A stretch of 64,000 nucleotides of DNA from Nitrososphaeria archaeon (lineage in GTDB: Archaea > Thermoproteota > Nitrososphaeria > JACIWG01), in the NCBI GenBank assembly GCA_963752255.1, contig CAVVXT010000012.1:96001-160000 (forward strand). Reading direction: 5' to 3'. Positions 1 to 64,000 of the stretch are shown piece after piece (position 1 is the stretch's first letter; each line of letters starts with the position of its first letter). A program made the translations under genes and the position numbers. Under the pieces are notes generated by a model, which was not told the DNA's origin, did no database searches, and worked only from the letters and a program-made list of their open reading frames with translations.

Positions 1-473
1 CCGGTGCATCAAAGATCATTTCAACAGATCTTAAAGAATATAGGCTGGGTCTTTCCAAAAATATTGGAGTTACTGAAGCAATCAACGTAGCAACTGTTGA
101 CCCCGTCAAAAGAGTGAAAGAGCTGACAGGAGGGGAGGGAGCGAGTGTTGTCATCGAAATCTCTGGTTCAAACGTTGCTATAAAACAAGCCCTTGAGATG
201 GCGTCGCTTACGGGAAGGGTGGTACTTGTTGGAACAGCCCAGAAACCTACGGACATTGATACGACAAATATGCTGATTTACAAGGAGATAGATCTGTCGG
301 GGATCACAGGTCGATTAATGTTCGACACATGGTATAGGGCAATCGAAATAGTATCAAACAGGTTAATTGATCTGCACCCTATTATAACTCATAAGCTATC
401 CCTTGATGATGCTGAAAAAGCCTTTAATCTATCTGATAAGGGTGAAGCTGGTAAAGTTCTGTTTATACCTTAG
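1..473 (+). CDS. tdh: Zn-dependent alcohol dehydrogenase, L-threonine 3-dehydrogenase-like (5'-partial)
   Basis: Frame open from the window edge (GASKIISTD...). C-terminal GITGRLMFDTW, PIITHKL and GKVLF motifs are typical of Tdh. Confidence 0.7.
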   Translation, partial: GASKIISTDLKEYRLGLSKNIGVTEAINVATVDPVKRVKELTGGEGASVVIEISGSNVAIKQALEMASLTGRVVLVGTAQKPTDIDTTNMLIYKEIDLSGITGRLMFDTWYRAIEIVSNRLIDLHPIITHKLSLDDAEKAFNLSDKGEAGKVLFIP

Positions 474-514
474 GTAGTTCCTTGAACATTCTGCTGTGGA
501 ACCTGTTGCATGTC

Positions 515-1975
515 CTATACGCTATAATCTTCATCTATATCCTCAACTTGTGTAGGTTGAGATTTCGGGGTTCTCTTTATGAAGGCATAATATGATTTGA
601 GGGCATCTTTAAAAGTCCATGGTTCAGTGAGATAGTATATGAATGCTGCTGCCAAAACATAGACCATAGGTGACAGCGTGATTACATAGAAGCTGTACTG
701 GGTCTTATTGCCGAGGAAGTACACCCCAACATATCCTAAGAATCCTGCGAGGAACCACAGCGTTGGGACCAAGTATTTTTTATTTACTTTAAAGTAGATG
801 TATGGAATAAACACCAGCATTACTAAGGCTATGATATAAATTGCAGGGTCGACTTTTGCTATAACATCCGGTTTGAAGTTAAGAGCAAATGGGTTCTGAT
901 TATAGAACCACCCCCAAGGAGTGGAAACAGGTGGACCTGTGGGCCTATTTGTAATATGCCATTTTAATCCACCTTCAACTTGGCTGACCCAGTTTTGTAC
1001 ACCGTAATGTATGATAAGAGGAATGTTGACGGAAATCCATATAACTGGAGAGACGATCAGCGGGTATACGAAAGATTTTATAACATTGAACCTAATGACT
1101 AGCATGTAGATAAGAAGTGCTACGACTGGAAAGACGCCAGTTAGTTTAGCTGAAGCTGAAAGACCTAACGATACCGCTGAGAGGAAATAATTATTCCTTA
1201 ACGCCAACCACGCCGATAATGTTAGAAAGAAGGCTGCGTAAATGTCCAACATAGCTACAGAGGACATGGCCATGAAAATTGAATCAACGAAGGCGAAGAG
1301 GAACACCAAAAAGACGATAAAGTAGTTGTTTGTGAGTTCAGTTACTATCAGGCATATGAGAACCAGTATGAGTGTTCCCAATATTATGCTAGGAATTCTC
1401 CACGAAATAGGTTTATCTCCTAAGAGCAACATAGAAAAGCCAATGATAAACTTTGCAATGGGAGGATGTTCTGTGTTCATATAGTTTTCAATCCCACTAA
1501 TATCGGGATACTTATAACCCGCTTGAATAAGCTCAATTCCTTGAATACTGTCTTTTATGGCCTGCTCGTTCAGTGGCTTCTGCGTCATTACTGTGACACA
1601 GTATGTATTGTTGTACGTGGTGGGCAATATGTATCCTCCGTACTGGGCGTTGAGAGTATCGTTAAGACTTGGTATCATATCGTCACGAACACTAGCAGTA
1701 TAGAAGAATATCGAGTAATGGTAATAGCCATCAGGTGAAATATAAGATGGCTGTACGTTGAACAATTCTCTTAGAATATTCCTTGATGAACTGGCGTACC
1801 AGCATTCGTCAGATACGTATCCTAGAGTGCCCTGCATGTTATTTGCAAGCGTGAAAGATTCATATGCAAAGGCTATTGTTAGAATAATCATCAACACAAT
1901 CAGCATCTTTCGAGCCCTCTTAGATGAGAGCTTATCAATCTTAGATGAGAGCTTATCGAATATGTCCAAATGCAT
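515..1975 (-). CDS. Dolichyl-phosphate-mannose-protein mannosyltransferase (PMT/GT39-like)
   Basis: Multi-TM protein with SDECWY, EHPPIAK, WRIP and MLDIY GT-C motifs. Confidence 0.8.
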   Translation of the reverse strand: MHLDIFDKLSSKIDKLSSKRARKMLIVLMIILTIAFAYESFTLANNMQGTLGYVSDECWYASSSRNILRELFNVQPSYISPDGYYHYSIFFYTASVRDDMIPSLNDTLNAQYGGYILPTTYNNTYCVTVMTQKPLNEQAIKDSIQGIELIQAGYKYPDISGIENYMNTEHPPIAKFIIGFSMLLLGDKPISWRIPSIILGTLILVLICLIVTELTNNYFIVFLVFLFAFVDSIFMAMSSVAMLDIYAAFFLTLSAWLALRNNYFLSAVSLGLSASAKLTGVFPVVALLIYMLVIRFNVIKSFVYPLIVSPVIWISVNIPLIIHYGVQNWVSQVEGGLKWHITNRPTGPPVSTPWGWFYNQNPFALNFKPDVIAKVDPAIYIIALVMLVFIPYIYFKVNKKYLVPTLWFLAGFLGYVGVYFLGNKTQYSFYVITLSPMVYVLAAAFIYYLTEPWTFKDALKSYYAFIKRTPKSQPTQVEDIDEDYSV

Positions 1976-1982
1976 AGTTAAC

Positions 1983-3029
1983 CTACCTCCAAATCACCAT
2001 CTCACTAAAGAAGTAATTCGCTGCAAAACCGAGTAGGATACCAACCCCATCAGCGACCATATAGTTTATTGCTAGATATAAAAGGAGAGCATATACGACG
2101 TAGTTAATAAGAGGACCTAATGCGGAAACATGACATTTTATAAGCCTGTACAAGAACCGCCCACTTCTCCTGTCCTTAAAAGTCCAAAAATCGTTTAATA
2201 AAAAGTTACTGAGGATAGAAGCCTCAATTGATAGAACACCCGCTAAGAGACCTGAAAGATTGACGGCCGAAACAAACAGCCAGAGCACACCTAAGTTAAC
2301 GAAAACCCCTGAAACACCAACTGCTACAAATTTGAATGTTCTAAAGTCAGAAAGCGTAACCAGCTGTTTTATGTAATCGAGAATTTCGTTTGTATTCATC
2401 TTGCTCTCTCCGGTCAACCGAGGTTTAAACGTGTATGGGATTTCAGCCACCGTGTTGTATTTGCCTTTAACAAGTATTTCTATCAAAAGTTTGAACCCTC
2501 TAGTATTAAGTCCAACGTTTTCGATGACGTTCTTTCTAAAGATAAAATAACCTGACTGTGTATCTTTTACATTTCTAGTCTTCTTTAAAAGCAGATGCGA
2601 AAGCCATAGTGCACCTTTAGATACGATTCTTCTAACAAATGACCAGCCCTCGATCCCTCCACCTTCGATGTATCTTGAGGCAATCACTATATCAGTACCG
2701 CTTTCTGCTTTCACAAACATGCTTCTCAAGAGCTCTGGAGGATGCTGGAGATCCGCGTCAATAACGCTTACAAAGTCACCTTCGGACACCCTAACACCGT
2801 CTAAAATAGCCGTTCCAAGACCCATCTTACGTTCCCTATGTACAACCTTAACTTTTTGATGCCTTGAAGCTATTTGGTCCGCAAGCTTCCCAGTGCCATC
2901 GGGGCTGTTATCGTCCACTATAATTAACTCGAAGTCCAACCCATCTAGTGAAGCAAAAACCTTACTTACGAGGTTCTCGAGGCTCTCCTTTTCATTATAT
3001 GTTGGCACTATTATAGAAAGCTTACTCAC
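1983..3029 (-). CDS. Polyprenol-phosphate mannosyltransferase (GT2) with C-terminal GtrA domain
   Basis: IVPTYNE, VDDNSPDGT, DADLQHPPE and D-x-QSG motifs, plus a hydrophobic GtrA-like tail. Confidence 0.88.
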   Translation of the reverse strand: MSKLSIIVPTYNEKESLENLVSKVFASLDGLDFELIIVDDNSPDGTGKLADQIASRHQKVKVVHRERKMGLGTAILDGVRVSEGDFVSVIDADLQHPPELLRSMFVKAESGTDIVIASRYIEGGGIEGWSFVRRIVSKGALWLSHLLLKKTRNVKDTQSGYFIFRKNVIENVGLNTRGFKLLIEILVKGKYNTVAEIPYTFKPRLTGESKMNTNEILDYIKQLVTLSDFRTFKFVAVGVSGVFVNLGVLWLFVSAVNLSGLLAGVLSIEASILSNFLLNDFWTFKDRRSGRFLYRLIKCHVSALGPLINYVVYALLLYLAINYMVADGVGILLGFAANYFFSEMVIWR

Positions 3030-3268
3030 GCTTTTTAAGGGAGGCTTTTTGACGAATATAAAAGTTTAATTGCTAATGTAATAGTTAATATTTATTTAAA
3101 AACTTAGAGATTTATTTACAGAATTTTGACACCAATTCTATGGAACCAGATCATTAATATAGCAGTGGACGTACGGAACCTAATCAAGGTCCTACTGAAA
3201 CATGAAATAAGCGGGTTCTATGTCCACATGTAAGCTATCTTTAGTAGAAGGTCGCATTCCGCTCTTTT

Positions 3269-3583
3269 TCAATTTAGCTCCTTTAGCTCAAAAGTGAACC
3301 TTGCCCCTTGAAATTCGCCTGTGCCAACTCTTTCCCACTTAATGTCAAACGATTTTTTTGTCTTCAGTGATATTACTTGAGCGTGGGTTGGCATCTTATT
3401 AAACATCGATTCAACTTTAGTATGGTCTCTTGTAAAAAGTAGACTCCTTCTTCTTTTCATTAGATACTTTATCAAAGCTTTATGTGGCTCATATCCCTCG
3501 ACTTCAACCTTTTCTATGCCAAAATCTAACACAAAATGCCTTTTCCCTTTGGAAGGTTCTTTTTCTGGTTCAAAAGCACTCAA
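3269..3583 (-). CDS. Hypothetical protein
   Basis: 104-aa ORF with plausible composition and a GAGGT SD-like motif upstream. Confidence 0.65.
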   Translation of the reverse strand: MSAFEPEKEPSKGKRHFVLDFGIEKVEVEGYEPHKALIKYLMKRRRSLLFTRDHTKVESMFNKMPTHAQVISLKTKKSFDIKWERVGTGEFQGARFTFELKELN

Positions 3584-3664
3584 ATCACTTACCTCAGATA
3601 ACCTATCCTAATCTGGAATATATTTTTTACTTGTTAAAAGCTACTCTTCTTGGAAGCTTATATA

Positions 3665-3853
3665 TCACAAGTAGACATAAGTAAGAGAGCAATTAAGAAA
3701 GAGGTTGAACCAATAAAGAAGTCTCGCCAACGTTATAACCAGACCACTTATGAGAACGTCTATAGAAAGAATATCATGAAGGTAAAGTGGGACCAGAGTG
3801 GTAGAGAGGATGAAGCCAAAGTTAAGTAGGCCTGCTGTAAAAAAATAAGACAA
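3665..3853 (-). pseudogene. Possible truncated MFS transporter N-terminus
   Basis: Two TM segments with an MFS-like 'LVPLYLHDIL...SGLVIT' pattern, then an early stop. Confidence 0.35.
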
Positions 3854-3885
3854 GCGTTATAAATAGCTAGATAGGTTAAGCATAT

Positions 3886-4593
3886 ATGGAATACCCCCTT
3901 ATCAGCTTTATAATTCCTGCACTTAATGAGGAAAACTATATCGGCTTGACTTTGGCTTCAATACAAAAACAGGATTACAAGGGGAATTTTGAGATAGTTG
4001 TAGCAGATGGCATGAGTAAGGACCGCACGATTGATGTGTCAAAGAAATATACTGAAAGAATAGTAACCGTTAACCGTAAAGGAGTGTCCGCTGGAAGGAA
4101 TGAAGGAGCGAAGGCGGCCAAGGGGGGCATATACGTCTTCCTCGACGCAGACACCATCGCATGCCGGAACCTCTTAACCAACATCGCCAAGCATTTTAAT
4201 AATAAGCAAGTTCTTGCTGGCACACCTAGGATACTTACAACCGAATACGGTAAGAATTTCATATTATATACTGCAGCAAATGAGATTGGAATAAGTACAT
4301 TATTCAAAATAAAGAGACCAATATTACCTGCTGTTTGCATGGCTTGCAGGAAAGAAGCTTTTTGGCAGGTTGGAGGATACAATGAAGAACTTAAAGTTGC
4401 TGAAGATGTGGAGTTCTCTTCGAAGATTAGAAAATTACACGGCAAATTCGTTTACATGCGAAACGCGTACGTTTATACTTCACCTCGAAGGTTAAATAGT
4501 TGGGGTGTAGTTAAGCAACTGAGGGCCTGGCCCTTCGGATACATCTACATCAGATTAAGGAATAAGCAGCCAAGGTATGAACCGATAAGATGA
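3886..4593 (+). CDS. Glycosyltransferase family 2
   Basis: IIPALNEE, DGMSKDRT, FLDAD, AEDVEF and TSPRR motifs. Confidence 0.9.
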   Translation: MEYPLISFIIPALNEENYIGLTLASIQKQDYKGNFEIVVADGMSKDRTIDVSKKYTERIVTVNRKGVSAGRNEGAKAAKGGIYVFLDADTIACRNLLTNIAKHFNNKQVLAGTPRILTTEYGKNFILYTAANEIGISTLFKIKRPILPAVCMACRKEAFWQVGGYNEELKVAEDVEFSSKIRKLHGKFVYMRNAYVYTSPRRLNSWGVVKQLRAWPFGYIYIRLRNKQPRYEPIR

Positions 4594-4794
4594 GAAAGTT
4601 CTATTTTAAGATTAATTGTGCGTCTGATTACATACTCAATGAAAACCTAACGATTTCAGCCAAATAACTAACGTATCAACCACCTATGGAATATGACCTT
4701 CTTTTAAGGTCTAAGAGACATTTATTTCCATTAAATGATAAAGATAAAGTTGAACAGCTTTGATTAACAAGCTTTTCTCATGATAAATGGAGTC

Positions 4795-5035
4795 TTCTAT
4801 TTTAAAGCCAGGGCTTCTCCTCTTTCCACATTTTTAATAAATACTGGACCGCCCAGTGGGTTCGTTAATGAAGGGCTTTTATTTCAAAGGTTAACCATCG
4901 GATCCTTTATTGGAAGATCACTTAATTTTCTGACTTGGCTGCATGTTGCATTTCAAGTCTTACAAAATCTTCTCCTGGCTCAAGAAATCGGGTTAGGGAT
5001 ACGGTAGTCAAAAAGATAGTTTATGACATCCTTGT
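4795..5035 (-). pseudogene. Decayed acetamidase/formamidase-family gene fragment
   Basis: Minus-strand fragments EPGEDFVRLE and TNPLGGPVFIKNVERGEALALK lie in different frames with stops. Confidence 0.5.
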
Positions 5036-5512
5036 GAAAAAATCGTTTCAATAATAAATCAACATATTAAATTATTATCTTGGATTTTAATTATATTTTA
5101 TTATATCAAGTAGCTGAGCCTATTCCACTTAACCCGAATTTATTTTGGACCGTAAACAAGTAAGCAATTTCTTTTAAAATTCAACCTTATTATTAATATT
5201 TCTAACCCCAACGAGCTTTGTCATTTAAGAAAGATTTTGTAAACGAGCAGCAAGAATCCTTTGACTTTAAAACTCTAACTTGCAGCTCATGAATCGATCT
5301 AATTTATTGAAGTGGAACGAACATACTTTGCCCTCAATCTTCGTTAAAACTATAATATAATCTGATCTTTTAGCGCTATCAAAGATGTTTTTCGAATTAA
5401 AAGGATGCAGGGTTATCCAAGCTCTCTGATTCTAATTGAACTTGGAAAAAGCGTTATAGGGATGGAGAAAAATAAATAAGACAGTAGAACAGTTTTCCCG
5501 AAAGTGTGCTGA

Positions 5513-7648
5513 TTGATGGCTGAAGAGCAACATATTATTATGAAAGTCGAAGACTTGTCTTCCACTATATTAAGCTTAGATCACGTGGACCATGTTATTC
5601 AAACAGCTTTTAAGGGTCACGTGAAGCTTGCTTCAGATCATATTTTAAACAGAGGGATGATAGGATGTCTTGAAAAAACCGTTGGAAGCATAACGCGAAA
5701 GTTGAATTTAAAATTCTATGAAAGTAGATACCTTCCCTTACAGGAATCGATTATCGTTCGGACCAAATCTTATGCTACACTTTTAAATATAGCATTAAAT
5801 TTTTTTGGTTTTGAGCGTGTACTAATAGGGTTTTCAGAAGATGAAACAGAGAGTGCTATTAACTATGTAAGAAGAACTTTAGGTGAGTGGGAAGAATATG
5901 AAAAGAAATATTTTGCGACTACGATCGCAAAGGATGTCGTCGACGATTTTATTGCTGAAATGAAGATACCGATGTCCAAGAACTATAAACCACCCGGGTC
6001 GATGACCTCGAAGATAGGTGAAACCGTAGAAGGAAAGCTTAGGGCGGATGAGAGGATGTTGAGCTTTCTGGAGGCGGTAAAAGAAGAAGTTCAAGAAAAT
6101 ATATACTATCGCTTAAGTGTTAAGAAGAACAGGTTCGGCAACGATTATGCTCTTGGTTTGAGGTGGCTGAGGCATTTGGGTTACGTTCAGGTTTCAACAA
6201 ACCCAGTTCTAGCCGCCGCAGCATATGTAGATGATCCCTCTCTATGGGATGGCTTTAAAGGTGAAAGCTTCTGCCAGGATTTCAAAACGGTAGCAAAGGA
6301 GAACAGAAAATGGTTAGATGAACCAGAAGCGTTCGCCGACGAAATTGCAATGAAGGCCACCGAGATATCCGTCTTTCCTAACCTAGGCAGTGTTCAGGCC
6401 TATCGCTATATCCTCAAACTTTGTAAACGGCATGGTTAGCTATCAGCTCAGCCCGAATGTTAGTGGAAGCAGTGAAGAGAGTATTAAGGACGCTTTACAG
6501 ATATATTCTGATGCCTCTAATTTTCTCAGAAAATATGACGAATATCTTCTGTGGGGATATAATGATTTCGACATTGAAAAGATGCGACCAAATATTGTGT
6601 TCAAGGTCGCAGGAAACAATTCTTCTTCTATTGATACAACACACGATTTAGAGAGTTTGGGAATAGGCACGAACAACACCGAAACTTATACTGTCTCGCA
6701 GGAGACAACTCTAATAATTTCTAAAATAGAGGGTAGAGCGAAAGCTGTCAAAAAAGGGATTCATGTCGGAACATCTTATGAAACTACTATGTGTGGACGA
6801 CTCAACGACTATTTGCGTGAAAAGCAGGCTAAAATAATGTTGGAAATGATTTATAACAAGAACAAAGACCTTTCTGCTATAACATTACTAGCCAAAGATC
6901 TTGGTGTACAGGATGCAGGTGCTCTGTCTATCGAAAAGCTATTCGAGATATCTAGCGATCGTAGTTATCTTAGCTCATTAACGATTAAACCTTTCGTAAA
7001 ACTTGTTATGGACGCAGATATGTTCGGAGGAACGAAGGAAGAAGTGCAGGCATACTTATCAAGGTTGGAAGACGATATCTGTAAATGTGGAATAGCCGTT
7101 ACGCAAAGGATTTATGAAGTCTTCTTTGTTCCGGAGAATAGGTCTAAATGGCTGAATCATATCAGAGCCAGATTCGAGCTGAATGAAGAGCAGGCGGAGG
7201 AAGTTATAGCGTTCATAGACATGCTTCCCGCTTCGAAGAGAAAACCTGAGAGACATTTTTGACCCTCGCATCAAGTAACATGACTAATACAGAATTTCCG
7301 AACCATCAGACAAACGTCTTGAACGAGAGTAGGAAACCAAGTTTCAATTTAGAAGAATATCTGGATGCTGTTGTGAACAAGGTAGTTGGAGCTGAAACAA
7401 TGCAAAGACTTTCTGAAGAATATGACATAAGGGATGAATGCAGAAAAGCTTTACAACTTACACCTGCTATTTTAGGAAAGCTGAAAGATGTTGGGGTAAA
7501 CGTGAAATTCGGAGAACATGGACTGACACCTGAGGAATGGCCTAATTTTGGGGCTGTAATAAAAACTAAGAGCGAATTCGCAAAAGCTTATAATAATTTC
7601 AGGCAAGAAGCGGTTAGCTTTGTCAAAAAAACAAAAAACAGTTTATAG
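5513..7648 (+). CDS. Transaldolase-family protein with long N-terminal extension (two frameshifts, ~6386 and ~7250)
   Basis: GNDY, STNP, VSYQLSP, RPNIVFK (Schiff-base Lys) and NNTETYTVSQ motifs are spread over three overlapping ORFs. Confidence 0.75.
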
Positions 7649-7708
7649 CAAATAAATTGATTGACAGCAATAAAAAAAGTGGGAAGAACAGTATCTTTAA
7701 AAGGAAAT

Positions 7709-8713
7709 CTATCTGATAGGATTGTCCTTTATCTTTTGAACCAGCAAGATGTCATAATTTGAGTTTAGGTATTCGTCTAGTTGTTCAAGCGCGTCAAATT
7801 CTTCCTTGGTTTTTTGGGCGGAGCTTTCAAAATTATAAAATCTGCCACAGATTTTGCATTCCGTCTTAGTTAAAAGAACTATGTTACCTTTAATCCTGTT
7901 AAGCATTATATCCGATCTTATTAACTTGAGAGATGCACCACACCCACATCTTTGTCGAAGAGCGTTTTTTAACGCCTTCCTTCTCTCGTGAGCACCGCGC
8001 TCAGTAGATCTTAACAGCTCACTTCTATAAGCCCTGTATTGGGGGTCATCCGATATTGTCGGAAATGATTGTTCGAGGTTATCTAGTGTTGTCATAATGT
8101 TATATGTGTCATCCTCATAGATTTTCGGTTTCAATAGATCGTCGGTTTGGAATTTCTGAATTGCCCACGCAGGAACATCATAGTCTAGAAGTTTCTCGAA
8201 ATAGGTTAAGAGCTCCCACAGGGCGCGCCCTACGTCTTTTTCAGCTCTACCCTTTAGTTTTGAGGTTGGCGGAAGGTTGACTGCGATGTCGCACAATAAA
8301 ACGTTGAAAATGTGATCAAGGAAGTCTTCTCTTCCACTATAAAAGCTGCACCAGAATACATAGTACACGTGATCGATAAGTTTTCCGACGGACTTGACAT
8401 ATCTTTTAGAACAAAGAGAAAAATTTGGAGCGTTACGTCTACAGTTCGCATAAAAATGGTCGAATATTACTTCTGATGCTTTATTCAAATAATATTTTGA
8501 CGAGGATAAAAGTTGCTCATATAATCTTTCATCGCAATCGTGTAGATCATTTAGCCAAGAGATAAAGTAAGATGATGAATGACAAATGCTATCAACATTA
8601 GATTTTGTGGGTTTTAGTGTAAGATAATATGCTAGGCTGTTCTTCCACCTTTCACATCCTCTTATTAGCCTCTTTTGCTCATCAGACATTATTTTTTTAT
8701 CGCAAGCCAGCAA
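7709..8713 (-). CDS. Hypothetical protein with C-terminal putative Zn ribbon
   Basis: 334-aa ORF with CGCG...CKIC near the C-terminus; likely start ~8689. Confidence 0.6.
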   Translation of the reverse strand: MLACDKKIMSDEQKRLIRGCERWKNSLAYYLTLKPTKSNVDSICHSSSYFISWLNDLHDCDERLYEQLLSSSKYYLNKASEVIFDHFYANCRRNAPNFSLCSKRYVKSVGKLIDHVYYVFWCSFYSGREDFLDHIFNVLLCDIAVNLPPTSKLKGRAEKDVGRALWELLTYFEKLLDYDVPAWAIQKFQTDDLLKPKIYEDDTYNIMTTLDNLEQSFPTISDDPQYRAYRSELLRSTERGAHERRKALKNALRQRCGCGASLKLIRSDIMLNRIKGNIVLLTKTECKICGRFYNFESSAQKTKEEFDALEQLDEYLNSNYDILLVQKIKDNPIR

Positions 8714-9162
8714 CTAAGCGAGCTTTAATAAACTTTTTGAAAACAGAAATAAAAAGATATACTTTCGATCGTAAAGGATCTACATTTAGGTGGGACGGAT
8801 ACGCCCGGAATGATAAACTTGAACTATATTAGCCACCTCTGCTCAAGAGTTGGGGTTTTTGTAAAGTTATGCTTTCTAACGTAGACAAGTGTATCAGCAT
8901 AATCCCTACATACAAAGTAACCTCTGACGGAGTCGAAGAAGTCAAGGACAAGATGCTTAAGATAAAAGAGAAGATAGTGAAGTATCTAAAAACTCTCAGA
9001 TGGAGGTTGGGAGCAATAATTGGAGAGAGAATGGCCTAGCACAATGTAATTGAAGAACAAGGGTTAACCAAAGCCATAGATGAAGAATGATACAGAGATC
9101 ATACCTGGAATTAAATTAATTTATCCAACCCCAAATTTTTATGCTTTAATAAAGAGACATGT

Positions 9163-9516
9163 TTAGAATTTGGAGAGAATTCTATATTTCATAATATCCG
9201 GGTCAGTGGAAAGAGCAGCTTCAAGAGAATTTGAATTAATTAGTCCAACAAGTATATCAGGTTCGGGTCTAGTGAATGTCGCTCTAAAACCGTTTCGAGT
9301 AGTTAATTTGTTCAAAGCTATAAGAGCCTTTACCGATTCATTAAGCTCTTCTTTACTAAAGGCGACAGGCCTCCCCAAAGTATGCCTAAAAGAATTAAGT
9401 TCCGACGATAATTCGCTGAACCAGAGATTTCCTAATTGTAAGCTGAGGACTCTAACTACATCACTCATAAGAAGCTCTTTATTATCTTTAGGCGCATTTA
9501 AAAAGGAAAAAGACAT
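9163..9516 (-). CDS. Hypothetical protein
   Basis: 117-aa ORF with ATG start and a TTTATA box upstream. Confidence 0.6.
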   Translation of the reverse strand: MSFSFLNAPKDNKELLMSDVVRVLSLQLGNLWFSELSSELNSFRHTLGRPVAFSKEELNESVKALIALNKLTTRNGFRATFTRPEPDILVGLINSNSLEAALSTDPDIMKYRILSKF

Positions 9517-9930
9517 AACGATACATACAAAGAAAGTGTTCTATAAACTTTAGGAAAAAATCGTATTCGATAAAGGTATTCATACTCGATTAATTAATGC
9601 TCTTTGATTATATTGAAATAAAAACCATCGTTAAAACTAATTCTGTTACCGATGTACTAATGTGACCATTGTAAACTGTTAAAAAAAATGGTGCATAGTT
9701 CAAACTGATATCGCAGAGGAACTCTATCAAATGCGTTTAAGGCTACCAATTGATCCCTTCTAGAATAACATCAAACTCCTTCTTAAGCTTGAACATACTA
9801 TAGAATCCAACTTTCATCTACTTTAGACTAAATTCGCATATCAAATCAAATGGGGAAGTTTCCAACAAAAAACGTGAGTTCAGGGTTTGGTCAGGCGTCT
9901 GCACTCTATAATCTTTGGAAATATACCGGA

Positions 9931-11061
9931 TTACGATTTATGCAATGGATATTTACCGTATTTTCTTGCCTCATCGACCATAGTGTATATGTTTTCTACC
10001 TTAACGTTCGCATGAAGCGAATTGCTCGATGTCAGGACGTAGCCGCCTCCCTTCGCTGCTTCATCTATACATCTTCTAACGTCCTTTCTAACCGCTTCCT
10101 CATTCCCAAATGGTAGAACATTCCTACAGTCAACGTTTCCGGCGAGACAAATTCTGCTTCCATATCTTTCTTTTACATCTTTCAAGCTCATCACCCCCGG
10201 CTCAATAGGATGGAGACCTGTTATTCCCGTATTAACGATGTCATCAAGAATTGGGTATAGATTTCCATCCGAATGCTTCATCAAGGGTATACCATGTTTC
10301 TTAGCGATATTTACTATCTCTTTCAGCTTTGGGAGTTCATATTCTCTGAAAAGTCTAGGGTTCATCATTGGAGCTTTATTATCTGCGTAATCGTCTGTAA
10401 CAAATAAAACATCGATACCGGCTTCGATAAGGGATTCGGCAAACCCTTGACAGGTCTTTGAAATCTTGTCAAATAGCTTGCGGGCGAAGCTCGGGTTCTT
10501 GTAAAAGTCTATTGAAAGTTTGTCAATACCACCTCTAACTTGGAAAGCCATATGCCATCCGCTGTGGCATTGAGCCATTATTACAATATCCTCTCCCTTT
10601 ATCCTTCTTATCGTTTTCTGCATCATTTCTACGATGTCGGGATGGAAAGGATCTGGCGCTTGGTAAATATCTAGATCTTCTGGAGAATTTATTGTACCTC
10701 CTACAAAGTATGTAGTTTTGGATCGCTGATCCGTCTGCATTATTCTACCCCAGTGGTCTATGTACCTCTTCTCGTCGATATACTTGGGTTTATAGTCCTT
10801 GGTTGTCAGTGAATAGTCTGACATTGCCGCAACCGCGTCGAAGTCGATCTTCTTGCATGCTTCAAACATAGAAAGTCTATAGTCTATAGACGACTGCCAG
10901 CTGTCGCTCCCCCCAGCCATACTTAATACTGGTCCAAGCTTCTTTCCCAAAATTGCTTCAACAATGGGGGGATCTAGAGCTAAATCTGTTATCGGCACGC
11001 AATCTGGTTCCTTCAAATCAAGTGCTGTGAAGAATCGTTCCCGATGGTTCATACGATTCAT
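9931..11061 (-). CDS. Uroporphyrinogen decarboxylase-family protein (methyltransferase MT2-like)
   Basis: N-terminal RERF...EPDCVP, DHWG, DDY, HSDG, GNVD and GGYVL URO-D-like motifs. Confidence 0.85.
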   Translation of the reverse strand: MNRMNHRERFFTALDLKEPDCVPITDLALDPPIVEAILGKKLGPVLSMAGGSDSWQSSIDYRLSMFEACKKIDFDAVAAMSDYSLTTKDYKPKYIDEKRYIDHWGRIMQTDQRSKTTYFVGGTINSPEDLDIYQAPDPFHPDIVEMMQKTIRRIKGEDIVIMAQCHSGWHMAFQVRGGIDKLSIDFYKNPSFARKLFDKISKTCQGFAESLIEAGIDVLFVTDDYADNKAPMMNPRLFREYELPKLKEIVNIAKKHGIPLMKHSDGNLYPILDDIVNTGITGLHPIEPGVMSLKDVKERYGSRICLAGNVDCRNVLPFGNEEAVRKDVRRCIDEAAKGGGYVLTSSNSLHANVKVENIYTMVDEARKYGKYPLHKS

Positions 11062-11190
11062 CTACTGATGCCTTGCAATTATTCTTATAAGCTTTTAACT
11101 AATCATTAAGCTGATTCTGAACGTTGTTTGAGTGTTGATCTCAGCGAAACTTATAAATGAAAGCTTTTTAATGAAAAGTGAGCTTTAGAG

Positions 11191-13059
11191 ATGTCGAAAA
11201 GATTACACAAGGTTACTGTTTATCCAAAGGCTTCAATCATATATACAAGTGATGGAGAAACATTATTCGAAGCTTTACTTAAAAATGGAATAGAGATCGG
11301 GGGCATATGCGGCGGAAAAGGGTTATGTGGTAAATGTTATGTGAGGGTAGCTAAAGGCGCGGTATCGCCTTTGACTAAGCAAGAGGAAAGATGGCAAAGG
11401 GTGCTCGATTCAGATAGTAGACTGTCCTGCCAGATTCGGATTCTATCGGATGCTGAAATAGAATTGAATCAGCAGTCAAGGGCTTCCGGAACCAAGATTC
11501 TTGTTTGGGGACAAGAAGTAAAATCAGAACTAAAGCCGAATGTGACCAAATGTAGGGTGGTGTTGAAGAAACCTTCCCTAGATGATCAAGAAGCAGATCT
11601 TAACAGACTTCTCTTATGTTTAGACATTGAAAGGTACGACAGCCTTATACTAAGAAAAGTTTCAAATGTGATGTGGAATTCTGACTTTGACGTTGATGTA
11701 GCTATTTTCGATGATGAACTAATCGACCTGTGTCCACATTTTGAGGCAGGTCACTTATACGGAATAGCTTTCGATATAGGTACAACAACCGTTGTTGGCT
11801 ATCTACACGATTTAGAGGACGGAAAATTGTTAGCTATCAAATCTCACTACAATGAACAGATAAAATTTGGAGAAGATGTTATTAGTAGAATCGAGTTCGC
11901 AAACAGGAATGAAGAAAATCTGTCCAAGATGCATTCGGCGATAATTGAGACTGTAAACAGAATCATCTCTGAACTTTTAGAAGAGGCAAAAGTAGATTCC
12001 GAAAAGATTTATGATATCGTCTGTTCCGGCAACACCGTCATGTGCTCTTTTCTCCTAGGGAATAGTGCCTACTACTCTTCGCGTGTACCATATATTCCAC
12101 CTTTCACTTTACCCACGAAATCTAAGACAAGAGACCTAAAGGTTATTTCAAACAGAAACGCGTATCTTAGAACCCTGCCTTCAATAAGTGCCTACGTTGG
12201 AGGAGATCTGGTTGCAGACATACTTGTTTCAGGAATACATAGATTTAAGGAACCTGCTGCTTTGGTCGACTTGGGAACAAACGGAGAAGTAGTCATTAAG
12301 ACTGAAGACAGTTTTTTGGCATCTTCCTGCGCTGCTGGCCCCGCCCTTGAAGGATACAGCATAAGGAACGGTATGAGGGCGATGGAAGGAGCCATAGAGT
12401 CGGTATCCATAAGCGAAGATAACAACGAGGTCTTTTTCAAAACTATCGGTGGAATTGAACCTTTAGGTATATGCGGTTCAGGAATCGTTGAAGCACTGGC
12501 ATGGATGAAGATAAAAGGAATTGTTGATAGAACCGGAAGAATAATTCAGGGATCAAGTAAAAAAATTATCAAAGAAAATAGTGAACTCCAGTTTATACTC
12601 TTCCAAGAGAAAGGGAAAAGAATAGTTATAACACAAAATGATATTCGGAAGCTTCAGTTAGCTAAAGCAGCAATCTTCTCCACGCTACTGACGCTGGCAA
12701 AGCTGGGAAAGGTTGACATCAGAGACTTCAAGAAACTCTTCATCGCAGGCGCTTTTGGCACATACATCGAGCCTTTTTACGCTGCAGTGATTGGCCTATT
12801 ACCTGAACTACCCAATGACAGATATACCCAGATTGGAAATGGCTCTGGTGCGGGTGCAACCGCTCTGCTTTTGTCTAGAAATGAATGGAAGAAGGCGGAC
12901 TCTATCGTTAAAAAAGTTAAAGTTGTCGAGCTCAACCTGATAAAGTTCTTTAAAGATGAATTCATTAACGCAACCTTTATCCCTCACAAAGATGAATCGT
13001 TATTCGACAAGACCCTGAGCTCGATTCGCCCCTTAGATTGGAAAAGATATAGCGCCTAA
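11191..13059 (+). CDS. ASKHA-type corrinoid reductive activator (RACo) with N-terminal [2Fe-2S] domain
   Basis: CGGKGLCGKC...RLSC, DIGTTT, DLGTNGE, AAGPALEG, GICGSG and AGAFG motifs. Confidence 0.92.
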   Translation: MSKRLHKVTVYPKASIIYTSDGETLFEALLKNGIEIGGICGGKGLCGKCYVRVAKGAVSPLTKQEERWQRVLDSDSRLSCQIRILSDAEIELNQQSRASGTKILVWGQEVKSELKPNVTKCRVVLKKPSLDDQEADLNRLLLCLDIERYDSLILRKVSNVMWNSDFDVDVAIFDDELIDLCPHFEAGHLYGIAFDIGTTTVVGYLHDLEDGKLLAIKSHYNEQIKFGEDVISRIEFANRNEENLSKMHSAIIETVNRIISELLEEAKVDSEKIYDIVCSGNTVMCSFLLGNSAYYSSRVPYIPPFTLPTKSKTRDLKVISNRNAYLRTLPSISAYVGGDLVADILVSGIHRFKEPAALVDLGTNGEVVIKTEDSFLASSCAAGPALEGYSIRNGMRAMEGAIESVSISEDNNEVFFKTIGGIEPLGICGSGIVEALAWMKIKGIVDRTGRIIQGSSKKIIKENSELQFILFQEKGKRIVITQNDIRKLQLAKAAIFSTLLTLAKLGKVDIRDFKKLFIAGAFGTYIEPFYAAVIGLLPELPNDRYTQIGNGSGAGATALLLSRNEWKKADSIVKKVKVVELNLIKFFKDEFINATFIPHKDESLFDKTLSSIRPLDWKRYSA

Positions 13060-13111
13060 CATTTGAATTTCCTTTTCACTGTTAAAACAAAAGATTTTTA
13101 ATGGCTCACAG

Positions 13112-13969
13112 TTGTCCCTAATTCAGAGCTTAATGATACCTGTATTGCTTGTTACAGGAAAGGGAATAGCGGAAACGTGGGAAAAATCGCTAAAAACGTT
13201 ATGTAAAAACGGCATTAAAATTAAGACCGAATATGATAAACCAAAAGATCCACCTAGCATCGATGCTACAATGATAATGGTAGTAAGTGAACCTCTCTCT
13301 GAGCCAAGAATCCATCTATCTATCCCTTCTATGTTCAAGGACCTAGAGAAGTATAAACAAGAAGTGATTGAAGGCGTTCATGACCATTGGATTGACCCAA
13401 AAAGCGGAAAATGGACTTATACATACCATCAAAGACTTTTCAAATATCCCACACAAGAAGGATTCATCGATCAAATCGATTATTTAATCAACAAACTTGC
13501 AAGTGTCCCCTACACAAGAAGAGCTCAGGCAATAACTTGGAACCCTATGTTGGACCCCTCAACTGACGATCCCCCCTGTCTTCAAAGAATATGGCTAAGA
13601 TGCACCGAGGAAGATGGTGAGCTGAAGTTGAATATGAACACTCATTGGAGATCAAGAGACGCCTACAAAGCAGCTTTCATGAACATTTTTGCTCTAACCG
13701 AACTACAGAAAAAAATTGCAGCGATGCTATCAAAGAAGATCAAAAAGGGAATCGTAGTCGGTCAGTACACGGATATTTCCGATTCATATCACATATATGG
13801 ATCTTATTTAGACGACTTTAATAGCAGGTTCCTCAAGGCAATAGAATTAAGGGAATTTTATTCGGAGAACATACGCAATTCTCGAACCATAGCGAGTACA
13901 CATCCTATTGTTCTAAAAGAGTTTGAGCAAGGTAAAATGGAACTGGAAAAAGAGCTTAGATCCAAATAA
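13112..13969 (+). CDS. thyA: Thymidylate synthase (archaeal ThyA-type)
   Basis: YTYHQRL, TRRAQAITW, PPC (catalytic Cys), RSRD...N and SYHIY motifs; likely start 13133. Confidence 0.75.
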   Translation: MSLIQSLMIPVLLVTGKGIAETWEKSLKTLCKNGIKIKTEYDKPKDPPSIDATMIMVVSEPLSEPRIHLSIPSMFKDLEKYKQEVIEGVHDHWIDPKSGKWTYTYHQRLFKYPTQEGFIDQIDYLINKLASVPYTRRAQAITWNPMLDPSTDDPPCLQRIWLRCTEEDGELKLNMNTHWRSRDAYKAAFMNIFALTELQKKIAAMLSKKIKKGIVVGQYTDISDSYHIYGSYLDDFNSRFLKAIELREFYSENIRNSRTIASTHPIVLKEFEQGKMELEKELRSK

Positions 13970-14178
13970 TCGACCATTATTTACGTGAAAATGTAAATTG
14001 TGCAAAAAGTCGATCGACGTAGAAAGTAGACAACATAAGTCGGTGTTTTATGTTCAATCTATATAGTATTAACAGTGGAGAGATTTTGAGCATTTTATCT
14101 TCTAATGTTCAAATACTTAATGTTGAGGTAGAATCTTCGAAATCTCATAAGAAGCTATTCGCAAACTTTTAAAGGCAT

Positions 14179-15528
14179 TCAGGTTTCTAAATAGTCTTTA
14201 ACCTTGAGTTTTCCAACCTTTTGCTCGTAACTCGGTAGGGTTTGTTCAACCCTCTTTAAGGGGTCTCGATAAATATCATCCAATTTATCTTTCGCAGTCT
14301 CCAGATACCTTTTCTCGCTCTTGCCAAGTTCTAACCTTTGTTCTCCCATCATCAATATTGAAGCCTTTATTCCACTGGAGATAGTTCTAGAAAGCTCGTC
14401 CCCTCCACCGACTATGGCTCCCCCTATTTCACAAGCTATTTCTGGAGATAGAACAAAAGCCTGAGGGTCAACATATTTGTCGGATTCAACCAAAATATTC
14501 TTCAGTTCTTGCTGTTTTCCAATTTTTATCGCTGTGTTCATAATTTTTGTGTCATAGTGGAGAATCTCCAAAAAAACTTCTGGACCGTAGCCGCCGAAAA
14601 GCCTAACGTTTTCAACCTGCTCATTTGACCAAAGATCACAAACTCCACCGACAATGTTTCCGACAAGACTCGAATGTGCACAAGCAGCGGTCTTACCCTC
14701 CAATGACATAGGGTAACCTGTTATTGCCTTAATAATCACATTTTCATAGGCGCAATCCTTTCCAGGTCCAATAGCACCCTCCTCGTACGCTACTAGGCTT
14801 CTACATGCTGACATAGCCCTTACTATCGCTGCAAGAGAGTGGGGGATGACATTGTCTCTTAGACCCCCTGCAAGCCTCATTGAAGTATTACCAAATGCGC
14901 CAGCACTGTCACCACCCGCGATAACATTCTTATTCCTGGCGATTTTAACGATTTCCTTCCACAGTTTTTTCATATCGTAAGTTGCCAAGTACCCTAATGC
15001 CGCGACAATTCCAAGAAGGTCTTGCCTTATTACTGCGTAGTTAAAAAGTTCTTTTCCGCCTTCGGATTCTATCGAGAGGACATCAGCGCCATTAGAAGCT
15101 ACCTGCTCAAAAGCATCCATCATCCTATTGAATCCCCCTTCGTCGTTTTTTGGCTTGCCGAAATCCCTTATGTCTGGAACAGTTACTCTGAGAGCGAGTT
15201 GCATACCATATTCTTTAGAATATTCGTCTATCAGATTCTTCTGTAGTCTAGTTATTTCTCCTGGAAGAGTCGAATGCTGCATCTCAACATATGTCAATTC
15301 GGTTTCAAGCTGGAGTTTATCCACGCCTAAACTCGTTGCCCTCTTCAAAACCTGTTCTGTTATAGCTTTAAACTCTTCCTTCGAATCTTTGCCTACTCTT
15401 GGAAAATACTTTATCTCGGGTACAACACATCCTTTTCCTATCTCTAAGCCATTGCCATATATCAGGGGATGGCGGCTAAAACCAAAAACTAAACTATTTT
15501 TATCGAGCTCCACCTTGTTAAACTTCAT
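14179..15528 (-). CDS. mtaB: Methanol:corrinoid methyltransferase MtaB family
   Basis: LSIESEGGKE, GPGKDCAYEN, EGKTAACAHSS and DLWSNE motifs. ATG at 15528 follows a GGGGGAG SD-like motif. Confidence 0.85.
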   Translation of the reverse strand: MKFNKVELDKNSLVFGFSRHPLIYGNGLEIGKGCVVPEIKYFPRVGKDSKEEFKAITEQVLKRATSLGVDKLQLETELTYVEMQHSTLPGEITRLQKNLIDEYSKEYGMQLALRVTVPDIRDFGKPKNDEGGFNRMMDAFEQVASNGADVLSIESEGGKELFNYAVIRQDLLGIVAALGYLATYDMKKLWKEIVKIARNKNVIAGGDSAGAFGNTSMRLAGGLRDNVIPHSLAAIVRAMSACRSLVAYEEGAIGPGKDCAYENVIIKAITGYPMSLEGKTAACAHSSLVGNIVGGVCDLWSNEQVENVRLFGGYGPEVFLEILHYDTKIMNTAIKIGKQQELKNILVESDKYVDPQAFVLSPEIACEIGGAIVGGGDELSRTISSGIKASILMMGEQRLELGKSEKRYLETAKDKLDDIYRDPLKRVEQTLPSYEQKVGKLKVKDYLET

Positions 15529-15551
15529 ACGGAGCCTTGCTCCCCCCTTTC

Positions 15552-16211
15552 TTACGCTACCCACTGCTTGCAGAATCTTACTCCTTCTACCGCGTTCGAC
15601 CCATAGCTGTCGGCGCCTATGCTCTTGGCAAATTCTTCGGTGACAGCCGCGCCGCCAATTATGACTTTAACCTTCTTCCTTAAACCGGCTTTCTTAAGCT
15701 CGTCTACAACGTTTTCCATTTCCACCATTGTTACCGTCAGCAGAGCTGACATCGCGACTATGTTAGGCTTATCTTTCTTAACAGCATCGACGAACGCTTC
15801 TGCGGAGACATCGGCACCCAAATCTATGACGCTAAACTCAGATGCTTCAAGCATCATCGAGACAATGTTCTTTCCTATATCGTGAAGGTCACCTCTAACA
15901 GTTCCTATAACAACTTTCCCAATCTTCTTAATCTTGACACCCTTCAGTTTTGGCTCAAGTAGCTTTGTTACTTCTTTTCCAATTTCTCCAGCAACTATGA
16001 GCTCGGACAGAAAATATTCGGACGCTTCGAACTTTTTACCTACGATCTCCATACCTTGAGCTATACTTTTGAGGATTACTTGTTGTGGATCGACCCCCAT
16101 CTCCATAGCCTTTAGAGTATTCTCTTTTGATTTGTCAAAGTCAAGGTTTACTATATTGTCACGAATTGCTTCCAGAATCTCGTCTTTGTTCATATCTTCT
16201 CTCCGTCTCAT
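15552..16211 (-). CDS. mtaC: Methyltransferase cognate corrinoid protein
   Basis: B12-binding motifs GDLHDIGKN, SALLT and IIGGA; directly upstream of mtaB. Confidence 0.9.
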   Translation of the reverse strand: MRRREDMNKDEILEAIRDNIVNLDFDKSKENTLKAMEMGVDPQQVILKSIAQGMEIVGKKFEASEYFLSELIVAGEIGKEVTKLLEPKLKGVKIKKIGKVVIGTVRGDLHDIGKNIVSMMLEASEFSVIDLGADVSAEAFVDAVKKDKPNIVAMSALLTVTMVEMENVVDELKKAGLRKKVKVIIGGAAVTEEFAKSIGADSYGSNAVEGVRFCKQWVA

Positions 16212-16342
16212 TTATCAAATCTATATTTAAGTTTTTTCGTGAATGAGGATCCCGTTAAATATTTTTATTTTATTATTCAATCAGAACGCTGAGAGTCTTA
16301 TTTTCAGTGGAAAAAATTAATAAGTGTAGATAGAGTTCAATA

Positions 16343-17296
16343 CTAAAGCGTATTATATGATTTTATAATTTCCGCGTGGTCTATTTTTCCATCCCCGTCT
16401 TGATCGTAACCCTTAATTATCGAAGCATACCTTGACTGCCCATTGTAGAATTTTAGTATCTCTTCTGACAGTTCTGTCAAACCGATTATGGCCGATTTTG
16501 TTCCGAGATGTCTAATACCAGCTATAATTATGATACACTTTTCAGGGTCATAGGGATTTTTGATCTTGGAGATTAAAGCATCCGTCTCCCCCTGGTACAC
16601 ATTGCCATCTTGATCAATTAGACCTGACCAATAGTTTGGCTCCGCAAACTTTACAGGAAGATACTTATTTATTTCGGATGTTATAATATTTGTTACGGGA
16701 CCTCCTACCAAGATGAGGTTTTCATTATATAATCGTTCAGCTTTAATATCCGTATCTAAGCGGATAATGAAATTCTTTAGATTACTTGAATATTTTCCAA
16801 GGAAAAAAGATAATTCTGCTGCATAGTGACCGTCTCGTGCGACAGCCCTAAAAGGCCCATGTGGTTCAGGCGAACCTACAACAATGTACCCATTAAATGA
16901 GTCATCTTTGCAGAATTCTTTGAAAAATAAAGGGAATTTGTTATATAAATGATAAATTTTTAAAGCTTCTTCCTTTGATTCTTTAAATAGTATTGTAATT
17001 CCATTATTTGACAAGAGAACTCTTTTTGCACTAGCGCCGCGGATATTCTGTTCTTCGACTACGTTTATTATGCCAGATGTTATTAGTTTTTTAATGTGAT
17101 AGTAAACGCTTTGTTCGTTTAATGAAAGTTCTCTGGCTATCTCTCTGGCATACTTTGGCTTGTCTTCAATAGAATGGATTATCTTCCAACTTATCTCATT
17201 TGATAATACTCTCGTAGGGGTCAAGTCAAAAAATACTGAAGTATGGGCAGTAAGATTCTTATCTTCTTTTTGGTATGTTAAAAGTCCTTCAACCAT
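16343..17296 (-). CDS. ArsR-like HTH regulator with C-terminal S-layer-like domain
   Basis: HTH YAREIARELSLNEQSVYYHIKKL; C-terminal NLILVGGPVTN motif. Confidence 0.7.
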   Translation of the reverse strand: MVEGLLTYQKEDKNLTAHTSVFFDLTPTRVLSNEISWKIIHSIEDKPKYAREIARELSLNEQSVYYHIKKLITSGIINVVEEQNIRGASAKRVLLSNNGITILFKESKEEALKIYHLYNKFPLFFKEFCKDDSFNGYIVVGSPEPHGPFRAVARDGHYAAELSFFLGKYSSNLKNFIIRLDTDIKAERLYNENLILVGGPVTNIITSEINKYLPVKFAEPNYWSGLIDQDGNVYQGETDALISKIKNPYDPEKCIIIIAGIRHLGTKSAIIGLTELSEEILKFYNGQSRYASIIKGYDQDGDGKIDHAEIIKSYNTL

Positions 17297-17436
17297 TTTA
17301 AATCAAATTATAATATTTTATTTCTGCTTATAAGTTTTTATTGTCTTTACACCCAAAGGACTTATTAACGAAATACGAATATTAACAAATTAGATAGCGA
17401 TGGTGAATTTATACAGCTTATATCGACTTTTAAACC

Positions 17437-19215
17437 ATGTGCGGTATAATAGGTTACATAGGGGAAAATAGAGCAGCTCCAGTAATTTTTATGGCACTCA
17501 AACAATTAGAATATAGAGGATACGATTCCGCAGGAATTGCTACACTTGATGGAAATGGCAGAATCCAAATAAAGAAAGATATTGGACGCGTAGAAGAAAT
17601 AAATAAAAAAATTGACTTTCAATCCATGGAAGGTACAATGGGAATTGGACATACTAGATGGGCTACACATGGGGGAGTCACACGTGCAAATGCTCATCCT
17701 CACATTTCGAATAACAACAAGATCGTTGTTGTACATAATGGAATAGTTGAGAATTATCAAGAAATAAGAAAAATGCTTGAAGAAAATGGCTTCACCTTTT
17801 ATAGCGAGACAGATACAGAAACGATACCAAATCTGATAGAATTAGAAATGCGAAAAGGAAAAAAATTTGAAAGTGCTGCAATAGATGCGATAAGACAACT
17901 TGAAGGATACTATGCAATTCTCGCTATGTGTGAGGGTGAAAGAAAAATAATTGCTGCCAGAAATGGTTCACCACTTGTATTAGGCGTTGGAAAGAAAGAG
18001 AATTTTATTGCAAGTGATATACCTGCTTTTATAGAGCATACAAAAGATGTGATATATGTGTATGATAAAGACTTTATAACTATAGGCTCCGATAATGAGA
18101 TTAAATTCTTTTCTTTGAAGGAAAATAAAGAAGTGGCAAGACCTATACATAGTGTAGATTGGAGTGTTGACCAGGCGCAAAAGGGTAATTTTGACCATTT
18201 CATGATGAAAGAAATATCAGAACAAGTGGATACAATTCAAAAGGCAGCGAATCAAGATACAAAAAACCTCTTTGCCGTTGCTGATGCCATTAATAAAGCA
18301 AAAGGAGTGTTTTTAGTGGCCTGTGGTAGCTCGTACCATTCATGCCTTTCTGCGAGCTATATTTTTTCCAAAATCGTTAAGATGCATATAAATGTGGTAT
18401 TAGCCTCAGAGTTCTCGAATTATGAGCATTATCTTACTCCTGAAACACTTATAATAGCTGTTTCCCAGAGTGGAGAAACCATTGATGTCTTGGAGGCTGT
18501 TAGCACTGCAAGAAGAAAAAATAGCCAAGTTATGTCTATAGTAAACGTAGTTGGTTCATCCCTACACAGAGACTCAGATAAGGCTCTAATGTTAAATACA
18601 GGGCCAGAAATATGTGTCTTATCAACGAAGACTTATACGGCACAACTAGCTGTTCTTTCGCTTTTGGCGTATACCGTAGTAGGTAGGTATGAAGAGGGTC
18701 TCTCTAATCTTAGATATCTATGGAATTCGATCTACAACCTAACATCTGTAAGTACAAGAGAACATATAAAACAAATAGCAGATAAACTAAAAGACAAAGA
18801 ACACATATTCTTAGTTGGACGAGGACTGATGTACCCTACTGCGTTAGAAGCTGCATTAAAAATCAAGGAGGTATCATACATTCATGCTGAGGGTTTCAGT
18901 GGAGGGGAATTAAAACATGGAACAATCGCTCTGATAGAAGATGGTACACCATGTATAGTTTTTTCTTCAAGAGAAACTGAAAGGGACATCGTATCAAACG
19001 CAATGGAAATAAAGGCAAGGGGAGGATATATTATAGGTGTTAATTCAAAGAATAATCCCGTCTTTGACTTCTTCATAAAAACAGCTGATTCAGATACCTT
19101 GGACCCTATAACACACATAATCCCAATTCAAATTCTTGCATATCAACTGGCAGTACTCCGTGGTTATGATCCAGACAAACCGAGAAATCTTGCTAAATCG
19201 GTGACCGTAAAATAA
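17437..19215 (+). CDS. glmS: Glutamine-fructose-6-phosphate transaminase (isomerizing)
   Basis: MCGI, EYRGYDSAG, GHTRWATHG, SQSGET and PRNLAKSVTV motifs. Confidence 0.97.
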   Translation: MCGIIGYIGENRAAPVIFMALKQLEYRGYDSAGIATLDGNGRIQIKKDIGRVEEINKKIDFQSMEGTMGIGHTRWATHGGVTRANAHPHISNNNKIVVVHNGIVENYQEIRKMLEENGFTFYSETDTETIPNLIELEMRKGKKFESAAIDAIRQLEGYYAILAMCEGERKIIAARNGSPLVLGVGKKENFIASDIPAFIEHTKDVIYVYDKDFITIGSDNEIKFFSLKENKEVARPIHSVDWSVDQAQKGNFDHFMMKEISEQVDTIQKAANQDTKNLFAVADAINKAKGVFLVACGSSYHSCLSASYIFSKIVKMHINVVLASEFSNYEHYLTPETLIIAVSQSGETIDVLEAVSTARRKNSQVMSIVNVVGSSLHRDSDKALMLNTGPEICVLSTKTYTAQLAVLSLLAYTVVGRYEEGLSNLRYLWNSIYNLTSVSTREHIKQIADKLKDKEHIFLVGRGLMYPTALEAALKIKEVSYIHAEGFSGGELKHGTIALIEDGTPCIVFSSRETERDIVSNAMEIKARGGYIIGVNSKNNPVFDFFIKTADSDTLDPITHIIPIQILAYQLAVLRGYDPDKPRNLAKSVTVK

Positions 19216-19303
19216 TTGAAAAACTATAAGCGTCAACGTATATTACAAAAAATAAAGTTAAAACAAATTTTCTTAACTACAATTAAATGAGAAACATCCA
19301 AGT

Positions 19304-20437
19304 CTATTTACTATAGTACGTTTGCCCATATTTCCAAGCTTCATCGAACATGGCAACAATGTTCTCTGGCGGCGTTAATGGTTGGATATTATGAACCGAC
19401 GCTAGAACGTATCCTCCACCTTTACCTAACTGATTTATTCTCAACCTAACTTCTTCTCGAACATCTGATGGTTGGCTAAAAGGAAGAACATGCTGCGTGT
19501 CTATTGCACCCCAAAAGGCGACCTTGTCTCCAAACTTCTCCTTTAGATCTTTGCCATCCATCCCTTTTGCCGATACTTGGACAGGATTGATACCTGATAG
19601 ACCAGCATCAACAATGTCATCGATAAGGGAAGATATTGCTCCATCACTGTGAATTATGACCTTGGCTTTCGTTACGCGTTTGAAAGCGTCAACGATTTTT
19701 ATATGCTTGGGCTTAACGTACTTCCTATAAACTTGCGGCGATATTATGGCAGCTGTCTGAGTCCCTAGATCATCTCCAAAGAATACGAAATCGAGATAGT
19801 TGCCAATAGGTTTGACGTATTCTTCAATTAAACTAACCATTATACCCGCAACTTTTTCCATAATTGCATCAGCAATTTCAGGACGTAGTATTATATCAGC
19901 TAGAAACTGTTGATAGCCTCTGAGAAGCATCGAATGCGCAAAGGAGCCAACTATTACATATGGCAAACCTACAGCGTAGTCCTGTTTAGCAAGTCTTTCG
20001 GCCTGATCGATCATATCTTTGAGATCATAAGAGATGGTGTGTGAATCAGGCCAATTGAATTGCTCTATCTCTTCCATATCTTTTGCCTTTGCGAGTGGGC
20101 TGCCATCCTTTGTCACGTCATAATAATATCCTGTGAACCTCCTCTTAACACCCCATACATCTAGCATTTCTTTTGGATAGTTGAGCTCTTTTCCAGCAGA
20201 TTTTGGATAGATATACCTCGTATCTACGTGAAATTTCCTAAGAACTTTTTCGTCTGGTCTAGATGATCCACTAATCAAATCTAAAAGCCTGATTTTATCT
20301 ACGTCTATCTTAAGATTTCTAAGAAGAGGTTTATATGCTTCAACATGTATCGTGGAAACTGTTCCACCCATATCGATAGGTATACGGTCAGGCTGTTCAT
20401 GGTTGAGAGCAGACAGGACCCTTTCTCTGGAGTTCAA
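19304..20437 (-). CDS. Uroporphyrinogen decarboxylase-family protein
   Basis: MNSRERV...QPDRIPID, GDDLG, HSDG, NPVQ, FWGAID and HNIQ motifs. Confidence 0.85.
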   Translation of the reverse strand: MNSRERVLSALNHEQPDRIPIDMGGTVSTIHVEAYKPLLRNLKIDVDKIRLLDLISGSSRPDEKVLRKFHVDTRYIYPKSAGKELNYPKEMLDVWGVKRRFTGYYYDVTKDGSPLAKAKDMEEIEQFNWPDSHTISYDLKDMIDQAERLAKQDYAVGLPYVIVGSFAHSMLLRGYQQFLADIILRPEIADAIMEKVAGIMVSLIEEYVKPIGNYLDFVFFGDDLGTQTAAIISPQVYRKYVKPKHIKIVDAFKRVTKAKVIIHSDGAISSLIDDIVDAGLSGINPVQVSAKGMDGKDLKEKFGDKVAFWGAIDTQHVLPFSQPSDVREEVRLRINQLGKGGGYVLASVHNIQPLTPPENIVAMFDEAWKYGQTYYSK

Positions 20438-20596
20438 AATTATCTATCGTCAACTATCTTTTATTAATTCTTTATATTTCTTTTGTGAGGACTAAAACAA
20501 CAATTCGTTTATTTCTTAGCGCAAAAACAACAGAAATTATTAGCTAGTATAATCTTATAAAAGTTTTTATACTCATTTTAGATAAAGTGATATTTA

Positions 20597-21001
20597 ATGT
20601 CAGTTAAGTCGTTGAATGTTAAAGACGTTAAAATTATTAAAGCGCTTGGAGGACCCATAAAACCCATAATCTCCAACGAGACCACAAGTAAAAACCAGGA
20701 CTTCGCGATGGGCGTCTTCAAACCCAAGGACGGGCTGTACCCTCATACCCACGTGAATTCAGAGGAAATCTACTTTGTTTTAGAAGGGAGAGGCACTGTT
20801 TTTGTTGGAAAAGAAAAGAAGACTATGAAGATCTCTGAAGGAGACGTTGTGTACATACCTTCCGGCGTTGTGCATGGTGTGACAAATACGGGGAAGAAGA
20901 AGCTTCTGATAGCATTCTTTGTGTCACCAGGAAAGCAACACGCAGGCTTTAGCATAGGCAAGGATTGTGTTGTCTTCGAAGAAAAAATTCTGACACCTTA
21001 G
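20597..21001 (+). CDS. Cupin domain protein
   Basis: HTH-x3-EEIYF and PSGVVH cupin motifs. Confidence 0.9.
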   Translation: MSVKSLNVKDVKIIKALGGPIKPIISNETTSKNQDFAMGVFKPKDGLYPHTHVNSEEIYFVLEGRGTVFVGKEKKTMKISEGDVVYIPSGVVHGVTNTGKKKLLIAFFVSPGKQHAGFSIGKDCVVFEEKILTP

Positions 21002-21176
21002 ACAAAAACATGAAATAAATAATGTTGATTAAGGCAAATTGATTTTAAGGCTTTTTTCACACCCCTTTCCTTTTTTGATATCACTTTTTCTAAACTCTAC
21101 ACAGTATTTTAAATAACATTTCTGACTATAAAACAAAAAGATATAGCCGAGATTCTTACAGTGTAAGCTGGTAGAA

Positions 21177-22421
21177 ATGTACCCCAACATGGTAGATGTC
21201 AGACAATATTTTGATGCATCTCCAGCGATAGACTATAAAAATGTACTACTAGAGGAACTGAAAAACGCTGATCTTAAATCAGTCGTGAAACCGGGTGCAA
21301 GGGTCGCCATAACAGCTGGAAGTAGGGGAGTAACAAACATAGCTGATATTATAAAGACGATTGTCGAAGAGGTGAAGAAAGTTGGAGGGATTCCCTTTAT
21401 CATGCCTACGATGGGAAGCCACGGTGGCGCTACTTCTGAAGGCCAAGTCAGAGTTCTGAGCGACCTTGGTTTGACGGAGAGCTTTGCCGGCGCACCTATA
21501 ATGTCATCAATGGAGGTAAAAGAGGTAACTAGACTCGACAACGGTAAACCTGTCTATGTTTCAAAACCCGCTCTTGGAGCTGATGCGATTATAGTGGTTG
21601 GCAGGGTTAAGCCCCACACTGATTTTAAGGACGAAGTCGAGAGCGGCCTTATGAAGATGATGGTTATCGGCCTAGGCAAGCAGAAGGGAGCTCAGACATT
21701 TCATTCCAATGGAAGATATGGTTACCATAACTTGATCGTACAAACTGCAAGGAAGATCATGGAAAATGCCCCAGTCAAGCTTGGCATAGCTATAGTTGAA
21801 AACCAGTACCATGATACAGCCCTGATAAAAGCGCTTAAACCTCATGAGATAGAAAGAGAAGAAAGAAAACTTCTTGCCAAATCAAAGGAATGGATGATGA
21901 AGATCCCTTTCAACCAATTAGATCTGCTCATAGTGGAGAAGATGGGAAAGAACATCAGCGGTACAGGGATGGACCCAAATGTCACAGGTAGATTTGCATG
22001 GCCTGAAGAAAAACCAAAGGACCTACTCGACATAAGAATGATTGTGACACTTGATCTGACTAAGGAAACCGAAGGAAACGCGATAGGCGTTGGACTAGCA
22101 GATATAATAACGAAAAGGCTATTTGATAAAATAAACTTCAATGACACATACATGAACTCTTTGACTGCCGGCATGATCGGGATAATCGGAGCCAAGATCC
22201 CTACTGTGATGCCAACAGATCAGGACGCCATAGGGCTTGCACTGCGTCTCCTAGACAAGAAGAATGAAGAAGTTCGGATTATGCGTATTAAAAACACTCT
22301 TGAACTGGCTACATTCCAAGTATCGGAACCTCTAATCAACGAAGTAGAGAAAAATAAAAAACTTGAACTACAAGGTGAAATTGACGAGATGCAGTTCAAT
22401 ATTCTTGGAAATCTGGTATAG
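21177..22421 (+). CDS. Lactate racemase (LarA N-terminal/DUF2088)-like protein
   Basis: AITAGSRG, PTMGSHGGAT, RVKPHTDF and GKNISGTGMD motifs. Confidence 0.7.
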   Translation: MYPNMVDVRQYFDASPAIDYKNVLLEELKNADLKSVVKPGARVAITAGSRGVTNIADIIKTIVEEVKKVGGIPFIMPTMGSHGGATSEGQVRVLSDLGLTESFAGAPIMSSMEVKEVTRLDNGKPVYVSKPALGADAIIVVGRVKPHTDFKDEVESGLMKMMVIGLGKQKGAQTFHSNGRYGYHNLIVQTARKIMENAPVKLGIAIVENQYHDTALIKALKPHEIEREERKLLAKSKEWMMKIPFNQLDLLIVEKMGKNISGTGMDPNVTGRFAWPEEKPKDLLDIRMIVTLDLTKETEGNAIGVGLADIITKRLFDKINFNDTYMNSLTAGMIGIIGAKIPTVMPTDQDAIGLALRLLDKKNEEVRIMRIKNTLELATFQVSEPLINEVEKNKKLELQGEIDEMQFNILGNLV

Positions 22422-22480
22422 GGGATTCTCAAAGCTCTGTAGAGGGAATATAGTTATCATCGGTATCTGCAGGAGTATAG

Positions 22481-23455
22481 CTATCTTGCGGCATTTGTTA
22501 CGCCGTTTACGTGATAGCAGGATACAAGATGCCTGTCACCTTCGAGTTTTGGTTCCTTGGAGCGGCATAGGTCATCTGAATACGGACAGCGTGGACTAAA
22601 CTTGCAGCCTTTTATGACCCCATTTGATCCTTCAGGAGTACTATTGTAATTTGATACATCATATTTATTTGACATGTAAAGAGATGGAACAGAGGATATA
22701 AGTAACTTTGTATAGGGATGAAGAGGATTGTTGAAGACTTCATCGCTTCCACCTATTTCCACAAGCTCTCCTAGATACATGACGCCCACTCTATCGCTCA
22801 CATAACTAACAACGGAGAGGTTGTGGGAAATGAACAAATAGGATAAGCCGACTTTTTTCTGGATTTCAGTAAGTAGGTTCAGGATCTGAGCCTGTACGGA
22901 CACGTCGAGAGCCGAAGTCGGTTCGTCTAGGACAATAAATTCGGGTTCAGCTAAAATAGCTCTTGCGACAGCAACTCTCTGTTTCATCCCTCCACTTAAA
23001 TGGTGTGGGAACATGTCTATGACGTCAGGTCTAAGGCCGACGTCTCCGACAACACTCTTTATTCGGTCATAACAGTTCCCCTTGTAACGGCTGCATTCAA
23101 GACCCTCTAACAAAATTTTGCCAATCTTCATCCTCGGGTCCAGTGACGAGTCAGGGTTTTGGAAAACCACCTGCATTTTTCTTCTCGCTTCTTTGACGAC
23201 GCTCTTCTTAGCTTTCAACAGATCCAAGTCCTTAAAGAGCACCCTACCGGAACTCGGCTGTTCCAACCAGAGGAGAAGCCTCCCAAGTGTGCTTTTACCA
23301 CTGCCACTTTCACCAACAAGCCCGAAGACTTCTTTACTTCGAATTGAAATATTGACACCTTCGACAGCTTTAAGCACACTTGATTTAGTGGTAGAAACCT
23401 TAACGTCATAGAACTTTGATAGATTTTCTCCTCTAATGATTTCCGTAAATGTCAC
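22481..23455 (-). CDS. dppF: Oligo/dipeptide ABC transporter ATPase
   Basis: GESGSGKST, LSGGMKQR, DEPTSALD and C-terminal Cys cluster. Confidence 0.9.
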   Translation of the reverse strand: MTFTEIIRGENLSKFYDVKVSTTKSSVLKAVEGVNISIRSKEVFGLVGESGSGKSTLGRLLLWLEQPSSGRVLFKDLDLLKAKKSVVKEARRKMQVVFQNPDSSLDPRMKIGKILLEGLECSRYKGNCYDRIKSVVGDVGLRPDVIDMFPHHLSGGMKQRVAVARAILAEPEFIVLDEPTSALDVSVQAQILNLLTEIQKKVGLSYLFISHNLSVVSYVSDRVGVMYLGELVEIGGSDEVFNNPLHPYTKLLISSVPSLYMSNKYDVSNYNSTPEGSNGVIKGCKFSPRCPYSDDLCRSKEPKLEGDRHLVSCYHVNGVTNAAR

Positions 23456-24411
23456 CTTACTTTATGACAAGCTATAAGCCTCCCCTCTATTGGCACAAGT
23501 TCGGGTTCATCGAGCCTACAATTTTCTTGCGCATACGGGCAGCGCGGACGAAACTTGCAACCTTCAGGAAGGTTGGACATGTCGGGTACGTTTCCGGGCA
23601 ATGGTTTAAGAATACCCCTTTGCCCTTTTGGAATACAGCTCATCAATGAGAGCGTGTACGGGTGTTTTGGGTTATTGAAGATGTCCTCTAAAGATCCCAT
23701 TTCAAGAATTCTTCCAGCGTACATTATCCCGATGTAATTGCAGACTTCTGCGGCGACGCCCATGTCGTGTGTTATCAAGATCATCGACAGGCCTTTGCTT
23801 TCTGAAAGGTTTCTGATAAGCTTCAGTATCTGATCCTGTATCGTTACATCAAGTGCAGAAGTTGGTTCATCGGCTATTACTAAACTAGGGTTAAGCGCTA
23901 TAGCCATGGCTATAACTATTCTCTGTTTCATCCCTCCACTTAGCTGGTGTGGATAGCACTCCATCCGCTTTTCTGGATCAGGTAGTCCAACTATTTTTAG
24001 AAGGTCTAAGCTTCTATGATATGCTTCCGATTTAGAAAAACCGTGTGATGTAAAGACCTCCATTACCTGTTCTCTGATACGCATGACTGGGTTAAGTGCT
24101 GATCCTGGATCTTGGAAAATGATTGAGATTTCAGAGCCCCTCATCTTCCTAATCTCTTCTTCCTTGAGCTTAAGTAAATCCAAATCTTCAAACAGGGCTT
24201 CTCCTGCAATCTCTGCTGAACAAAGCCTGATAATGGAGAGACCTAAGGTGCTCTTGCCGCTTCCACTTTCCCCTACTATAGCAAGCCTGTCGCCCTTCTT
24301 AAGAGTGAAACTAACTCCATCAACGGCTCTTATTATAGAACCACTTAGCTTATAGTTGACTTTTAGATTGCGAACATCGAGCAGAACACTATTTGACTGC
24401 AATGACCTCAC
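23452..24411 (-). CDS. dppD: Oligo/dipeptide ABC transporter ATPase
   Basis: GESGSGKST, FQDP, YPHQLSGG and PKHPYT motifs. Confidence 0.9.
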   Translation of the reverse strand: MRSLQSNSVLLDVRNLKVNYKLSGSIIRAVDGVSFTLKKGDRLAIVGESGSGKSTLGLSIIRLCSAEIAGEALFEDLDLLKLKEEEIRKMRGSEISIIFQDPGSALNPVMRIREQVMEVFTSHGFSKSEAYHRSLDLLKIVGLPDPEKRMECYPHQLSGGMKQRIVIAMAIALNPSLVIADEPTSALDVTIQDQILKLIRNLSESKGLSMILITHDMGVAAEVCNYIGIMYAGRILEMGSLEDIFNNPKHPYTLSLMSCIPKGQRGILKPLPGNVPDMSNLPEGCKFRPRCPYAQENCRLDEPELVPIEGRLIACHKVR

Positions 24412-25211
24412 CTATTCTGTCTCCAATCCTGTTGAATGAAAATACTACAAGAAATACGGCAAGTCCTGGGAAAATAATTATGTGGGGCGCAAAGAACATA
24501 TACGCACTTCCCGTACCCAGCATCGTCCCCCATTCTGGCTGGGGCGGTGGAATACCTATGCCTAAGAAACCAAGGCCTGAAACAAAAAGAATTGTGGTTC
24601 CAAGATTCAAAGTCACTTGGGCGATCAGTGTGGGAGAAATATTTGGAATAATGTGTCTCATCATTACTTTCATATTTCTGACGCCTAGTTGTTTTGCTGC
24701 CAAGACATATTCCAGTTCCTTCACCTGCAACGTCAACCCTCTTAGCCATCCTTATATACGATGGGATCATAGACAGAGATACTGAAACTATTACTGTAGT
24801 TAGGTTATTGCCCATGATTGCGATGAACATTATAGCAAGCAAGAGACCCGGCAGTGCCAGAAGTATGTCTGTTAGCCTTTGAAAAACCATATCTACAGCG
24901 CCACCATAAAAACCGGAAAAAACTCCCCCAACTATTCCCACTGCGCCGCTTACTATCGTAGCTGCGAACGCTATAGCGAGCGTCAACCTTGCGCCGTAGA
25001 TAACTCTACTCAAGATGTCTCTTCCTAGTTCATCGGTGCCAAATGGATGGGATAAACTGGGAGACTGGCAACTCTGCGAAAGATTTGTAGCTAAAGGATC
25101 GTAGGGTGCAATAAAGTTAGCAAATAAACCCATTACTATGAAAGCTGACAATATGAGCACGCAAACAAGGACCATCTTGTATCTTAGAACTTCCTTTATA
25201 GTGGAAATCAT
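24389..25211 (-). CDS. dppC: Peptide ABC transporter permease (frameshift ~24742)
   Basis: HPFGTDELGRD and EYVLAA...PEWG halves are joined by removing one A (YIRMARGLTLQVKE). Confidence 0.85.
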
Positions 25212-26134
25212 TTGAGCCTCACCCGAGGGTCGACAACCGTATAGATGACATCAACAGCAAGGTTAACCAGAGCATAAAAAAGGGCGAAAATGAATATGGA
25301 ACCTTGCACCATAGGGTAGTCTCGGGAGTTTATTGAATCGACAATCAACCTTCCGAGTCCGGGCCAAGCGAAGACGTTCTCCGTAATAACAGCCCCGCCG
25401 AGCAGGGCACCAAATTGTAGGCCGACTATGGTTATGACCGGGATTAGCGCATTTCTAAGAATATGCTTGTAAAGCACAACCCTTTCACTTAAACCTTTGG
25501 ATCTTGCTGTTATTACATAGTTCTTCTCCATCGTATCAATTACACTGGCTTTGGTTATCTTTACGACAAAAGCCATCAGATAGAGTGCTATGGTAACAGT
25601 TGGCAAGATATAATTTGCAGGGGAACCGGTTCCACCTGCTGGGAGAATATGTAAGCTTACGGCGAATATCATTATCAATATCAACCCAAGCCAATAAATT
25701 GGCAATGAAATACCAACGATTGAAAAAGATGAAATTAAAGTATCGAAAAAGGTGTTTTTTCTTGATGCCGCAAAAACCCCTAATGGAATACCTAGAATAA
25801 CCACTAGGATGGTGCCTCCTAAGGCTAAGGAGAGTGTGTATGGAAACCTTGAAAGAACTTCTGTGAGAACGGGAGATTGTGTCCTTGCTGAGACACCCAG
25901 ATTGAATGTGAATAGGTTACTCATATAAATAAAATACTGTACATAAATGGGTTTATCAAGGCCAAGCTGCTGTCTAAGAACTGCAACATCTTGTGGACTT
26001 GCCATAAGACCGGCTAGCGCTCTAGCAGGGTCCCCTGGTATAAGCCTGACAAGAATGAAAAGGAATGTAACTAAACCTATCAGAGTGGGTATGAGAATCA
26101 GGAGCCTTTTAAAAAAATAGGAGAGGGCTGACAG
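25208..26134 (-). CDS. dppB: Peptide ABC transporter permease (probable CTG start)
   Basis: Frame extends 43 codons upstream of the listed ATG (KRLLILIPTL...IPGDPA); TARSKGL and RDYP motifs. Confidence 0.88.
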   Translation of the reverse strand: MSALSYFFKRLLILIPTLIGLVTFLFILVRLIPGDPARALAGLMASPQDVAVLRQQLGLDKPIYVQYFIYMSNLFTFNLGVSARTQSPVLTEVLSRFPYTLSLALGGTILVVILGIPLGVFAASRKNTFFDTLISSFSIVGISLPIYWLGLILIMIFAVSLHILPAGGTGSPANYILPTVTIALYLMAFVVKITKASVIDTMEKNYVITARSKGLSERVVLYKHILRNALIPVITIVGLQFGALLGGAVITENVFAWPGLGRLIVDSINSRDYPMVQGSIFIFALFYALVNLAVDVIYTVVDPRVRLK

Positions 26135-26150
26135 TATCTTACACCTGTCA

Positions 26151-27795
26151 TCATGAAATTGTTACTTTTCTGATGTCAAATGTTTCATAGGGACTGATGA
26201 TTAACCCATGAATTTTGCTGCTTGTCACGATAACGAATTTTTGACTGTATAGGAATATCCATGGGGCATCATCCCATATGCCCTTCTGCGCGATAGCGTA
26301 CATTTGTAGCCTATAGGTACTATTACTCGATTGCCTACCTTGTTCAAGAGCCCAGTCTACGGTTGCGTTCTTGTAGAACATTGTGTTAAATTTGCCTGGT
26401 GCCCATTGAGATGAGTCGAATACTGGGTAGAGCATCTGATCTGCGTCTGGAACAGTCATAGCATATCCTATCAAGGTCAGATCCCAGGTGGTTGAAGTTG
26501 CGTTACCTCCCATCAGTTGGCTGACGAAGGTTGGCCAGTCTGGAGTAGATATTGTCACATTTATTCCCACCTTTGCCAAGCATGGACTGTATTGCTTGAC
26601 CAACTTGTGTGTCAAAAAGGTATCTGCCTGTTGGACACAGCATGTTCAGCGTAAACCCGTTTGGATACCCTGCAGCAGCAAGCAGTTCTTTAGCTTTCGT
26701 AACGTTGTATTCGTACTGTTGTTGAGGTGAATAACCGAAAAACGATGTCGGTACCGTGCTATTGACAACTGTTCCCAAGTTGAAGAGGACGTACTTGACT
26801 ATGGCGTTCTTATCGATTGCGTAGTTTAGGGCTTGTCTGACCCTTACATCCTTGAGTGGACCTTTCTGTGTTTCTATGTTAACACACAGCATTCTTGAAC
26901 TGTCTGCTGCTAGTACTTTGACGCCGGCTGTCGTGTTCAGTTTAAGAATGTCTGTTGGAGGAGGGGACAGTATCATATCTAGGTCTCCCGAAAGCAACAT
27001 AGCTTCCCTTGTCGTAGCATCGGGTACGATCACCCATTTGACTTGGCCAAAAGCCGCAGGCCCACCCCAATATTGGTCAAACCTTGTAAAGGTTATATGA
27101 TCACCTTTAACCCATTCCTTGAACATAAAAGGCCCTGTACCCAGACCAGCAAGAGAGCTTTTAATACCTGCTACACCGAGTTTTGCGTAAGATGAAGGCG
27201 ACATTATTGGAAACTCCGAAGTAGCCATAATAAAGGGAGCGAACGGGTATTTTAGGTTGAATTGAACCGAATATGTACCTGTAATTTCTGTTGAATTAAG
27301 GCAGGCAATTGAACTTCTCATAGGAACTGTTACGTTAGGGTTCAGAACTCTATCAAACGAGAACTTGACAGCTGTTGCATTAAAGTCAGTGCCATCCTGG
27401 AACTTGACGTTCTTTCTGAGTTGGACATCAACTTTGAGACCGTCAGAGGATACTGTATAGCTTTCGGCGAGGAGGTTCACGACTCTTCCATTTTGGTCGT
27501 AGTAGAACAAAGGTTCAACTGCGAATTGAATTATGTTCACAATGGTCGTCGTAGTTTGACCATCGGGATCTATAGTATCAGGGTCTGTACCTATACCTAT
27601 CCGTAGGTTAGTCGAAGTTGAATTAGAGCTTGATGTTGGAATGGTCGACATACTCGTGGAAGTCGAAGTAGAAGAAGTTGTGGTATTCATCATTCCCGAA
27701 AGGTAAATGGCTGCAACTCCAGCAATCACAATAATAACTGCTGCTGCAATAACCAACATCTTATTCAAAGCTTTCATCTGTCTATTGGTTGACAT
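26151..27795 (-). CDS. dppA: Peptide ABC transporter substrate-binding protein, family 5 (frameshift ~26576)
   Basis: N-terminal TM anchor, Ser/Thr linker, LAESY, FQDGT, GTGPF and VRQAL motifs; C-terminus lies in a second frame. Confidence 0.85.
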
Positions 27796-27798
27796 TGT

Positions 27799-29064
27799 TT
27801 AGAAACCCCTCTTTGCGTTTATCGCACCTTCTTTAACGACGAGCCTAATGTTGTCCCTCTTCTGGAGTAGACCGATATCATCTAGAGGGTTTCCATTAAC
27901 TGCTATCAAGTCCGCGAACTTGCCTGCTTCAAGTGTCCCCGTCATGTTTGTAAGCGCACACGCTTGAGCTCCGGTCTTGGTTGCAGCAACTATCGCCTCC
28001 ATGGGTGTAAAATTGCATTTTTCTACCAGCAGTTGCAGTTCCATGGCGTTGCTTCCGAACTTTAACATTGGACTTCCAACGAAATCTGTTCCCGTGGCTA
28101 TTTTGACTCCACGTTTCTTTGCTGCAGAAATATTTTTTACATGGTCTTCGATTACTTCCATAGACTTCTTCAAACCCCATTCTGGAGTCCCAGCTTCTCT
28201 GCCCTTTGTTATCAGCTGGTGAACGATAGATAGAGTTGGAACAACGATCGCATCCTTTTCAACCATCATCTTCGAAGCTTCTTCGTCGATGTATATTCCG
28301 TGCTCGATTGTTTTAACACCTGCGACGAGGGCGTTCTTGATTCCTTTCGCACCCTGTGCGTGAGAGGCTACAAATGTGCCTACTTTCCTGGCTTCGTTTA
28401 CTATTGCACCTATCTCCTCTATCGTGAATTGTTCGTCGTTTGGCTTGTCTCTTTCAGACATAACACCTCCAGTAGAGCATATTTTTATGAAGTTCGCACC
28501 CTCTCTTAGCGCTAGTCTGGCAGCTCGCATGCATTCAGGGACACCGTCGCAAATAATACTGCCCATACCTTGTTTATACTCACTCCTCCTTTTTGCTATC
28601 TCAAGAGAAAAGAAATGTTCGTCGCCATGGCCGAAGGTTTGAGTAAGCACCCTTCCCGATGCGACGATTCTAGGTCCCCTTGTTATGCCGGCTTCAACCG
28701 CCATTCGAAGATAGGGACCGTTAATTCCTCCACAGTCTCTAACAGTTGTGAAACCTGCATCAAGTAGATCCTGTATATCGTAAATAGCTTTTATGAGCAG
28801 AAGCTCTGTTGGTCTTACTACAGTCTCCTCTACCCATTTGTCAGTCCAGTGACCGCCGATATGTAGGTGTGAGTCGATCATGCCCGGCATAACGGTGAAA
28901 TTTCCTGCATCTAAAACTTCAATGGATGAATCCACGCGCTTCGATATTGAATCAATTTTTCCATTGTTTATGACAACAAAGACATCGTGCAAAGGTGTAT
29001 TACCAGTACCGTCTATTAACAGCCCAGATTTTATAGCGTATTTAGTTCTTTTTTTATCGGACAT
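27799..29064 (-). CDS. Metal-dependent amidohydrolase (Xaa-Pro dipeptidase-like)
   Basis: PGMIDSHLH, IKIC, ASHA, IEHG and GTD metal-ligand motifs. Confidence 0.88.
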   Translation of the reverse strand: MSDKKRTKYAIKSGLLIDGTGNTPLHDVFVVINNGKIDSISKRVDSSIEVLDAGNFTVMPGMIDSHLHIGGHWTDKWVEETVVRPTELLLIKAIYDIQDLLDAGFTTVRDCGGINGPYLRMAVEAGITRGPRIVASGRVLTQTFGHGDEHFFSLEIAKRRSEYKQGMGSIICDGVPECMRAARLALREGANFIKICSTGGVMSERDKPNDEQFTIEEIGAIVNEARKVGTFVASHAQGAKGIKNALVAGVKTIEHGIYIDEEASKMMVEKDAIVVPTLSIVHQLITKGREAGTPEWGLKKSMEVIEDHVKNISAAKKRGVKIATGTDFVGSPMLKFGSNAMELQLLVEKCNFTPMEAIVAATKTGAQACALTNMTGTLEAGKFADLIAVNGNPLDDIGLLQKRDNIRLVVKEGAINAKRGF

Positions 29065-29275
29065 TTGTAAATCAGACCTATTTAAACATTGTATATAAAC
29101 GTTTAAATGGTATATATTGATAAAAATTTTAATTATTTGACGATTAAAGAAAAAAAATAAACTTTATTGTTATAACCGGCCTTCCAAGAAATTAACATGT
29201 TTAAGTTAAATATGTTCCTATCTATCTACGCATTAAACTAATACTTGTAAAAGAAAATAATTATATCGCTAAAAC

Positions 29276-30670
29276 CTAATCAGATACATATATTACTCTG
29301 AGATCTTGAACATTTGTTCCAGTGCTACCGGTATAAATTAAATCCTCAAGCTTTGCTAGAGCCTGGTACGAATTATGGTCCTCTAACGCTTTATAGATGT
29401 CGACATTAAGCTCTCTAGCCCTCTTAACAGTAAATCCATCAGAAATGCCCCCAGCCACTTCGGTCGGTCCATCAGTGCCATCAGAGTCAACACTTCCTAC
29501 AGTTATTTTATCGCTTCCTTCTATCCTGGTTGCTGAAGCCAAAGCAAATTCCTGATTGCGGCCACCCTTAACATCCTTTCTTACATACCTACCCATAGTC
29601 ACAATCAATTCACCTCCCGATATAAGCACACATGGGGGTTTGAAAGGTCTTTTACGCTGTTCAACCTCACGTGCAATGCTCGCAAGTGTTCTCGCCGCAT
29701 CCTTTGCTTCAGCACTTACTCTCTGAGCCAAGATCACGCTTCTTATCCCCATCTCCTCCGCCTTTCTCCTTGCACCCAGAAGCATATACTCAGCTGTCAT
29801 GACAACAGATTTTCTAAAATACACTTTAGAGAACTCTTCCCTGCTCGGAAGTTCATACCTCGGATCTGCCCGCTCAAATAGAGACTTTACTGAACGAGGA
29901 AGTTCGTCCCACGCGCCATATTTTTTCACAACATTTATCGCGTCCTTGAACGTCGAGTAGGGTTCAGCATATGATAGTGTTTCTTCTGGCCAGAGTTCGT
30001 TAGTCAAAATATAGATGTATTTGGCTGGATAGACGTACATGTTTATTCTGCCTCCGCCTAACATCGAGAGATGATGCCTTACAACATTTAACTCCCAAAT
30101 AGGTATACCTCGATCATAATATAGTAGAAGATAAGTTTTGGCGAGATCTTCTATACTGACCTCTGGCGGTGGCAGAGCACTCAACGAAGTTGCACCGCCA
30201 GATCCCACATATATTACAATATCGTCTTCGGTAGCTTTCTCAGCTATCTGCCTTATGCGTTCAGCACCTTCCACCGAGTCTTCATCGGGTAGAGGATGGC
30301 CGGCAAAGGTTACTTCAATTTTCTTAAGGTCACTGCATTCCCCTTTTTTTATATTTATGTGGCCCTCCGTAAGTCTATTTCCTAACACTTCCTCGAATAC
30401 TTTAGCCATCCTTTGGACAGCTTTCCCAGCACCTATAACGTAGATGTTCTTTACCTCTGAAAGATCGAAAACATCTGATCCTATCGTCAGTTTCCCATTC
30501 TTTATATGAACTATCTTACGGGTGTTAGGGTAAGGGTCCGCTGATCTTAATCCTTCCTCAAGAATTTGTATAACGATTTTGCGCCCTTCAATGTTTCCGT
30601 GTGAAGAAAGGATGTTAGAATTCTTGATAGGGTTAGATAGGCTTACAGATCCTTGGACCCTTGAAGGCAT
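29276..30670 (-). CDS. Glycerate kinase type 2-like (DUF4147/MOFRL)
   Basis: GAGKA, GHPLPD, SGGE, GGRNQE, DGTDG and TGTNVQD motifs. Confidence 0.8.
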   Translation of the reverse strand: MPSRVQGSVSLSNPIKNSNILSSHGNIEGRKIVIQILEEGLRSADPYPNTRKIVHIKNGKLTIGSDVFDLSEVKNIYVIGAGKAVQRMAKVFEEVLGNRLTEGHINIKKGECSDLKKIEVTFAGHPLPDEDSVEGAERIRQIAEKATEDDIVIYVGSGGATSLSALPPPEVSIEDLAKTYLLLYYDRGIPIWELNVVRHHLSMLGGGRINMYVYPAKYIYILTNELWPEETLSYAEPYSTFKDAINVVKKYGAWDELPRSVKSLFERADPRYELPSREEFSKVYFRKSVVMTAEYMLLGARRKAEEMGIRSVILAQRVSAEAKDAARTLASIAREVEQRKRPFKPPCVLISGGELIVTMGRYVRKDVKGGRNQEFALASATRIEGSDKITVGSVDSDGTDGPTEVAGGISDGFTVKRARELNVDIYKALEDHNSYQALAKLEDLIYTGSTGTNVQDLRVIYVSD

Positions 30671-30740
30671 CGTTTTTCAATTTCTAATAATGCTTATAAA
30701 CTTTAGATGGAGGAGAAGCAGAAAATAGTGTGCGAAAATT

Positions 30741-31433
30741 CTATTTTTGGTGAAAGATAATCTTTAAAGCCTTTTTCGATTCATTTATCATATCATTTAA
30801 AGCCTCAAACGCTCTACCAACGTCTTCATTTTTCACTAGAATAACAGTATCAGTATAAGAACTTGTAGTATCTTCAATGTTGACACCCGATGTGAAAAGC
30901 TTTTCATATATCGATATCGCACACCCGGGAACATCTGTAATATCGGGTGGACTGCCTACAATTATTGCCGCAAGTCCTTTCCGGAATTCTAACGAAGAGC
31001 CTTTACCTAAGAAGTCCCAGGCATCCATCGATTGATCTTCGTCCATGATTATAGTTATTGCGGAAGTTCCTAAAGAAATATGTATAATAGAGTGTAAGAA
31101 TTTTCTTATGAATTCTGTAAATCTGATCATCATCGCTCTCGTCTTTTCAACAGTTATCTTTGCGACACCTGTTTTGACGGAAATGTCGCTGTCTGCTAAT
31201 ATCATAATAACATTCTTACTCATCTGTGGGATAGATGGTTTGAACCTCTTAAGCGCGGTGACTATACTCTGATATTCAGCATCATACCCCACTCTCTTGT
31301 CAACCATTGGCTTTATCATCCTAGCAATCGCGCTATAGTTGGAATATCCTCCTTTAATTGAAGCCTGAATGAAAATGTCATTTGAAACTATATCTTTTAC
31401 GCTTAAAGTTATGCTTTGACCAATTTTGGTCAT
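30741..31433 (-). CDS. ACT-domain regulatory protein
   Basis: N-terminal NYSAIAR helix motif and C-terminal ACT (DVPG...GVNI...SSYTD); likely start 31433. Confidence 0.75.
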   Translation of the reverse strand: MTKIGQSITLSVKDIVSNDIFIQASIKGGYSNYSAIARMIKPMVDKRVGYDAEYQSIVTALKRFKPSIPQMSKNVIMILADSDISVKTGVAKITVEKTRAMMIRFTEFIRKFLHSIIHISLGTSAITIIMDEDQSMDAWDFLGKGSSLEFRKGLAAIIVGSPPDITDVPGCAISIYEKLFTSGVNIEDTTSSYTDTVILVKNEDVGRAFEALNDMINESKKALKIIFHQK

Positions 31434-31500
31434 AATTATTTCCAATTGGACAAAAATAACCAAAAAATATATAAACTTACCTATTGGAAGCAAAAATCCT

Positions 31501-32709
31501 ATGTCTAAAGAGAAAATAGTGCTAGCTTATTCTGGTGGTTTAGATACTTCCGTGATGATAAGGTGGTTACCAGAAAAGTACGGGTACGATGTCATAACCG
31601 TCATAGTTAACCTGGGTCAAAAAGAAGATTTCAAAACAATTGAAGAAAGAGCATATCAAATCGGTGCAATAAAACACTATACGATCGATGCACAGGACGA
31701 ATTTGTTGACTCATATATCACAACGGCAATAAACGCCAATGGCCTTTATGAAGGGAAATACCCTCTTAGTACGGCTATTGGAAGGCCTCTTATAGTAAAA
31801 AAACTCGTTGAGATTGCAGAAAAAGAGGGGGCAGAAGCTATCGCTCACGGATGCACTGGGAAAGGAAACGATCAGGTTAGGTTTGAAGTTACGGCAAAAG
31901 CGTTGAACTCGTCCCTTAAGATTATTGCACCAGTAAGGGAATGGAATCTGAGCAGGCAGGAGGAAATTGAATACGCTAAAGAACATGGCATAACGATTCA
32001 GAGGAGTGCGAAAAAATATAGCATAGACCAAAATTTGTGGGGAAGATCGATAGAAGGTGGCTCTCTTGAAGATCCAATGAGTGAACCAGAAGAAGATGTG
32101 TACGAATGGATTACACCGGCATCTAAGGCACCAATTACACCAGCCTATGCGGAGGCTGAATTTGAAGGAGGAAATCCTGTATCATTAGATGGAAGAAAAA
32201 GAAGCTTAAAGGACATAGTAGTCATGCTTAACAAGATTGCGGGAGAAAATGGTGTAGGCTTGATAGATCACATCGAAGATAGACTTGTCGGCATAAAAAG
32301 CAGAGAAGTTTACGAATGCCCTGCGGCTGTAACACTTATAGAGGCTCATAAAGCTCTCGAAAAGATGGTTTTGACAAGACATGAACTAGCTTTTAAAGAA
32401 ACGGTCGATTCCGAATGGTCAAGACTCGTCTATTTCGGTCTTTGGATGGATCCTCTGAGAGAGGATTTGGAGGCTTTTATTAAACAGGCACAGAAGAGAG
32501 TTTGCGGCAGAGTCAAGATTAAATTTTATAAGGGAAGTTTATCTATTACGGGCCTTGAATCTCCTTATTCACTATATGATAAAGCTCTCTCAACATATGG
32601 CATAGATTCAACGTTTGATCAAAAGGATTCAGCTGGATTCATTGAGATCTGGGGCCTGCAGTCAAGAATAGCTTCAGAGGTTCAAAGAAAAACGGGAGCC
32701 AACAAATGA
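31501..32709 (+). CDS. argG: Argininosuccinate synthase
   Basis: LAYSGGLDTS, HGCTGKGNDQVRF and KSREVYE motifs; start at 31501. Confidence 0.97.
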   Translation: MSKEKIVLAYSGGLDTSVMIRWLPEKYGYDVITVIVNLGQKEDFKTIEERAYQIGAIKHYTIDAQDEFVDSYITTAINANGLYEGKYPLSTAIGRPLIVKKLVEIAEKEGAEAIAHGCTGKGNDQVRFEVTAKALNSSLKIIAPVREWNLSRQEEIEYAKEHGITIQRSAKKYSIDQNLWGRSIEGGSLEDPMSEPEEDVYEWITPASKAPITPAYAEAEFEGGNPVSLDGRKRSLKDIVVMLNKIAGENGVGLIDHIEDRLVGIKSREVYECPAAVTLIEAHKALEKMVLTRHELAFKETVDSEWSRLVYFGLWMDPLREDLEAFIKQAQKRVCGRVKIKFYKGSLSITGLESPYSLYDKALSTYGIDSTFDQKDSAGFIEIWGLQSRIASEVQRKTGANK

Positions 32710-34184
32710 ACGATTTACTGAGAGGTAAACGGCTAAAGGAAATGAACGAGAAAGCTCTGAATTACACAGCTTCAATTGACTTTGATTCACCACTGCTCCC
32801 CTCAGTTATAAAAATAAACAAGGCACATACGATAGCGCTTTATGATGCAGGTGTTCTAAGTGGGCCTGACGCTTTAAGACTACTCAAGGGGCTGAACATA
32901 AAGGAGGAACTTCCAAAGAAATCGAGGCTTGAAGACGTACACATGTTTGTCGAGCAAAAGGTTAGGGAAAAAACTGGAGAAATAGGAGGCTATCTAAATT
33001 TAGGAAAAAGCAGGAACGACCAGGTGGCTACTGCCATAAAAATGGTGACAAGAGAATATATTATAGCTACTATGTCTTCTCTTCTAAACCTGTCTGAAAC
33101 CCTAGTGAACAAAGCTGAAAGGTCAACGGAAATGGTTATGCCTGTGTACACGCATCTTCAAGTAGCGCAACCAATAACATTCGCTCATTGGCTTCTAGCC
33201 TATGAAAGCATGATTTCGCGTGACATAAGTAGACTAAGTGAGAACTATAGAAGGGTAAACTCTTCGCCGATGGGTGCAGCAGCTTCAGCAGGCACAACCG
33301 TCAAAATCAACCGAAAGGAAGTAGCGGACTACCTCGGATTCGCATCCGTCGTAGGAAATTCGATCGATGCAGTAAGTTCAAGGGACACCCTCCTTGAATT
33401 CATCTTCATTACTTCGTCGATAGCTCTTACTTTGAGCAGGCTCAGCGAAGACATAAACTTTATGTCAAACAACGAGACCGGTATTCTGATTGTACCAGAC
33501 TCATATGCTTCGACAAGCAGTGCGATGCCTCAAAAGAAGAATTCAGTAGTGACAGAAATTGCGAGGGCTTGCCCTGGGATAATCTTGGGCAACTTGGCAA
33601 GCACAATATGTGTCTATAAAGCGTTGCCGTCATCATACAATCTTGATTTACAAGAAATGACGCCCAAAATGTCAGAAAGTTACTTACTTATCCAAACAAC
33701 AGTCGATGTTATGAAAGGCTTAATAGAAGGCCTCGAATTCAACGAAAAAAGAAGTGAAAACATTCTTATAAAAAATTTTTCTACCGCAATGGAAACAGCT
33801 GAATATATTACAATAAAAATGGGAATACCATTTAGGGAAGCACATCATATATTAGGGGCTTATGTGAGGGAATGTTTAGAAAAAGAGTTAGAGCCTCTTT
33901 CCGAAGAAGCCTACTCCGTATTTCTAAAAGAGCTAACTCCGTACAAAAAAAACGCAATCAATTTTACAGAGTACAAGTCACTTTTGGATCCTAAACAAAG
34001 CGTCATCAAAAAGACTATATATGGGGGACCTAGTCCTTCGAATACAATAAAAATGGTGTCAGAAAGGCGCTTGAATATTACCAAGTGTAGGGAAAATATA
34101 AGAAAAGAGGCCGAACGATTAATTAAAGCGTCTTCAAAATTAGACCAAAAAGTTTCAGAAATAATTGGAGGTGAGTTATCTTGA
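32706..34184 (+). CDS. argH: Argininosuccinate lyase
   Basis: SRNDQ, YTHLQ, SSAMPQKKN and PFREAH motifs. Confidence 0.95.
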   Translation: MNDLLRGKRLKEMNEKALNYTASIDFDSPLLPSVIKINKAHTIALYDAGVLSGPDALRLLKGLNIKEELPKKSRLEDVHMFVEQKVREKTGEIGGYLNLGKSRNDQVATAIKMVTREYIIATMSSLLNLSETLVNKAERSTEMVMPVYTHLQVAQPITFAHWLLAYESMISRDISRLSENYRRVNSSPMGAAASAGTTVKINRKEVADYLGFASVVGNSIDAVSSRDTLLEFIFITSSIALTLSRLSEDINFMSNNETGILIVPDSYASTSSAMPQKKNSVVTEIARACPGIILGNLASTICVYKALPSSYNLDLQEMTPKMSESYLLIQTTVDVMKGLIEGLEFNEKRSENILIKNFSTAMETAEYITIKMGIPFREAHHILGAYVRECLEKELEPLSEEAYSVFLKELTPYKKNAINFTEYKSLLDPKQSVIKKTIYGGPSPSNTIKMVSERRLNITKCRENIRKEAERLIKASSKLDQKVSEIIGGELS

Positions 34185-34354
34185 AAACCGTGTGTGAAAC
34201 ATGTGGCGGAGAAATAGAAGTCCCCGACGACGCTATTAAAGGCGAAATAGTTAGTTGCCCAGACTGTGGCACAGAATTCGAGGTTATTGAAATCAAGAAC
34301 GGAGCCGCCTCGCTAAAGTCTGCTGAAGAAATAGGAGAAGATTGGGGAGAATAA
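34181..34354 (+). CDS. lysW: Amino-group carrier protein LysW/ArgW (57 aa, absent from the ORF track)
   Basis: TTG start after GGAGGTGA; CETC...CPDC Zn ribbon; C-terminal EDWGE. Confidence 0.95.
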   Translation: MKTVCETCGGEIEVPDDAIKGEIVSCPDCGTEFEVIEIKNGAASLKSAEEIGEDWGE

Positions 34355-34362
34355 GGAACAAA

Positions 34363-35217
34363 ATGCTTCTATCTATACTGTATGACAGACTTCGATGGGA
34401 AGAAAAAGCCCTCGCTGAAGAAGCTCACAAGATGGGGCTTAACGTAGACTTGGTCGACGCGAAAACCTGCCCTCTAGAACTTGTCGGAAACGACATATCA
34501 AAGACTCCTTTTGGAGATGTGGTCTTGGAAAGGTGCATGAGCCACATGAGGGGACTCTATTGTGCTGCGATACTTGAAAAGGAGAAGGTCGTCATCAACA
34601 GCTTTGGTGTCCTTTCTATAACAAGTAATAAACTTCTAACAACATTAGCTTTAGATAAAGCTAAAATACCCACCCCAAGGACAGGGGCCGCTTTCTCACA
34701 GGAATCAGCACTTGAGCTAGCTGACAGAATGGGGTACCCTCTGGTAATAAAACCAGTTGTTGGAAGCTGGGGGAAGATGATCGCCTGCCTAAGGGATAAA
34801 CGCGAAGCGCAGGCCCTTTTTGAGACAAGGGAAATGCTTCATGAACCTCTTCAACAAATCTACTACCTACAGGAATATGTTCAAAGACCTCCAAGAGATA
34901 TCAGAGCAATAGTCATAGGCGATAATCTCTTAATATCAATATTCAGATATCAACCTGACGATGACTGGAGGACAAACGTCGCTCGCGGAGGTTATTCCGA
35001 ATTAGCTTCGCTTGATAAAGACCAGAAAGAGCTCATACTTAAGGCGGCCGAAGCTGTAGGAGGCGGCGTCCTCGGAGTTGATGCAATGGAAAGTGAGAGA
35101 GGACTTCTCATACATGAAATAAATGGAAGTGTTGAGTTCAAGGGTGCTTCAAGTGTTTCTACAGTTAATATACCAAAGGCGATAGCAGAGTACGCGTTGG
35201 AAAAGGCGAAAAAATAA
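34363..35217 (+). CDS. argX: LysW-glutamate ligase (ATP-grasp)
   Basis: KPVVGSWG and WRTNVARG; C-terminal EFKG signature of the ArgX type. Confidence 0.8.
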   Translation: MLLSILYDRLRWEEKALAEEAHKMGLNVDLVDAKTCPLELVGNDISKTPFGDVVLERCMSHMRGLYCAAILEKEKVVINSFGVLSITSNKLLTTLALDKAKIPTPRTGAAFSQESALELADRMGYPLVIKPVVGSWGKMIACLRDKREAQALFETREMLHEPLQQIYYLQEYVQRPPRDIRAIVIGDNLLISIFRYQPDDDWRTNVARGGYSELASLDKDQKELILKAAEAVGGGVLGVDAMESERGLLIHEINGSVEFKGASSVSTVNIPKAIAEYALEKAKK

Positions 35218-36269
35218 TGGTGAAAGTGGGGATAATAGGAGCTTCCGGTTACGTTGGAGGAGAACTACTTAGACTATTACTGATACATAACGGGGTTGAA
35301 GTCACTCTAGCAACTTCGAGACAGCACGTGGGAGAATACATCTTCAAAGTTCATCCCAATCTGAAGGGAACAACAAACCTTCAGTTTTCAGCAGATGATC
35401 CGAGTACAGCGGCCTCAAAAGTAGACGTTGTTTTCTTATCTGCCCCACATGGTACCTCCTCTAAGATTGTACCAAAACTCATCCAAACAGGAACAAGGAT
35501 AATCGACATGAGCGCAGACTTTAGGCTCAAGGATCCCAAAGCCTACGACAAGTGGTACGGTTGGACTCATCCAGCCCCCGATCTTCTTAACAAATTTGTA
35601 TATGGATTACCTGAGCTTCATAGAGAAGAGCTGAAGGCTACAAAATACGTAGCCGTGCCAGGATGTATGGCTACATCATCAATTGTTAGCCTTGCTCCTT
35701 TGGCTAAGGCAGGATTAACCGAAAAAACGGTGATAGTGGATGCGAAGATAGGCTCTTCTGGCGCAGGGGGTAAACCATCTCTTTCGACACACTTTTCTGA
35801 ACGGTTCGGAGCCGTGAGAGCGTATAAGCCCGTTGCGCATCGTCACACTGCTGAAATAGAACAAGAGCTAAAATATGTATCAGGTAAAGAGACCGAAATT
35901 GGAATGACAGCACATGCTGTAAACATGGTGAGGGGAATACTTACGACCTCACATGTGATGAAGACGTCTAGACCTGACGCGGCTACTGTCTGGAAGGCTT
36001 ATAGAAACTTCTACAGGGACGAACCGTTTGTGAGGTTCATAATGGACAAGGGAGGTCTATACAAGTATCCGGACCCAAAGATAACCATTGGATCAAACTT
36101 TGCAGACGTAGGTTTTGAAATAGACCCCCATGTTGACCGAATTGTTGTATTTGGAGCTATTGACAACCTCATCAAAGGAGCAGCAGGAAACGCCGTGCAA
36201 TCAATGAATATAATGATGGGCTTCGGCGAGAAAGAAGGATTGAACCTACCATCACTACACCCGGTGTAA
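35217..36269 (+). CDS. lysY: LysW-aminoadipyl/glutamyl-phosphate reductase
   Basis: GASGYVGGELLRLL, DMSADFR, PGC and DNLIKGAAG motifs. Confidence 0.93.
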   Translation: MVKVGIIGASGYVGGELLRLLLIHNGVEVTLATSRQHVGEYIFKVHPNLKGTTNLQFSADDPSTAASKVDVVFLSAPHGTSSKIVPKLIQTGTRIIDMSADFRLKDPKAYDKWYGWTHPAPDLLNKFVYGLPELHREELKATKYVAVPGCMATSSIVSLAPLAKAGLTEKTVIVDAKIGSSGAGGKPSLSTHFSERFGAVRAYKPVAHRHTAEIEQELKYVSGKETEIGMTAHAVNMVRGILTTSHVMKTSRPDAATVWKAYRNFYRDEPFVRFIMDKGGLYKYPDPKITIGSNFADVGFEIDPHVDRIVVFGAIDNLIKGAAGNAVQSMNIMMGFGEKEGLNLPSLHPV

Positions 36270-36274
36270 TTAAA

Positions 36275-37081
36275 ATGGTAACTGTCGTGAAAGTGGGAGG
36301 CAGCCTCCTCAAACTTGGACCTCCTGAAAATATCCTTTCAGATTTCTGCAAAGCGCTGCAGGAAGAAAAGCTAGTTTTAGTCCATGGAGGGGGATTTGAA
36401 GTCACCGAGATAGCTGAAAAGCTGGGAAAGAAGCAAGAGTTTGTTGTCTCTCCAGAGGGGATAAGAAGCAGATACACGGATAGAGAAACAGTGGATATAT
36501 ATACAATGGTTATGAAAGGAAAGATAAATTCTGAAATCGTGCTCGCTCTTGAAGGGAAAGGAGTGAAAACCGTTGGAATATCCGGATTCGATGGTGAACT
36601 ACTTGTAGCAGAAAGAAAGAAGAGACTCCTTACAGTAGATAGCAGAGGTAGAAGAGTGGCCTTAGAGGGAGGCTATACTGGAAAAATAATCGGTGTAAAC
36701 AGCAACATACTTGTGACGCTCTTAAAAGAAGACTTCGTCCCTGTCGTATCGCCGATAGCCTTAGGAACAGAAGGCGAACCCCTAAACGTGGATGGAGACA
36801 GAGCCGCAGCGTATATTGCGGGCGGATTAAAAGCCGAAAGGGTCGTCTTCTTGACAGATGTCAATGGCGTCCTTATCGACGGACAGCTTGTCAAGGAACT
36901 TACTTTAGCGGACGCAAGTGCCAGCATCAGAAAGGTGGGTCACGGTATGGATAAAAAGATCCTTGCGGCCGTTGAAGCCATAGAACAGGGAGTGAAAGAG
37001 AGCATAATATCTTCAGGCAGCTTAGATAATCCCATAATGAACAGTTTAAGGGGAGAAAATAGGACGGTGATAAGGAAATGA
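36275..37081 (+). CDS. lysZ: LysW-aminoadipate/glutamate kinase
   Basis: VKVGG, VHGGG, SRYTD, GGYTG and NVDGD motifs. Confidence 0.93.
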   Translation: MVTVVKVGGSLLKLGPPENILSDFCKALQEEKLVLVHGGGFEVTEIAEKLGKKQEFVVSPEGIRSRYTDRETVDIYTMVMKGKINSEIVLALEGKGVKTVGISGFDGELLVAERKKRLLTVDSRGRRVALEGGYTGKIIGVNSNILVTLLKEDFVPVVSPIALGTEGEPLNVDGDRAAAYIAGGLKAERVVFLTDVNGVLIDGQLVKELTLADASASIRKVGHGMDKKILAAVEAIEQGVKESIISSGSLDNPIMNSLRGENRTVIRK

Positions 37082-38284
37082 CGATGACATTCGATGAAAT
37101 TAGAACTTTAGAAGACGCACACATAGCACATACATACCAGAAGCTTCCAATTGCGATAGCAAGAGGAAAGGGCACTAGAATCTGGGACGTCAATGGGAAA
37201 GAGTACATAGACTATATGGGTGGCTATGGCGTTGCGATACTTGGGCAATCGTATCCTAAGGTTATAAATGCAATAAAGGAGCAGATCGACAGATTAATGA
37301 TTTTGCACAGCTCATTGTACAATGAGCAAAGGGCATTGTTTGTTAAAAAACTCGTTTCAGTGAGTCCAAGTGGACTTGATATGGTGTACCTGTCAAACAG
37401 TGGAGCCGAAGCCCTTGAAGCTGCACTGAAGATTGCTGTCAAATACTCTAAGAGAAAGAAGATACTAGCAATGAAGGGAGCCTATCATGGAAAAACTCTT
37501 GGCGCACTCTCACTTACCTACGGGGAAAAATATCGGACATCATTCGATGAATTTGTATACAAGGGGGTTGAGTTCGCCGAATTTGGTAATCTTGATGATG
37601 TTGAGAGGGGAAGAAATTTAGACGAATTCGCGGCAATATTTGTCGAGCCCGTTCAAGGTGAAGGAGGGATAAAAATACCTCCTGAGGGGTTCTTGAAAGG
37701 TTTGAGGGAGATAGCGGACAAGCATGGCTCTGCTCTTGGTGGTTGATGAAGTTCAAAGCGGACTTGGAAGAACCGGCAAAATGTGGGCGCACCAGCACTG
37801 GGGAATAAGACCTGACATAATGACCATAGGCAAAGGTATTGGGGGAGGTATCCCGATGGCTGCAACAATAGGTAAAACAGAATATTTGAGCACTCTAGAA
37901 GTTGGAGAGCACACAAGTACTATGGGAGGGAACCCAATAGCGTGCGCGGCGGGAAGGGCTGTACTTGAATCCCTATACGATGATGGTGTAGTCGACAAAT
38001 CTAGAATATCAGGTGAATACCTCCAAAAAGAACTCGGAGAGCAGGTTGGAAGTTCAAAGATTGTTAGAGAGCTGAGGGGAAAGGGGTTGATGATAGCTTT
38101 AGAGCTGAAGGTAAGGTTTCATGATATATTATTTAAAGCGGTTGAATCGGGTCTGATTACGTTGTATTCAGGCAAGACTATACTCAGGCTACTTCCTCCG
38201 CTAATTATAGATCAAGAGGACATCACCAAGGGAACGTCGATACTAAGGGAATCGTTAAATTGGTACGAAAAACAACATATTTAG
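37078..38284 (+). CDS. lysJ: LysW-semialdehyde transaminase (frameshift ~37727)
   Basis: NSGAEA and EPVQGEGG in the first frame; DEVQSG and GKG (PLP Lys) in the second. Confidence 0.88.
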
Positions 38285-38324
38285 AAGGAAAATGTTTTAA
38301 ATAAGCCGCTTTTAAGGCTATGAT

Positions 38325-38741
38325 ATGGAACTTGATAAGATAGATGCTGCGATTATCGAATCACTAGAAGAGAATTCAAGGACTTCTTACATAGAAATAG
38401 GGAAAAGGGTTGGCCTATCCGAAGCAGCTGTCAGAAGAAGGATAAAGAAACTCTTAGAGGATGGGATAATAAGAAAATTTACCATAGATGTGAAGGAAGA
38501 AGCTGCTCACGCGTTCACCCTGATAGCAGTCAATCCGTCGACTCCTACATTCGAAGTTTCGAAGTCCATAAAGGAGATTAAAGGAGTTAAACTGGTATAC
38601 GAAATAACAGGCCAATATGATATTATAGCCTTCGTAGGTGGACCTAATATTACAGAAGTCAACACATACGTTGAAGAAATACGAAAAACGAATGGTGTAC
38701 TTAGAACGAATACTGTAATTATTTTGAAGGAAGTTACCTAA
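38325..38741 (+). CDS. lysM: Lrp/AsnC family regulator
   Basis: Lrp HTH GLSEAAVRRRI and EITGQYD; located within the lys cluster. Confidence 0.85.
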   Translation: MELDKIDAAIIESLEENSRTSYIEIGKRVGLSEAAVRRRIKKLLEDGIIRKFTIDVKEEAAHAFTLIAVNPSTPTFEVSKSIKEIKGVKLVYEITGQYDIIAFVGGPNITEVNTYVEEIRKTNGVLRTNTVIILKEVT

Positions 38742-38777
38742 AACACTATAACAGATTATAACCTGAAGGTTTTAAAA

Positions 38778-39995
38778 ATGGAAACTGAAGAAGATATTGA
38801 AAAGATCAGGGAAGATAAAGAAAGGGTGGGTTTTGGCCCACAGATTAACGGAAAGAGCGCGTTGGAGGGAAGAAAAATTACTATTTTGGATAGCACGCTC
38901 AGGGAAGGCGAACAGTTTCCAGGATGCTCTTTCACGAACAGCGAGAGAATACAGATAGCATGGACTCTAGATTTCCTCGGAGTAGATGCGATAGAAATAA
39001 GTCCAGTAATATCAAGACAGCACATGGAAGCATGTAAGAAGATCGTTAAAGCAGGGCTTAAGGCAACCATCGTAGCACATGGAAGAGCCCTGAAGAAGGA
39101 TATAGATCAAGTGCTTGAATGTGATGCGGCATTCATGGCGATGTATCACTCTGTCTCCGACATACATCTGAAATACAAACTGCGAATCACAAGGGAGGAA
39201 GCGCTGTCGAGAACATTAGAAGCTGTTGATTACGCTAAGGCGCATGGGCTCAAAATTAGAGTTACCCTAGAGGATGCTAGTAGGGCGGACCCGAGCTATA
39301 TGGTAGCATTTGTGAAAGAACTGGAAAAAGCGCATGCCGACAGAATAAGTATACCGGATACGGTAGGAATTATGACACCAACGGGTATGTATAATTTGGT
39401 TAAAACCATCAAAAAAAGTGTTAACGTTCCACTTGACGTGCACTGTCACAATGATATGGGTCTGGCGCTGGCGAACTCTGTTGCAGGACTCGAAGCTGGA
39501 GCGGAGCAGATACATGTAACAGCAAATGGGCTGGGTGAAAGAGTTGGGATACCCGATCTTTCTCAGGCATCAACTGTCTTAAAGCTTCTTTACGGTGCAG
39601 AAATAAAAATAAGATTCAATATGCTTTTCGACCTAGCAAAACTAGTCGAGGAGTACACGAGCATACCTGTTCCCACTTCAGCGCCTTTAGTAGGGGCAAA
39701 CGCCTACAAACATAAAGCGGGGACACACATAGCCGCGGTATTAAGAAATCCCAAGACTTACGAACTGATTCCACCTAAAGTAGTAGGAAACAAAAGAAGG
39801 CTTGTCTTTGGCGGCCTCCTTGGAAAGAACGGGGCAGAATTTCTGCTTAAGATGTTCGGTATAGAAGCCCCTGGCGAAAGTGGAAAGCTTGTATCGGGAC
39901 TAAAGGATCTTGGAATAGACCTGTTCGAACTCGAACTTACTGAAGAAATGGAAGAGTTACTGAAGCGTGGAGAGGGAGCCCTAAATAGGGTTTAA
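38778..39995 (+). CDS. Homocitrate synthase (LeuA family)
   Basis: DSTLREGEQ, DTVG, HCHNDMG and GLGERVG motifs; lys cluster context. Confidence 0.8.
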   Translation: METEEDIEKIREDKERVGFGPQINGKSALEGRKITILDSTLREGEQFPGCSFTNSERIQIAWTLDFLGVDAIEISPVISRQHMEACKKIVKAGLKATIVAHGRALKKDIDQVLECDAAFMAMYHSVSDIHLKYKLRITREEALSRTLEAVDYAKAHGLKIRVTLEDASRADPSYMVAFVKELEKAHADRISIPDTVGIMTPTGMYNLVKTIKKSVNVPLDVHCHNDMGLALANSVAGLEAGAEQIHVTANGLGERVGIPDLSQASTVLKLLYGAEIKIRFNMLFDLAKLVEEYTSIPVPTSAPLVGANAYKHKAGTHIAAVLRNPKTYELIPPKVVGNKRRLVFGGLLGKNGAEFLLKMFGIEAPGESGKLVSGLKDLGIDLFELELTEEMEELLKRGEGALNRV

Positions 39996-39999
39996 GGAT

Positions 40000-40864
40000 G
40001 TGAAGGCATTGTCTAAGATTTCTTTACTTTACGATGTCATAAGATGGGAGGAGAAGGCGTTGTACGAGGCGGGAAAGAAGCTCAGCGAAGAAATAGACAT
40101 GATAGACATCAAGGAAGAGCTATTCGACATTTCGAAGCCGCTGGACAAAAAAATCGGCGACATCGTTCTCCAAAAGAAGCGTCAGCTACTACAGGAATCT
40201 ACATACGACGGCCTTCTTCGAATACAAGGGGAAAAGGGTCGTCAACTCTCTAAACACGGCCACAATAACTGGAAATAAGATGTTCACAACTTTAGTACTC
40301 CAGAGAAACAGGATACCAACTCCTAGGACAGTTGTGGCATTGACATCTGAAACAGCTATGAAAGCTTTCAGAGAAGAATTTGGAGGAAAAGCTGTGCTTA
40401 AACCTGTGAGCGGTAGCTGGGGAAGGCTTATCGCACTTTTAAATGACGAGCCGGCAGCCCAAGCAGTATTTGAAGATAGAGATTATATGTATCCAATGTA
40501 CCAGCTATACTATCTGCAGGAATATGTCAAAAGGCCCCCAAGAGACCTAAGAATATTTGTAGTAGGAGAAGAGGTTATAGCGGGAATATACAGATATCAA
40601 CCGGAAAGCGACTGGAGGACAAACACGGCTAGGGGAGGAAAGGCAGTCAAATGCGATATAACACCAGAAATTAGCGAATTAGCGATCAAGTCGGCCGAAG
40701 CCGTTGGGGGAGGAATATTCGGTGTCGACATGATGGAGTCACCGGACGGTCTAATAGTCCATGAAGTCAATAACACGACCGAATTCAAGAACACAGTTCC
40801 GGCGACAGGAATAGATATCCCCGGTTTAATTATAAAATACATGGTCAAAGAAGCTAGGAGATAG
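40000..40864 (+). CDS. lysX: LysW-aminoadipate ligase (extra A at ~40172-40175)
   Basis: The corrected frame reads LQRSVSYYRNL...GNKMFT; C-terminal NNTTEFKN is the LysX-type signature. Confidence 0.85.
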
Positions 40865-40870
40865 GAGTAA

Positions 40871-41962
40871 ATGGACTACGTGGACCTCCTCTACGAGCTT
40901 GTTTCAATCTATTCTCCAAGCGGATGTGAATCTACGCTAGCGGACCGCATACGCGTATGGTTGACATCGGACCTGTTAGCAGACAGCTCTTACATAGATG
41001 CAGCTGGAAATGTCATAGGAATATATGAAGGAACCGAGCCTTCGATACTTCTCTGCGGACACATAGACACAGTCGTAGGAGAACTGCCCACGCAGCGTAA
41101 TCAGCAGTTTATAGGTGGAAGAGGAGCAGTTGACGCTAAATCACCTATGGCAGCCTTTCTGTGTGCAGCTCATGAGTTAAAGAAGGTCTCTTTTCGGAAC
41201 AAAATCATCGTCGCGGGGGTCGTGGGAGAGGAGGACACCGGAAATGGCATTAAAGAGATCATCAGAGGAGGGTGTAGGCCATCATACGCGGTCTTCGGAG
41301 AACCGTGTTCGCTAACGAACATCGTTATAGGATACAAGGGAGGTTTACGTCTAAGCCTTAGTTTTGAGACTTCAAGTTATCACTCTAGTTCACCGTGGCT
41401 TGGTAAAAGCGCTGTTGATGCCGCGATAGAGCTATGGACATCAATAAAAAGGTACAATGACGAAGCACAGTACAAGGAAAAAAAATTTGGTACCATCAGC
41501 GCCTGCCTGACGAAGATATCAGGAGGAGAGTCCCACAACATGTCCCCATCGTCATGTAAAATGACGGTTGACATAAGATTTCCACCCTCTGTCGAAAGTG
41601 AGGAGGTTGTCGACAAAATAAAAGCGGAAGCCGAACACATATGTAAAGAGAAAATAGGTTTCAGAATGGAGGTCGAAGACTTTACACCAGCGTATACGGC
41701 ACCTGTCAACAGCCAATTGGTTAAAGCATTCAAAGCTTCGATAATGAAGGTGAAGGGTAAAAATGCTATGCTTGTCAGGAAAACTGGCTCAGGCGACATG
41801 AACATTTATGGCAAAGAAGTTGGTGTGCCATCAGTAACATACGGTCCAGGTAATTCGAAACTCTCACATACACCCTACGAGAGGGTGGACATCAGAGAAT
41901 ATTTGGACAGCATAGAAGTTCTAAAAGAAGCTATAATTAACGTGTGCGGAGAAAATAAATAA
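40871..41962 (+). CDS. lysK: LysW-lysine/ornithine hydrolase (M20)
   Basis: GHIDTV, GRGAVDAK, GEE, GEP and GDMN motifs. Confidence 0.9.
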   Translation: MDYVDLLYELVSIYSPSGCESTLADRIRVWLTSDLLADSSYIDAAGNVIGIYEGTEPSILLCGHIDTVVGELPTQRNQQFIGGRGAVDAKSPMAAFLCAAHELKKVSFRNKIIVAGVVGEEDTGNGIKEIIRGGCRPSYAVFGEPCSLTNIVIGYKGGLRLSLSFETSSYHSSSPWLGKSAVDAAIELWTSIKRYNDEAQYKEKKFGTISACLTKISGGESHNMSPSSCKMTVDIRFPPSVESEEVVDKIKAEAEHICKEKIGFRMEVEDFTPAYTAPVNSQLVKAFKASIMKVKGKNAMLVRKTGSGDMNIYGKEVGVPSVTYGPGNSKLSHTPYERVDIREYLDSIEVLKEAIINVCGENK

Positions 41963-42125
41963 CCCTATCTGAAGCGCATTGGAGCAACAATTGTTCTAAA
42001 AAGTTTATAACTCGTTTAGATTCTTAGACACCTGTATGGGTTCATCGCCTGACTGGAAAGAGCGTAAAGGTAATATATTCAATAAACATTTATTTCCTGT
42101 TAACAAGCAATTATTGTGATTTAAA

Positions 42126-43073
42126 TTGGATACAACGCTCGGTATAGATTTAGGCGGAACAAACGTTAGAGTCGCAATCGGCGTTAGGGACGGAAGAATT
42201 CTTGCAAAAGTTGTGAGGAAAACTGTGCGCGAGGGAGACGAGTACGCCATAAGCAGACAGATTATAGAAATGATCAAAGAACTACCCAAGCAACTATTAG
42301 ATAATCTTGTAAATGTGAACATCGGTACAGTGGGACCTCTTGACCAGAAACTTGGCTCAATTTCGCCACCGAATCTACCCTTCAAGCGATCCTACCTTGT
42401 AGAGCCAATAGCTAGAGAACTGAATCAACCTGTTAGAATGTACAACGACTGTGTAGTAGCTGTAATCGGTGAAAAATTCTTTGGCCAAGGCAGGGGAGTC
42501 GATAACGTGGTTTACATCACGATAAGTAGTGGCATAGGTTGTGGAGTTTTTGCCAACGGCCATCTTCTCCTAGGTAAGGAGGGAAACGCTCACGAAATCG
42601 GGCACTTTACAATAGATCCAGAAGGTAGACTTACTTGCGGGTGTGGGAAGAGAGGGCATTGGGAAGCCTACTGTTCCGGTAGTAATATCCCAAATTATGT
42701 GCGTTTAGTGGCGGGCACCTTCAAAGAAGATACGCTAAAGCAGAGTAGCCTCTATCAGAAATTAGACTCCTTGACAAGCAAAGACTTCTTTGACGCGGCA
42801 AAATCAGGTGACAGGTTCGCTTTATCCGTCTTAGAAAACGTGAGTAAATTCAACGCAATAGGATTCGCTAACGCAATAAACGCATACGACCCCGAGGTTA
42901 TTGTCGTAGGAGGGTCTGTGGCATTAAATAATAAGGAACTCTTATTTGAACCGATAGAAAAAAAAGTTGGCGATTACATGGTCAACCGGCTCCCCGAAAT
43001 AAAGTTCACATCCTTGGGAGATGACGTTGGACTTTATGGAGCGATTGCGGCAGGATTCTACCTAGAAAAATGA
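42126..43073 (+). CDS. ROK family sugar kinase (glucokinase)
   Basis: DLGGT, YND, EIGH and CGCGKRGHWE motifs. Confidence 0.9.
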   Translation: MDTTLGIDLGGTNVRVAIGVRDGRILAKVVRKTVREGDEYAISRQIIEMIKELPKQLLDNLVNVNIGTVGPLDQKLGSISPPNLPFKRSYLVEPIARELNQPVRMYNDCVVAVIGEKFFGQGRGVDNVVYITISSGIGCGVFANGHLLLGKEGNAHEIGHFTIDPEGRLTCGCGKRGHWEAYCSGSNIPNYVRLVAGTFKEDTLKQSSLYQKLDSLTSKDFFDAAKSGDRFALSVLENVSKFNAIGFANAINAYDPEVIVVGGSVALNNKELLFEPIEKKVGDYMVNRLPEIKFTSLGDDVGLYGAIAAGFYLEK

Positions 43074-43109
43074 TTCCACGCTAAAACAGCTGTGCAAGTG
43101 TTAAAACTT

Positions 43110-43589
43110 CTATGGTTCCCTATCTAGATGCAATGAAATCTTAGAGAACCATTCTGGGACTTTGATATCTTGAATCCTCCTGTAAGGAGTATAAGGTTTG
43201 ATGTCTATAACAGGGGTGCCATCATAAACATCTAAACCACTGACTTGAATGAATCGATCGTCAAATTCGAGTGTTTTGACGATGCTTACACCCACAGGAT
43301 TGGGTCTTTTCGGAGAATCGCTTGCAAAGACCCCGACCTCAGGAAGGATATCAGGTGGTAAACCCGCTTGTTGAAGATGACGGAATCTAATCTTGAGCGT
43401 ATGTCTGGCCTCAACGCTAACTCTATCAAGAAAGGTGATCAGAATCAGATGTGAAAACCCTTCAATGGAATTCAGCCCTTCCCGGAAATCTTGGAACACT
43501 TCTATCCTGCCCTCCACCGAACCTGATTTGGACAAATCTTCATCCTTAACGTCTGTGTGAACCACTCCAATAGGTGTTAATTCGAACAT
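43110..43589 (-). CDS. trmO: tRNA m6t6A37 methyltransferase (TsaA/TrmO)
   Basis: LTPIG, FSHL, GVFASDSPKRPNP and DGTPVIDIKPY motifs. Confidence 0.88.
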   Translation of the reverse strand: MFELTPIGVVHTDVKDEDLSKSGSVEGRIEVFQDFREGLNSIEGFSHLILITFLDRVSVEARHTLKIRFRHLQQAGLPPDILPEVGVFASDSPKRPNPVGVSIVKTLEFDDRFIQVSGLDVYDGTPVIDIKPYTPYRRIQDIKVPEWFSKISLHLDREP

Positions 43590-43750
43590 GTTGTTATAAC
43601 CTAGGCGTCGTTCTTTAAATCTTTTGGGTATCTGAAATAACGGGAACAAGATGACTTCAATCTGATGGAACTGTATTTTACAATCAAGCTATGTTGGAAG
43701 TTCAAGAAAAAATCGTTGCACGGAATAAATGATAGAAAGTAGGTTGGAAT

Positions 43751-44056
43751 CTACAGTCGACGATCTTTCCGCATTCTTTCAAATAGCGCGTCAACGTCTT
43801 TGCATCTTAATATCAGAACAGTTTTCCCTGATATGCCTAAGCTTGAGACAGTCTCCAAGTCTTCTAGTTTTTGCCTCTTTAACTCTAAAAAATAGAGGTC
43901 ATCATATGGCAAATTGAGGTGTTTTAGAACAGCTTCCTTTATTTTGCTAACTGTTGTAACGGAGTCGACATTCACTTTAATAATGTCTCGTGAAAAGACT
44001 GGCTTTTTTGAAGAATAGGAACTGGAATAGTCCACAGAAATTGTTAAGCTTGACAT
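43751..44056 (-). CDS. Ubiquitin-fold (beta-grasp) protein without C-terminal diglycine
   Basis: Manual alignment to ubiquitin: TTVSKIKEAV-x4-LP ... KLEDLETVSSLGI ... VLILR. Confidence 0.65.
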   Translation of the reverse strand: MSSLTISVDYSSSYSSKKPVFSRDIIKVNVDSVTTVSKIKEAVLKHLNLPYDDLYFLELKRQKLEDLETVSSLGISGKTVLILRCKDVDALFERMRKDRRL

Positions 44057-44063
44057 GCATTAT

Positions 44064-44963
44064 CTAAAATGTGTAGCCTGTCTTTCTTGAAATTTCTTCC
44101 AACCTTTTTATCCTTTTTTCAGTTGAGGGGTGGGTACTGAAAAGTTCGAGCATTGAATTGCCCCTGAACGGGTTTGCGATCCATAAAGATGCAGTTGAAG
44201 GCGAAGTGTTTATAGTGGCACCGCGGTGTATCATCTGCTCTATCTTTGACAACGAACTTATCAGAGAAAGAGGTTTCTTGGTTAGAATCGCACTCGCCTC
44301 ATCAGCATAATACTCTCTGTTTCTGGATATTGCTAACTGAACAAATGATGCAGCTAAAGGTGCTACTATCACCGCCCCAAGAGCAGTCGCGCCACTCCCT
44401 TTTTTACCGCCACCTCCCGAAAGCATTAACATCATGATAACCATGCCGATGTACGAGATGGCTGTCGCAATAGATGCAGCGACTGTTGAAACCAGCATAT
44501 CTTTGTGAACAACGTGCCCTATTTCATGGCCTAGCACTGCCTCGACTTCGCTGTCATTCATAATATTTAACAGACCAGTTGTCGCGGCCACTACTGCATG
44601 GTCCTTACTTCTTCCGGTTGCAAAAGCATTGGGTTGCGGGCTATTAACTATAGCAATTTTAGGTTTTGGTATTTTAGCTTCATATGCTAACTTTGTAACT
44701 ATCGCGTGAAGTCTGGGAGCTTCATTTTCATCAACTATATGAGCGTGAGTAGATGCCAAAACCATCTTGTCGCTAGCAAAATACATGACAAAATTGATGC
44801 CGACCGCCATCAACAAAAACAACGCTGCTATTTCAATCCCTCCAATGATAAACCCTAACGCTACAAATATACCGCCTAGCAACGCAAATAACATTGTGAG
44901 CTTAAAATATGTACCTAAACTACTTCCATATGAGAGACTCATAGATATCAGTTTGTTAGGCAT
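44064..44963 (-). CDS. htpX: Zn metalloprotease HtpX (M48)
   Basis: PNAFATG, HEIGH, SRNREYYAD and FSTHP motifs. Confidence 0.93.
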   Translation of the reverse strand: MPNKLISMSLSYGSSLGTYFKLTMLFALLGGIFVALGFIIGGIEIAALFLLMAVGINFVMYFASDKMVLASTHAHIVDENEAPRLHAIVTKLAYEAKIPKPKIAIVNSPQPNAFATGRSKDHAVVAATTGLLNIMNDSEVEAVLGHEIGHVVHKDMLVSTVAASIATAISYIGMVIMMLMLSGGGGKKGSGATALGAVIVAPLAASFVQLAISRNREYYADEASAILTKKPLSLISSLSKIEQMIHRGATINTSPSTASLWIANPFRGNSMLELFSTHPSTEKRIKRLEEISRKTGYTF

Positions 44964-45182
44964 CTTATAAACAAGATATAAACTTTGCTAAAAACGATAA
45001 AAAAAGGGTTTAGAAGTTATCAGTTTCAAATCTGGAAAGTTTCCATATACAACTTTACAGTTCTAAAATTTGGATTTAAACCATTAAAAAGTTTGTCGGT
45101 TCAGTTTCTTAAAAAATTAAGAACATAAGAGTTTATCAGACCCTCGCGCGTCAATTATTTATATTGTACACGATAATGGTCT

Positions 45183-45824
45183 TTGTTGGGATACAGGCTA
45201 ATATTCTTTGATCTCGACGGGACATTAATAACATGCAGAAGCAGCTGGCAGCTTATCCATCAAAGATTTGGCACCTTGGATCAAGCGAAAAAATCTCTTG
45301 AAGAGTATCGTAGCGGAAAGATCTCCTATCAAGAATTTATGGTTAAGGATACGTCCTCTTGGCTAAACAAAAGAGGGAGAATACACCTCAAAGAAATAGA
45401 GGAGATCTTATCAAAATATAGGTTTAAAAATGGAGTGAAAGATGTGATACTAAATCTTAGAGAAAAAGGCCTTAGTGTGATAATAATAACAGCTGGACTA
45501 AACCTACTCGCAGAAAAGGTTGGGGAAGAGCTTGGTGCGGATATCGTTCTATCGAATAGCCTTCGGGTAGACAGTCAAAACTTTCTAGTAGCTGGAGGCT
45601 TAGATATCGTTGATCCCCTCAAAAAAGACATGCTATTAAAAAAGGTCTCAGAAGAACGGAATGTCCCTTTAAGGGAAACTGTAGCTGTCGGAGATACCGT
45701 ATACGACCTGACTATGCTAAAAGCAGCGGGTTTAGGGTTATACTTTGGAAAAGTTGAAGATATAAAGCATTCCAATATTAAACCAATTCGAAACTTTTAC
45801 GAAATACTTGACTTTATTAAATGA
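45183..45824 (+). CDS. HAD-IB phosphatase (phosphoserine phosphatase-like)
   Basis: DLDGTL, TAG and GDTVYD motifs. Confidence 0.85.
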   Translation: MLGYRLIFFDLDGTLITCRSSWQLIHQRFGTLDQAKKSLEEYRSGKISYQEFMVKDTSSWLNKRGRIHLKEIEEILSKYRFKNGVKDVILNLREKGLSVIIITAGLNLLAEKVGEELGADIVLSNSLRVDSQNFLVAGGLDIVDPLKKDMLLKKVSEERNVPLRETVAVGDTVYDLTMLKAAGLGLYFGKVEDIKHSNIKPIRNFYEILDFIK

Positions 45825-46043
45825 AACGGGTCCATTCCCGTTTGTTCCCAGTCGCAAAACACTTAAATTTAGCGGAAAAGGCTAAAACAGAACTTAAGGC
45901 TTTCATTTTGCCTTCAAAAGATAGTAATAATGCTTTTGCATATCCCTTTATAATGGTTTTACAATAATTTTCAAGATATTATTTAATAATCGTCTAAGAA
46001 AGAAAACTATATAAAAGCACGACAAGTAATTCATTCGAAGATT

Positions 46044-46655
46044 ATGGAAAAAATACTTGTATACACTCTACCGAAGTTGCCATATGGCTACTCAGATTTA
46101 GCACCAAACATATCGGAGGAACAGTTGAGAATACACCACACAAAACACCATCAAGGATACGTCAATAACATAAATGCAGCTTTCGAAAAACTGGATAAGG
46201 CAATAAAAGAAGGCACCGACATCGACAGGAAAGCGTTCTGGAAAGATTTGTCCTTCAACTTGGGCGGACATGTTCTACATTCCCTATTCTGGCCAAATAT
46301 GGCGCCGGCGGGCAAAGGGGGTGGAAGTCCTGGTGGAAAACTTGCAGACAACATAAATGCTAGTTTTGGAAGCCTTGAAAGGTTCAAAAAAGAATTTAGT
46401 CAGACAGCGAATACTGCAGAAGGCTCTGGCTGGGCGGCGCTCACCTTTTCTCCAGAATCCAACAGACTTGCTATCATGCAGATAGAGAAACATAATGTTA
46501 ATGTTTTCCCAAATCACTCCATACTGATGGCTCTTGATGTATGGGAGCACGCATACTACCTAGACTACAAGAATGAAAGATCCAAGTTCGTGGAAGCATT
46601 TTGGAACATCATAAACTGGAATGAAGTAAACAAAAGACTGGAAAAATTGATTTAG
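46044..46655 (+). CDS. sod: Fe/Mn superoxide dismutase
   Basis: [15 protein letters not shown] and DVWEHAYY motifs. Confidence 0.96.
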
Positions 46656-46777
46656 AAAATTTTTCCACCCAATCCCTTTTTATTTTATTAATCAGTATTT
46701 TATTTTCAACTATTATTTCATCATTCCTTTTATATTTTGTTTCTATAGAATATTCTTTAATAAAAATCATATTTTCT

Positions 46778-48217
46778 TTAAATAGTTGCTATAAATCCAT
46801 GCGTTACGTCGGCAATTGATTGAATAAGTGGATGTCTGATTTTTGAGGGATCTTTAATTTTTTCTAACCTGTGAACTCTAAAGTAGATGGGTGGGTGAGC
46901 CTCCAAACTTAACCATTCCTGGATTCGGTACGACCGCATCCGTTCATAAAGAAGCCTCTTGAAACCTATCTTCTGGAGGGCTCCTGCTAGAACCTGTGGT
47001 TGCTGGATTACCATAGCCGAAATAAGGTCGGCTCTGGCTTCAAGACATTTTGCTATGGAAAAGAAGATGGCTGAGATAACCCAAAAGTATATGAAGAAAA
47101 GTAAGAGGGATGAGACAAAGGGTATAAACACAAAGAAGTAGATAAGGTACTGAATTGCATTTAGGCCATACAGTAAAAGTGGGTCTCGTCCTTTTAAATG
47201 TCCGAACTCGTGACCTAAGACGTTTATGATCTCAGCTTCTTCGAGCTGAACAAGAAGACCTGTCGTAATCATGACGAGTCCGCGACTTGGGCTAGGTCCT
47301 GACGCAGACGCGTTAGGGAGTAAAGTATTTGCAACAACGATTTTAGGCATCTTGTACCCGAATTTGTCCGCTGTAGTTTTGACCATCTGGTAGACGTTTA
47401 CTTTTTTAGAAACCAAATCCTCTGGCCTGCAATCTAGTCCGTATTTGGTAAAGATCTCGTGAACTGTTTGGCAGTCAATTTCTCCATCTTTTAAAACCGT
47501 CTTCTCGTATACTTCGCGCTTGAGTGCAATTAGTTGTTCTTTTGTAAATTTTTTCCTGATCATATCAGCTTCCTGTGAAGGCAAGTGATATTCAAGAAAA
47601 TGGATAGTCGGATTGCGCTCTGTTATTCGCCAATCTCCTACCCTGGCGACAATTTTGCTTGAGTAAAGGACAACGACCAATTGAATACCTAAAAAAGGAA
47701 TCAGGGCGTAACCACCTAAAAACGTGAAAACCACTATACCGACGCCGATAAACAGAATTAGAATGAGAATCTGTGTCTCAATAAGGAGCCGGTTAAGAGA
47801 CCTTTCTTTTCCAGTAAGGCGTTCTGGAACTATCTTTTCACCCTCCTCCCATGCAAAAAATAAAGTGCTCCTTCTAAGTTGTTCTTCAAAAAGGTCGATC
47901 GAGATTTCGATATCTTCTTTTGCTTCAATAATCTTTTCTTCCGTCACCGTGTCGTCAAAGGTCTTTATAATGATCTGAATAGGCTCACTAGCTATAACCT
48001 TCTCGTCAAACTTCTGCCTAGTGTCCGGCATTGTAAAGCTGAAGGAAAGGTAAGGATCACCATCAGTTATATCCTTTAAGACGTTTTCGAACATCTTTTC
48101 CTGGGGTAGAATGTATCTTTGATGTATGAAATCCAAAAGATTTATTCTGAGGTTGGGAGGTAATTTTGTTCCAACTGTGTAGGTAAAAGTTCTTTCGGCC
48201 ATCCTTACGTAATGCAC
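46778..48217 (-). CDS. M48/HtpX-like metalloprotease with long N-terminal extension
   Basis: PNASA, HEFGH, EARAD and HPP motifs with TM segments. Confidence 0.85.
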   Translation of the reverse strand: MHYVRMAERTFTYTVGTKLPPNLRINLLDFIHQRYILPQEKMFENVLKDITDGDPYLSFSFTMPDTRQKFDEKVIASEPIQIIIKTFDDTVTEEKIIEAKEDIEISIDLFEEQLRRSTLFFAWEEGEKIVPERLTGKERSLNRLLIETQILILILFIGVGIVVFTFLGGYALIPFLGIQLVVVLYSSKIVARVGDWRITERNPTIHFLEYHLPSQEADMIRKKFTKEQLIALKREVYEKTVLKDGEIDCQTVHEIFTKYGLDCRPEDLVSKKVNVYQMVKTTADKFGYKMPKIVVANTLLPNASASGPSPSRGLVMITTGLLVQLEEAEIINVLGHEFGHLKGRDPLLLYGLNAIQYLIYFFVFIPFVSSLLLFFIYFWVISAIFFSIAKCLEARADLISAMVIQQPQVLAGALQKIGFKRLLYERMRSYRIQEWLSLEAHPPIYFRVHRLEKIKDPSKIRHPLIQSIADVTHGFIATI

Positions 48218-48481
48218 AACTCTTTCTGTGTTTATAAATTTTGACTTTAGGGCCCATTAAATGGAGTCTTTGCAATTGTGATTATTGCTGATTATCAAGA
48301 TATTAAAAAGTCTTAAGAACAATAGCGCCTTAACAATTCATCATAAATTAGCTCTTTTTTTCATTTTGACTTTAATAAATTTCTTAATTCTAGATTTGAT
48401 TATTAAGTGTTCCGGATACGGGGCAATCCTTTTTTTATTCTAGAAAATCTTTTAGGTAGGAACAATAAACCGTCAAATAAT

Positions 48482-48557
48482 AGCCCGGTGGTGCAGCGGT
48501 CAAGCACAGCGGCCTCTGGAGCCGCAAACACCAGTTCGAATCTGGTCCGGGCTACCA
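48482..48557 (+). tRNA. tRNA-Gln(CUG), CCA encoded
   Basis: AGCCCGG/CCGGGCT acceptor stem (A1:U72); GCGGC-CTCTGGA-GCCGC anticodon arm; GTTCGAAT T-loop. Confidence 0.96.
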
Positions 48558-49217
48558 CATCACCCACCGATGTTTTAGCGATAGATGCACTCCCATGTGC
48601 AGTTGGCTTTTAAAAGCTTAGGGTAAGCATCACCCTAAATCGCTGATTCTGCTCTGCCGGATTTAGCGATAGAACACATCTCAGGAAAGGGAGGCGTTAA
48701 AAAAATCGAGATAACACAATCGCTGATCTACCTATCGATACCCCAAAAAAATGAGGTTATTTAAAAAAAATTGAACTAACTTCAAACTGTTGCATCTCGG
48801 ACTAAAGCTCATGTGTCAGGTTACCCACGAATATAACCTACCAGTACCAGTTAAGACACTTTTTGACCTGTCTGGTATGAGTTTAGCGAGACGTGGAAAG
48901 GTTCACTTTAGTGAAAAACACCTATTCTGCTAGTATGGCGACCATTGAGAACAGGATTAATGTTTTCCTTTTATCTATCACCTTTTCCATGTCACCTCTT
49001 GTGATTGTGGATATATTGCAATTTATTAAAGAGTTTTTCAGAATCCAACCAAAATGTACTCCTAATTTTACACAAATTATACCAAATTTAAGATGAGGCA
49101 GTTTGTAGGCATCTTGTTCACTGAGGATCCAATACCACACTGGGAACATTCAAACAAACAAAAAATGCAACTACTTAAAACGGAAAGTTAGATTTAAAAA
49201 AAGGAGATAATGGCTAG

Positions 49218-49623
49218 TTGTGAATATTAAATACTCTTATAAGGGAGAAGGTTCTTTCTAATACTTAAGTGATAAAATGATCTTTATCAGTTTAATGAAG
49301 AACAGGCAGAAGCTAACAAAGGAATGTTTAGCTGAAAGCTCGAAGAACATGGAAAAAGACAAGAAAGAAGGAATAAAGTATCTTGGAATATATTATACAC
49401 TAGGCAGATACGACAACGTCGTCATAATGGAAGCGCCTGATGAAAAAACAGCTATGAAAGCCTCCATCAGAAAAGGAGAACATCTTGCAAGTGAGACGCT
49501 CGTCGCAGTACCCGCAGAAGAAGCCAGAAAACTCGTCGAATAATTAAGACACACCTTCACAACATTTTTTTGATATATTATAACGCATATGATATTTTTT
49601 GAGTTAGTTTATTCATAGCCTTT
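49218..49623 (+). repeat. ~400 bp direct repeat, copy 1 (promoter + GYD gene + 3' flank)
   Basis: Aligns with 53880-54275; the 59-nt upstream region has one mismatch. Confidence 0.92.
49277..49543 (+). CDS. GYD domain protein (copy A)
   Basis: YYTLGRYD...EAPDE...SETLVA family pattern. Confidence 0.88.
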   Translation: MIFISLMKNRQKLTKECLAESSKNMEKDKKEGIKYLGIYYTLGRYDNVVIMEAPDEKTAMKASIRKGEHLASETLVAVPAEEARKLVE

Positions 49624-49858
49624 GTTGGGTTTTTATTTGTAATTAATTATCTCTATTCTAATTTCACTACAGAACCACTCTCTAAGAGTTTGTGGAATTA
49701 TCTATATATTCGTCTCTCTATATGCCTTACGAGACCAATTTTGCAAAGTTCTTTTAGGAATATGATCTTTTAATCCAGATTTGATCAGATATTCTTTGGC
49801 TTCATTATTGAACACATTTCAAAACTATTTTTTCTTAGCTGCTGAGCTGCTGAATTAC

Positions 49859-51457
49859 TCAAAGGTCAGAGTCACCAGCAGACGAGTACCTTCTAAGAGC
49901 GTCCCTAACCACGCTTCTCATACTTGCAGATACGAATGGCTGGAACGGAGCAAGATATCTCACGCCCTTCGCCTTTGCAATCGCTTGGCCGTCATTTTCA
50001 CTCAGATATCCGGTAAGGAACGCTTCAGCGACAAGCTTCATCCCTTCCTCTTTAGCCGCGTCCTTTGCGGAATAGTAGAGAAACTCGGCGAGATCCCACG
50101 CCGTATCACCATTCTCCACGGCCTGCTCGAGGTCGAAAAGATAGATTTCATCTTTGCACACGATTGCGTTCTCTGCCTTCGTGTCCCCATATACCAAGCC
50201 AGCCTTGTGCAACTTGCCCAATATTTTGCCATACTTTACGATGTACTTCGTTCCGGTTCCTTTCCCATCCGTTACCTCCTCGACGAACTTAGAGAGTGAT
50301 ACCCCCTTGACATACGCGGTAACCAGAATCCTTTCGTGAAAGGCAATGCCGATTATATTATGAGTTCTTATTCCAAGTTTACGTACTCGCTTGACAGCCT
50401 CGTACTCTCTCTGGAGTCTTGAAAGTGGGCTCATGTCGAATTTCTTAGCAGTAAAAGCCCACAGGTTGAGCAATCCCCACTTTATGGACTTGAGATCAGG
50501 AAAGTGTTTGAGGATATAGTACATGTGCTTTCCATGACCCGAAATTTCGAGCAGCTCAGTGGAAGTGTAGATCTCTCCCTTTTTCTCCATTTTATGGCTA
50601 TAGGTTTTGCCGAAGCCGGACATCTGAGCAAGCTCTTCGGTTATCCTGTTTACATCATCAAAAAGAAGCCCTTCCTCAAGGCAAAGCAGCCTCTTCGGCC
50701 GGTTGAGTTCAACCAATGGTTCGACCGTTCCTCCCATCCTTCCCACTTTAGAGAGAGCTTCAGTCTTGACGATCTCGCTTCCCACTTCTCTAGTGAATCC
50801 ATGAATCGGGTACTGGGCAACGCCTGTACTCATGGGCGAAAACATTGAGACAATCTTGGAAAGTAAGCTCGCACTAGACATACTGCGGTTGACCCTGACC
50901 GATTCATTAGTACTTTCCAATATCCCTTGTGAAGCAAGAAATGCTGCCGCTTCTCGGAACCCACGAACCGTGAACTCCTTGTTCTCTTTCCTACGAGCAC
51001 ATGTATAAGTGTGATCGTAGCTGTAAATCACATGTGGGTAGACAAGAGCCCTTTTATGCAGCTTATCGAAAAGAAAGTATTCGTAAGGAATGATTAAGTT
51101 TGAAGAAAAGTCGCCGTAGTCTGAATGGATTTCGATCAGCTCTTCAGCTATGACCCTCTTTTTGTATTCGACTTCTACACTCCGCAAGAACTCTGGGTTA
51201 ACTATGGGTTCATAGATGTTCAAAAGCCTGCCTACGACGAACTCATCAAGAGAAGATTGCTTTGCATCTTCTCGCAGAGCGGTCTCCTCGACGATGATCG
51301 CTGATGACTGAATGGGCTCTTGGTTTTGTACGTACCTTATGCTTTCATCGAAGTCCTTCGCAACTATGATCATGTCATAACCAGAATCTTCTCTCGCATA
51401 GCCCGCAACCTTAGAGCCGTAAGCACAAATGGAAGATATCTTCTCTTTCCCGACCAA
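49859..51457 (-). CDS. Nucleotidyltransferase-like domain fused to a RIO/Bud32/Kdo-type kinase domain
   Basis: N-terminal YGSKVAGY...DSGYD; C-terminal LHKAGLVYGDTKAEN and FDLEQA. True start may be ~51514. Confidence 0.75.
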   Translation of the reverse strand: MVGKEKISSICAYGSKVAGYAREDSGYDMIIVAKDFDESIRYVQNQEPIQSSAIIVEETALREDAKQSSLDEFVVGRLLNIYEPIVNPEFLRSVEVEYKKRVIAEELIEIHSDYGDFSSNLIIPYEYFLFDKLHKRALVYPHVIYSYDHTYTCARRKENKEFTVRGFREAAAFLASQGILESTNESVRVNRSMSSASLLSKIVSMFSPMSTGVAQYPIHGFTREVGSEIVKTEALSKVGRMGGTVEPLVELNRPKRLLCLEEGLLFDDVNRITEELAQMSGFGKTYSHKMEKKGEIYTSTELLEISGHGKHMYYILKHFPDLKSIKWGLLNLWAFTAKKFDMSPLSRLQREYEAVKRVRKLGIRTHNIIGIAFHERILVTAYVKGVSLSKFVEEVTDGKGTGTKYIVKYGKILGKLHKAGLVYGDTKAENAIVCKDEIYLFDLEQAVENGDTAWDLAEFLYYSAKDAAKEEGMKLVAEAFLTGYLSENDGQAIAKAKGVRYLAPFQPFVSASMRSVVRDALRRYSSAGDSDL

Positions 51458-51948
51458 GGATTCGGCAAGGGTGCGCAGCTTAGATTTCTCCCTTGCAGTC
51501 AGCCTGCTCTTCAGGGTTCCATCTCCTCTTTTATCCCGAGCATGACCTAAGTCAGGACGGCCTATGATTTAAAAGTAGTTCGAGTGGGAAACAATTGGTC
51601 AAAATCATTGGTTGATAGAACGCCATCTTTCTGAAAAACTTTTCAAATCTAATAGGAATCGAATTTTTTTTCTTCTACGTTGTCTTCTTCGGTTTTTTAA
51701 TTGATGGCTATTTGGTTTTGAAGTGAGTTCCTAAATAGCTTAAGATTTTCTATTTGATCCCTCATGAAGATTTTCGCTTTGTTAGGATATGAGGAATTGC
51801 CGTGGTCGATCCAACCTCATGTGTCGATGTGGGCGCTGGCGAGCAGCAGGCTGGGCGCGCTCAACTTTATATTAGGTATTCTGCAAACGTAATATCCTTC
51901 ACTTCATTAACAAAAGGATTTATTAACCCCAAAGTGTATCCAATAATC

Positions 51949-52119
51949 ATGAGCAAAGAAGAAGTAAAGGGAAAAGGTAAACAAATCAAGGGAAAGATTC
52001 GTGAAGAAGTAGGCAAATTGACGGATAACAAAACGGAACAGCTTAAAGGTAAGATTGAGAAAGCTGAAGGGAAAGCCGAAGAGGAAATAGGGAAAGCAAA
52101 AAGAAAGGCAAAAGATTAA
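51949..52119 (+). CDS. CsbD-family stress protein
   Basis: KGKGKQIKGKIREEVGKLTDN...KG pattern; real start ATG 51949. Confidence 0.85.
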   Translation: MSKEEVKGKGKQIKGKIREEVGKLTDNKTEQLKGKIEKAEGKAEEEIGKAKRKAKD

Positions 52120-52211
52120 GAGAATGATCTCCCTCTGATCTGAGTTACTTTTATTTTTTTTCTCGAGTTGCTTATAGCTAAAACTTTTTCATTTGGACTG
52201 CCCTATAGCTT

Positions 52212-52355
52212 TCAATGTTGCGCATATTCTAGACCTCTCTTCCTTCTTGCTTTTTTCTTCTGTCCTTTGCTTCTTTCACCAAACCCGCTTCCAACTGTGG
52301 ATTTCCTTTGCTTGTCTTTTCCCACCGTATATTCTGTCTTCTTCTTCGCTGGCAT
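52212..52355 (-). CDS. Small basic hypothetical protein (47 aa)
   Basis: MPAKKKTEY...KKKARRKRGLEYAQH; TTTAAA box ~25-30 nt upstream. Confidence 0.5.
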   Translation of the reverse strand: MPAKKKTEYTVGKDKQRKSTVGSGFGERSKGQKKKARRKRGLEYAQH

Positions 52356-52980
52356 TAACCATCGGGACAGTATTCAAAGTTTAAAGATTTAATCTTAATA
52401 TTAACAGAGTACCCCTCTTTATTCAAAATAGTTACAGACTAAGGAAAATATCTATTTATATATTTTATAACAATACTTTCAGATTTGCCTTTTCATTATT
52501 TTTCCTTTAATATTGTAGGACGATAGTCATAAAATGTAATCAAAATCAGATATAAAAAATAGTTAAGAGAATCATTTGGCAACTTTTAATATTAAATTAC
52601 AAAAAAGCATAACCACATAGGAACGGTTTTTAGAGTAAACTTTATAGACTATATATATCATGGAAGAAATCTCTATTTAACTGGTGGATAAGGTCTCCTT
52701 TATATAGGAGGACCACTAATTTATTCTTGATAGATATGTGTCTTAACAGATTTTACACCGTTAAAGGAGGCTATCTCACTAAGAGCATAAGCTATCAATG
52801 TCGACTTAGAAGCTTTAGAAACAGCTAACTAATCTTAATTGTGATCCTAGCTCTTCCTCTCTTTGTATCATTGTTTTCAAGTTTATTTATTGAATCGAAC
52901 TGGTTATCTCCCAAGTGTGGAATCCTTAAAAAAGATACTATAAAGATCACAGGGACTGTCGCTGACGATATGTTCTTCGC

Positions 52981-53130
52981 TTAACCCAATACAACTAATA
53001 CAATGCCGCAGACAGTTCTCAGTAATCTTCCTACTTGAAAGTACCAGGGATGTTTGTCGTACCACCAGTACCAGATGTTTGAGGCTCCCTCTATTGCTAC
53101 GAAGGCTCCTATTCCCTTTATCCAGATCAT
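52981..53130 (-). CDS. Small membrane protein (49 aa)
   Basis: MIWIKGIGAFVAIEG...FQVGRLLRTVCGIVLVVLG; ATGA overlap with an upstream 29-aa ORF. Confidence 0.5.
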   Translation of the reverse strand: MIWIKGIGAFVAIEGASNIWYWWYDKHPWYFQVGRLLRTVCGIVLVVLG

Positions 53131-53879
53131 ACATTATCCCTCTTACAGCCCTTCTTTGGACAAACATTCTTTACCCAATATGCAACCTTGGACTTCATAA
53201 ACAGATCACATCTCATTTCCTTTTTAGAGCCCACAGATAACCATTTCTGAAGCATAATGCCATCTGTAGCATTGCATACTGAACAATATTAGCTAGACAC
53301 TTAACCTTATCAAGAATTCTTATATTTTCTATGAAGTGGATCTTAACGAAGAAGGTTTATTTTCGAAGTGTTTGTACTTTCTTCTAAAAACACTAAAGAT
53401 AATTTACATGAAGGACACAAGAGACTGTTATCAAACTGATAGACTTTTTTCTTAGCATTTTTTTATCAAAAAAATAGGGGTTAGAGAATATAGTGTTTCC
53501 TTCGTTTTTTCTCTTCTATTTTGGGCGTTAAACCCATTTCTTCTTCAATTGCGTCTACGTCTTTCCATGGCATTTTAAATCGCTGTGTCCACACTGCAAA
53601 GAGGACTGCTATTTACATGTTTTTTTTACATTTATTGATAAATTAATAAAAAAAATTGCACAATATAACTGATATAGAACAAGTAGCAGCTAACAGAGTT
53701 CTCCAAGAAGATTGGGCGAGTAAATCGAATTTTTATGAGGAAGATTTTGCGAATAAAATAGGTGCGACCTTGAGCAAACATCAATACTGGGATTGCACTT
53801 GGAATGGTTTACATATAGAATCTATTAGTTAATCTCGAGCCTTCTTTGTTTCACGTAGTAGAAGAGGATTTTTAATATA

Positions 53880-54275
53880 TTGTGAATGTTAAATACTCTT
53901 ATAAGGGAGAAGGTTCTTTCTAATACTTAAGTGATAAAATGATCTTTATCAGTTTAATGAAGTTCAGGCAGAAGCCTACAAAGGAATTGATTGCTGAAAA
54001 CGCGAAGCTCTATGAAAAAGAAAGGAAAGAAGGAGTAAAGAGTCTTGGAACATATTATACATTAGGCAGATACGACGCAGTCGGCATAATTGAAGCGCCT
54101 GATGAAAAAACAGCTTTGAAACTCGCGATGAGAAGAGGATTCCTCACAAGTGAGACGCTCGTCGCAGTACCCGCAGAAGAAGCCAGAAAACTCGTCGAAT
54201 AACCAAACACACCTTCACAACATTTTTTGTATATACTATAACGCTATTTTTTGAGTTAGTTTATCCCTAGCCTTT
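53880..54275 (+). repeat. ~400 bp direct repeat, copy 2
   Basis: Aligns with 49218-49623. Confidence 0.92.
53939..54202 (+). CDS. GYD domain protein (copy B)
   Basis: Paralog of 49277-49543; TLGRYD motif. Confidence 0.88.
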   Translation: MIFISLMKFRQKPTKELIAENAKLYEKERKEGVKSLGTYYTLGRYDAVGIIEAPDEKTALKLAMRRGFLTSETLVAVPAEEARKLVE

Positions 54276-54334
54276 TCTGTTATTTTCAAAAATAGGAGTA
54301 GGGGTTGTTGACCCCTTTAATGTTTCTATGGTGG

Positions 54335-54628
54335 TTATGGAAGTTTTGCGATTAGTTTCGCGCCTTCCTCCGCTGAAAAGGCTTTGAGGGTTATTGTGCG
54401 GACATTGCCTCCCATTGCGACAGCTAGCGAATTTATAAATGCGTTCTCATCGTTGTCGCTTTCTACTAATATCACCATGTCATATAGACCAAACGTGTAC
54501 CAAAAGCCTAGCCATTTTCCGCCTGTCTTTTCGACAAGGGCTTTTTCCTTTGCTACCCGCTTAGAAGATTCCTTGACATTCTTTATCCCTTGGTCCGTCC
54601 AATTTACGAGTTGAATAAAGTATGGCAT
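54335..54628 (-). CDS. GYD domain protein (divergent third paralog)
   Basis: WTDQGIKNVK, TFGLYD and GNVRTITLKAF canonical GYD pattern. Confidence 0.9.
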   Translation of the reverse strand: MPYFIQLVNWTDQGIKNVKESSKRVAKEKALVEKTGGKWLGFWYTFGLYDMVILVESDNDENAFINSLAVAMGGNVRTITLKAFSAEEGAKLIAKLP

Positions 54629-55067
54629 AGATTATTTTTGAAATATTCCTATATAAAGTTAACAGCCATCAACAGTCATCATCAACAATCAACATCCATC
54701 ATAAGCGTTCATCATCCGCCATCACTTGACCAATTGTCATAGTGGACAATAGGGTACCCTATGTCAACAAGGCAATAGTAGCGCTCAAAAGGGATAGGAG
54801 TATGACGGAGAGCACAGATATAATAAAGCAGCGTGAAAAGGACTTCGATTTAAGCCAGAGCAGGATTTGTGAGCTCATGTCTGATGAATATAAACGGGCA
54901 TACGGATATATTTGGGCACTAGCTTTTTTGTCAAGCCTTTTTACGCTTTATGACCCTTAATATTGTACTGGGGCATCATCCGATTTTTTTAGGCATTTTT
55001 TTGGAAACCTTATCTTATGGTATTCCTATAAGATTTAACGGAAACTTTTTGTCGCGAGCCGGATGTC

Positions 55068-55119
55068 TAACGTTATTATAAAATGTTTTTATATAACGTT
55101 TTTATATAATGTTATTATG
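55068..55119 (+). repeat. Four tandem 13-bp repeats (WAAYGTTWTTATR)
   Basis: TAACGTTATTATA / AAATGTTTTTATA / TAACGTTTTTATA / TAATGTTATTATG, ending in an ATG. Confidence 0.85.
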
Positions 55120-55224
55120 CCAAGAAAAAAAGGGGACGACGACGAGCTGACAAGGAAGGCGCTCGAGCTTAGAGGTAAGGGCTTGAGCTATAGGGAAATG
55201 ATAGGGCTTTATAGTAGAAGCTAG
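55117..55224 (+). pseudogene. Truncated HTH DNA-binding protein
   Basis: MPRKK...KALELRGKGLSYREM stops before the recognition helix. Confidence 0.55.
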
Positions 55225-55495
55225 TATCTTTGTCAATAGAAAGTCGGTAGATCATAGAGTTATCATACAAGAGCTCGTTGGACACTAAGATGGTCATGGG
55301 AAAAGAATTTATTGTCGAAACAACTTAAGTTACACAAAGAGGCTCTTGAGGTTTTTAAGAAAAGATTATAAAAAAAATCTATTTCAAAGAATGCAATCCA
55401 ACAATGCCTTAGGATAAGTTCTATCTATTGCCTCAGTTAATAGAAGTAAAGGTTAGCTTCTATAACAGATTTAACTTAACTTAATGTTTTATACT

Positions 55496-55705
55496 CTATT
55501 CTTTTGCGAGGATTACTTCCGTTGATTTTATTATTACCTTTACTTTATCTCCCTTCTTTATCTTAAGGTCTTCAACTGCCTCTTTGGTAATAACAGACGT
55601 AACTGTAGCGGGAGCTTCAACCTTCACCTTTACCTTTGCGGTAATTATACCTATTTCAATGTCTTCTACTTTTCCCTCAAACTGGTTTCTTGCGCTTAAT
55701 TTCAT
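55496..55705 (-). CDS. Molybdate-binding Mop/TOBE protein
   Basis: MKLSARNQ, SVITKEAVEDL and IIKSTEV motifs. Confidence 0.92.
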   Translation of the reverse strand: MKLSARNQFEGKVEDIEIGIITAKVKVKVEAPATVTSVITKEAVEDLKIKKGDKVKVIIKSTEVILAKE

Positions 55706-55919
55706 TTATATCGCCAATTATTTATTGAAGTTAAGGCATATAAAAGCGTTTGCAAATAAAAAAAATTTTTAAGATTGTTTGGGTGAAACAATAGTTATTA
55801 TGAAGATCTTATTCTTTAACCCCTCTTCAGGCCTTTTCTGTCATTTATCGCGCTTATGCATTTTGTAAAAGAAGACACGAATTATCAATTTTTAAATAGA
55901 ACTTCCTACAATGTTATAG

Positions 55920-56264
55920 ATGATTTGTTTGGATTTAGCGAAACAAAAGTGCGTTCCATGTGAAGGTGGGACACCACCAATGTCGAGAGCTGAAGCAGAG
56001 AAATATATTCCAGAGATTCCAGGTTGGACATTGTATGAGGATCACATAGAGAAAGAATATAAATTCAGCAGCTATCTAGATGGCCTAGAGTTTGCATATA
56101 GGCTCGGCAAAACTGCCGAAGAACAGGATCATCACCCTGATATCCTGATTAGGTGGAAACGTGTTAAGGTCACTTTGACGACGCACGCTATCAAGGGTTT
56201 GAGTGCCAATGATTTTATTATGGCCGCGAAAGCTGAAAAAATCTTTAGTGGGAAAGGAGCTTAA
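55920..56264 (+). CDS. Pterin-4a-carbinolamine dehydratase
   Basis: CVPC, AEEQDHHPD, TTHAIKGL and NDFIMAAK motifs. Confidence 0.92.
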   Translation: MICLDLAKQKCVPCEGGTPPMSRAEAEKYIPEIPGWTLYEDHIEKEYKFSSYLDGLEFAYRLGKTAEEQDHHPDILIRWKRVKVTLTTHAIKGLSANDFIMAAKAEKIFSGKGA

Positions 56265-56348
56265 TCAACCCTTTCCATCGCCAGTGCTTCAAACCTCACT
56301 AGGTATACAACTTTCTAGAACCCTTTAGTATATGAAAAAAAGGATGAG

Positions 56349-56921
56349 TCACCAGTTCTCTGCGAGCACTTCGTAGAATGCCTGTGGATGTTTGCATGCG
56401 GGGCATACCTTCGGAGCTTCCGTACCTACGTGGGTGTACCCACAATTTCTGCAGTGCCAGATTACCGGTTTTTCCCTTTTAAAGAATGAGCCTGATTGCA
56501 CGATTTTCAATAGTGCTCTATATCGCCTTTCATGAAACTGCTCCACTTCAGCGACTTCCGTAAACGATTTTGCTATATTCAAAAAGCCTTCTTCTTGCGC
56601 AATCTTGGAAAACGAAGGATACAAGGTGCCCCACTCCATCTTTTCACCTTCAGCCGCTGCCTGTAGGTTATCGGCAACCCTACCTAAAACTCCTGCAGGA
56701 AAAGATGCCGTAATTTCTACCGCACCGCCCTGTAGATAGCTGAAGAATATTTTGGCGTGCTCCTTTTCGTTGTCCGCGGTTTCCAAGAAGATCGCGGAAA
56801 CCTGTTCAAGACCTTCGCTGCGAGCAGCGCTCGCAAAGTAGGTGTAACGGTTTCTTGCTTGAGACTCTCCAGCGAATGCTCCTAGGAGATTCTTTTCTGT
56901 TCTGCTCCCTTTTAATTCCAT
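56349..56921 (-). CDS. rbr: Rubrerythrin
   Basis: AFAGESQARNRY, EKEHA and CRNCG...CPAC motifs. Confidence 0.95.
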   Translation of the reverse strand: MELKGSRTEKNLLGAFAGESQARNRYTYFASAARSEGLEQVSAIFLETADNEKEHAKIFFSYLQGGAVEITASFPAGVLGRVADNLQAAAEGEKMEWGTLYPSFSKIAQEEGFLNIAKSFTEVAEVEQFHERRYRALLKIVQSGSFFKREKPVIWHCRNCGYTHVGTEAPKVCPACKHPQAFYEVLAENW

Positions 56922-56997
56922 ATTCTTTTCCTCTGATCGAAGCCTATCCTATTTTAATTATATTAATTTTTTGTAATTAAGGCGCTTATACGGTTTA

Positions 56998-57573
56998 TCA
57001 TGGATTCCCGTTCATCATCATCTTTAGCGCTTCTTCTCTTTTCGCCTGTGAAGTTTCAAAAATTCCTCTGGCTGTGCTTGAGACCGTTTCAACATTGGGC
57101 ATGGTAACACCCCTCATTTCAAGACAAAGGTGTCTAGCCTTTACTAACACGAAAACACCTTTTGCATTCAACTTTGCAAGGAGATAGTCTGCTATCTGCT
57201 CGGAGAAAGTTTCCTGCACCTGCAACCTCAGCGAAAAGAACTTGACCACCCTAGGAATCTTTGATAGCCCCACAATCTTTTCCCCTGGTATGTACGCTAT
57301 CGAGACATCACCAAAGATAGGTAACATGTGATGGGCGCAAACGGAGTAGAAAGGTATTTTTTTTACTGCGATTATATCATTGTATCCGGTGTTACTGAAT
57401 AAAGTCATCTTCGGCTCATTCCTTTCATCCATACCCGAAAAAAGTTCCAAGTACATCTTAGCAACTCGTCTCGGTGTATTTCTGTAGGTCTCAGACCCCT
57501 TTTCTACGCCGATTTCATCCAATATGGTTCTAACAGCCTGCTCTAACCTGTGTTCGCTCGAGCTGGGTTTCAT
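56998..57573 (-). CDS. folE: GTP cyclohydrolase IA
   Basis: TPRRVA, CAHHMLP, GLSKIPR, QVQE and HLCLEMRG motifs. Confidence 0.93.
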   Translation of the reverse strand: MKPSSSEHRLEQAVRTILDEIGVEKGSETYRNTPRRVAKMYLELFSGMDERNEPKMTLFSNTGYNDIIAVKKIPFYSVCAHHMLPIFGDVSIAYIPGEKIVGLSKIPRVVKFFSLRLQVQETFSEQIADYLLAKLNAKGVFVLVKARHLCLEMRGVTMPNVETVSSTARGIFETSQAKREEALKMMMNGNP

Positions 57574-57930
57574 TTACTCCCAGTACTCCGCGTAATTCTT
57601 CGGGGATTCCCAGACCCTGACCTTCTCCAAGTTGTTTACATCAGCCTTCTTCAGTTCTCTGAATATCGTCTTTGCAATGTTCTCAGAAGTTGTGTCGTTT
57701 CCCATGATGTCATTTAGGTGCTTATGGTCGTATTTATCAACTATGATTCTGAGAGCTTGTTTTAAATCAATAAAATCGGCGCCTACAAGTATTCCGTTAT
57801 CATCAAGCTGATTTCCTATAATAAAAACCTCAACCTTATATGAATGACCATGCAGGTTCCTACACTTACCTGGATGCCCTGGAATTATATGTGAAGCATC
57901 AAAGCTATCCTCGATCCTTACTCTGAACAT
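57574..57930 (-). CDS. queD: 6-carboxytetrahydropterin synthase / PTPS
   Basis: FDASH, CRNLHGH, DHKHLND and TSENIA motifs. Confidence 0.9.
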   Translation of the reverse strand: MFRVRIEDSFDASHIIPGHPGKCRNLHGHSYKVEVFIIGNQLDDNGILVGADFIDLKQALRIIVDKYDHKHLNDIMGNDTTSENIAKTIFRELKKADVNNLEKVRVWESPKNYAEYWE

Positions 57931-58086
57931 AAATATGTTAACACATCAGTGATATTTATATTTACAAATGCAAGTGGATTTTAATAAACCGACTAGGAAC
58001 TCCTTAAAGAATTGATCAACGTCGTATAAAATAATAAAAAATAATCACTTAAACGACATCATGTACCTTTTTTGATTCTTAAAAAA

Positions 58087-58504
58087 TTACATATACTTGC
58101 TTATTTTCTTTGTGACACGATCTAATTCTTCGTGACTTAATCCTTGAATTCTTTGAGTCTGATGGAACATCTGCTCTCCAGGTTCTAGGAATTATGTGTA
58201 CGTGTAGATGTGGTACGCGCTGGCCTGCGGCAATTCCGTTTCTTTGGGTTATCACAATTCCTTCTGCGTTAATTCCTTTCTTTACAGCAATCGCAACCCT
58301 TTTGACTATTTTGAACAAAATTGCAATCTCATCGTCGGAAATGTTAAAAATAGTTTCTATGTGCTTTTTAGGAATAACGAGTGTATGCCCTTCACTTATG
58401 GGGTTTATGTCCAAGAAAGCTATCGCATGTTCATCCTCATAAATCAAATTGGTTGACTCTTCTTTCTTCACCAATTTACAAAATGTGCAGGTATCATTTG
58501 ACAT
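58087..58504 (-). CDS. HIT family hydrolase (probable frameshift ~58182)
   Basis: CTFC, GHTLVIPK and HLHVHII. The typical C-terminal helix EELDRVTKKI lies in another frame ending at 58087. Confidence 0.85.
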
Positions 58505-58665
58505 AATTTCACCTTATTATCTATGCTATGTGACTGTATTTGACTTTTTTTCTTTTCTTTCATAAGCAATAGACTCAGAAATCAATGTGAATACAATGAG
58601 TTAAGCTTTTAAGAAAATAAATAAAAATTATATATCACTTTTAAACAGTAATATGCCGGTAATTT

Positions 58666-58809
58666 ATGTCAAAGGATTTGGTCTGTGGTATGGAAGTTGA
58701 CGAGAAGACATCTAAATTGAAGTCTGAATATAAGGGTAAAACATATTATTTCTGTGCATCGATGTGCAAGCAGAAATTTGATAAAAACCCAGAAAAGTAT
58801 GTTAGATAA
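58666..58809 (+). CDS. YHS domain protein (47 aa, absent from the ORF track)
   Basis: MSKDLVCGMEV...YKGKTYYFCASMCKQKFDKNPEKY. Confidence 0.9.
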   Translation: MSKDLVCGMEVDEKTSKLKSEYKGKTYYFCASMCKQKFDKNPEKYVR

Positions 58810-59104
58810 GATCTTCAAGTATGTTATGAAATTTAAATCCCCGTGAAATAACCAGATGTATACGGCTCCTACGAGAAAGATGGTGATAACAGAAATGGCT
58901 ATGTAGTCTCTAATTGCCATCTTTATTTCTTTCAGTTCTGTCGGTTTAATAGCGGCTTCGTAGCCTCTAAGGATATCGACATTATAAACTTTAACACATC
59001 TATATTAAAATATTAACATAAACAAGGCAAATTCTATAGAAAAATGTATAAAGAAAGGTGATTTGGATGCAATTCTTATATATCTTATATAACAGTAGTT
59101 TACT

Positions 59105-59791
59105 ATGGAAATAGTCGACAAGATTCCCATTGAACTAGACACGGGAGAAATAATTAAAACTCAAAAGTTGGGTAAGGTGAGGGAGGCCGAAGTCAATGCT
59201 CTCGTCGAAAAAGCAGCCACACTTATTGAACCTAGAGCCGTCTATTCTTTAAAAGAAGTTACAAGGGTAGGAGATGATGAAGTTCAGCTAGAAGGGGGAC
59301 ACACCTTCAAAAGCCAAGTACTTGCAGATAATTTAAAGCAAGGGCAGACTGTTGCCGTCTATGCTGTGACGATCGGGCCGAAACTTGAAAAAAATGCTTC
59401 TGAAGTAGCTAAAAGCAGCATTCTCCAATCGTTCGTTTTTGAAAAGATCGCGGACTTTGCTGTATCGGAAGCTCGGGACTATGTGAAAGGATTGATTGAG
59501 AGCGAGCTCGGTGGGAAGGTATCGAGCTTTGGACCGGGAACGGGTACGGGAATCCTTTTCGACATAAAGCAACAAAAGGTTCTCTTTATGATACTTGATC
59601 CAATGAAGAGCATAGGTGTACAGCTTTCTCCTAGCTATTTAATGATACCGAGGAAGTCGGTTTCAGGGGTTTTTGCGTTAACAGAAGAGGAATATGTCGC
59701 GTGCCAGTACTGCCCTAAAAAGTGCGATGGTAGGAGGACGGCGTTTATCGGGCAGTATCGAAGCGTCAATTGTGAACATAATCTGCCCTAG
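59105..59791 (+). CDS. Stand-alone B12-dependent methionine synthase activation-domain-like protein
   Basis: AVTIG, FGPG, QQKVLF, IGVQLS...MIPRKSVSG and terminal CxxC...C motifs. Confidence 0.75.
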   Translation: MEIVDKIPIELDTGEIIKTQKLGKVREAEVNALVEKAATLIEPRAVYSLKEVTRVGDDEVQLEGGHTFKSQVLADNLKQGQTVAVYAVTIGPKLEKNASEVAKSSILQSFVFEKIADFAVSEARDYVKGLIESELGGKVSSFGPGTGTGILFDIKQQKVLFMILDPMKSIGVQLSPSYLMIPRKSVSGVFALTEEEYVACQYCPKKCDGRRTAFIGQYRSVNCEHNLP

Positions 59792-60825
59792 AAGTATTTT
59801 TTGAGCCTTTGAGCCATGTCTTCAGGAGTATCGTATGATTCGCCTTCCATCATTATCGTTTGAAGCCCCCAAAGGTCGCTGACAAAAGGTTGTTTGTATC
59901 CAGCGCGTCCCACAATTCTTAAACCCAGACGGAAGTAATTATCCGAATCTTCACCTAGAGGTCCTGAGTATAACAGCATGTTAAAACTTGATAGCCCTTC
60001 GTCCTGATAGAAGCTAAGAACGTTTGACACACCTTTTGCGAACGTTTCAAAGTCTTCTTTGTTCAGGTCCAGAAGACTTGAATGCTTCCTGCTTACAGAC
60101 CAAACCTCATATGTATTTGAAGGGGCGAAAGGAGTGAACCAAGCAGTTTCACCAACACCCCCAATATAACGTTCGCTTTTTTCTTCTTCTTTGATCAAAT
60201 CTAACCAAAAATTATTTTTGTAACGCGAATAGTATTCTTGACTTTTTCCCAATAGTTCCCGTAGTAAATTAAACGATAGGTCACTCACGAGAATCTGTAT
60301 GTGGGGGTGAATAACCGTAGAACCTGATAATGGCAGATAATTTTCGATGAAACAGGCGTAGAATGTTCTATTGTATGTGCGGGAAAGCCTTTTGATATAC
60401 TCCTGTCCGGCTTTGAAAGCGTTGCTCATCTTTTCTGGTGCAAGCTCTTTAGGTTGGAGGTAGTGTTCCTTACTTAGGACAACTATCGCGTTGTTTTCCA
60501 TATGGGCAAACAGGCCCGGAAAAAGTACTGCATCGCCGACCTGTATCTTCCCCTCTTCAATGATTTCAGGTTGGAATTTCGGTGTTGACAATTCAAGTTT
60601 TTCTGGGCAGAAAGGGCAGCTCGCCCTTGTTTTTTCAACAACTTCAGCGATTTCACGTAAATCTGATTCGAAAAGCTTTTTGACATATTGAAACCTACCT
60701 CTGGTTATTACGGTGCTGCGGCCGGTGAGTGGGTCATATCTATGTTCTACGACCTGCTCTTCAGATTCAAAGTTCTTCAGTGGTGAACGAAATTTTGCAT
60801 ATCTAATTTCATTTCTAAACTCCAA
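59788..60825 (-). CDS. Galactose-1-phosphate uridylyltransferase-like
   Basis: RYDPLTG, CPFC, HPHIQ and PFAP motifs. Confidence 0.8.
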   Translation of the reverse strand: MEFRNEIRYAKFRSPLKNFESEEQVVEHRYDPLTGRSTVITRGRFQYVKKLFESDLREIAEVVEKTRASCPFCPEKLELSTPKFQPEIIEEGKIQVGDAVLFPGLFAHMENNAIVVLSKEHYLQPKELAPEKMSNAFKAGQEYIKRLSRTYNRTFYACFIENYLPLSGSTVIHPHIQILVSDLSFNLLRELLGKSQEYYSRYKNNFWLDLIKEEEKSERYIGGVGETAWFTPFAPSNTYEVWSVSRKHSSLLDLNKEDFETFAKGVSNVLSFYQDEGLSSFNMLLYSGPLGEDSDNYFRLGLRIVGRAGYKQPFVSDLWGLQTIMMEGESYDTPEDMAQRLKKYF

Positions 60826-61040
60826 GCATATCAGATAAAAGTATTGTACCTTATCTCGTATAAAAGTGTAGCTTCAGATGAGAGAGAGATAACTGTTCAG
60901 CTTTTAGATTTTCAGCTCACATTTTTTAACTGTTGATATCACTTCCCCAAGCCTTCAGGACTGAGCTCTTGCAGCTGTCCCCGCAGACGTAATTTTTTCA
61001 GCCTTAGAAATACTAAAATTGCAATAGAGTAGGGTCTAAG

Positions 61041-62251
61041 CTACTTTTGATATTTTTCTATCGCTTCCAGAGCTGGAAGCTTTTTGCCCATCAGCACTTC
61101 CAGGAGGGCGCCACCGCCGGAACTCACGTAAGAAATCTTGTTGTAGAGACCTAACCTACTTAGTGCCGCTATCGTGTGACCTCCACCTGCAACGGTAAAA
61201 GCGTTTGAGGCAATTGCTGATTCGAATACCGCTTTTGTTCCTTTAATGAATTCGTCGTTTTCGTAAACACCCATAGGTCCGTGCATCAAAACAGCCTTAG
61301 CACCACGTAATACGTTCTGATAAATTGCAATCGTCTTCTCTCCAATATCAGATATTTCGTATTTGTTTGGAAGGTTGATCATTTGTATCTCCACTCTTCT
61401 TCCGTTAGCATTGACGGCAAAGTCGATTGGCACAGATATTTTGTCACCGTATTTATCGAGGATACTTTTGGCTCTTGGAACCATTTCTAATAGACCTTTA
61501 TCGGAAAGGGTCTTCTTGTTCGACGGCCCTATGTCAAGACCTTTGGCAGCTAGAAAGAGCTGTGATACAAGGCCACCTGTTATTATGTGGTCAGCACGAT
61601 CATTCGATAGCACGTAATCGATTATTTCAACCCCTTCTTTGACCTTAGAACCTCCCAGTATGTAGACGATAGGTCTGTTGTCTACAGAGCGTATTCTTTC
61701 CAGAGCTTTAATTTCCTTTTCCATAACTCTGCCCAAAACAGTGGGCATCACAACTGTGAAACCGACAATTGAGGCATGTGACCTGTGTGCGGCTGCAAAA
61801 GCGTCTATAACGAACACGTCAGCTAGCGGAGCTGAGTTCGAACCAGTGAAGACTTTGACTGTTCTTCTATGGTCTTTTTTTCGGTTTCTTCAGATAGGCT
61901 GCGCACATTTTCAAGAACCAAAATCTCACCCGGCTTGAGAGCTTTTACCGCGTTAACCGCCTTCTCTCCTACGACTTCATTAACGTATGTAACCTTCTCT
62001 TTCAATATCTCTGACAGACGCTGAGCGTGTTGCTTCAACGTCGTGTAGTCCGGATCTCCGAGTCTACCTTGATGTGCAAGTACAACAACTTTAGCCCCTT
62101 TGTCAGTAAGTTCTTTGATCGTTATCGAATGAAGTCTAATCCGTTCATCGTCCAAGAGCTTCTTAGTAGAAGGGTCTACGGTTGAATTGAAATCAACTCT
62201 TACGATAGCGGTCTTATTCTTGAAATCGAAATCGTCCATCGTCTTATACAT
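61041..62251 (-). CDS. pgk: Phosphoglycerate kinase, archaeal type (frameshift ~61834)
   Basis: RVDFN, AHQGR and LENVR in the first frame; DAFAAAHRS, GGGHT and SSGGGA in the second. Confidence 0.92.
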
Positions 62252-62296
62252 GTCAGTCAGTCCCGAAAATCTATGATCCTATTTATTCAAAAGAAA

Positions 62297-63322
<1,026 letters not shown>

Positions 63323-63401
63323 CTATCGAATGCAGGTAAAATATTACCCATATAAAAGAATTAACTATTCCTAACAAGTGAGGTAAACAATATAAATTTA
63401 T

Positions 63402-64000
63402 ATGATTCCAGTGGAAAGATTATGCGTGCTCTTTAAGGTAAAATCATTGGAGGAATTGGCGAAGCTGGTCGTAGCTTCAAAGTCAACTGACGTCATGCAG
63501 TTCTTTGGGGGAATATTCGTTTCGGGAACAAATAATGTGAAATACTATTTCACCTTCGGTGACCCTGAGGAGGTAAGCGAATTTATGAACGTCTATTTTA
63601 CAGAAGGAGAAGAAATGGGGGGAAAGTTCTTGAAGTTTCCCGTTGCAGGTGGTGATGGCAAGATCGCTCCCGCACAGGGGATAGAAGGTTCAGACATCTT
63701 CATTCCCTTTATATATGTTGACGATAAGGTGGACTATAGGGATTTCCCCAAAGCTTCACCGCTACTTGTGAAAACCAAGAGCTTTGAAGACCTTCTAAGA
63801 TCGGCTCTTGGTTGGCCAACAGTCAGAGGTACCTTCCTGCTATATACTTGGAAACATAATGGTAGTAATGTCTACACTCTAAAGCTCACACAAAGAATTT
63901 TTGATAAATGCAGAAGAATATATTTTACCTATCTCACTGACAAAGAAGTTACAGGGAATTTCATAAAATATAGGGTTACAAACATCGAAGAATGGAAGGC
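63402..64000 (+). CDS. Hypothetical protein with internal domain duplication (3'-partial)
   Basis: ORF open to the window end (MIPVERLCVLFKVKSLEELAKL...); absent from the ORF track. Confidence 0.7.
   Translation, partial: MIPVERLCVLFKVKSLEELAKLVVASKSTDVMQFFGGIFVSGTNNVKYYFTFGDPEEVSEFMNVYFTEGEEMGGKFLKFPVAGGDGKIAPAQGIEGSDIFIPFIYVDDKVDYRDFPKASPLLVKTKSFEDLLRSALGWPTVRGTFLLYTWKHNGSNVYTLKLTQRIFDKCRRIYFTYLTDKEVTGNFIKYRVTNIEEWK

What the first reader, a model, noticed from the sequence alone, without database searches (positions are those of the whole stretch)
49218..54628. Duplicated GYD genes with extreme amino-acid-only divergence: candidate diversifying ligand-binding system
Codon-by-codon comparison of 49277-49543 with 53939-54202 gives 23 amino-acid replacements plus one codon indel. 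Only 2 of the 64 conserved-residue codons show a synonymous change (CTA/TTA, CTT/CTC). Eleven replaced codons differ at 2-3 bases (e.g. AAC/TTC, ATG/TAT, AAC/GCA). The 59-nt promoter has one mismatch, and codons 1-8 and 72-88 are identical. Variable sites show helical (17,18,21,22,24,25,28) and alternating-strand (33,35; 47,49,51) spacing, as expected for a pocket lining. Inference: strong diversifying selection, cassette-like gene conversion among a larger paralogue family, or a targeted mutagenesis mechanism acting on a small scaffold. A third, distant GYD gene is adjacent.
Basis: partly seen in the sequence, partly recalled or inferred. Interest (0 to 1): 0.82.

Follow-up and report, generated by a model that had tools for sequence, protein, structure and literature searches.

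The report
Fast-evolving small GYD protein gene family
An archaeon carries four scattered copies of a tiny gene for an 88-residue protein of unknown function, in which about a dozen residues are being changed by natural selection far faster than silent sites and are reshuffled between copies, as expected for a binding module whose specificity is being diversified.

Summary
Copies A (49277-49543) and B (53939-54202) differ by 23 replacements, 2 purely synonymous codons, 11 multi-base codons and one codon indel, and their ends are identical.

There are four copies in this genome, not two, plus three intact copies and one truncated copy in a sister species. Each is a separate unit of about 430 nt with its own conserved upstream and downstream flanks.

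Pairwise dN/dS for A/B is only 1.5-1.85. Codon site models on 13 close sequences are decisive: about 12% of codons have omega about 5.8 (LRT 88.9). This survives removing the indel region, giving each segment its own tree and using subsets. Null simulations gave LRT of 13.1 or less, and a sister clade gave 0.

Silent divergence equals the species background, while dN is about 4-10 times higher.

The copies are mosaics. I found no reverse transcriptase, no adenine bias and no silent cassettes, so targeted mutagenesis is not supported.

The predicted fold is a dimeric alpha+beta barrel. The predicted dimer interface is conserved, and the selected residues fall mostly off it, by inference between the sheet and the helices. 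The function is still unknown.

The parts
49218..49276 (+). Conserved upstream flank of GYD copy A (presumed archaeal promoter plus short 5' leader with GTGAT before the ATG)
   Evidence: One mismatch to 53880-53938. Conserved in all 4 copies of this genome and in 3 intact copies of the sister species. The promoter function is inferred, not tested.
49277..49543 (+). GYD copy A, 88 aa
   Evidence: ORF. Pfam GYD 44.2 bits against a cut-off of 31.4. AF2 pLDDT 94.3 with a beta-alpha-beta-beta-alpha-beta fold plus a C-terminal helix.
49544..49634 (+). Conserved 3' flank of copy A with two T-runs (terminator-like)
   Evidence: Direct-repeat families D3 and D4 match 54207-54286. Conserved across copies. 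Its last ~25 nt belong to a repeat also found without GYD elsewhere in the genome.
49229..49704 (+). 476-nt segment (the whole copy-A unit plus ~70 nt) that is absent from related populations
   Evidence: One contig in each of the 4 laid runs (2 studies) joins 49228 directly to 49705 (table 5).
53880..53938 (+). Conserved upstream flank of GYD copy B
53939..54202 (+). GYD copy B, 87 aa
   Evidence: ORF. Pfam GYD 46.7 bits. A contig of run X3 covers 53929-54187 with 1 differing letter (table 8, record 23).
54203..54286 (+). Conserved 3' flank of copy B
   Evidence: D3, D4.
54335..54628 (-). Third, distant canonical GYD gene (97 aa), tail-to-tail with copy B; not part of the fast-evolving subfamily
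   Evidence: Pfam GYD 78.3 bits. 40% identity to A over residues 18-87.

Best explanation
A and B are two of four dispersed, separately transcribed copies of a roughly 430-nt gene unit. The unit encodes an 88-residue GYD-family protein with a ferredoxin-like (dimeric alpha+beta barrel) fold.

One face of the sheet, the GxYD loop, strand 4 and the C-terminal helix form a conserved predicted homodimer interface. About 10-15 other positions are replaced far faster than silent sites: 7, 17, 22, 25, 47, 49, 62, 69, 70 and 72, with 9, 35, 38 and 51 close behind.

The mechanism is ordinary point substitution fixed by positive (diversifying) selection. The variants are then reshuffled between copies by gene conversion or recombination, giving mosaic genes. 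No dedicated mutagenesis machinery is involved.

Shown here: the excess of replacements, the mosaicism, the lack of RT, template or adenine bias, and the conserved predicted interface.

Inferred: the selected residues line the space between the sheet and the two helices, which is the cavity that relatives with this fold use for ligands (recalled, not tested). On that reading the four copies are a small repertoire of binding modules with different specificities. The ligand or partner is unknown.
For: Copies: there are four close copies in G000 and three intact plus one truncated copy in the same-genus genome G001.

Site models on 13 close sequences:
- M0 omega is 0.55.
- M1a lnL -1701.69 against M2a -1657.26 gives LRT 88.9 (p 5e-20), with omega2 5.85 on 12.2% of codons. 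Sites with posterior >0.88 are 7, 17, 22, 25, 47, 49, 62, 69, 70, 72.

Robustness:
- Without codons 66-72 the LRT is 54.8. Three segments, each on its own tree, give LRT 55.9, 13.9 and 7.7.
- The 7 sequences of the two genomes give LRT 55.9, the 4 paralogues of G000 alone 30.6, and the 10 closest 65.6.
- The per-site test with its own synonymous rate is positive at p<0.05 for 7, 17, 22, 47 and 72.

Controls with the same code:
- 8 of 8 M1a simulations gave LRT of 3.5 or less.
- 8 of 8 simulations with three segments on shuffled trees gave 13.1 or less, against 86.9 observed.
- A sister clade of 29 sequences gave omega 0.23 and LRT 0.

Background: 10 neighbouring genes between G000 and G001 have dS 0.09-0.22, dN 0.014-0.042 and omega 0.07-0.46. 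GYD pairs among the 10 close sequences have similar dS (0.10-0.26) but dN 0.085-0.21.

Mosaicism:
- PHI p = 0.001 (10 close sequences) and 0.034 (7 sequences).
- The nearest neighbour switches along every G000 copy. The B/G001_b run of 34 concordant polymorphic sites has global p 0.015.

No mutagenesis system:
- 0 RVT_1 hits in G000.
- Only the four full units were found by blastn, with no partial CDS copies.
- The template-A share of mismatches is 0.50 at most, against 0.39 A content.
- Multi-base codons fit the model.

Structure:
- AF2 pLDDT is 94.3. Foldseek best hits are muconolactone isomerases and other alpha+beta barrel proteins (E 2e-4, TM ~0.6).
- The homodimer model scores ipSAE 0.60, best of 3 controls 0.01. 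That mark was reached by 20 of 30 proteins solved as pairs of one chain and by 1 of 23 solved as single chains. The runs agree in at least 95% of contacts and the partner pLDDT is at least 89. Dimers of this fold are solved, so the pass may reflect likeness.
- Predicted interface positions are more conserved: mean entropy 0.66 against 1.22, Mann-Whitney p 0.005, 58 sequences.
- 8 of the 10 selected sites are outside the interface.
- Residues at the selected sites are mostly hydrophobic or small.
- Weak co-variation links sheet positions 7 and 38 with helix positions 21, 22, 25 and 63.
Against: - The gene-wide ratio is below 1 (M0 0.55), and only 11 of 78 pairs exceed 1. The claim therefore rests on site models.
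- Recombination is present and is known to inflate such tests: 2 of 8 extreme-recombination nulls passed 5.99.
- After correction for 88 tests, only site 7 survives the per-site test.
- Sites 69-72 sit next to an indel, where the alignment is uncertain.
- Six of the 13 sequences come from short metagenome contigs, which could be chimeric between paralogues.
- I had no coordinates, so the 'cavity' placement is inferred from strand alternation, the predicted interface and residue character.
- Two selected sites (17, 47) lie in the predicted interface.
- No ligand, partner, expression data or conserved neighbour gene was found.
- The codon-model code is my own, not PAML or HyPhy.
Confidence: 0.65

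Rival explanations
1. The variable residues form a protein-protein recognition surface rather than a small-molecule pocket. Candidates are partner choice among paralogues (hetero-oligomers), or an arms race with a viral or competitor protein.
For: - Replacement is still fast between the two closely related species. The best-matching pairs are B/b (dN 0.085), D/a (0.121) and C/c (0.148, omega 1.53), against background dN of 0.014-0.042. That fits an ongoing race better than an old split of ligand specificities.
- Copy A is present or absent among related populations.
- The A-B region has no colinear counterpart in G001 and lies near tRNA-Gln.
- Sites 17 and 47 touch the predicted dimer interface.
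Against: - There are no hits to defence (PADLOC) models, and only 2 weak PHROG hits for copy B (E 0.026 and 0.062), none for copy A or the third GYD gene.
- There is no informative viral structural match.
- Residues at the selected sites are mostly hydrophobic or small, not the charged and polar mix usual for exposed interfaces.
- The exposed charged helix positions (16, 20, 23, 26, 30, 31) are conserved in the 13 sequences (for 7 of them).
Confidence: 0.2
2. There is no positive selection. About 40% of the residues are simply unconstrained, and recombination, alignment error and chimeric contigs create the apparent omega above 1.
For: - M1a already assigns 41% of codons to omega = 1.
- Recombination is detected and inflates the LRT in 2 of 8 extreme nulls.
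- dN saturates at about 0.15-0.2 while dS runs from 0.1 to 0.9, as fast neutral sites also would.
Against: - The observed LRT of 87-89 compares with a maximum of 13.1 in recombination nulls.
- The signal persists with segment-specific trees, without the indel region, and in the four copies of one assembly alone.
- Among close pairs the variable codons have changed several-fold more than silent sites. Between A and B, 23 codons are replaced and 2 are silent-only.
- A sister clade with the same fold and the same code shows no signal.
Confidence: 0.07
3. A targeted hypermutation system (diversity-generating retroelement or similar), or programmed cassette replacement from silent donors, writes the variable codons.
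For: Variation is confined to a fixed set of codons inside an otherwise identical scaffold, and 11 of 23 replaced codons differ at 2-3 bases.
Against: - There are 0 RVT_1 hits in G000, which is 94.7% complete; the control search rang in 3 of 14 known genomes.
- No extra partial or silent copies of the coding region exist in the genome.
- Mismatches are not adenine-specific: 0.38 for A as template against B, maximum 0.50, composition 0.39.
- The multi-base codon count is as expected under selection alone.
- The genome is incomplete, so absence is not proven.
Confidence: 0.02
4. One or both copies are chimeric assembly artefacts of a metagenome-assembled genome.
For: The copies share identical stretches of up to 56 nt, which short-read assemblers can cross wrongly. 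P0005 is an exact join of the first 37 residues of L115 with residues 29-88 of L110, which could be a chimeric contig.
Against: - A and B lie 4.66 kb apart on one 292-kb contig of a 19-contig assembly.
- A contig from another run covers 53929-54187 (nearly all of B) with 1 differing letter. That run could be related to the source sample.
- Close variants of each copy type recur in G001 and in other metagenomes.
Confidence: 0.03

Closest known systems
Pfam GYD domain family (PF08734) / DUF3303, in the dimeric alpha+beta barrel group
   Same: Both copies pass the GYD gathering score. The G..YD loop is conserved: G43 and D46 are invariant and Y45 is at least 90% conserved in 109 sequences. Nearest Atlas clusters are archaeal GYD/DUF3303 proteins.
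   Different: The family has no assigned function. Searches for 'GYD domain', 'GYD family' and 'DUF3303' returned one listing that only mentions the name (seen as a listing only) or none. I found nothing in print on fast evolution or multi-copy units for it.
Muconolactone isomerase-like and other small alpha+beta barrel proteins (ClcF 3zo7/4fpi, Atu0297 2fiu, TTHA0845 2djw, SCO4226 4oi6, Lrp/AsnC ligand-binding domains)
   Same: Same predicted fold and size (Foldseek E 2e-4 to 2e-3, TM 0.5-0.64). Dimer predicted through the sheet.
   Different: Only 14-20% identity, with no sequence-level hit to any solved structure. Catalytic or ligand residues of those families were not compared. Membership is not claimed.
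Multigene families under diversifying selection with gene conversion (the general kind; examples recalled, not searched: immune receptors, venom peptides, chemoreceptors)
   Same: A conserved scaffold with a fixed set of codons at omega well above 1, and mosaic copies from exchange between paralogues.
   Different: The setting is an archaeon, with an 88-residue cytoplasmic-looking protein of unknown role and only four copies per genome. The variable residues appear buried rather than on an exposed loop (inference).
Diversity-generating retroelements
   Same: Variation is confined to defined codons of a small binding scaffold.
   Different: No reverse transcriptase, template repeat or adenine-specific pattern was found.

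Membership tests
GYD (PF08734) | Score above Pfam's gathering threshold | tested here: met
   A 44.2 bits, B 46.7 bits and the third gene 78.3 bits, against a cut-off of 31.4. The own-genome scan finds 5 loci over the cut-off.
GYD (PF08734) | Conserved G-x-Y-D motif in the loop between strands 2 and 3 | tested here: met
   LGRYD at 42-46. G43 and D46 are invariant and Y45 is at least 90% conserved in the 109-sequence alignment.
Dimeric alpha+beta barrel fold | beta-alpha-beta-beta-alpha-beta topology and a dimer through the open face of the sheet | tested here: met
   Prediction only. AF2 elements are E2-9, H15-30, E34-40, E47-52, H56-65, E70-77. The homodimer model scores 0.60 against a best control of 0.01.
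Muconolactone isomerase family | Sequence-family match and catalytic residues | tested here: not met
   There is no Pfam or NCBIfam hit to that family and no PDB sequence hit below E 0.1. The resemblance is fold only. Catalytic residues were not compared.
Diversity-generating retroelement target | Reverse transcriptase in the genome | tested here: not met
   0 matches to PF00078 in G000 (94.7% complete).
Diversity-generating retroelement target | Template repeat whose adenines correspond to the variable positions | tested here: not met
   No extra copy of the coding region exists. The template-A share of mismatches is 0.18-0.50 against 0.39 A content.
Integron-type gene cassette (considered because the unit is discrete and indel-polymorphic) | Integrase next to an array of cassettes, each ending in a folded recombination site | tested here: inconclusive
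   The tyrosine recombinase hits lie on contigs C3, C5, C8 and C19, with none on C12, where the window lies. The copies are dispersed, not arrayed, and carry their own upstream flank. The 3' repeat also follows unrelated genes. The structure of that repeat was not tested.

The most novel reading that the evidence does not exclude
The GYD units are a mobile, presence/absence-polymorphic repertoire of binder genes. Each is a self-contained cassette (promoter, 88-codon scaffold, shared 3' module) that is copied to new sites, swaps segments with its siblings, and has its internal cavity reshaped under continuing selection. On this reading it is an archaeal, mutagenesis-free counterpart of variable receptor families, perhaps sensing or sequestering changing small molecules or viral products in peat and sediment communities.
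Probability: 0.2. Interest if true: 0.75.

Novelty: new member of a known kind. Interest (0 to 1): 0.5.

Why it matters
GYD/DUF3303 is a widespread family of small archaeal and bacterial proteins with no known function. A strong, site-specific signature of positive selection on a fixed set of residues, set against a conserved predicted dimer interface, points to which residues carry specificity. It also gives a direct experimental handle: compare what the four natural variants bind. Clear cases of diversifying selection plus inter-paralogue exchange are rarely documented in archaea. My searches found none for this family.

Tried and rejected
- DGR or targeted mutagenesis was rejected.
- Silent donor cassettes: none were found by blastn of the four units against the genome.
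- Sequence search of solved structures gave nothing below E 0.1.
- PADLOC and NCBIfam gave no hit for the GYD proteins. PHROGs gave 2 weak hits for copy B (E 0.026 and 0.062) and none for copy A or the third GYD gene.
- The viral structure library gave one uninformative hit at E 7e-4.
- Rfam on 48500-55500 gave only the tRNA and two sub-threshold C/D-box-like hits at 54661-54719.
- Conserved neighbours: the four copies share none. In 179 loci the only recurrent neighbour frame that is not an artefact was an aldo-keto reductase, in 7 loci.
- Expression: no RNA holder was listed by the look-up of sequencing runs, so nothing can be said.
- The A/B deficit of silent-only codons is 2 observed against 9.9 expected under M2a (P 0.002). 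The pair was picked after the fact from 78, so I do not rest on it.
- The joint 49592->54248 appears in one contig with only 28 letters on its shorter side. It is too weak to claim an A/B hybrid or a deletion.
- Co-variation (MI with APC, 227 sequences, Neff 84) is low-powered and partly tracks clades. I use it only as a weak hint.
- I could not obtain model coordinates, so no cavity or solvent-accessibility calculation was possible.
- Papers: I saw only search listings and abstract starts. No paper was read, and supplements were not consulted.
- The remarks on where ligands bind in alpha+beta barrel proteins, on integron cassettes and on eukaryotic examples of diversifying families are recalled, not from any call.

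Full report
**What is there**

Window 49277-49543 (+) and 53939-54202 (+) are open frames of 88 and 87 codons. Both pass Pfam's GYD threshold at 44.2 and 46.7 bits against 31.4. The neighbouring frame 54335-54628 (-) is a canonical GYD protein at 78.3 bits.

- 62 identical codons, 2 synonymous-only codons and 23 replacements;
- 11 replacements with 2-3 base changes, and one codon indel;
- one mismatch in the 59 nt upstream;
- identical codons 1-8 and a 56-nt identical 3' end.

The formal pairwise ratio is modest: NG86 dN 0.18, dS 0.10-0.12, ratio 1.5-1.85 by gap placement.

The genome (2.1 Mb, 19 contigs, 94.7% complete) holds four close copies. A and B are on the window's contig, C is at C6:32051-32314 (-) and D is at C3:68307-68570 (-). 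They are 70-83% identical to A as proteins.

A same-genus genome (G001) has three intact copies and one truncated copy. At E <= 1e-10, 9 of 61 genomes searched (G000 included) have a match.

Each copy is a discrete unit of about 430 nt:
- a conserved stretch of about 60-70 nt upstream, with an A/T-rich box and GTGAT before the ATG (the promoter and leader roles are inferred);
- the coding frame;
- a conserved 3' flank of about 90 nt with two T-runs.

The four copies have no neighbour gene in common. In 179 fetched loci no neighbour recurs, apart from an aldo-keto reductase in 7.

**How fast, compared with what**

Ten ordinary genes around the locus differ between G000 and G001 by dS 0.09-0.22, dN 0.014-0.042 and omega 0.07-0.46. 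One further frame in that table, 49781-50296, is antisense to the kinase gene, and I dropped it. Flanking DNA is 93-95% identical, while the GYD units are only 84-89% identical.

Among 13 close sequences I compared all 78 pairs. The set is 4 copies from G000, 3 from G001 and 6 from metagenome contigs L110, L113 and L115-L118. These are all the sequences I had at 70% identity or more to A. dN sits at 0.085-0.23 whether dS is 0.10 or 1.0, and 11 of 78 pairs have a ratio above 1.

So silent divergence is ordinary for this pair of species. The amino-acid divergence is what is out of scale, and it saturates quickly on a limited set of sites.

**Site models**

I wrote a Goldman-Yang-type codon likelihood (F3x4, own code) and fitted it on an IQ-TREE topology.
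- M0 gives omega 0.55.
- M1a gives lnL -1701.69 and M2a -1657.26, so LRT 88.9 (p 5e-20). Omega is 5.85 on 12.2% of codons.
- Posterior above 0.88 is reached at sites 7, 17, 22, 25, 47, 49, 62, 69, 70 and 72.

The result stays under each check:
- removing codons 66-72 around the indel gives LRT 54.8;
- three segments, each with its own tree, give LRT 55.9, 13.9 and 7.7;
- the seven sequences of the two genomes give 55.9, the four G000 copies alone 30.6, and the ten closest 65.6.

A per-site test with a free synonymous rate is positive at p<0.05 for 7, 17, 22, 47 and 72, and at p<0.1 for 29 and 62. It marks 24 sites as negatively selected. Only site 7 would survive a Bonferroni correction.

Controls with the same code:
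- Eight data sets simulated under M1a gave LRT 0.16-3.5.
- Eight data sets simulated with three segments on shuffled trees (extreme recombination) gave 0-13.1. Two of those eight exceeded 5.99.
- The real data gave 86.9 with the same quick procedure.
- A sister clade of 29 sequences (the 'PREEA' clade from metagenomes) gave omega 0.23 and LRT 0.

**Mosaicism**

The PHI test gives p = 0.001 for the ten closest sequences, 0.034 for the seven from the two genomes and 0.18 for all 13.

Along each G000 unit the nearest relative changes:
- A is closest to B in the upstream flank and first codons, to C in nt 1-85, and to L110 or G001_a further on.
- B is closest to G001_b over nt -4 to 175, with 0-7 differences per 60 nt, then to L113.

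A runs test gives pairwise p of 0.001-0.005 for several pairs. Only B/G001_b is significant globally (p 0.015).

At the protein level, P0005 equals L115 in residues 1-37 and L110 in residues 29-88. This is either a true recombinant or a chimeric short contig.

**What does not drive the variation**

- There is no reverse transcriptase. PF00078 gave no hit, while the control search rang in 3 of 14 known genomes.
- There is no further full or partial copy of the coding region that could serve as template or donor.
- There is no adenine-specific mismatch pattern. The share of mismatches with A in the putative template is 0.38 for A against B and at most 0.50 for any pair, against 0.39 A in the coding strand.
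- The 11 multi-base codons are what the fitted M2a model predicts for the A-B pair (mean 8.8, P(>=11) = 0.26).
- The two silent-only codons are fewer than predicted (mean 9.9, P(<=2) = 0.002). This fits recent homogenisation of the ends of A and B, but the pair was chosen after the fact.

**Structure**

With a 109-row alignment, AlphaFold2 gives pLDDT 94.3 and the order E2-9, H15-30, E34-40, E47-52, H56-65, E70-77, H80-84.

Foldseek's best PDB matches are 5-chloromuconolactone isomerase ClcF (E 2e-4, TM about 0.6), then Atu0297, TTHA0845, SCO4226 and Lrp/AsnC ligand-binding domains. No solved structure matches by sequence.

A two-copy complex prediction scored ipSAE 0.60, with the best of 3 controls at 0.01. 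That mark was reached by 20 of 30 proteins solved as pairs of one chain and by 1 of 23 solved as single chains. The runs agree in at least 95% of contacts and the partner pLDDT is at least 89. Dimers of this fold are solved, so the pass may reflect likeness.

The predicted interface is residues 2, 4, 6, 13-15, 17-18, 37-45, 47-48, 50, 73, 75-80, 83-84 and 87-88. In 58 sequences carrying the 'PAEEARK' or 'PAVEARK' motif, these 31 positions are more conserved than the other 57 (mean entropy 0.66 against 1.22, Mann-Whitney p 0.005).

Eight of the ten selected sites are outside the interface. Strand positions 2/4/6, 48/50 and 73/75/77 face the partner, so the alternating positions 3/5/7/9, 49/51 and 72/74/76 must face the helices. 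These include selected sites 7, 49 and 72.

Residues seen at the selected sites are mostly hydrophobic or small, for example 7: ACFIMVW, 25: FGILMY, 49: AGNSV and 62: ALSV. The charged helix positions 16, 20, 23, 26, 30 and 31 are conserved. Weak co-variation links 7 and 38 with 21, 22, 25 and 63.

I therefore infer that the variable residues line the space between sheet and helices. I had no coordinates to verify this.

**Independent sequence support and unit turnover**

Contigs of four soil and peat runs (two studies, one of which may be the source of the assembly) were laid on 49100-54700.
- One contig of X3 covers 53929-54187 (copy B) with one differing letter.
- In each of the four runs, one contig joins 49228 directly to 49705. 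The 476 nt that hold copy A are therefore absent in related populations.

The stretch from about 49150 to 55190 has no colinear counterpart in G001, and it begins about 600 nt after tRNA-Gln at 48482-48557.

The last ~25 nt of the GYD 3' flank, together with about 65 further nt, form a repeat. The repeat also occurs without GYD at five or more other places in the genome. Three of these lie 12-43 nt after the stop of unrelated genes. It looks like a shared 3'-end module.

**Reading**

The best-supported mechanism is positive diversifying selection on a fixed set of residues of a small dimeric scaffold, with exchange of segments between copies and no dedicated mutagenesis. I put 0.65 on this evolutionary mechanism.

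Whether the variable residues bind a small molecule in a cavity (my preferred reading) or a protein partner (rival, 0.2) cannot be decided here.

Neutral drift plus artefacts (0.07), assembly error (0.03) and targeted mutagenesis (0.02) are unlikely.

**Comparison and novelty**

The proteins are members of Pfam GYD. They share a fold, but not family membership, with muconolactone isomerase-like proteins.

The phenomenon, a paralogue family with omega well above 1 at defined codons plus gene conversion, is a known kind. It is new for this family and, as far as my searches show, for such small archaeal proteins (listings only).

I rate it a new member of a known kind, with interest 0.5. The signal is strong and clean and makes an unknown family testable, but the function remains open.

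Noticed in passing
G000 contigs: C6:31880-31978, C3:68140-68235 (after GYD C and D); C10:149746-149840, C10:39073-39142, C3:166003-166072, C3:52476-52553, C19:316071-316133; partial copies C5:16373-16404 and C5:17435-17478: A 70-95-nt repeat that starts with the last ~25 nt of the GYD 3' flank. Three solo copies lie 12-43 nt after the stop of unrelated same-strand ORFs. Two lie within about 2 kb of tyrosine-recombinase hits (C3:168027, C5:17659). It may be a shared terminator/3'-end module or a recombination site.
   Followed up: partly
window 49229-49704: Contigs in 4 of 4 laid runs (2 studies) join 49228 to 49705, so the copy-A unit is absent in related populations. Imperfect direct repeats sit near the two ends: TTGTGAATATT at 49218-49228 and TTGTGGAATTAT at 49690-49701.
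   Followed up: partly
window 48482-55190: tRNA-Gln(CTG) lies at 48482-48557. The ~6 kb from about 49150 to 55190 (GYD A, kinase fusion, CsbD-like gene, GYD B, third GYD) has no colinear counterpart in the same-genus genome G001, where the kinase gene sits on another contig. This looks like an island-like variable region.
   Followed up: partly
window 49859-51457 (-): A 532-aa fusion of a weak nucleotidyltransferase-like N-terminus (Polbeta, E 0.0037, below cut-off) with a RIO/Bud32-like kinase domain. There is weak similarity to PD-T4-6 kinase models of PADLOC (E 6e-7). It is 94% identical in DNA to a G001 gene on another contig.
   Followed up: partly
window 52665-52848 and 52356-52750: A short repeat with eight or more partial matches across G001 contigs. 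One X1 contig skips 52356-52750, and several contigs have loose ends at 52667 and 52717-52721. It looks like a small insertion-type repeat.
   Followed up: no
L019 (G001:C5:47861-48016): The fourth GYD copy of G001 is truncated. Its frame departs from the family after about residue 50 and ends at 57 aa.
   Followed up: no
P0003, P0052 (gene calls for G000 copies C and B): Public gene calls start copies C and B at Met7 (82 and 81 aa). The conserved MIFISL strand 1 and the GTGAT before the first ATG argue for Met1.
   Followed up: partly
window 54661-54719 (-): Two overlapping sub-threshold matches to archaeal C/D-box sRNA models: sR41 at 21.7 bits against 54, and sR5 at 21.4 bits against 40.
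   Followed up: no
window 51949-52119 (+): A CsbD-like small stress protein (56 aa, Pfam 48.2 bits against a cut-off of 40) lies between the two GYD copies.
   Followed up: no
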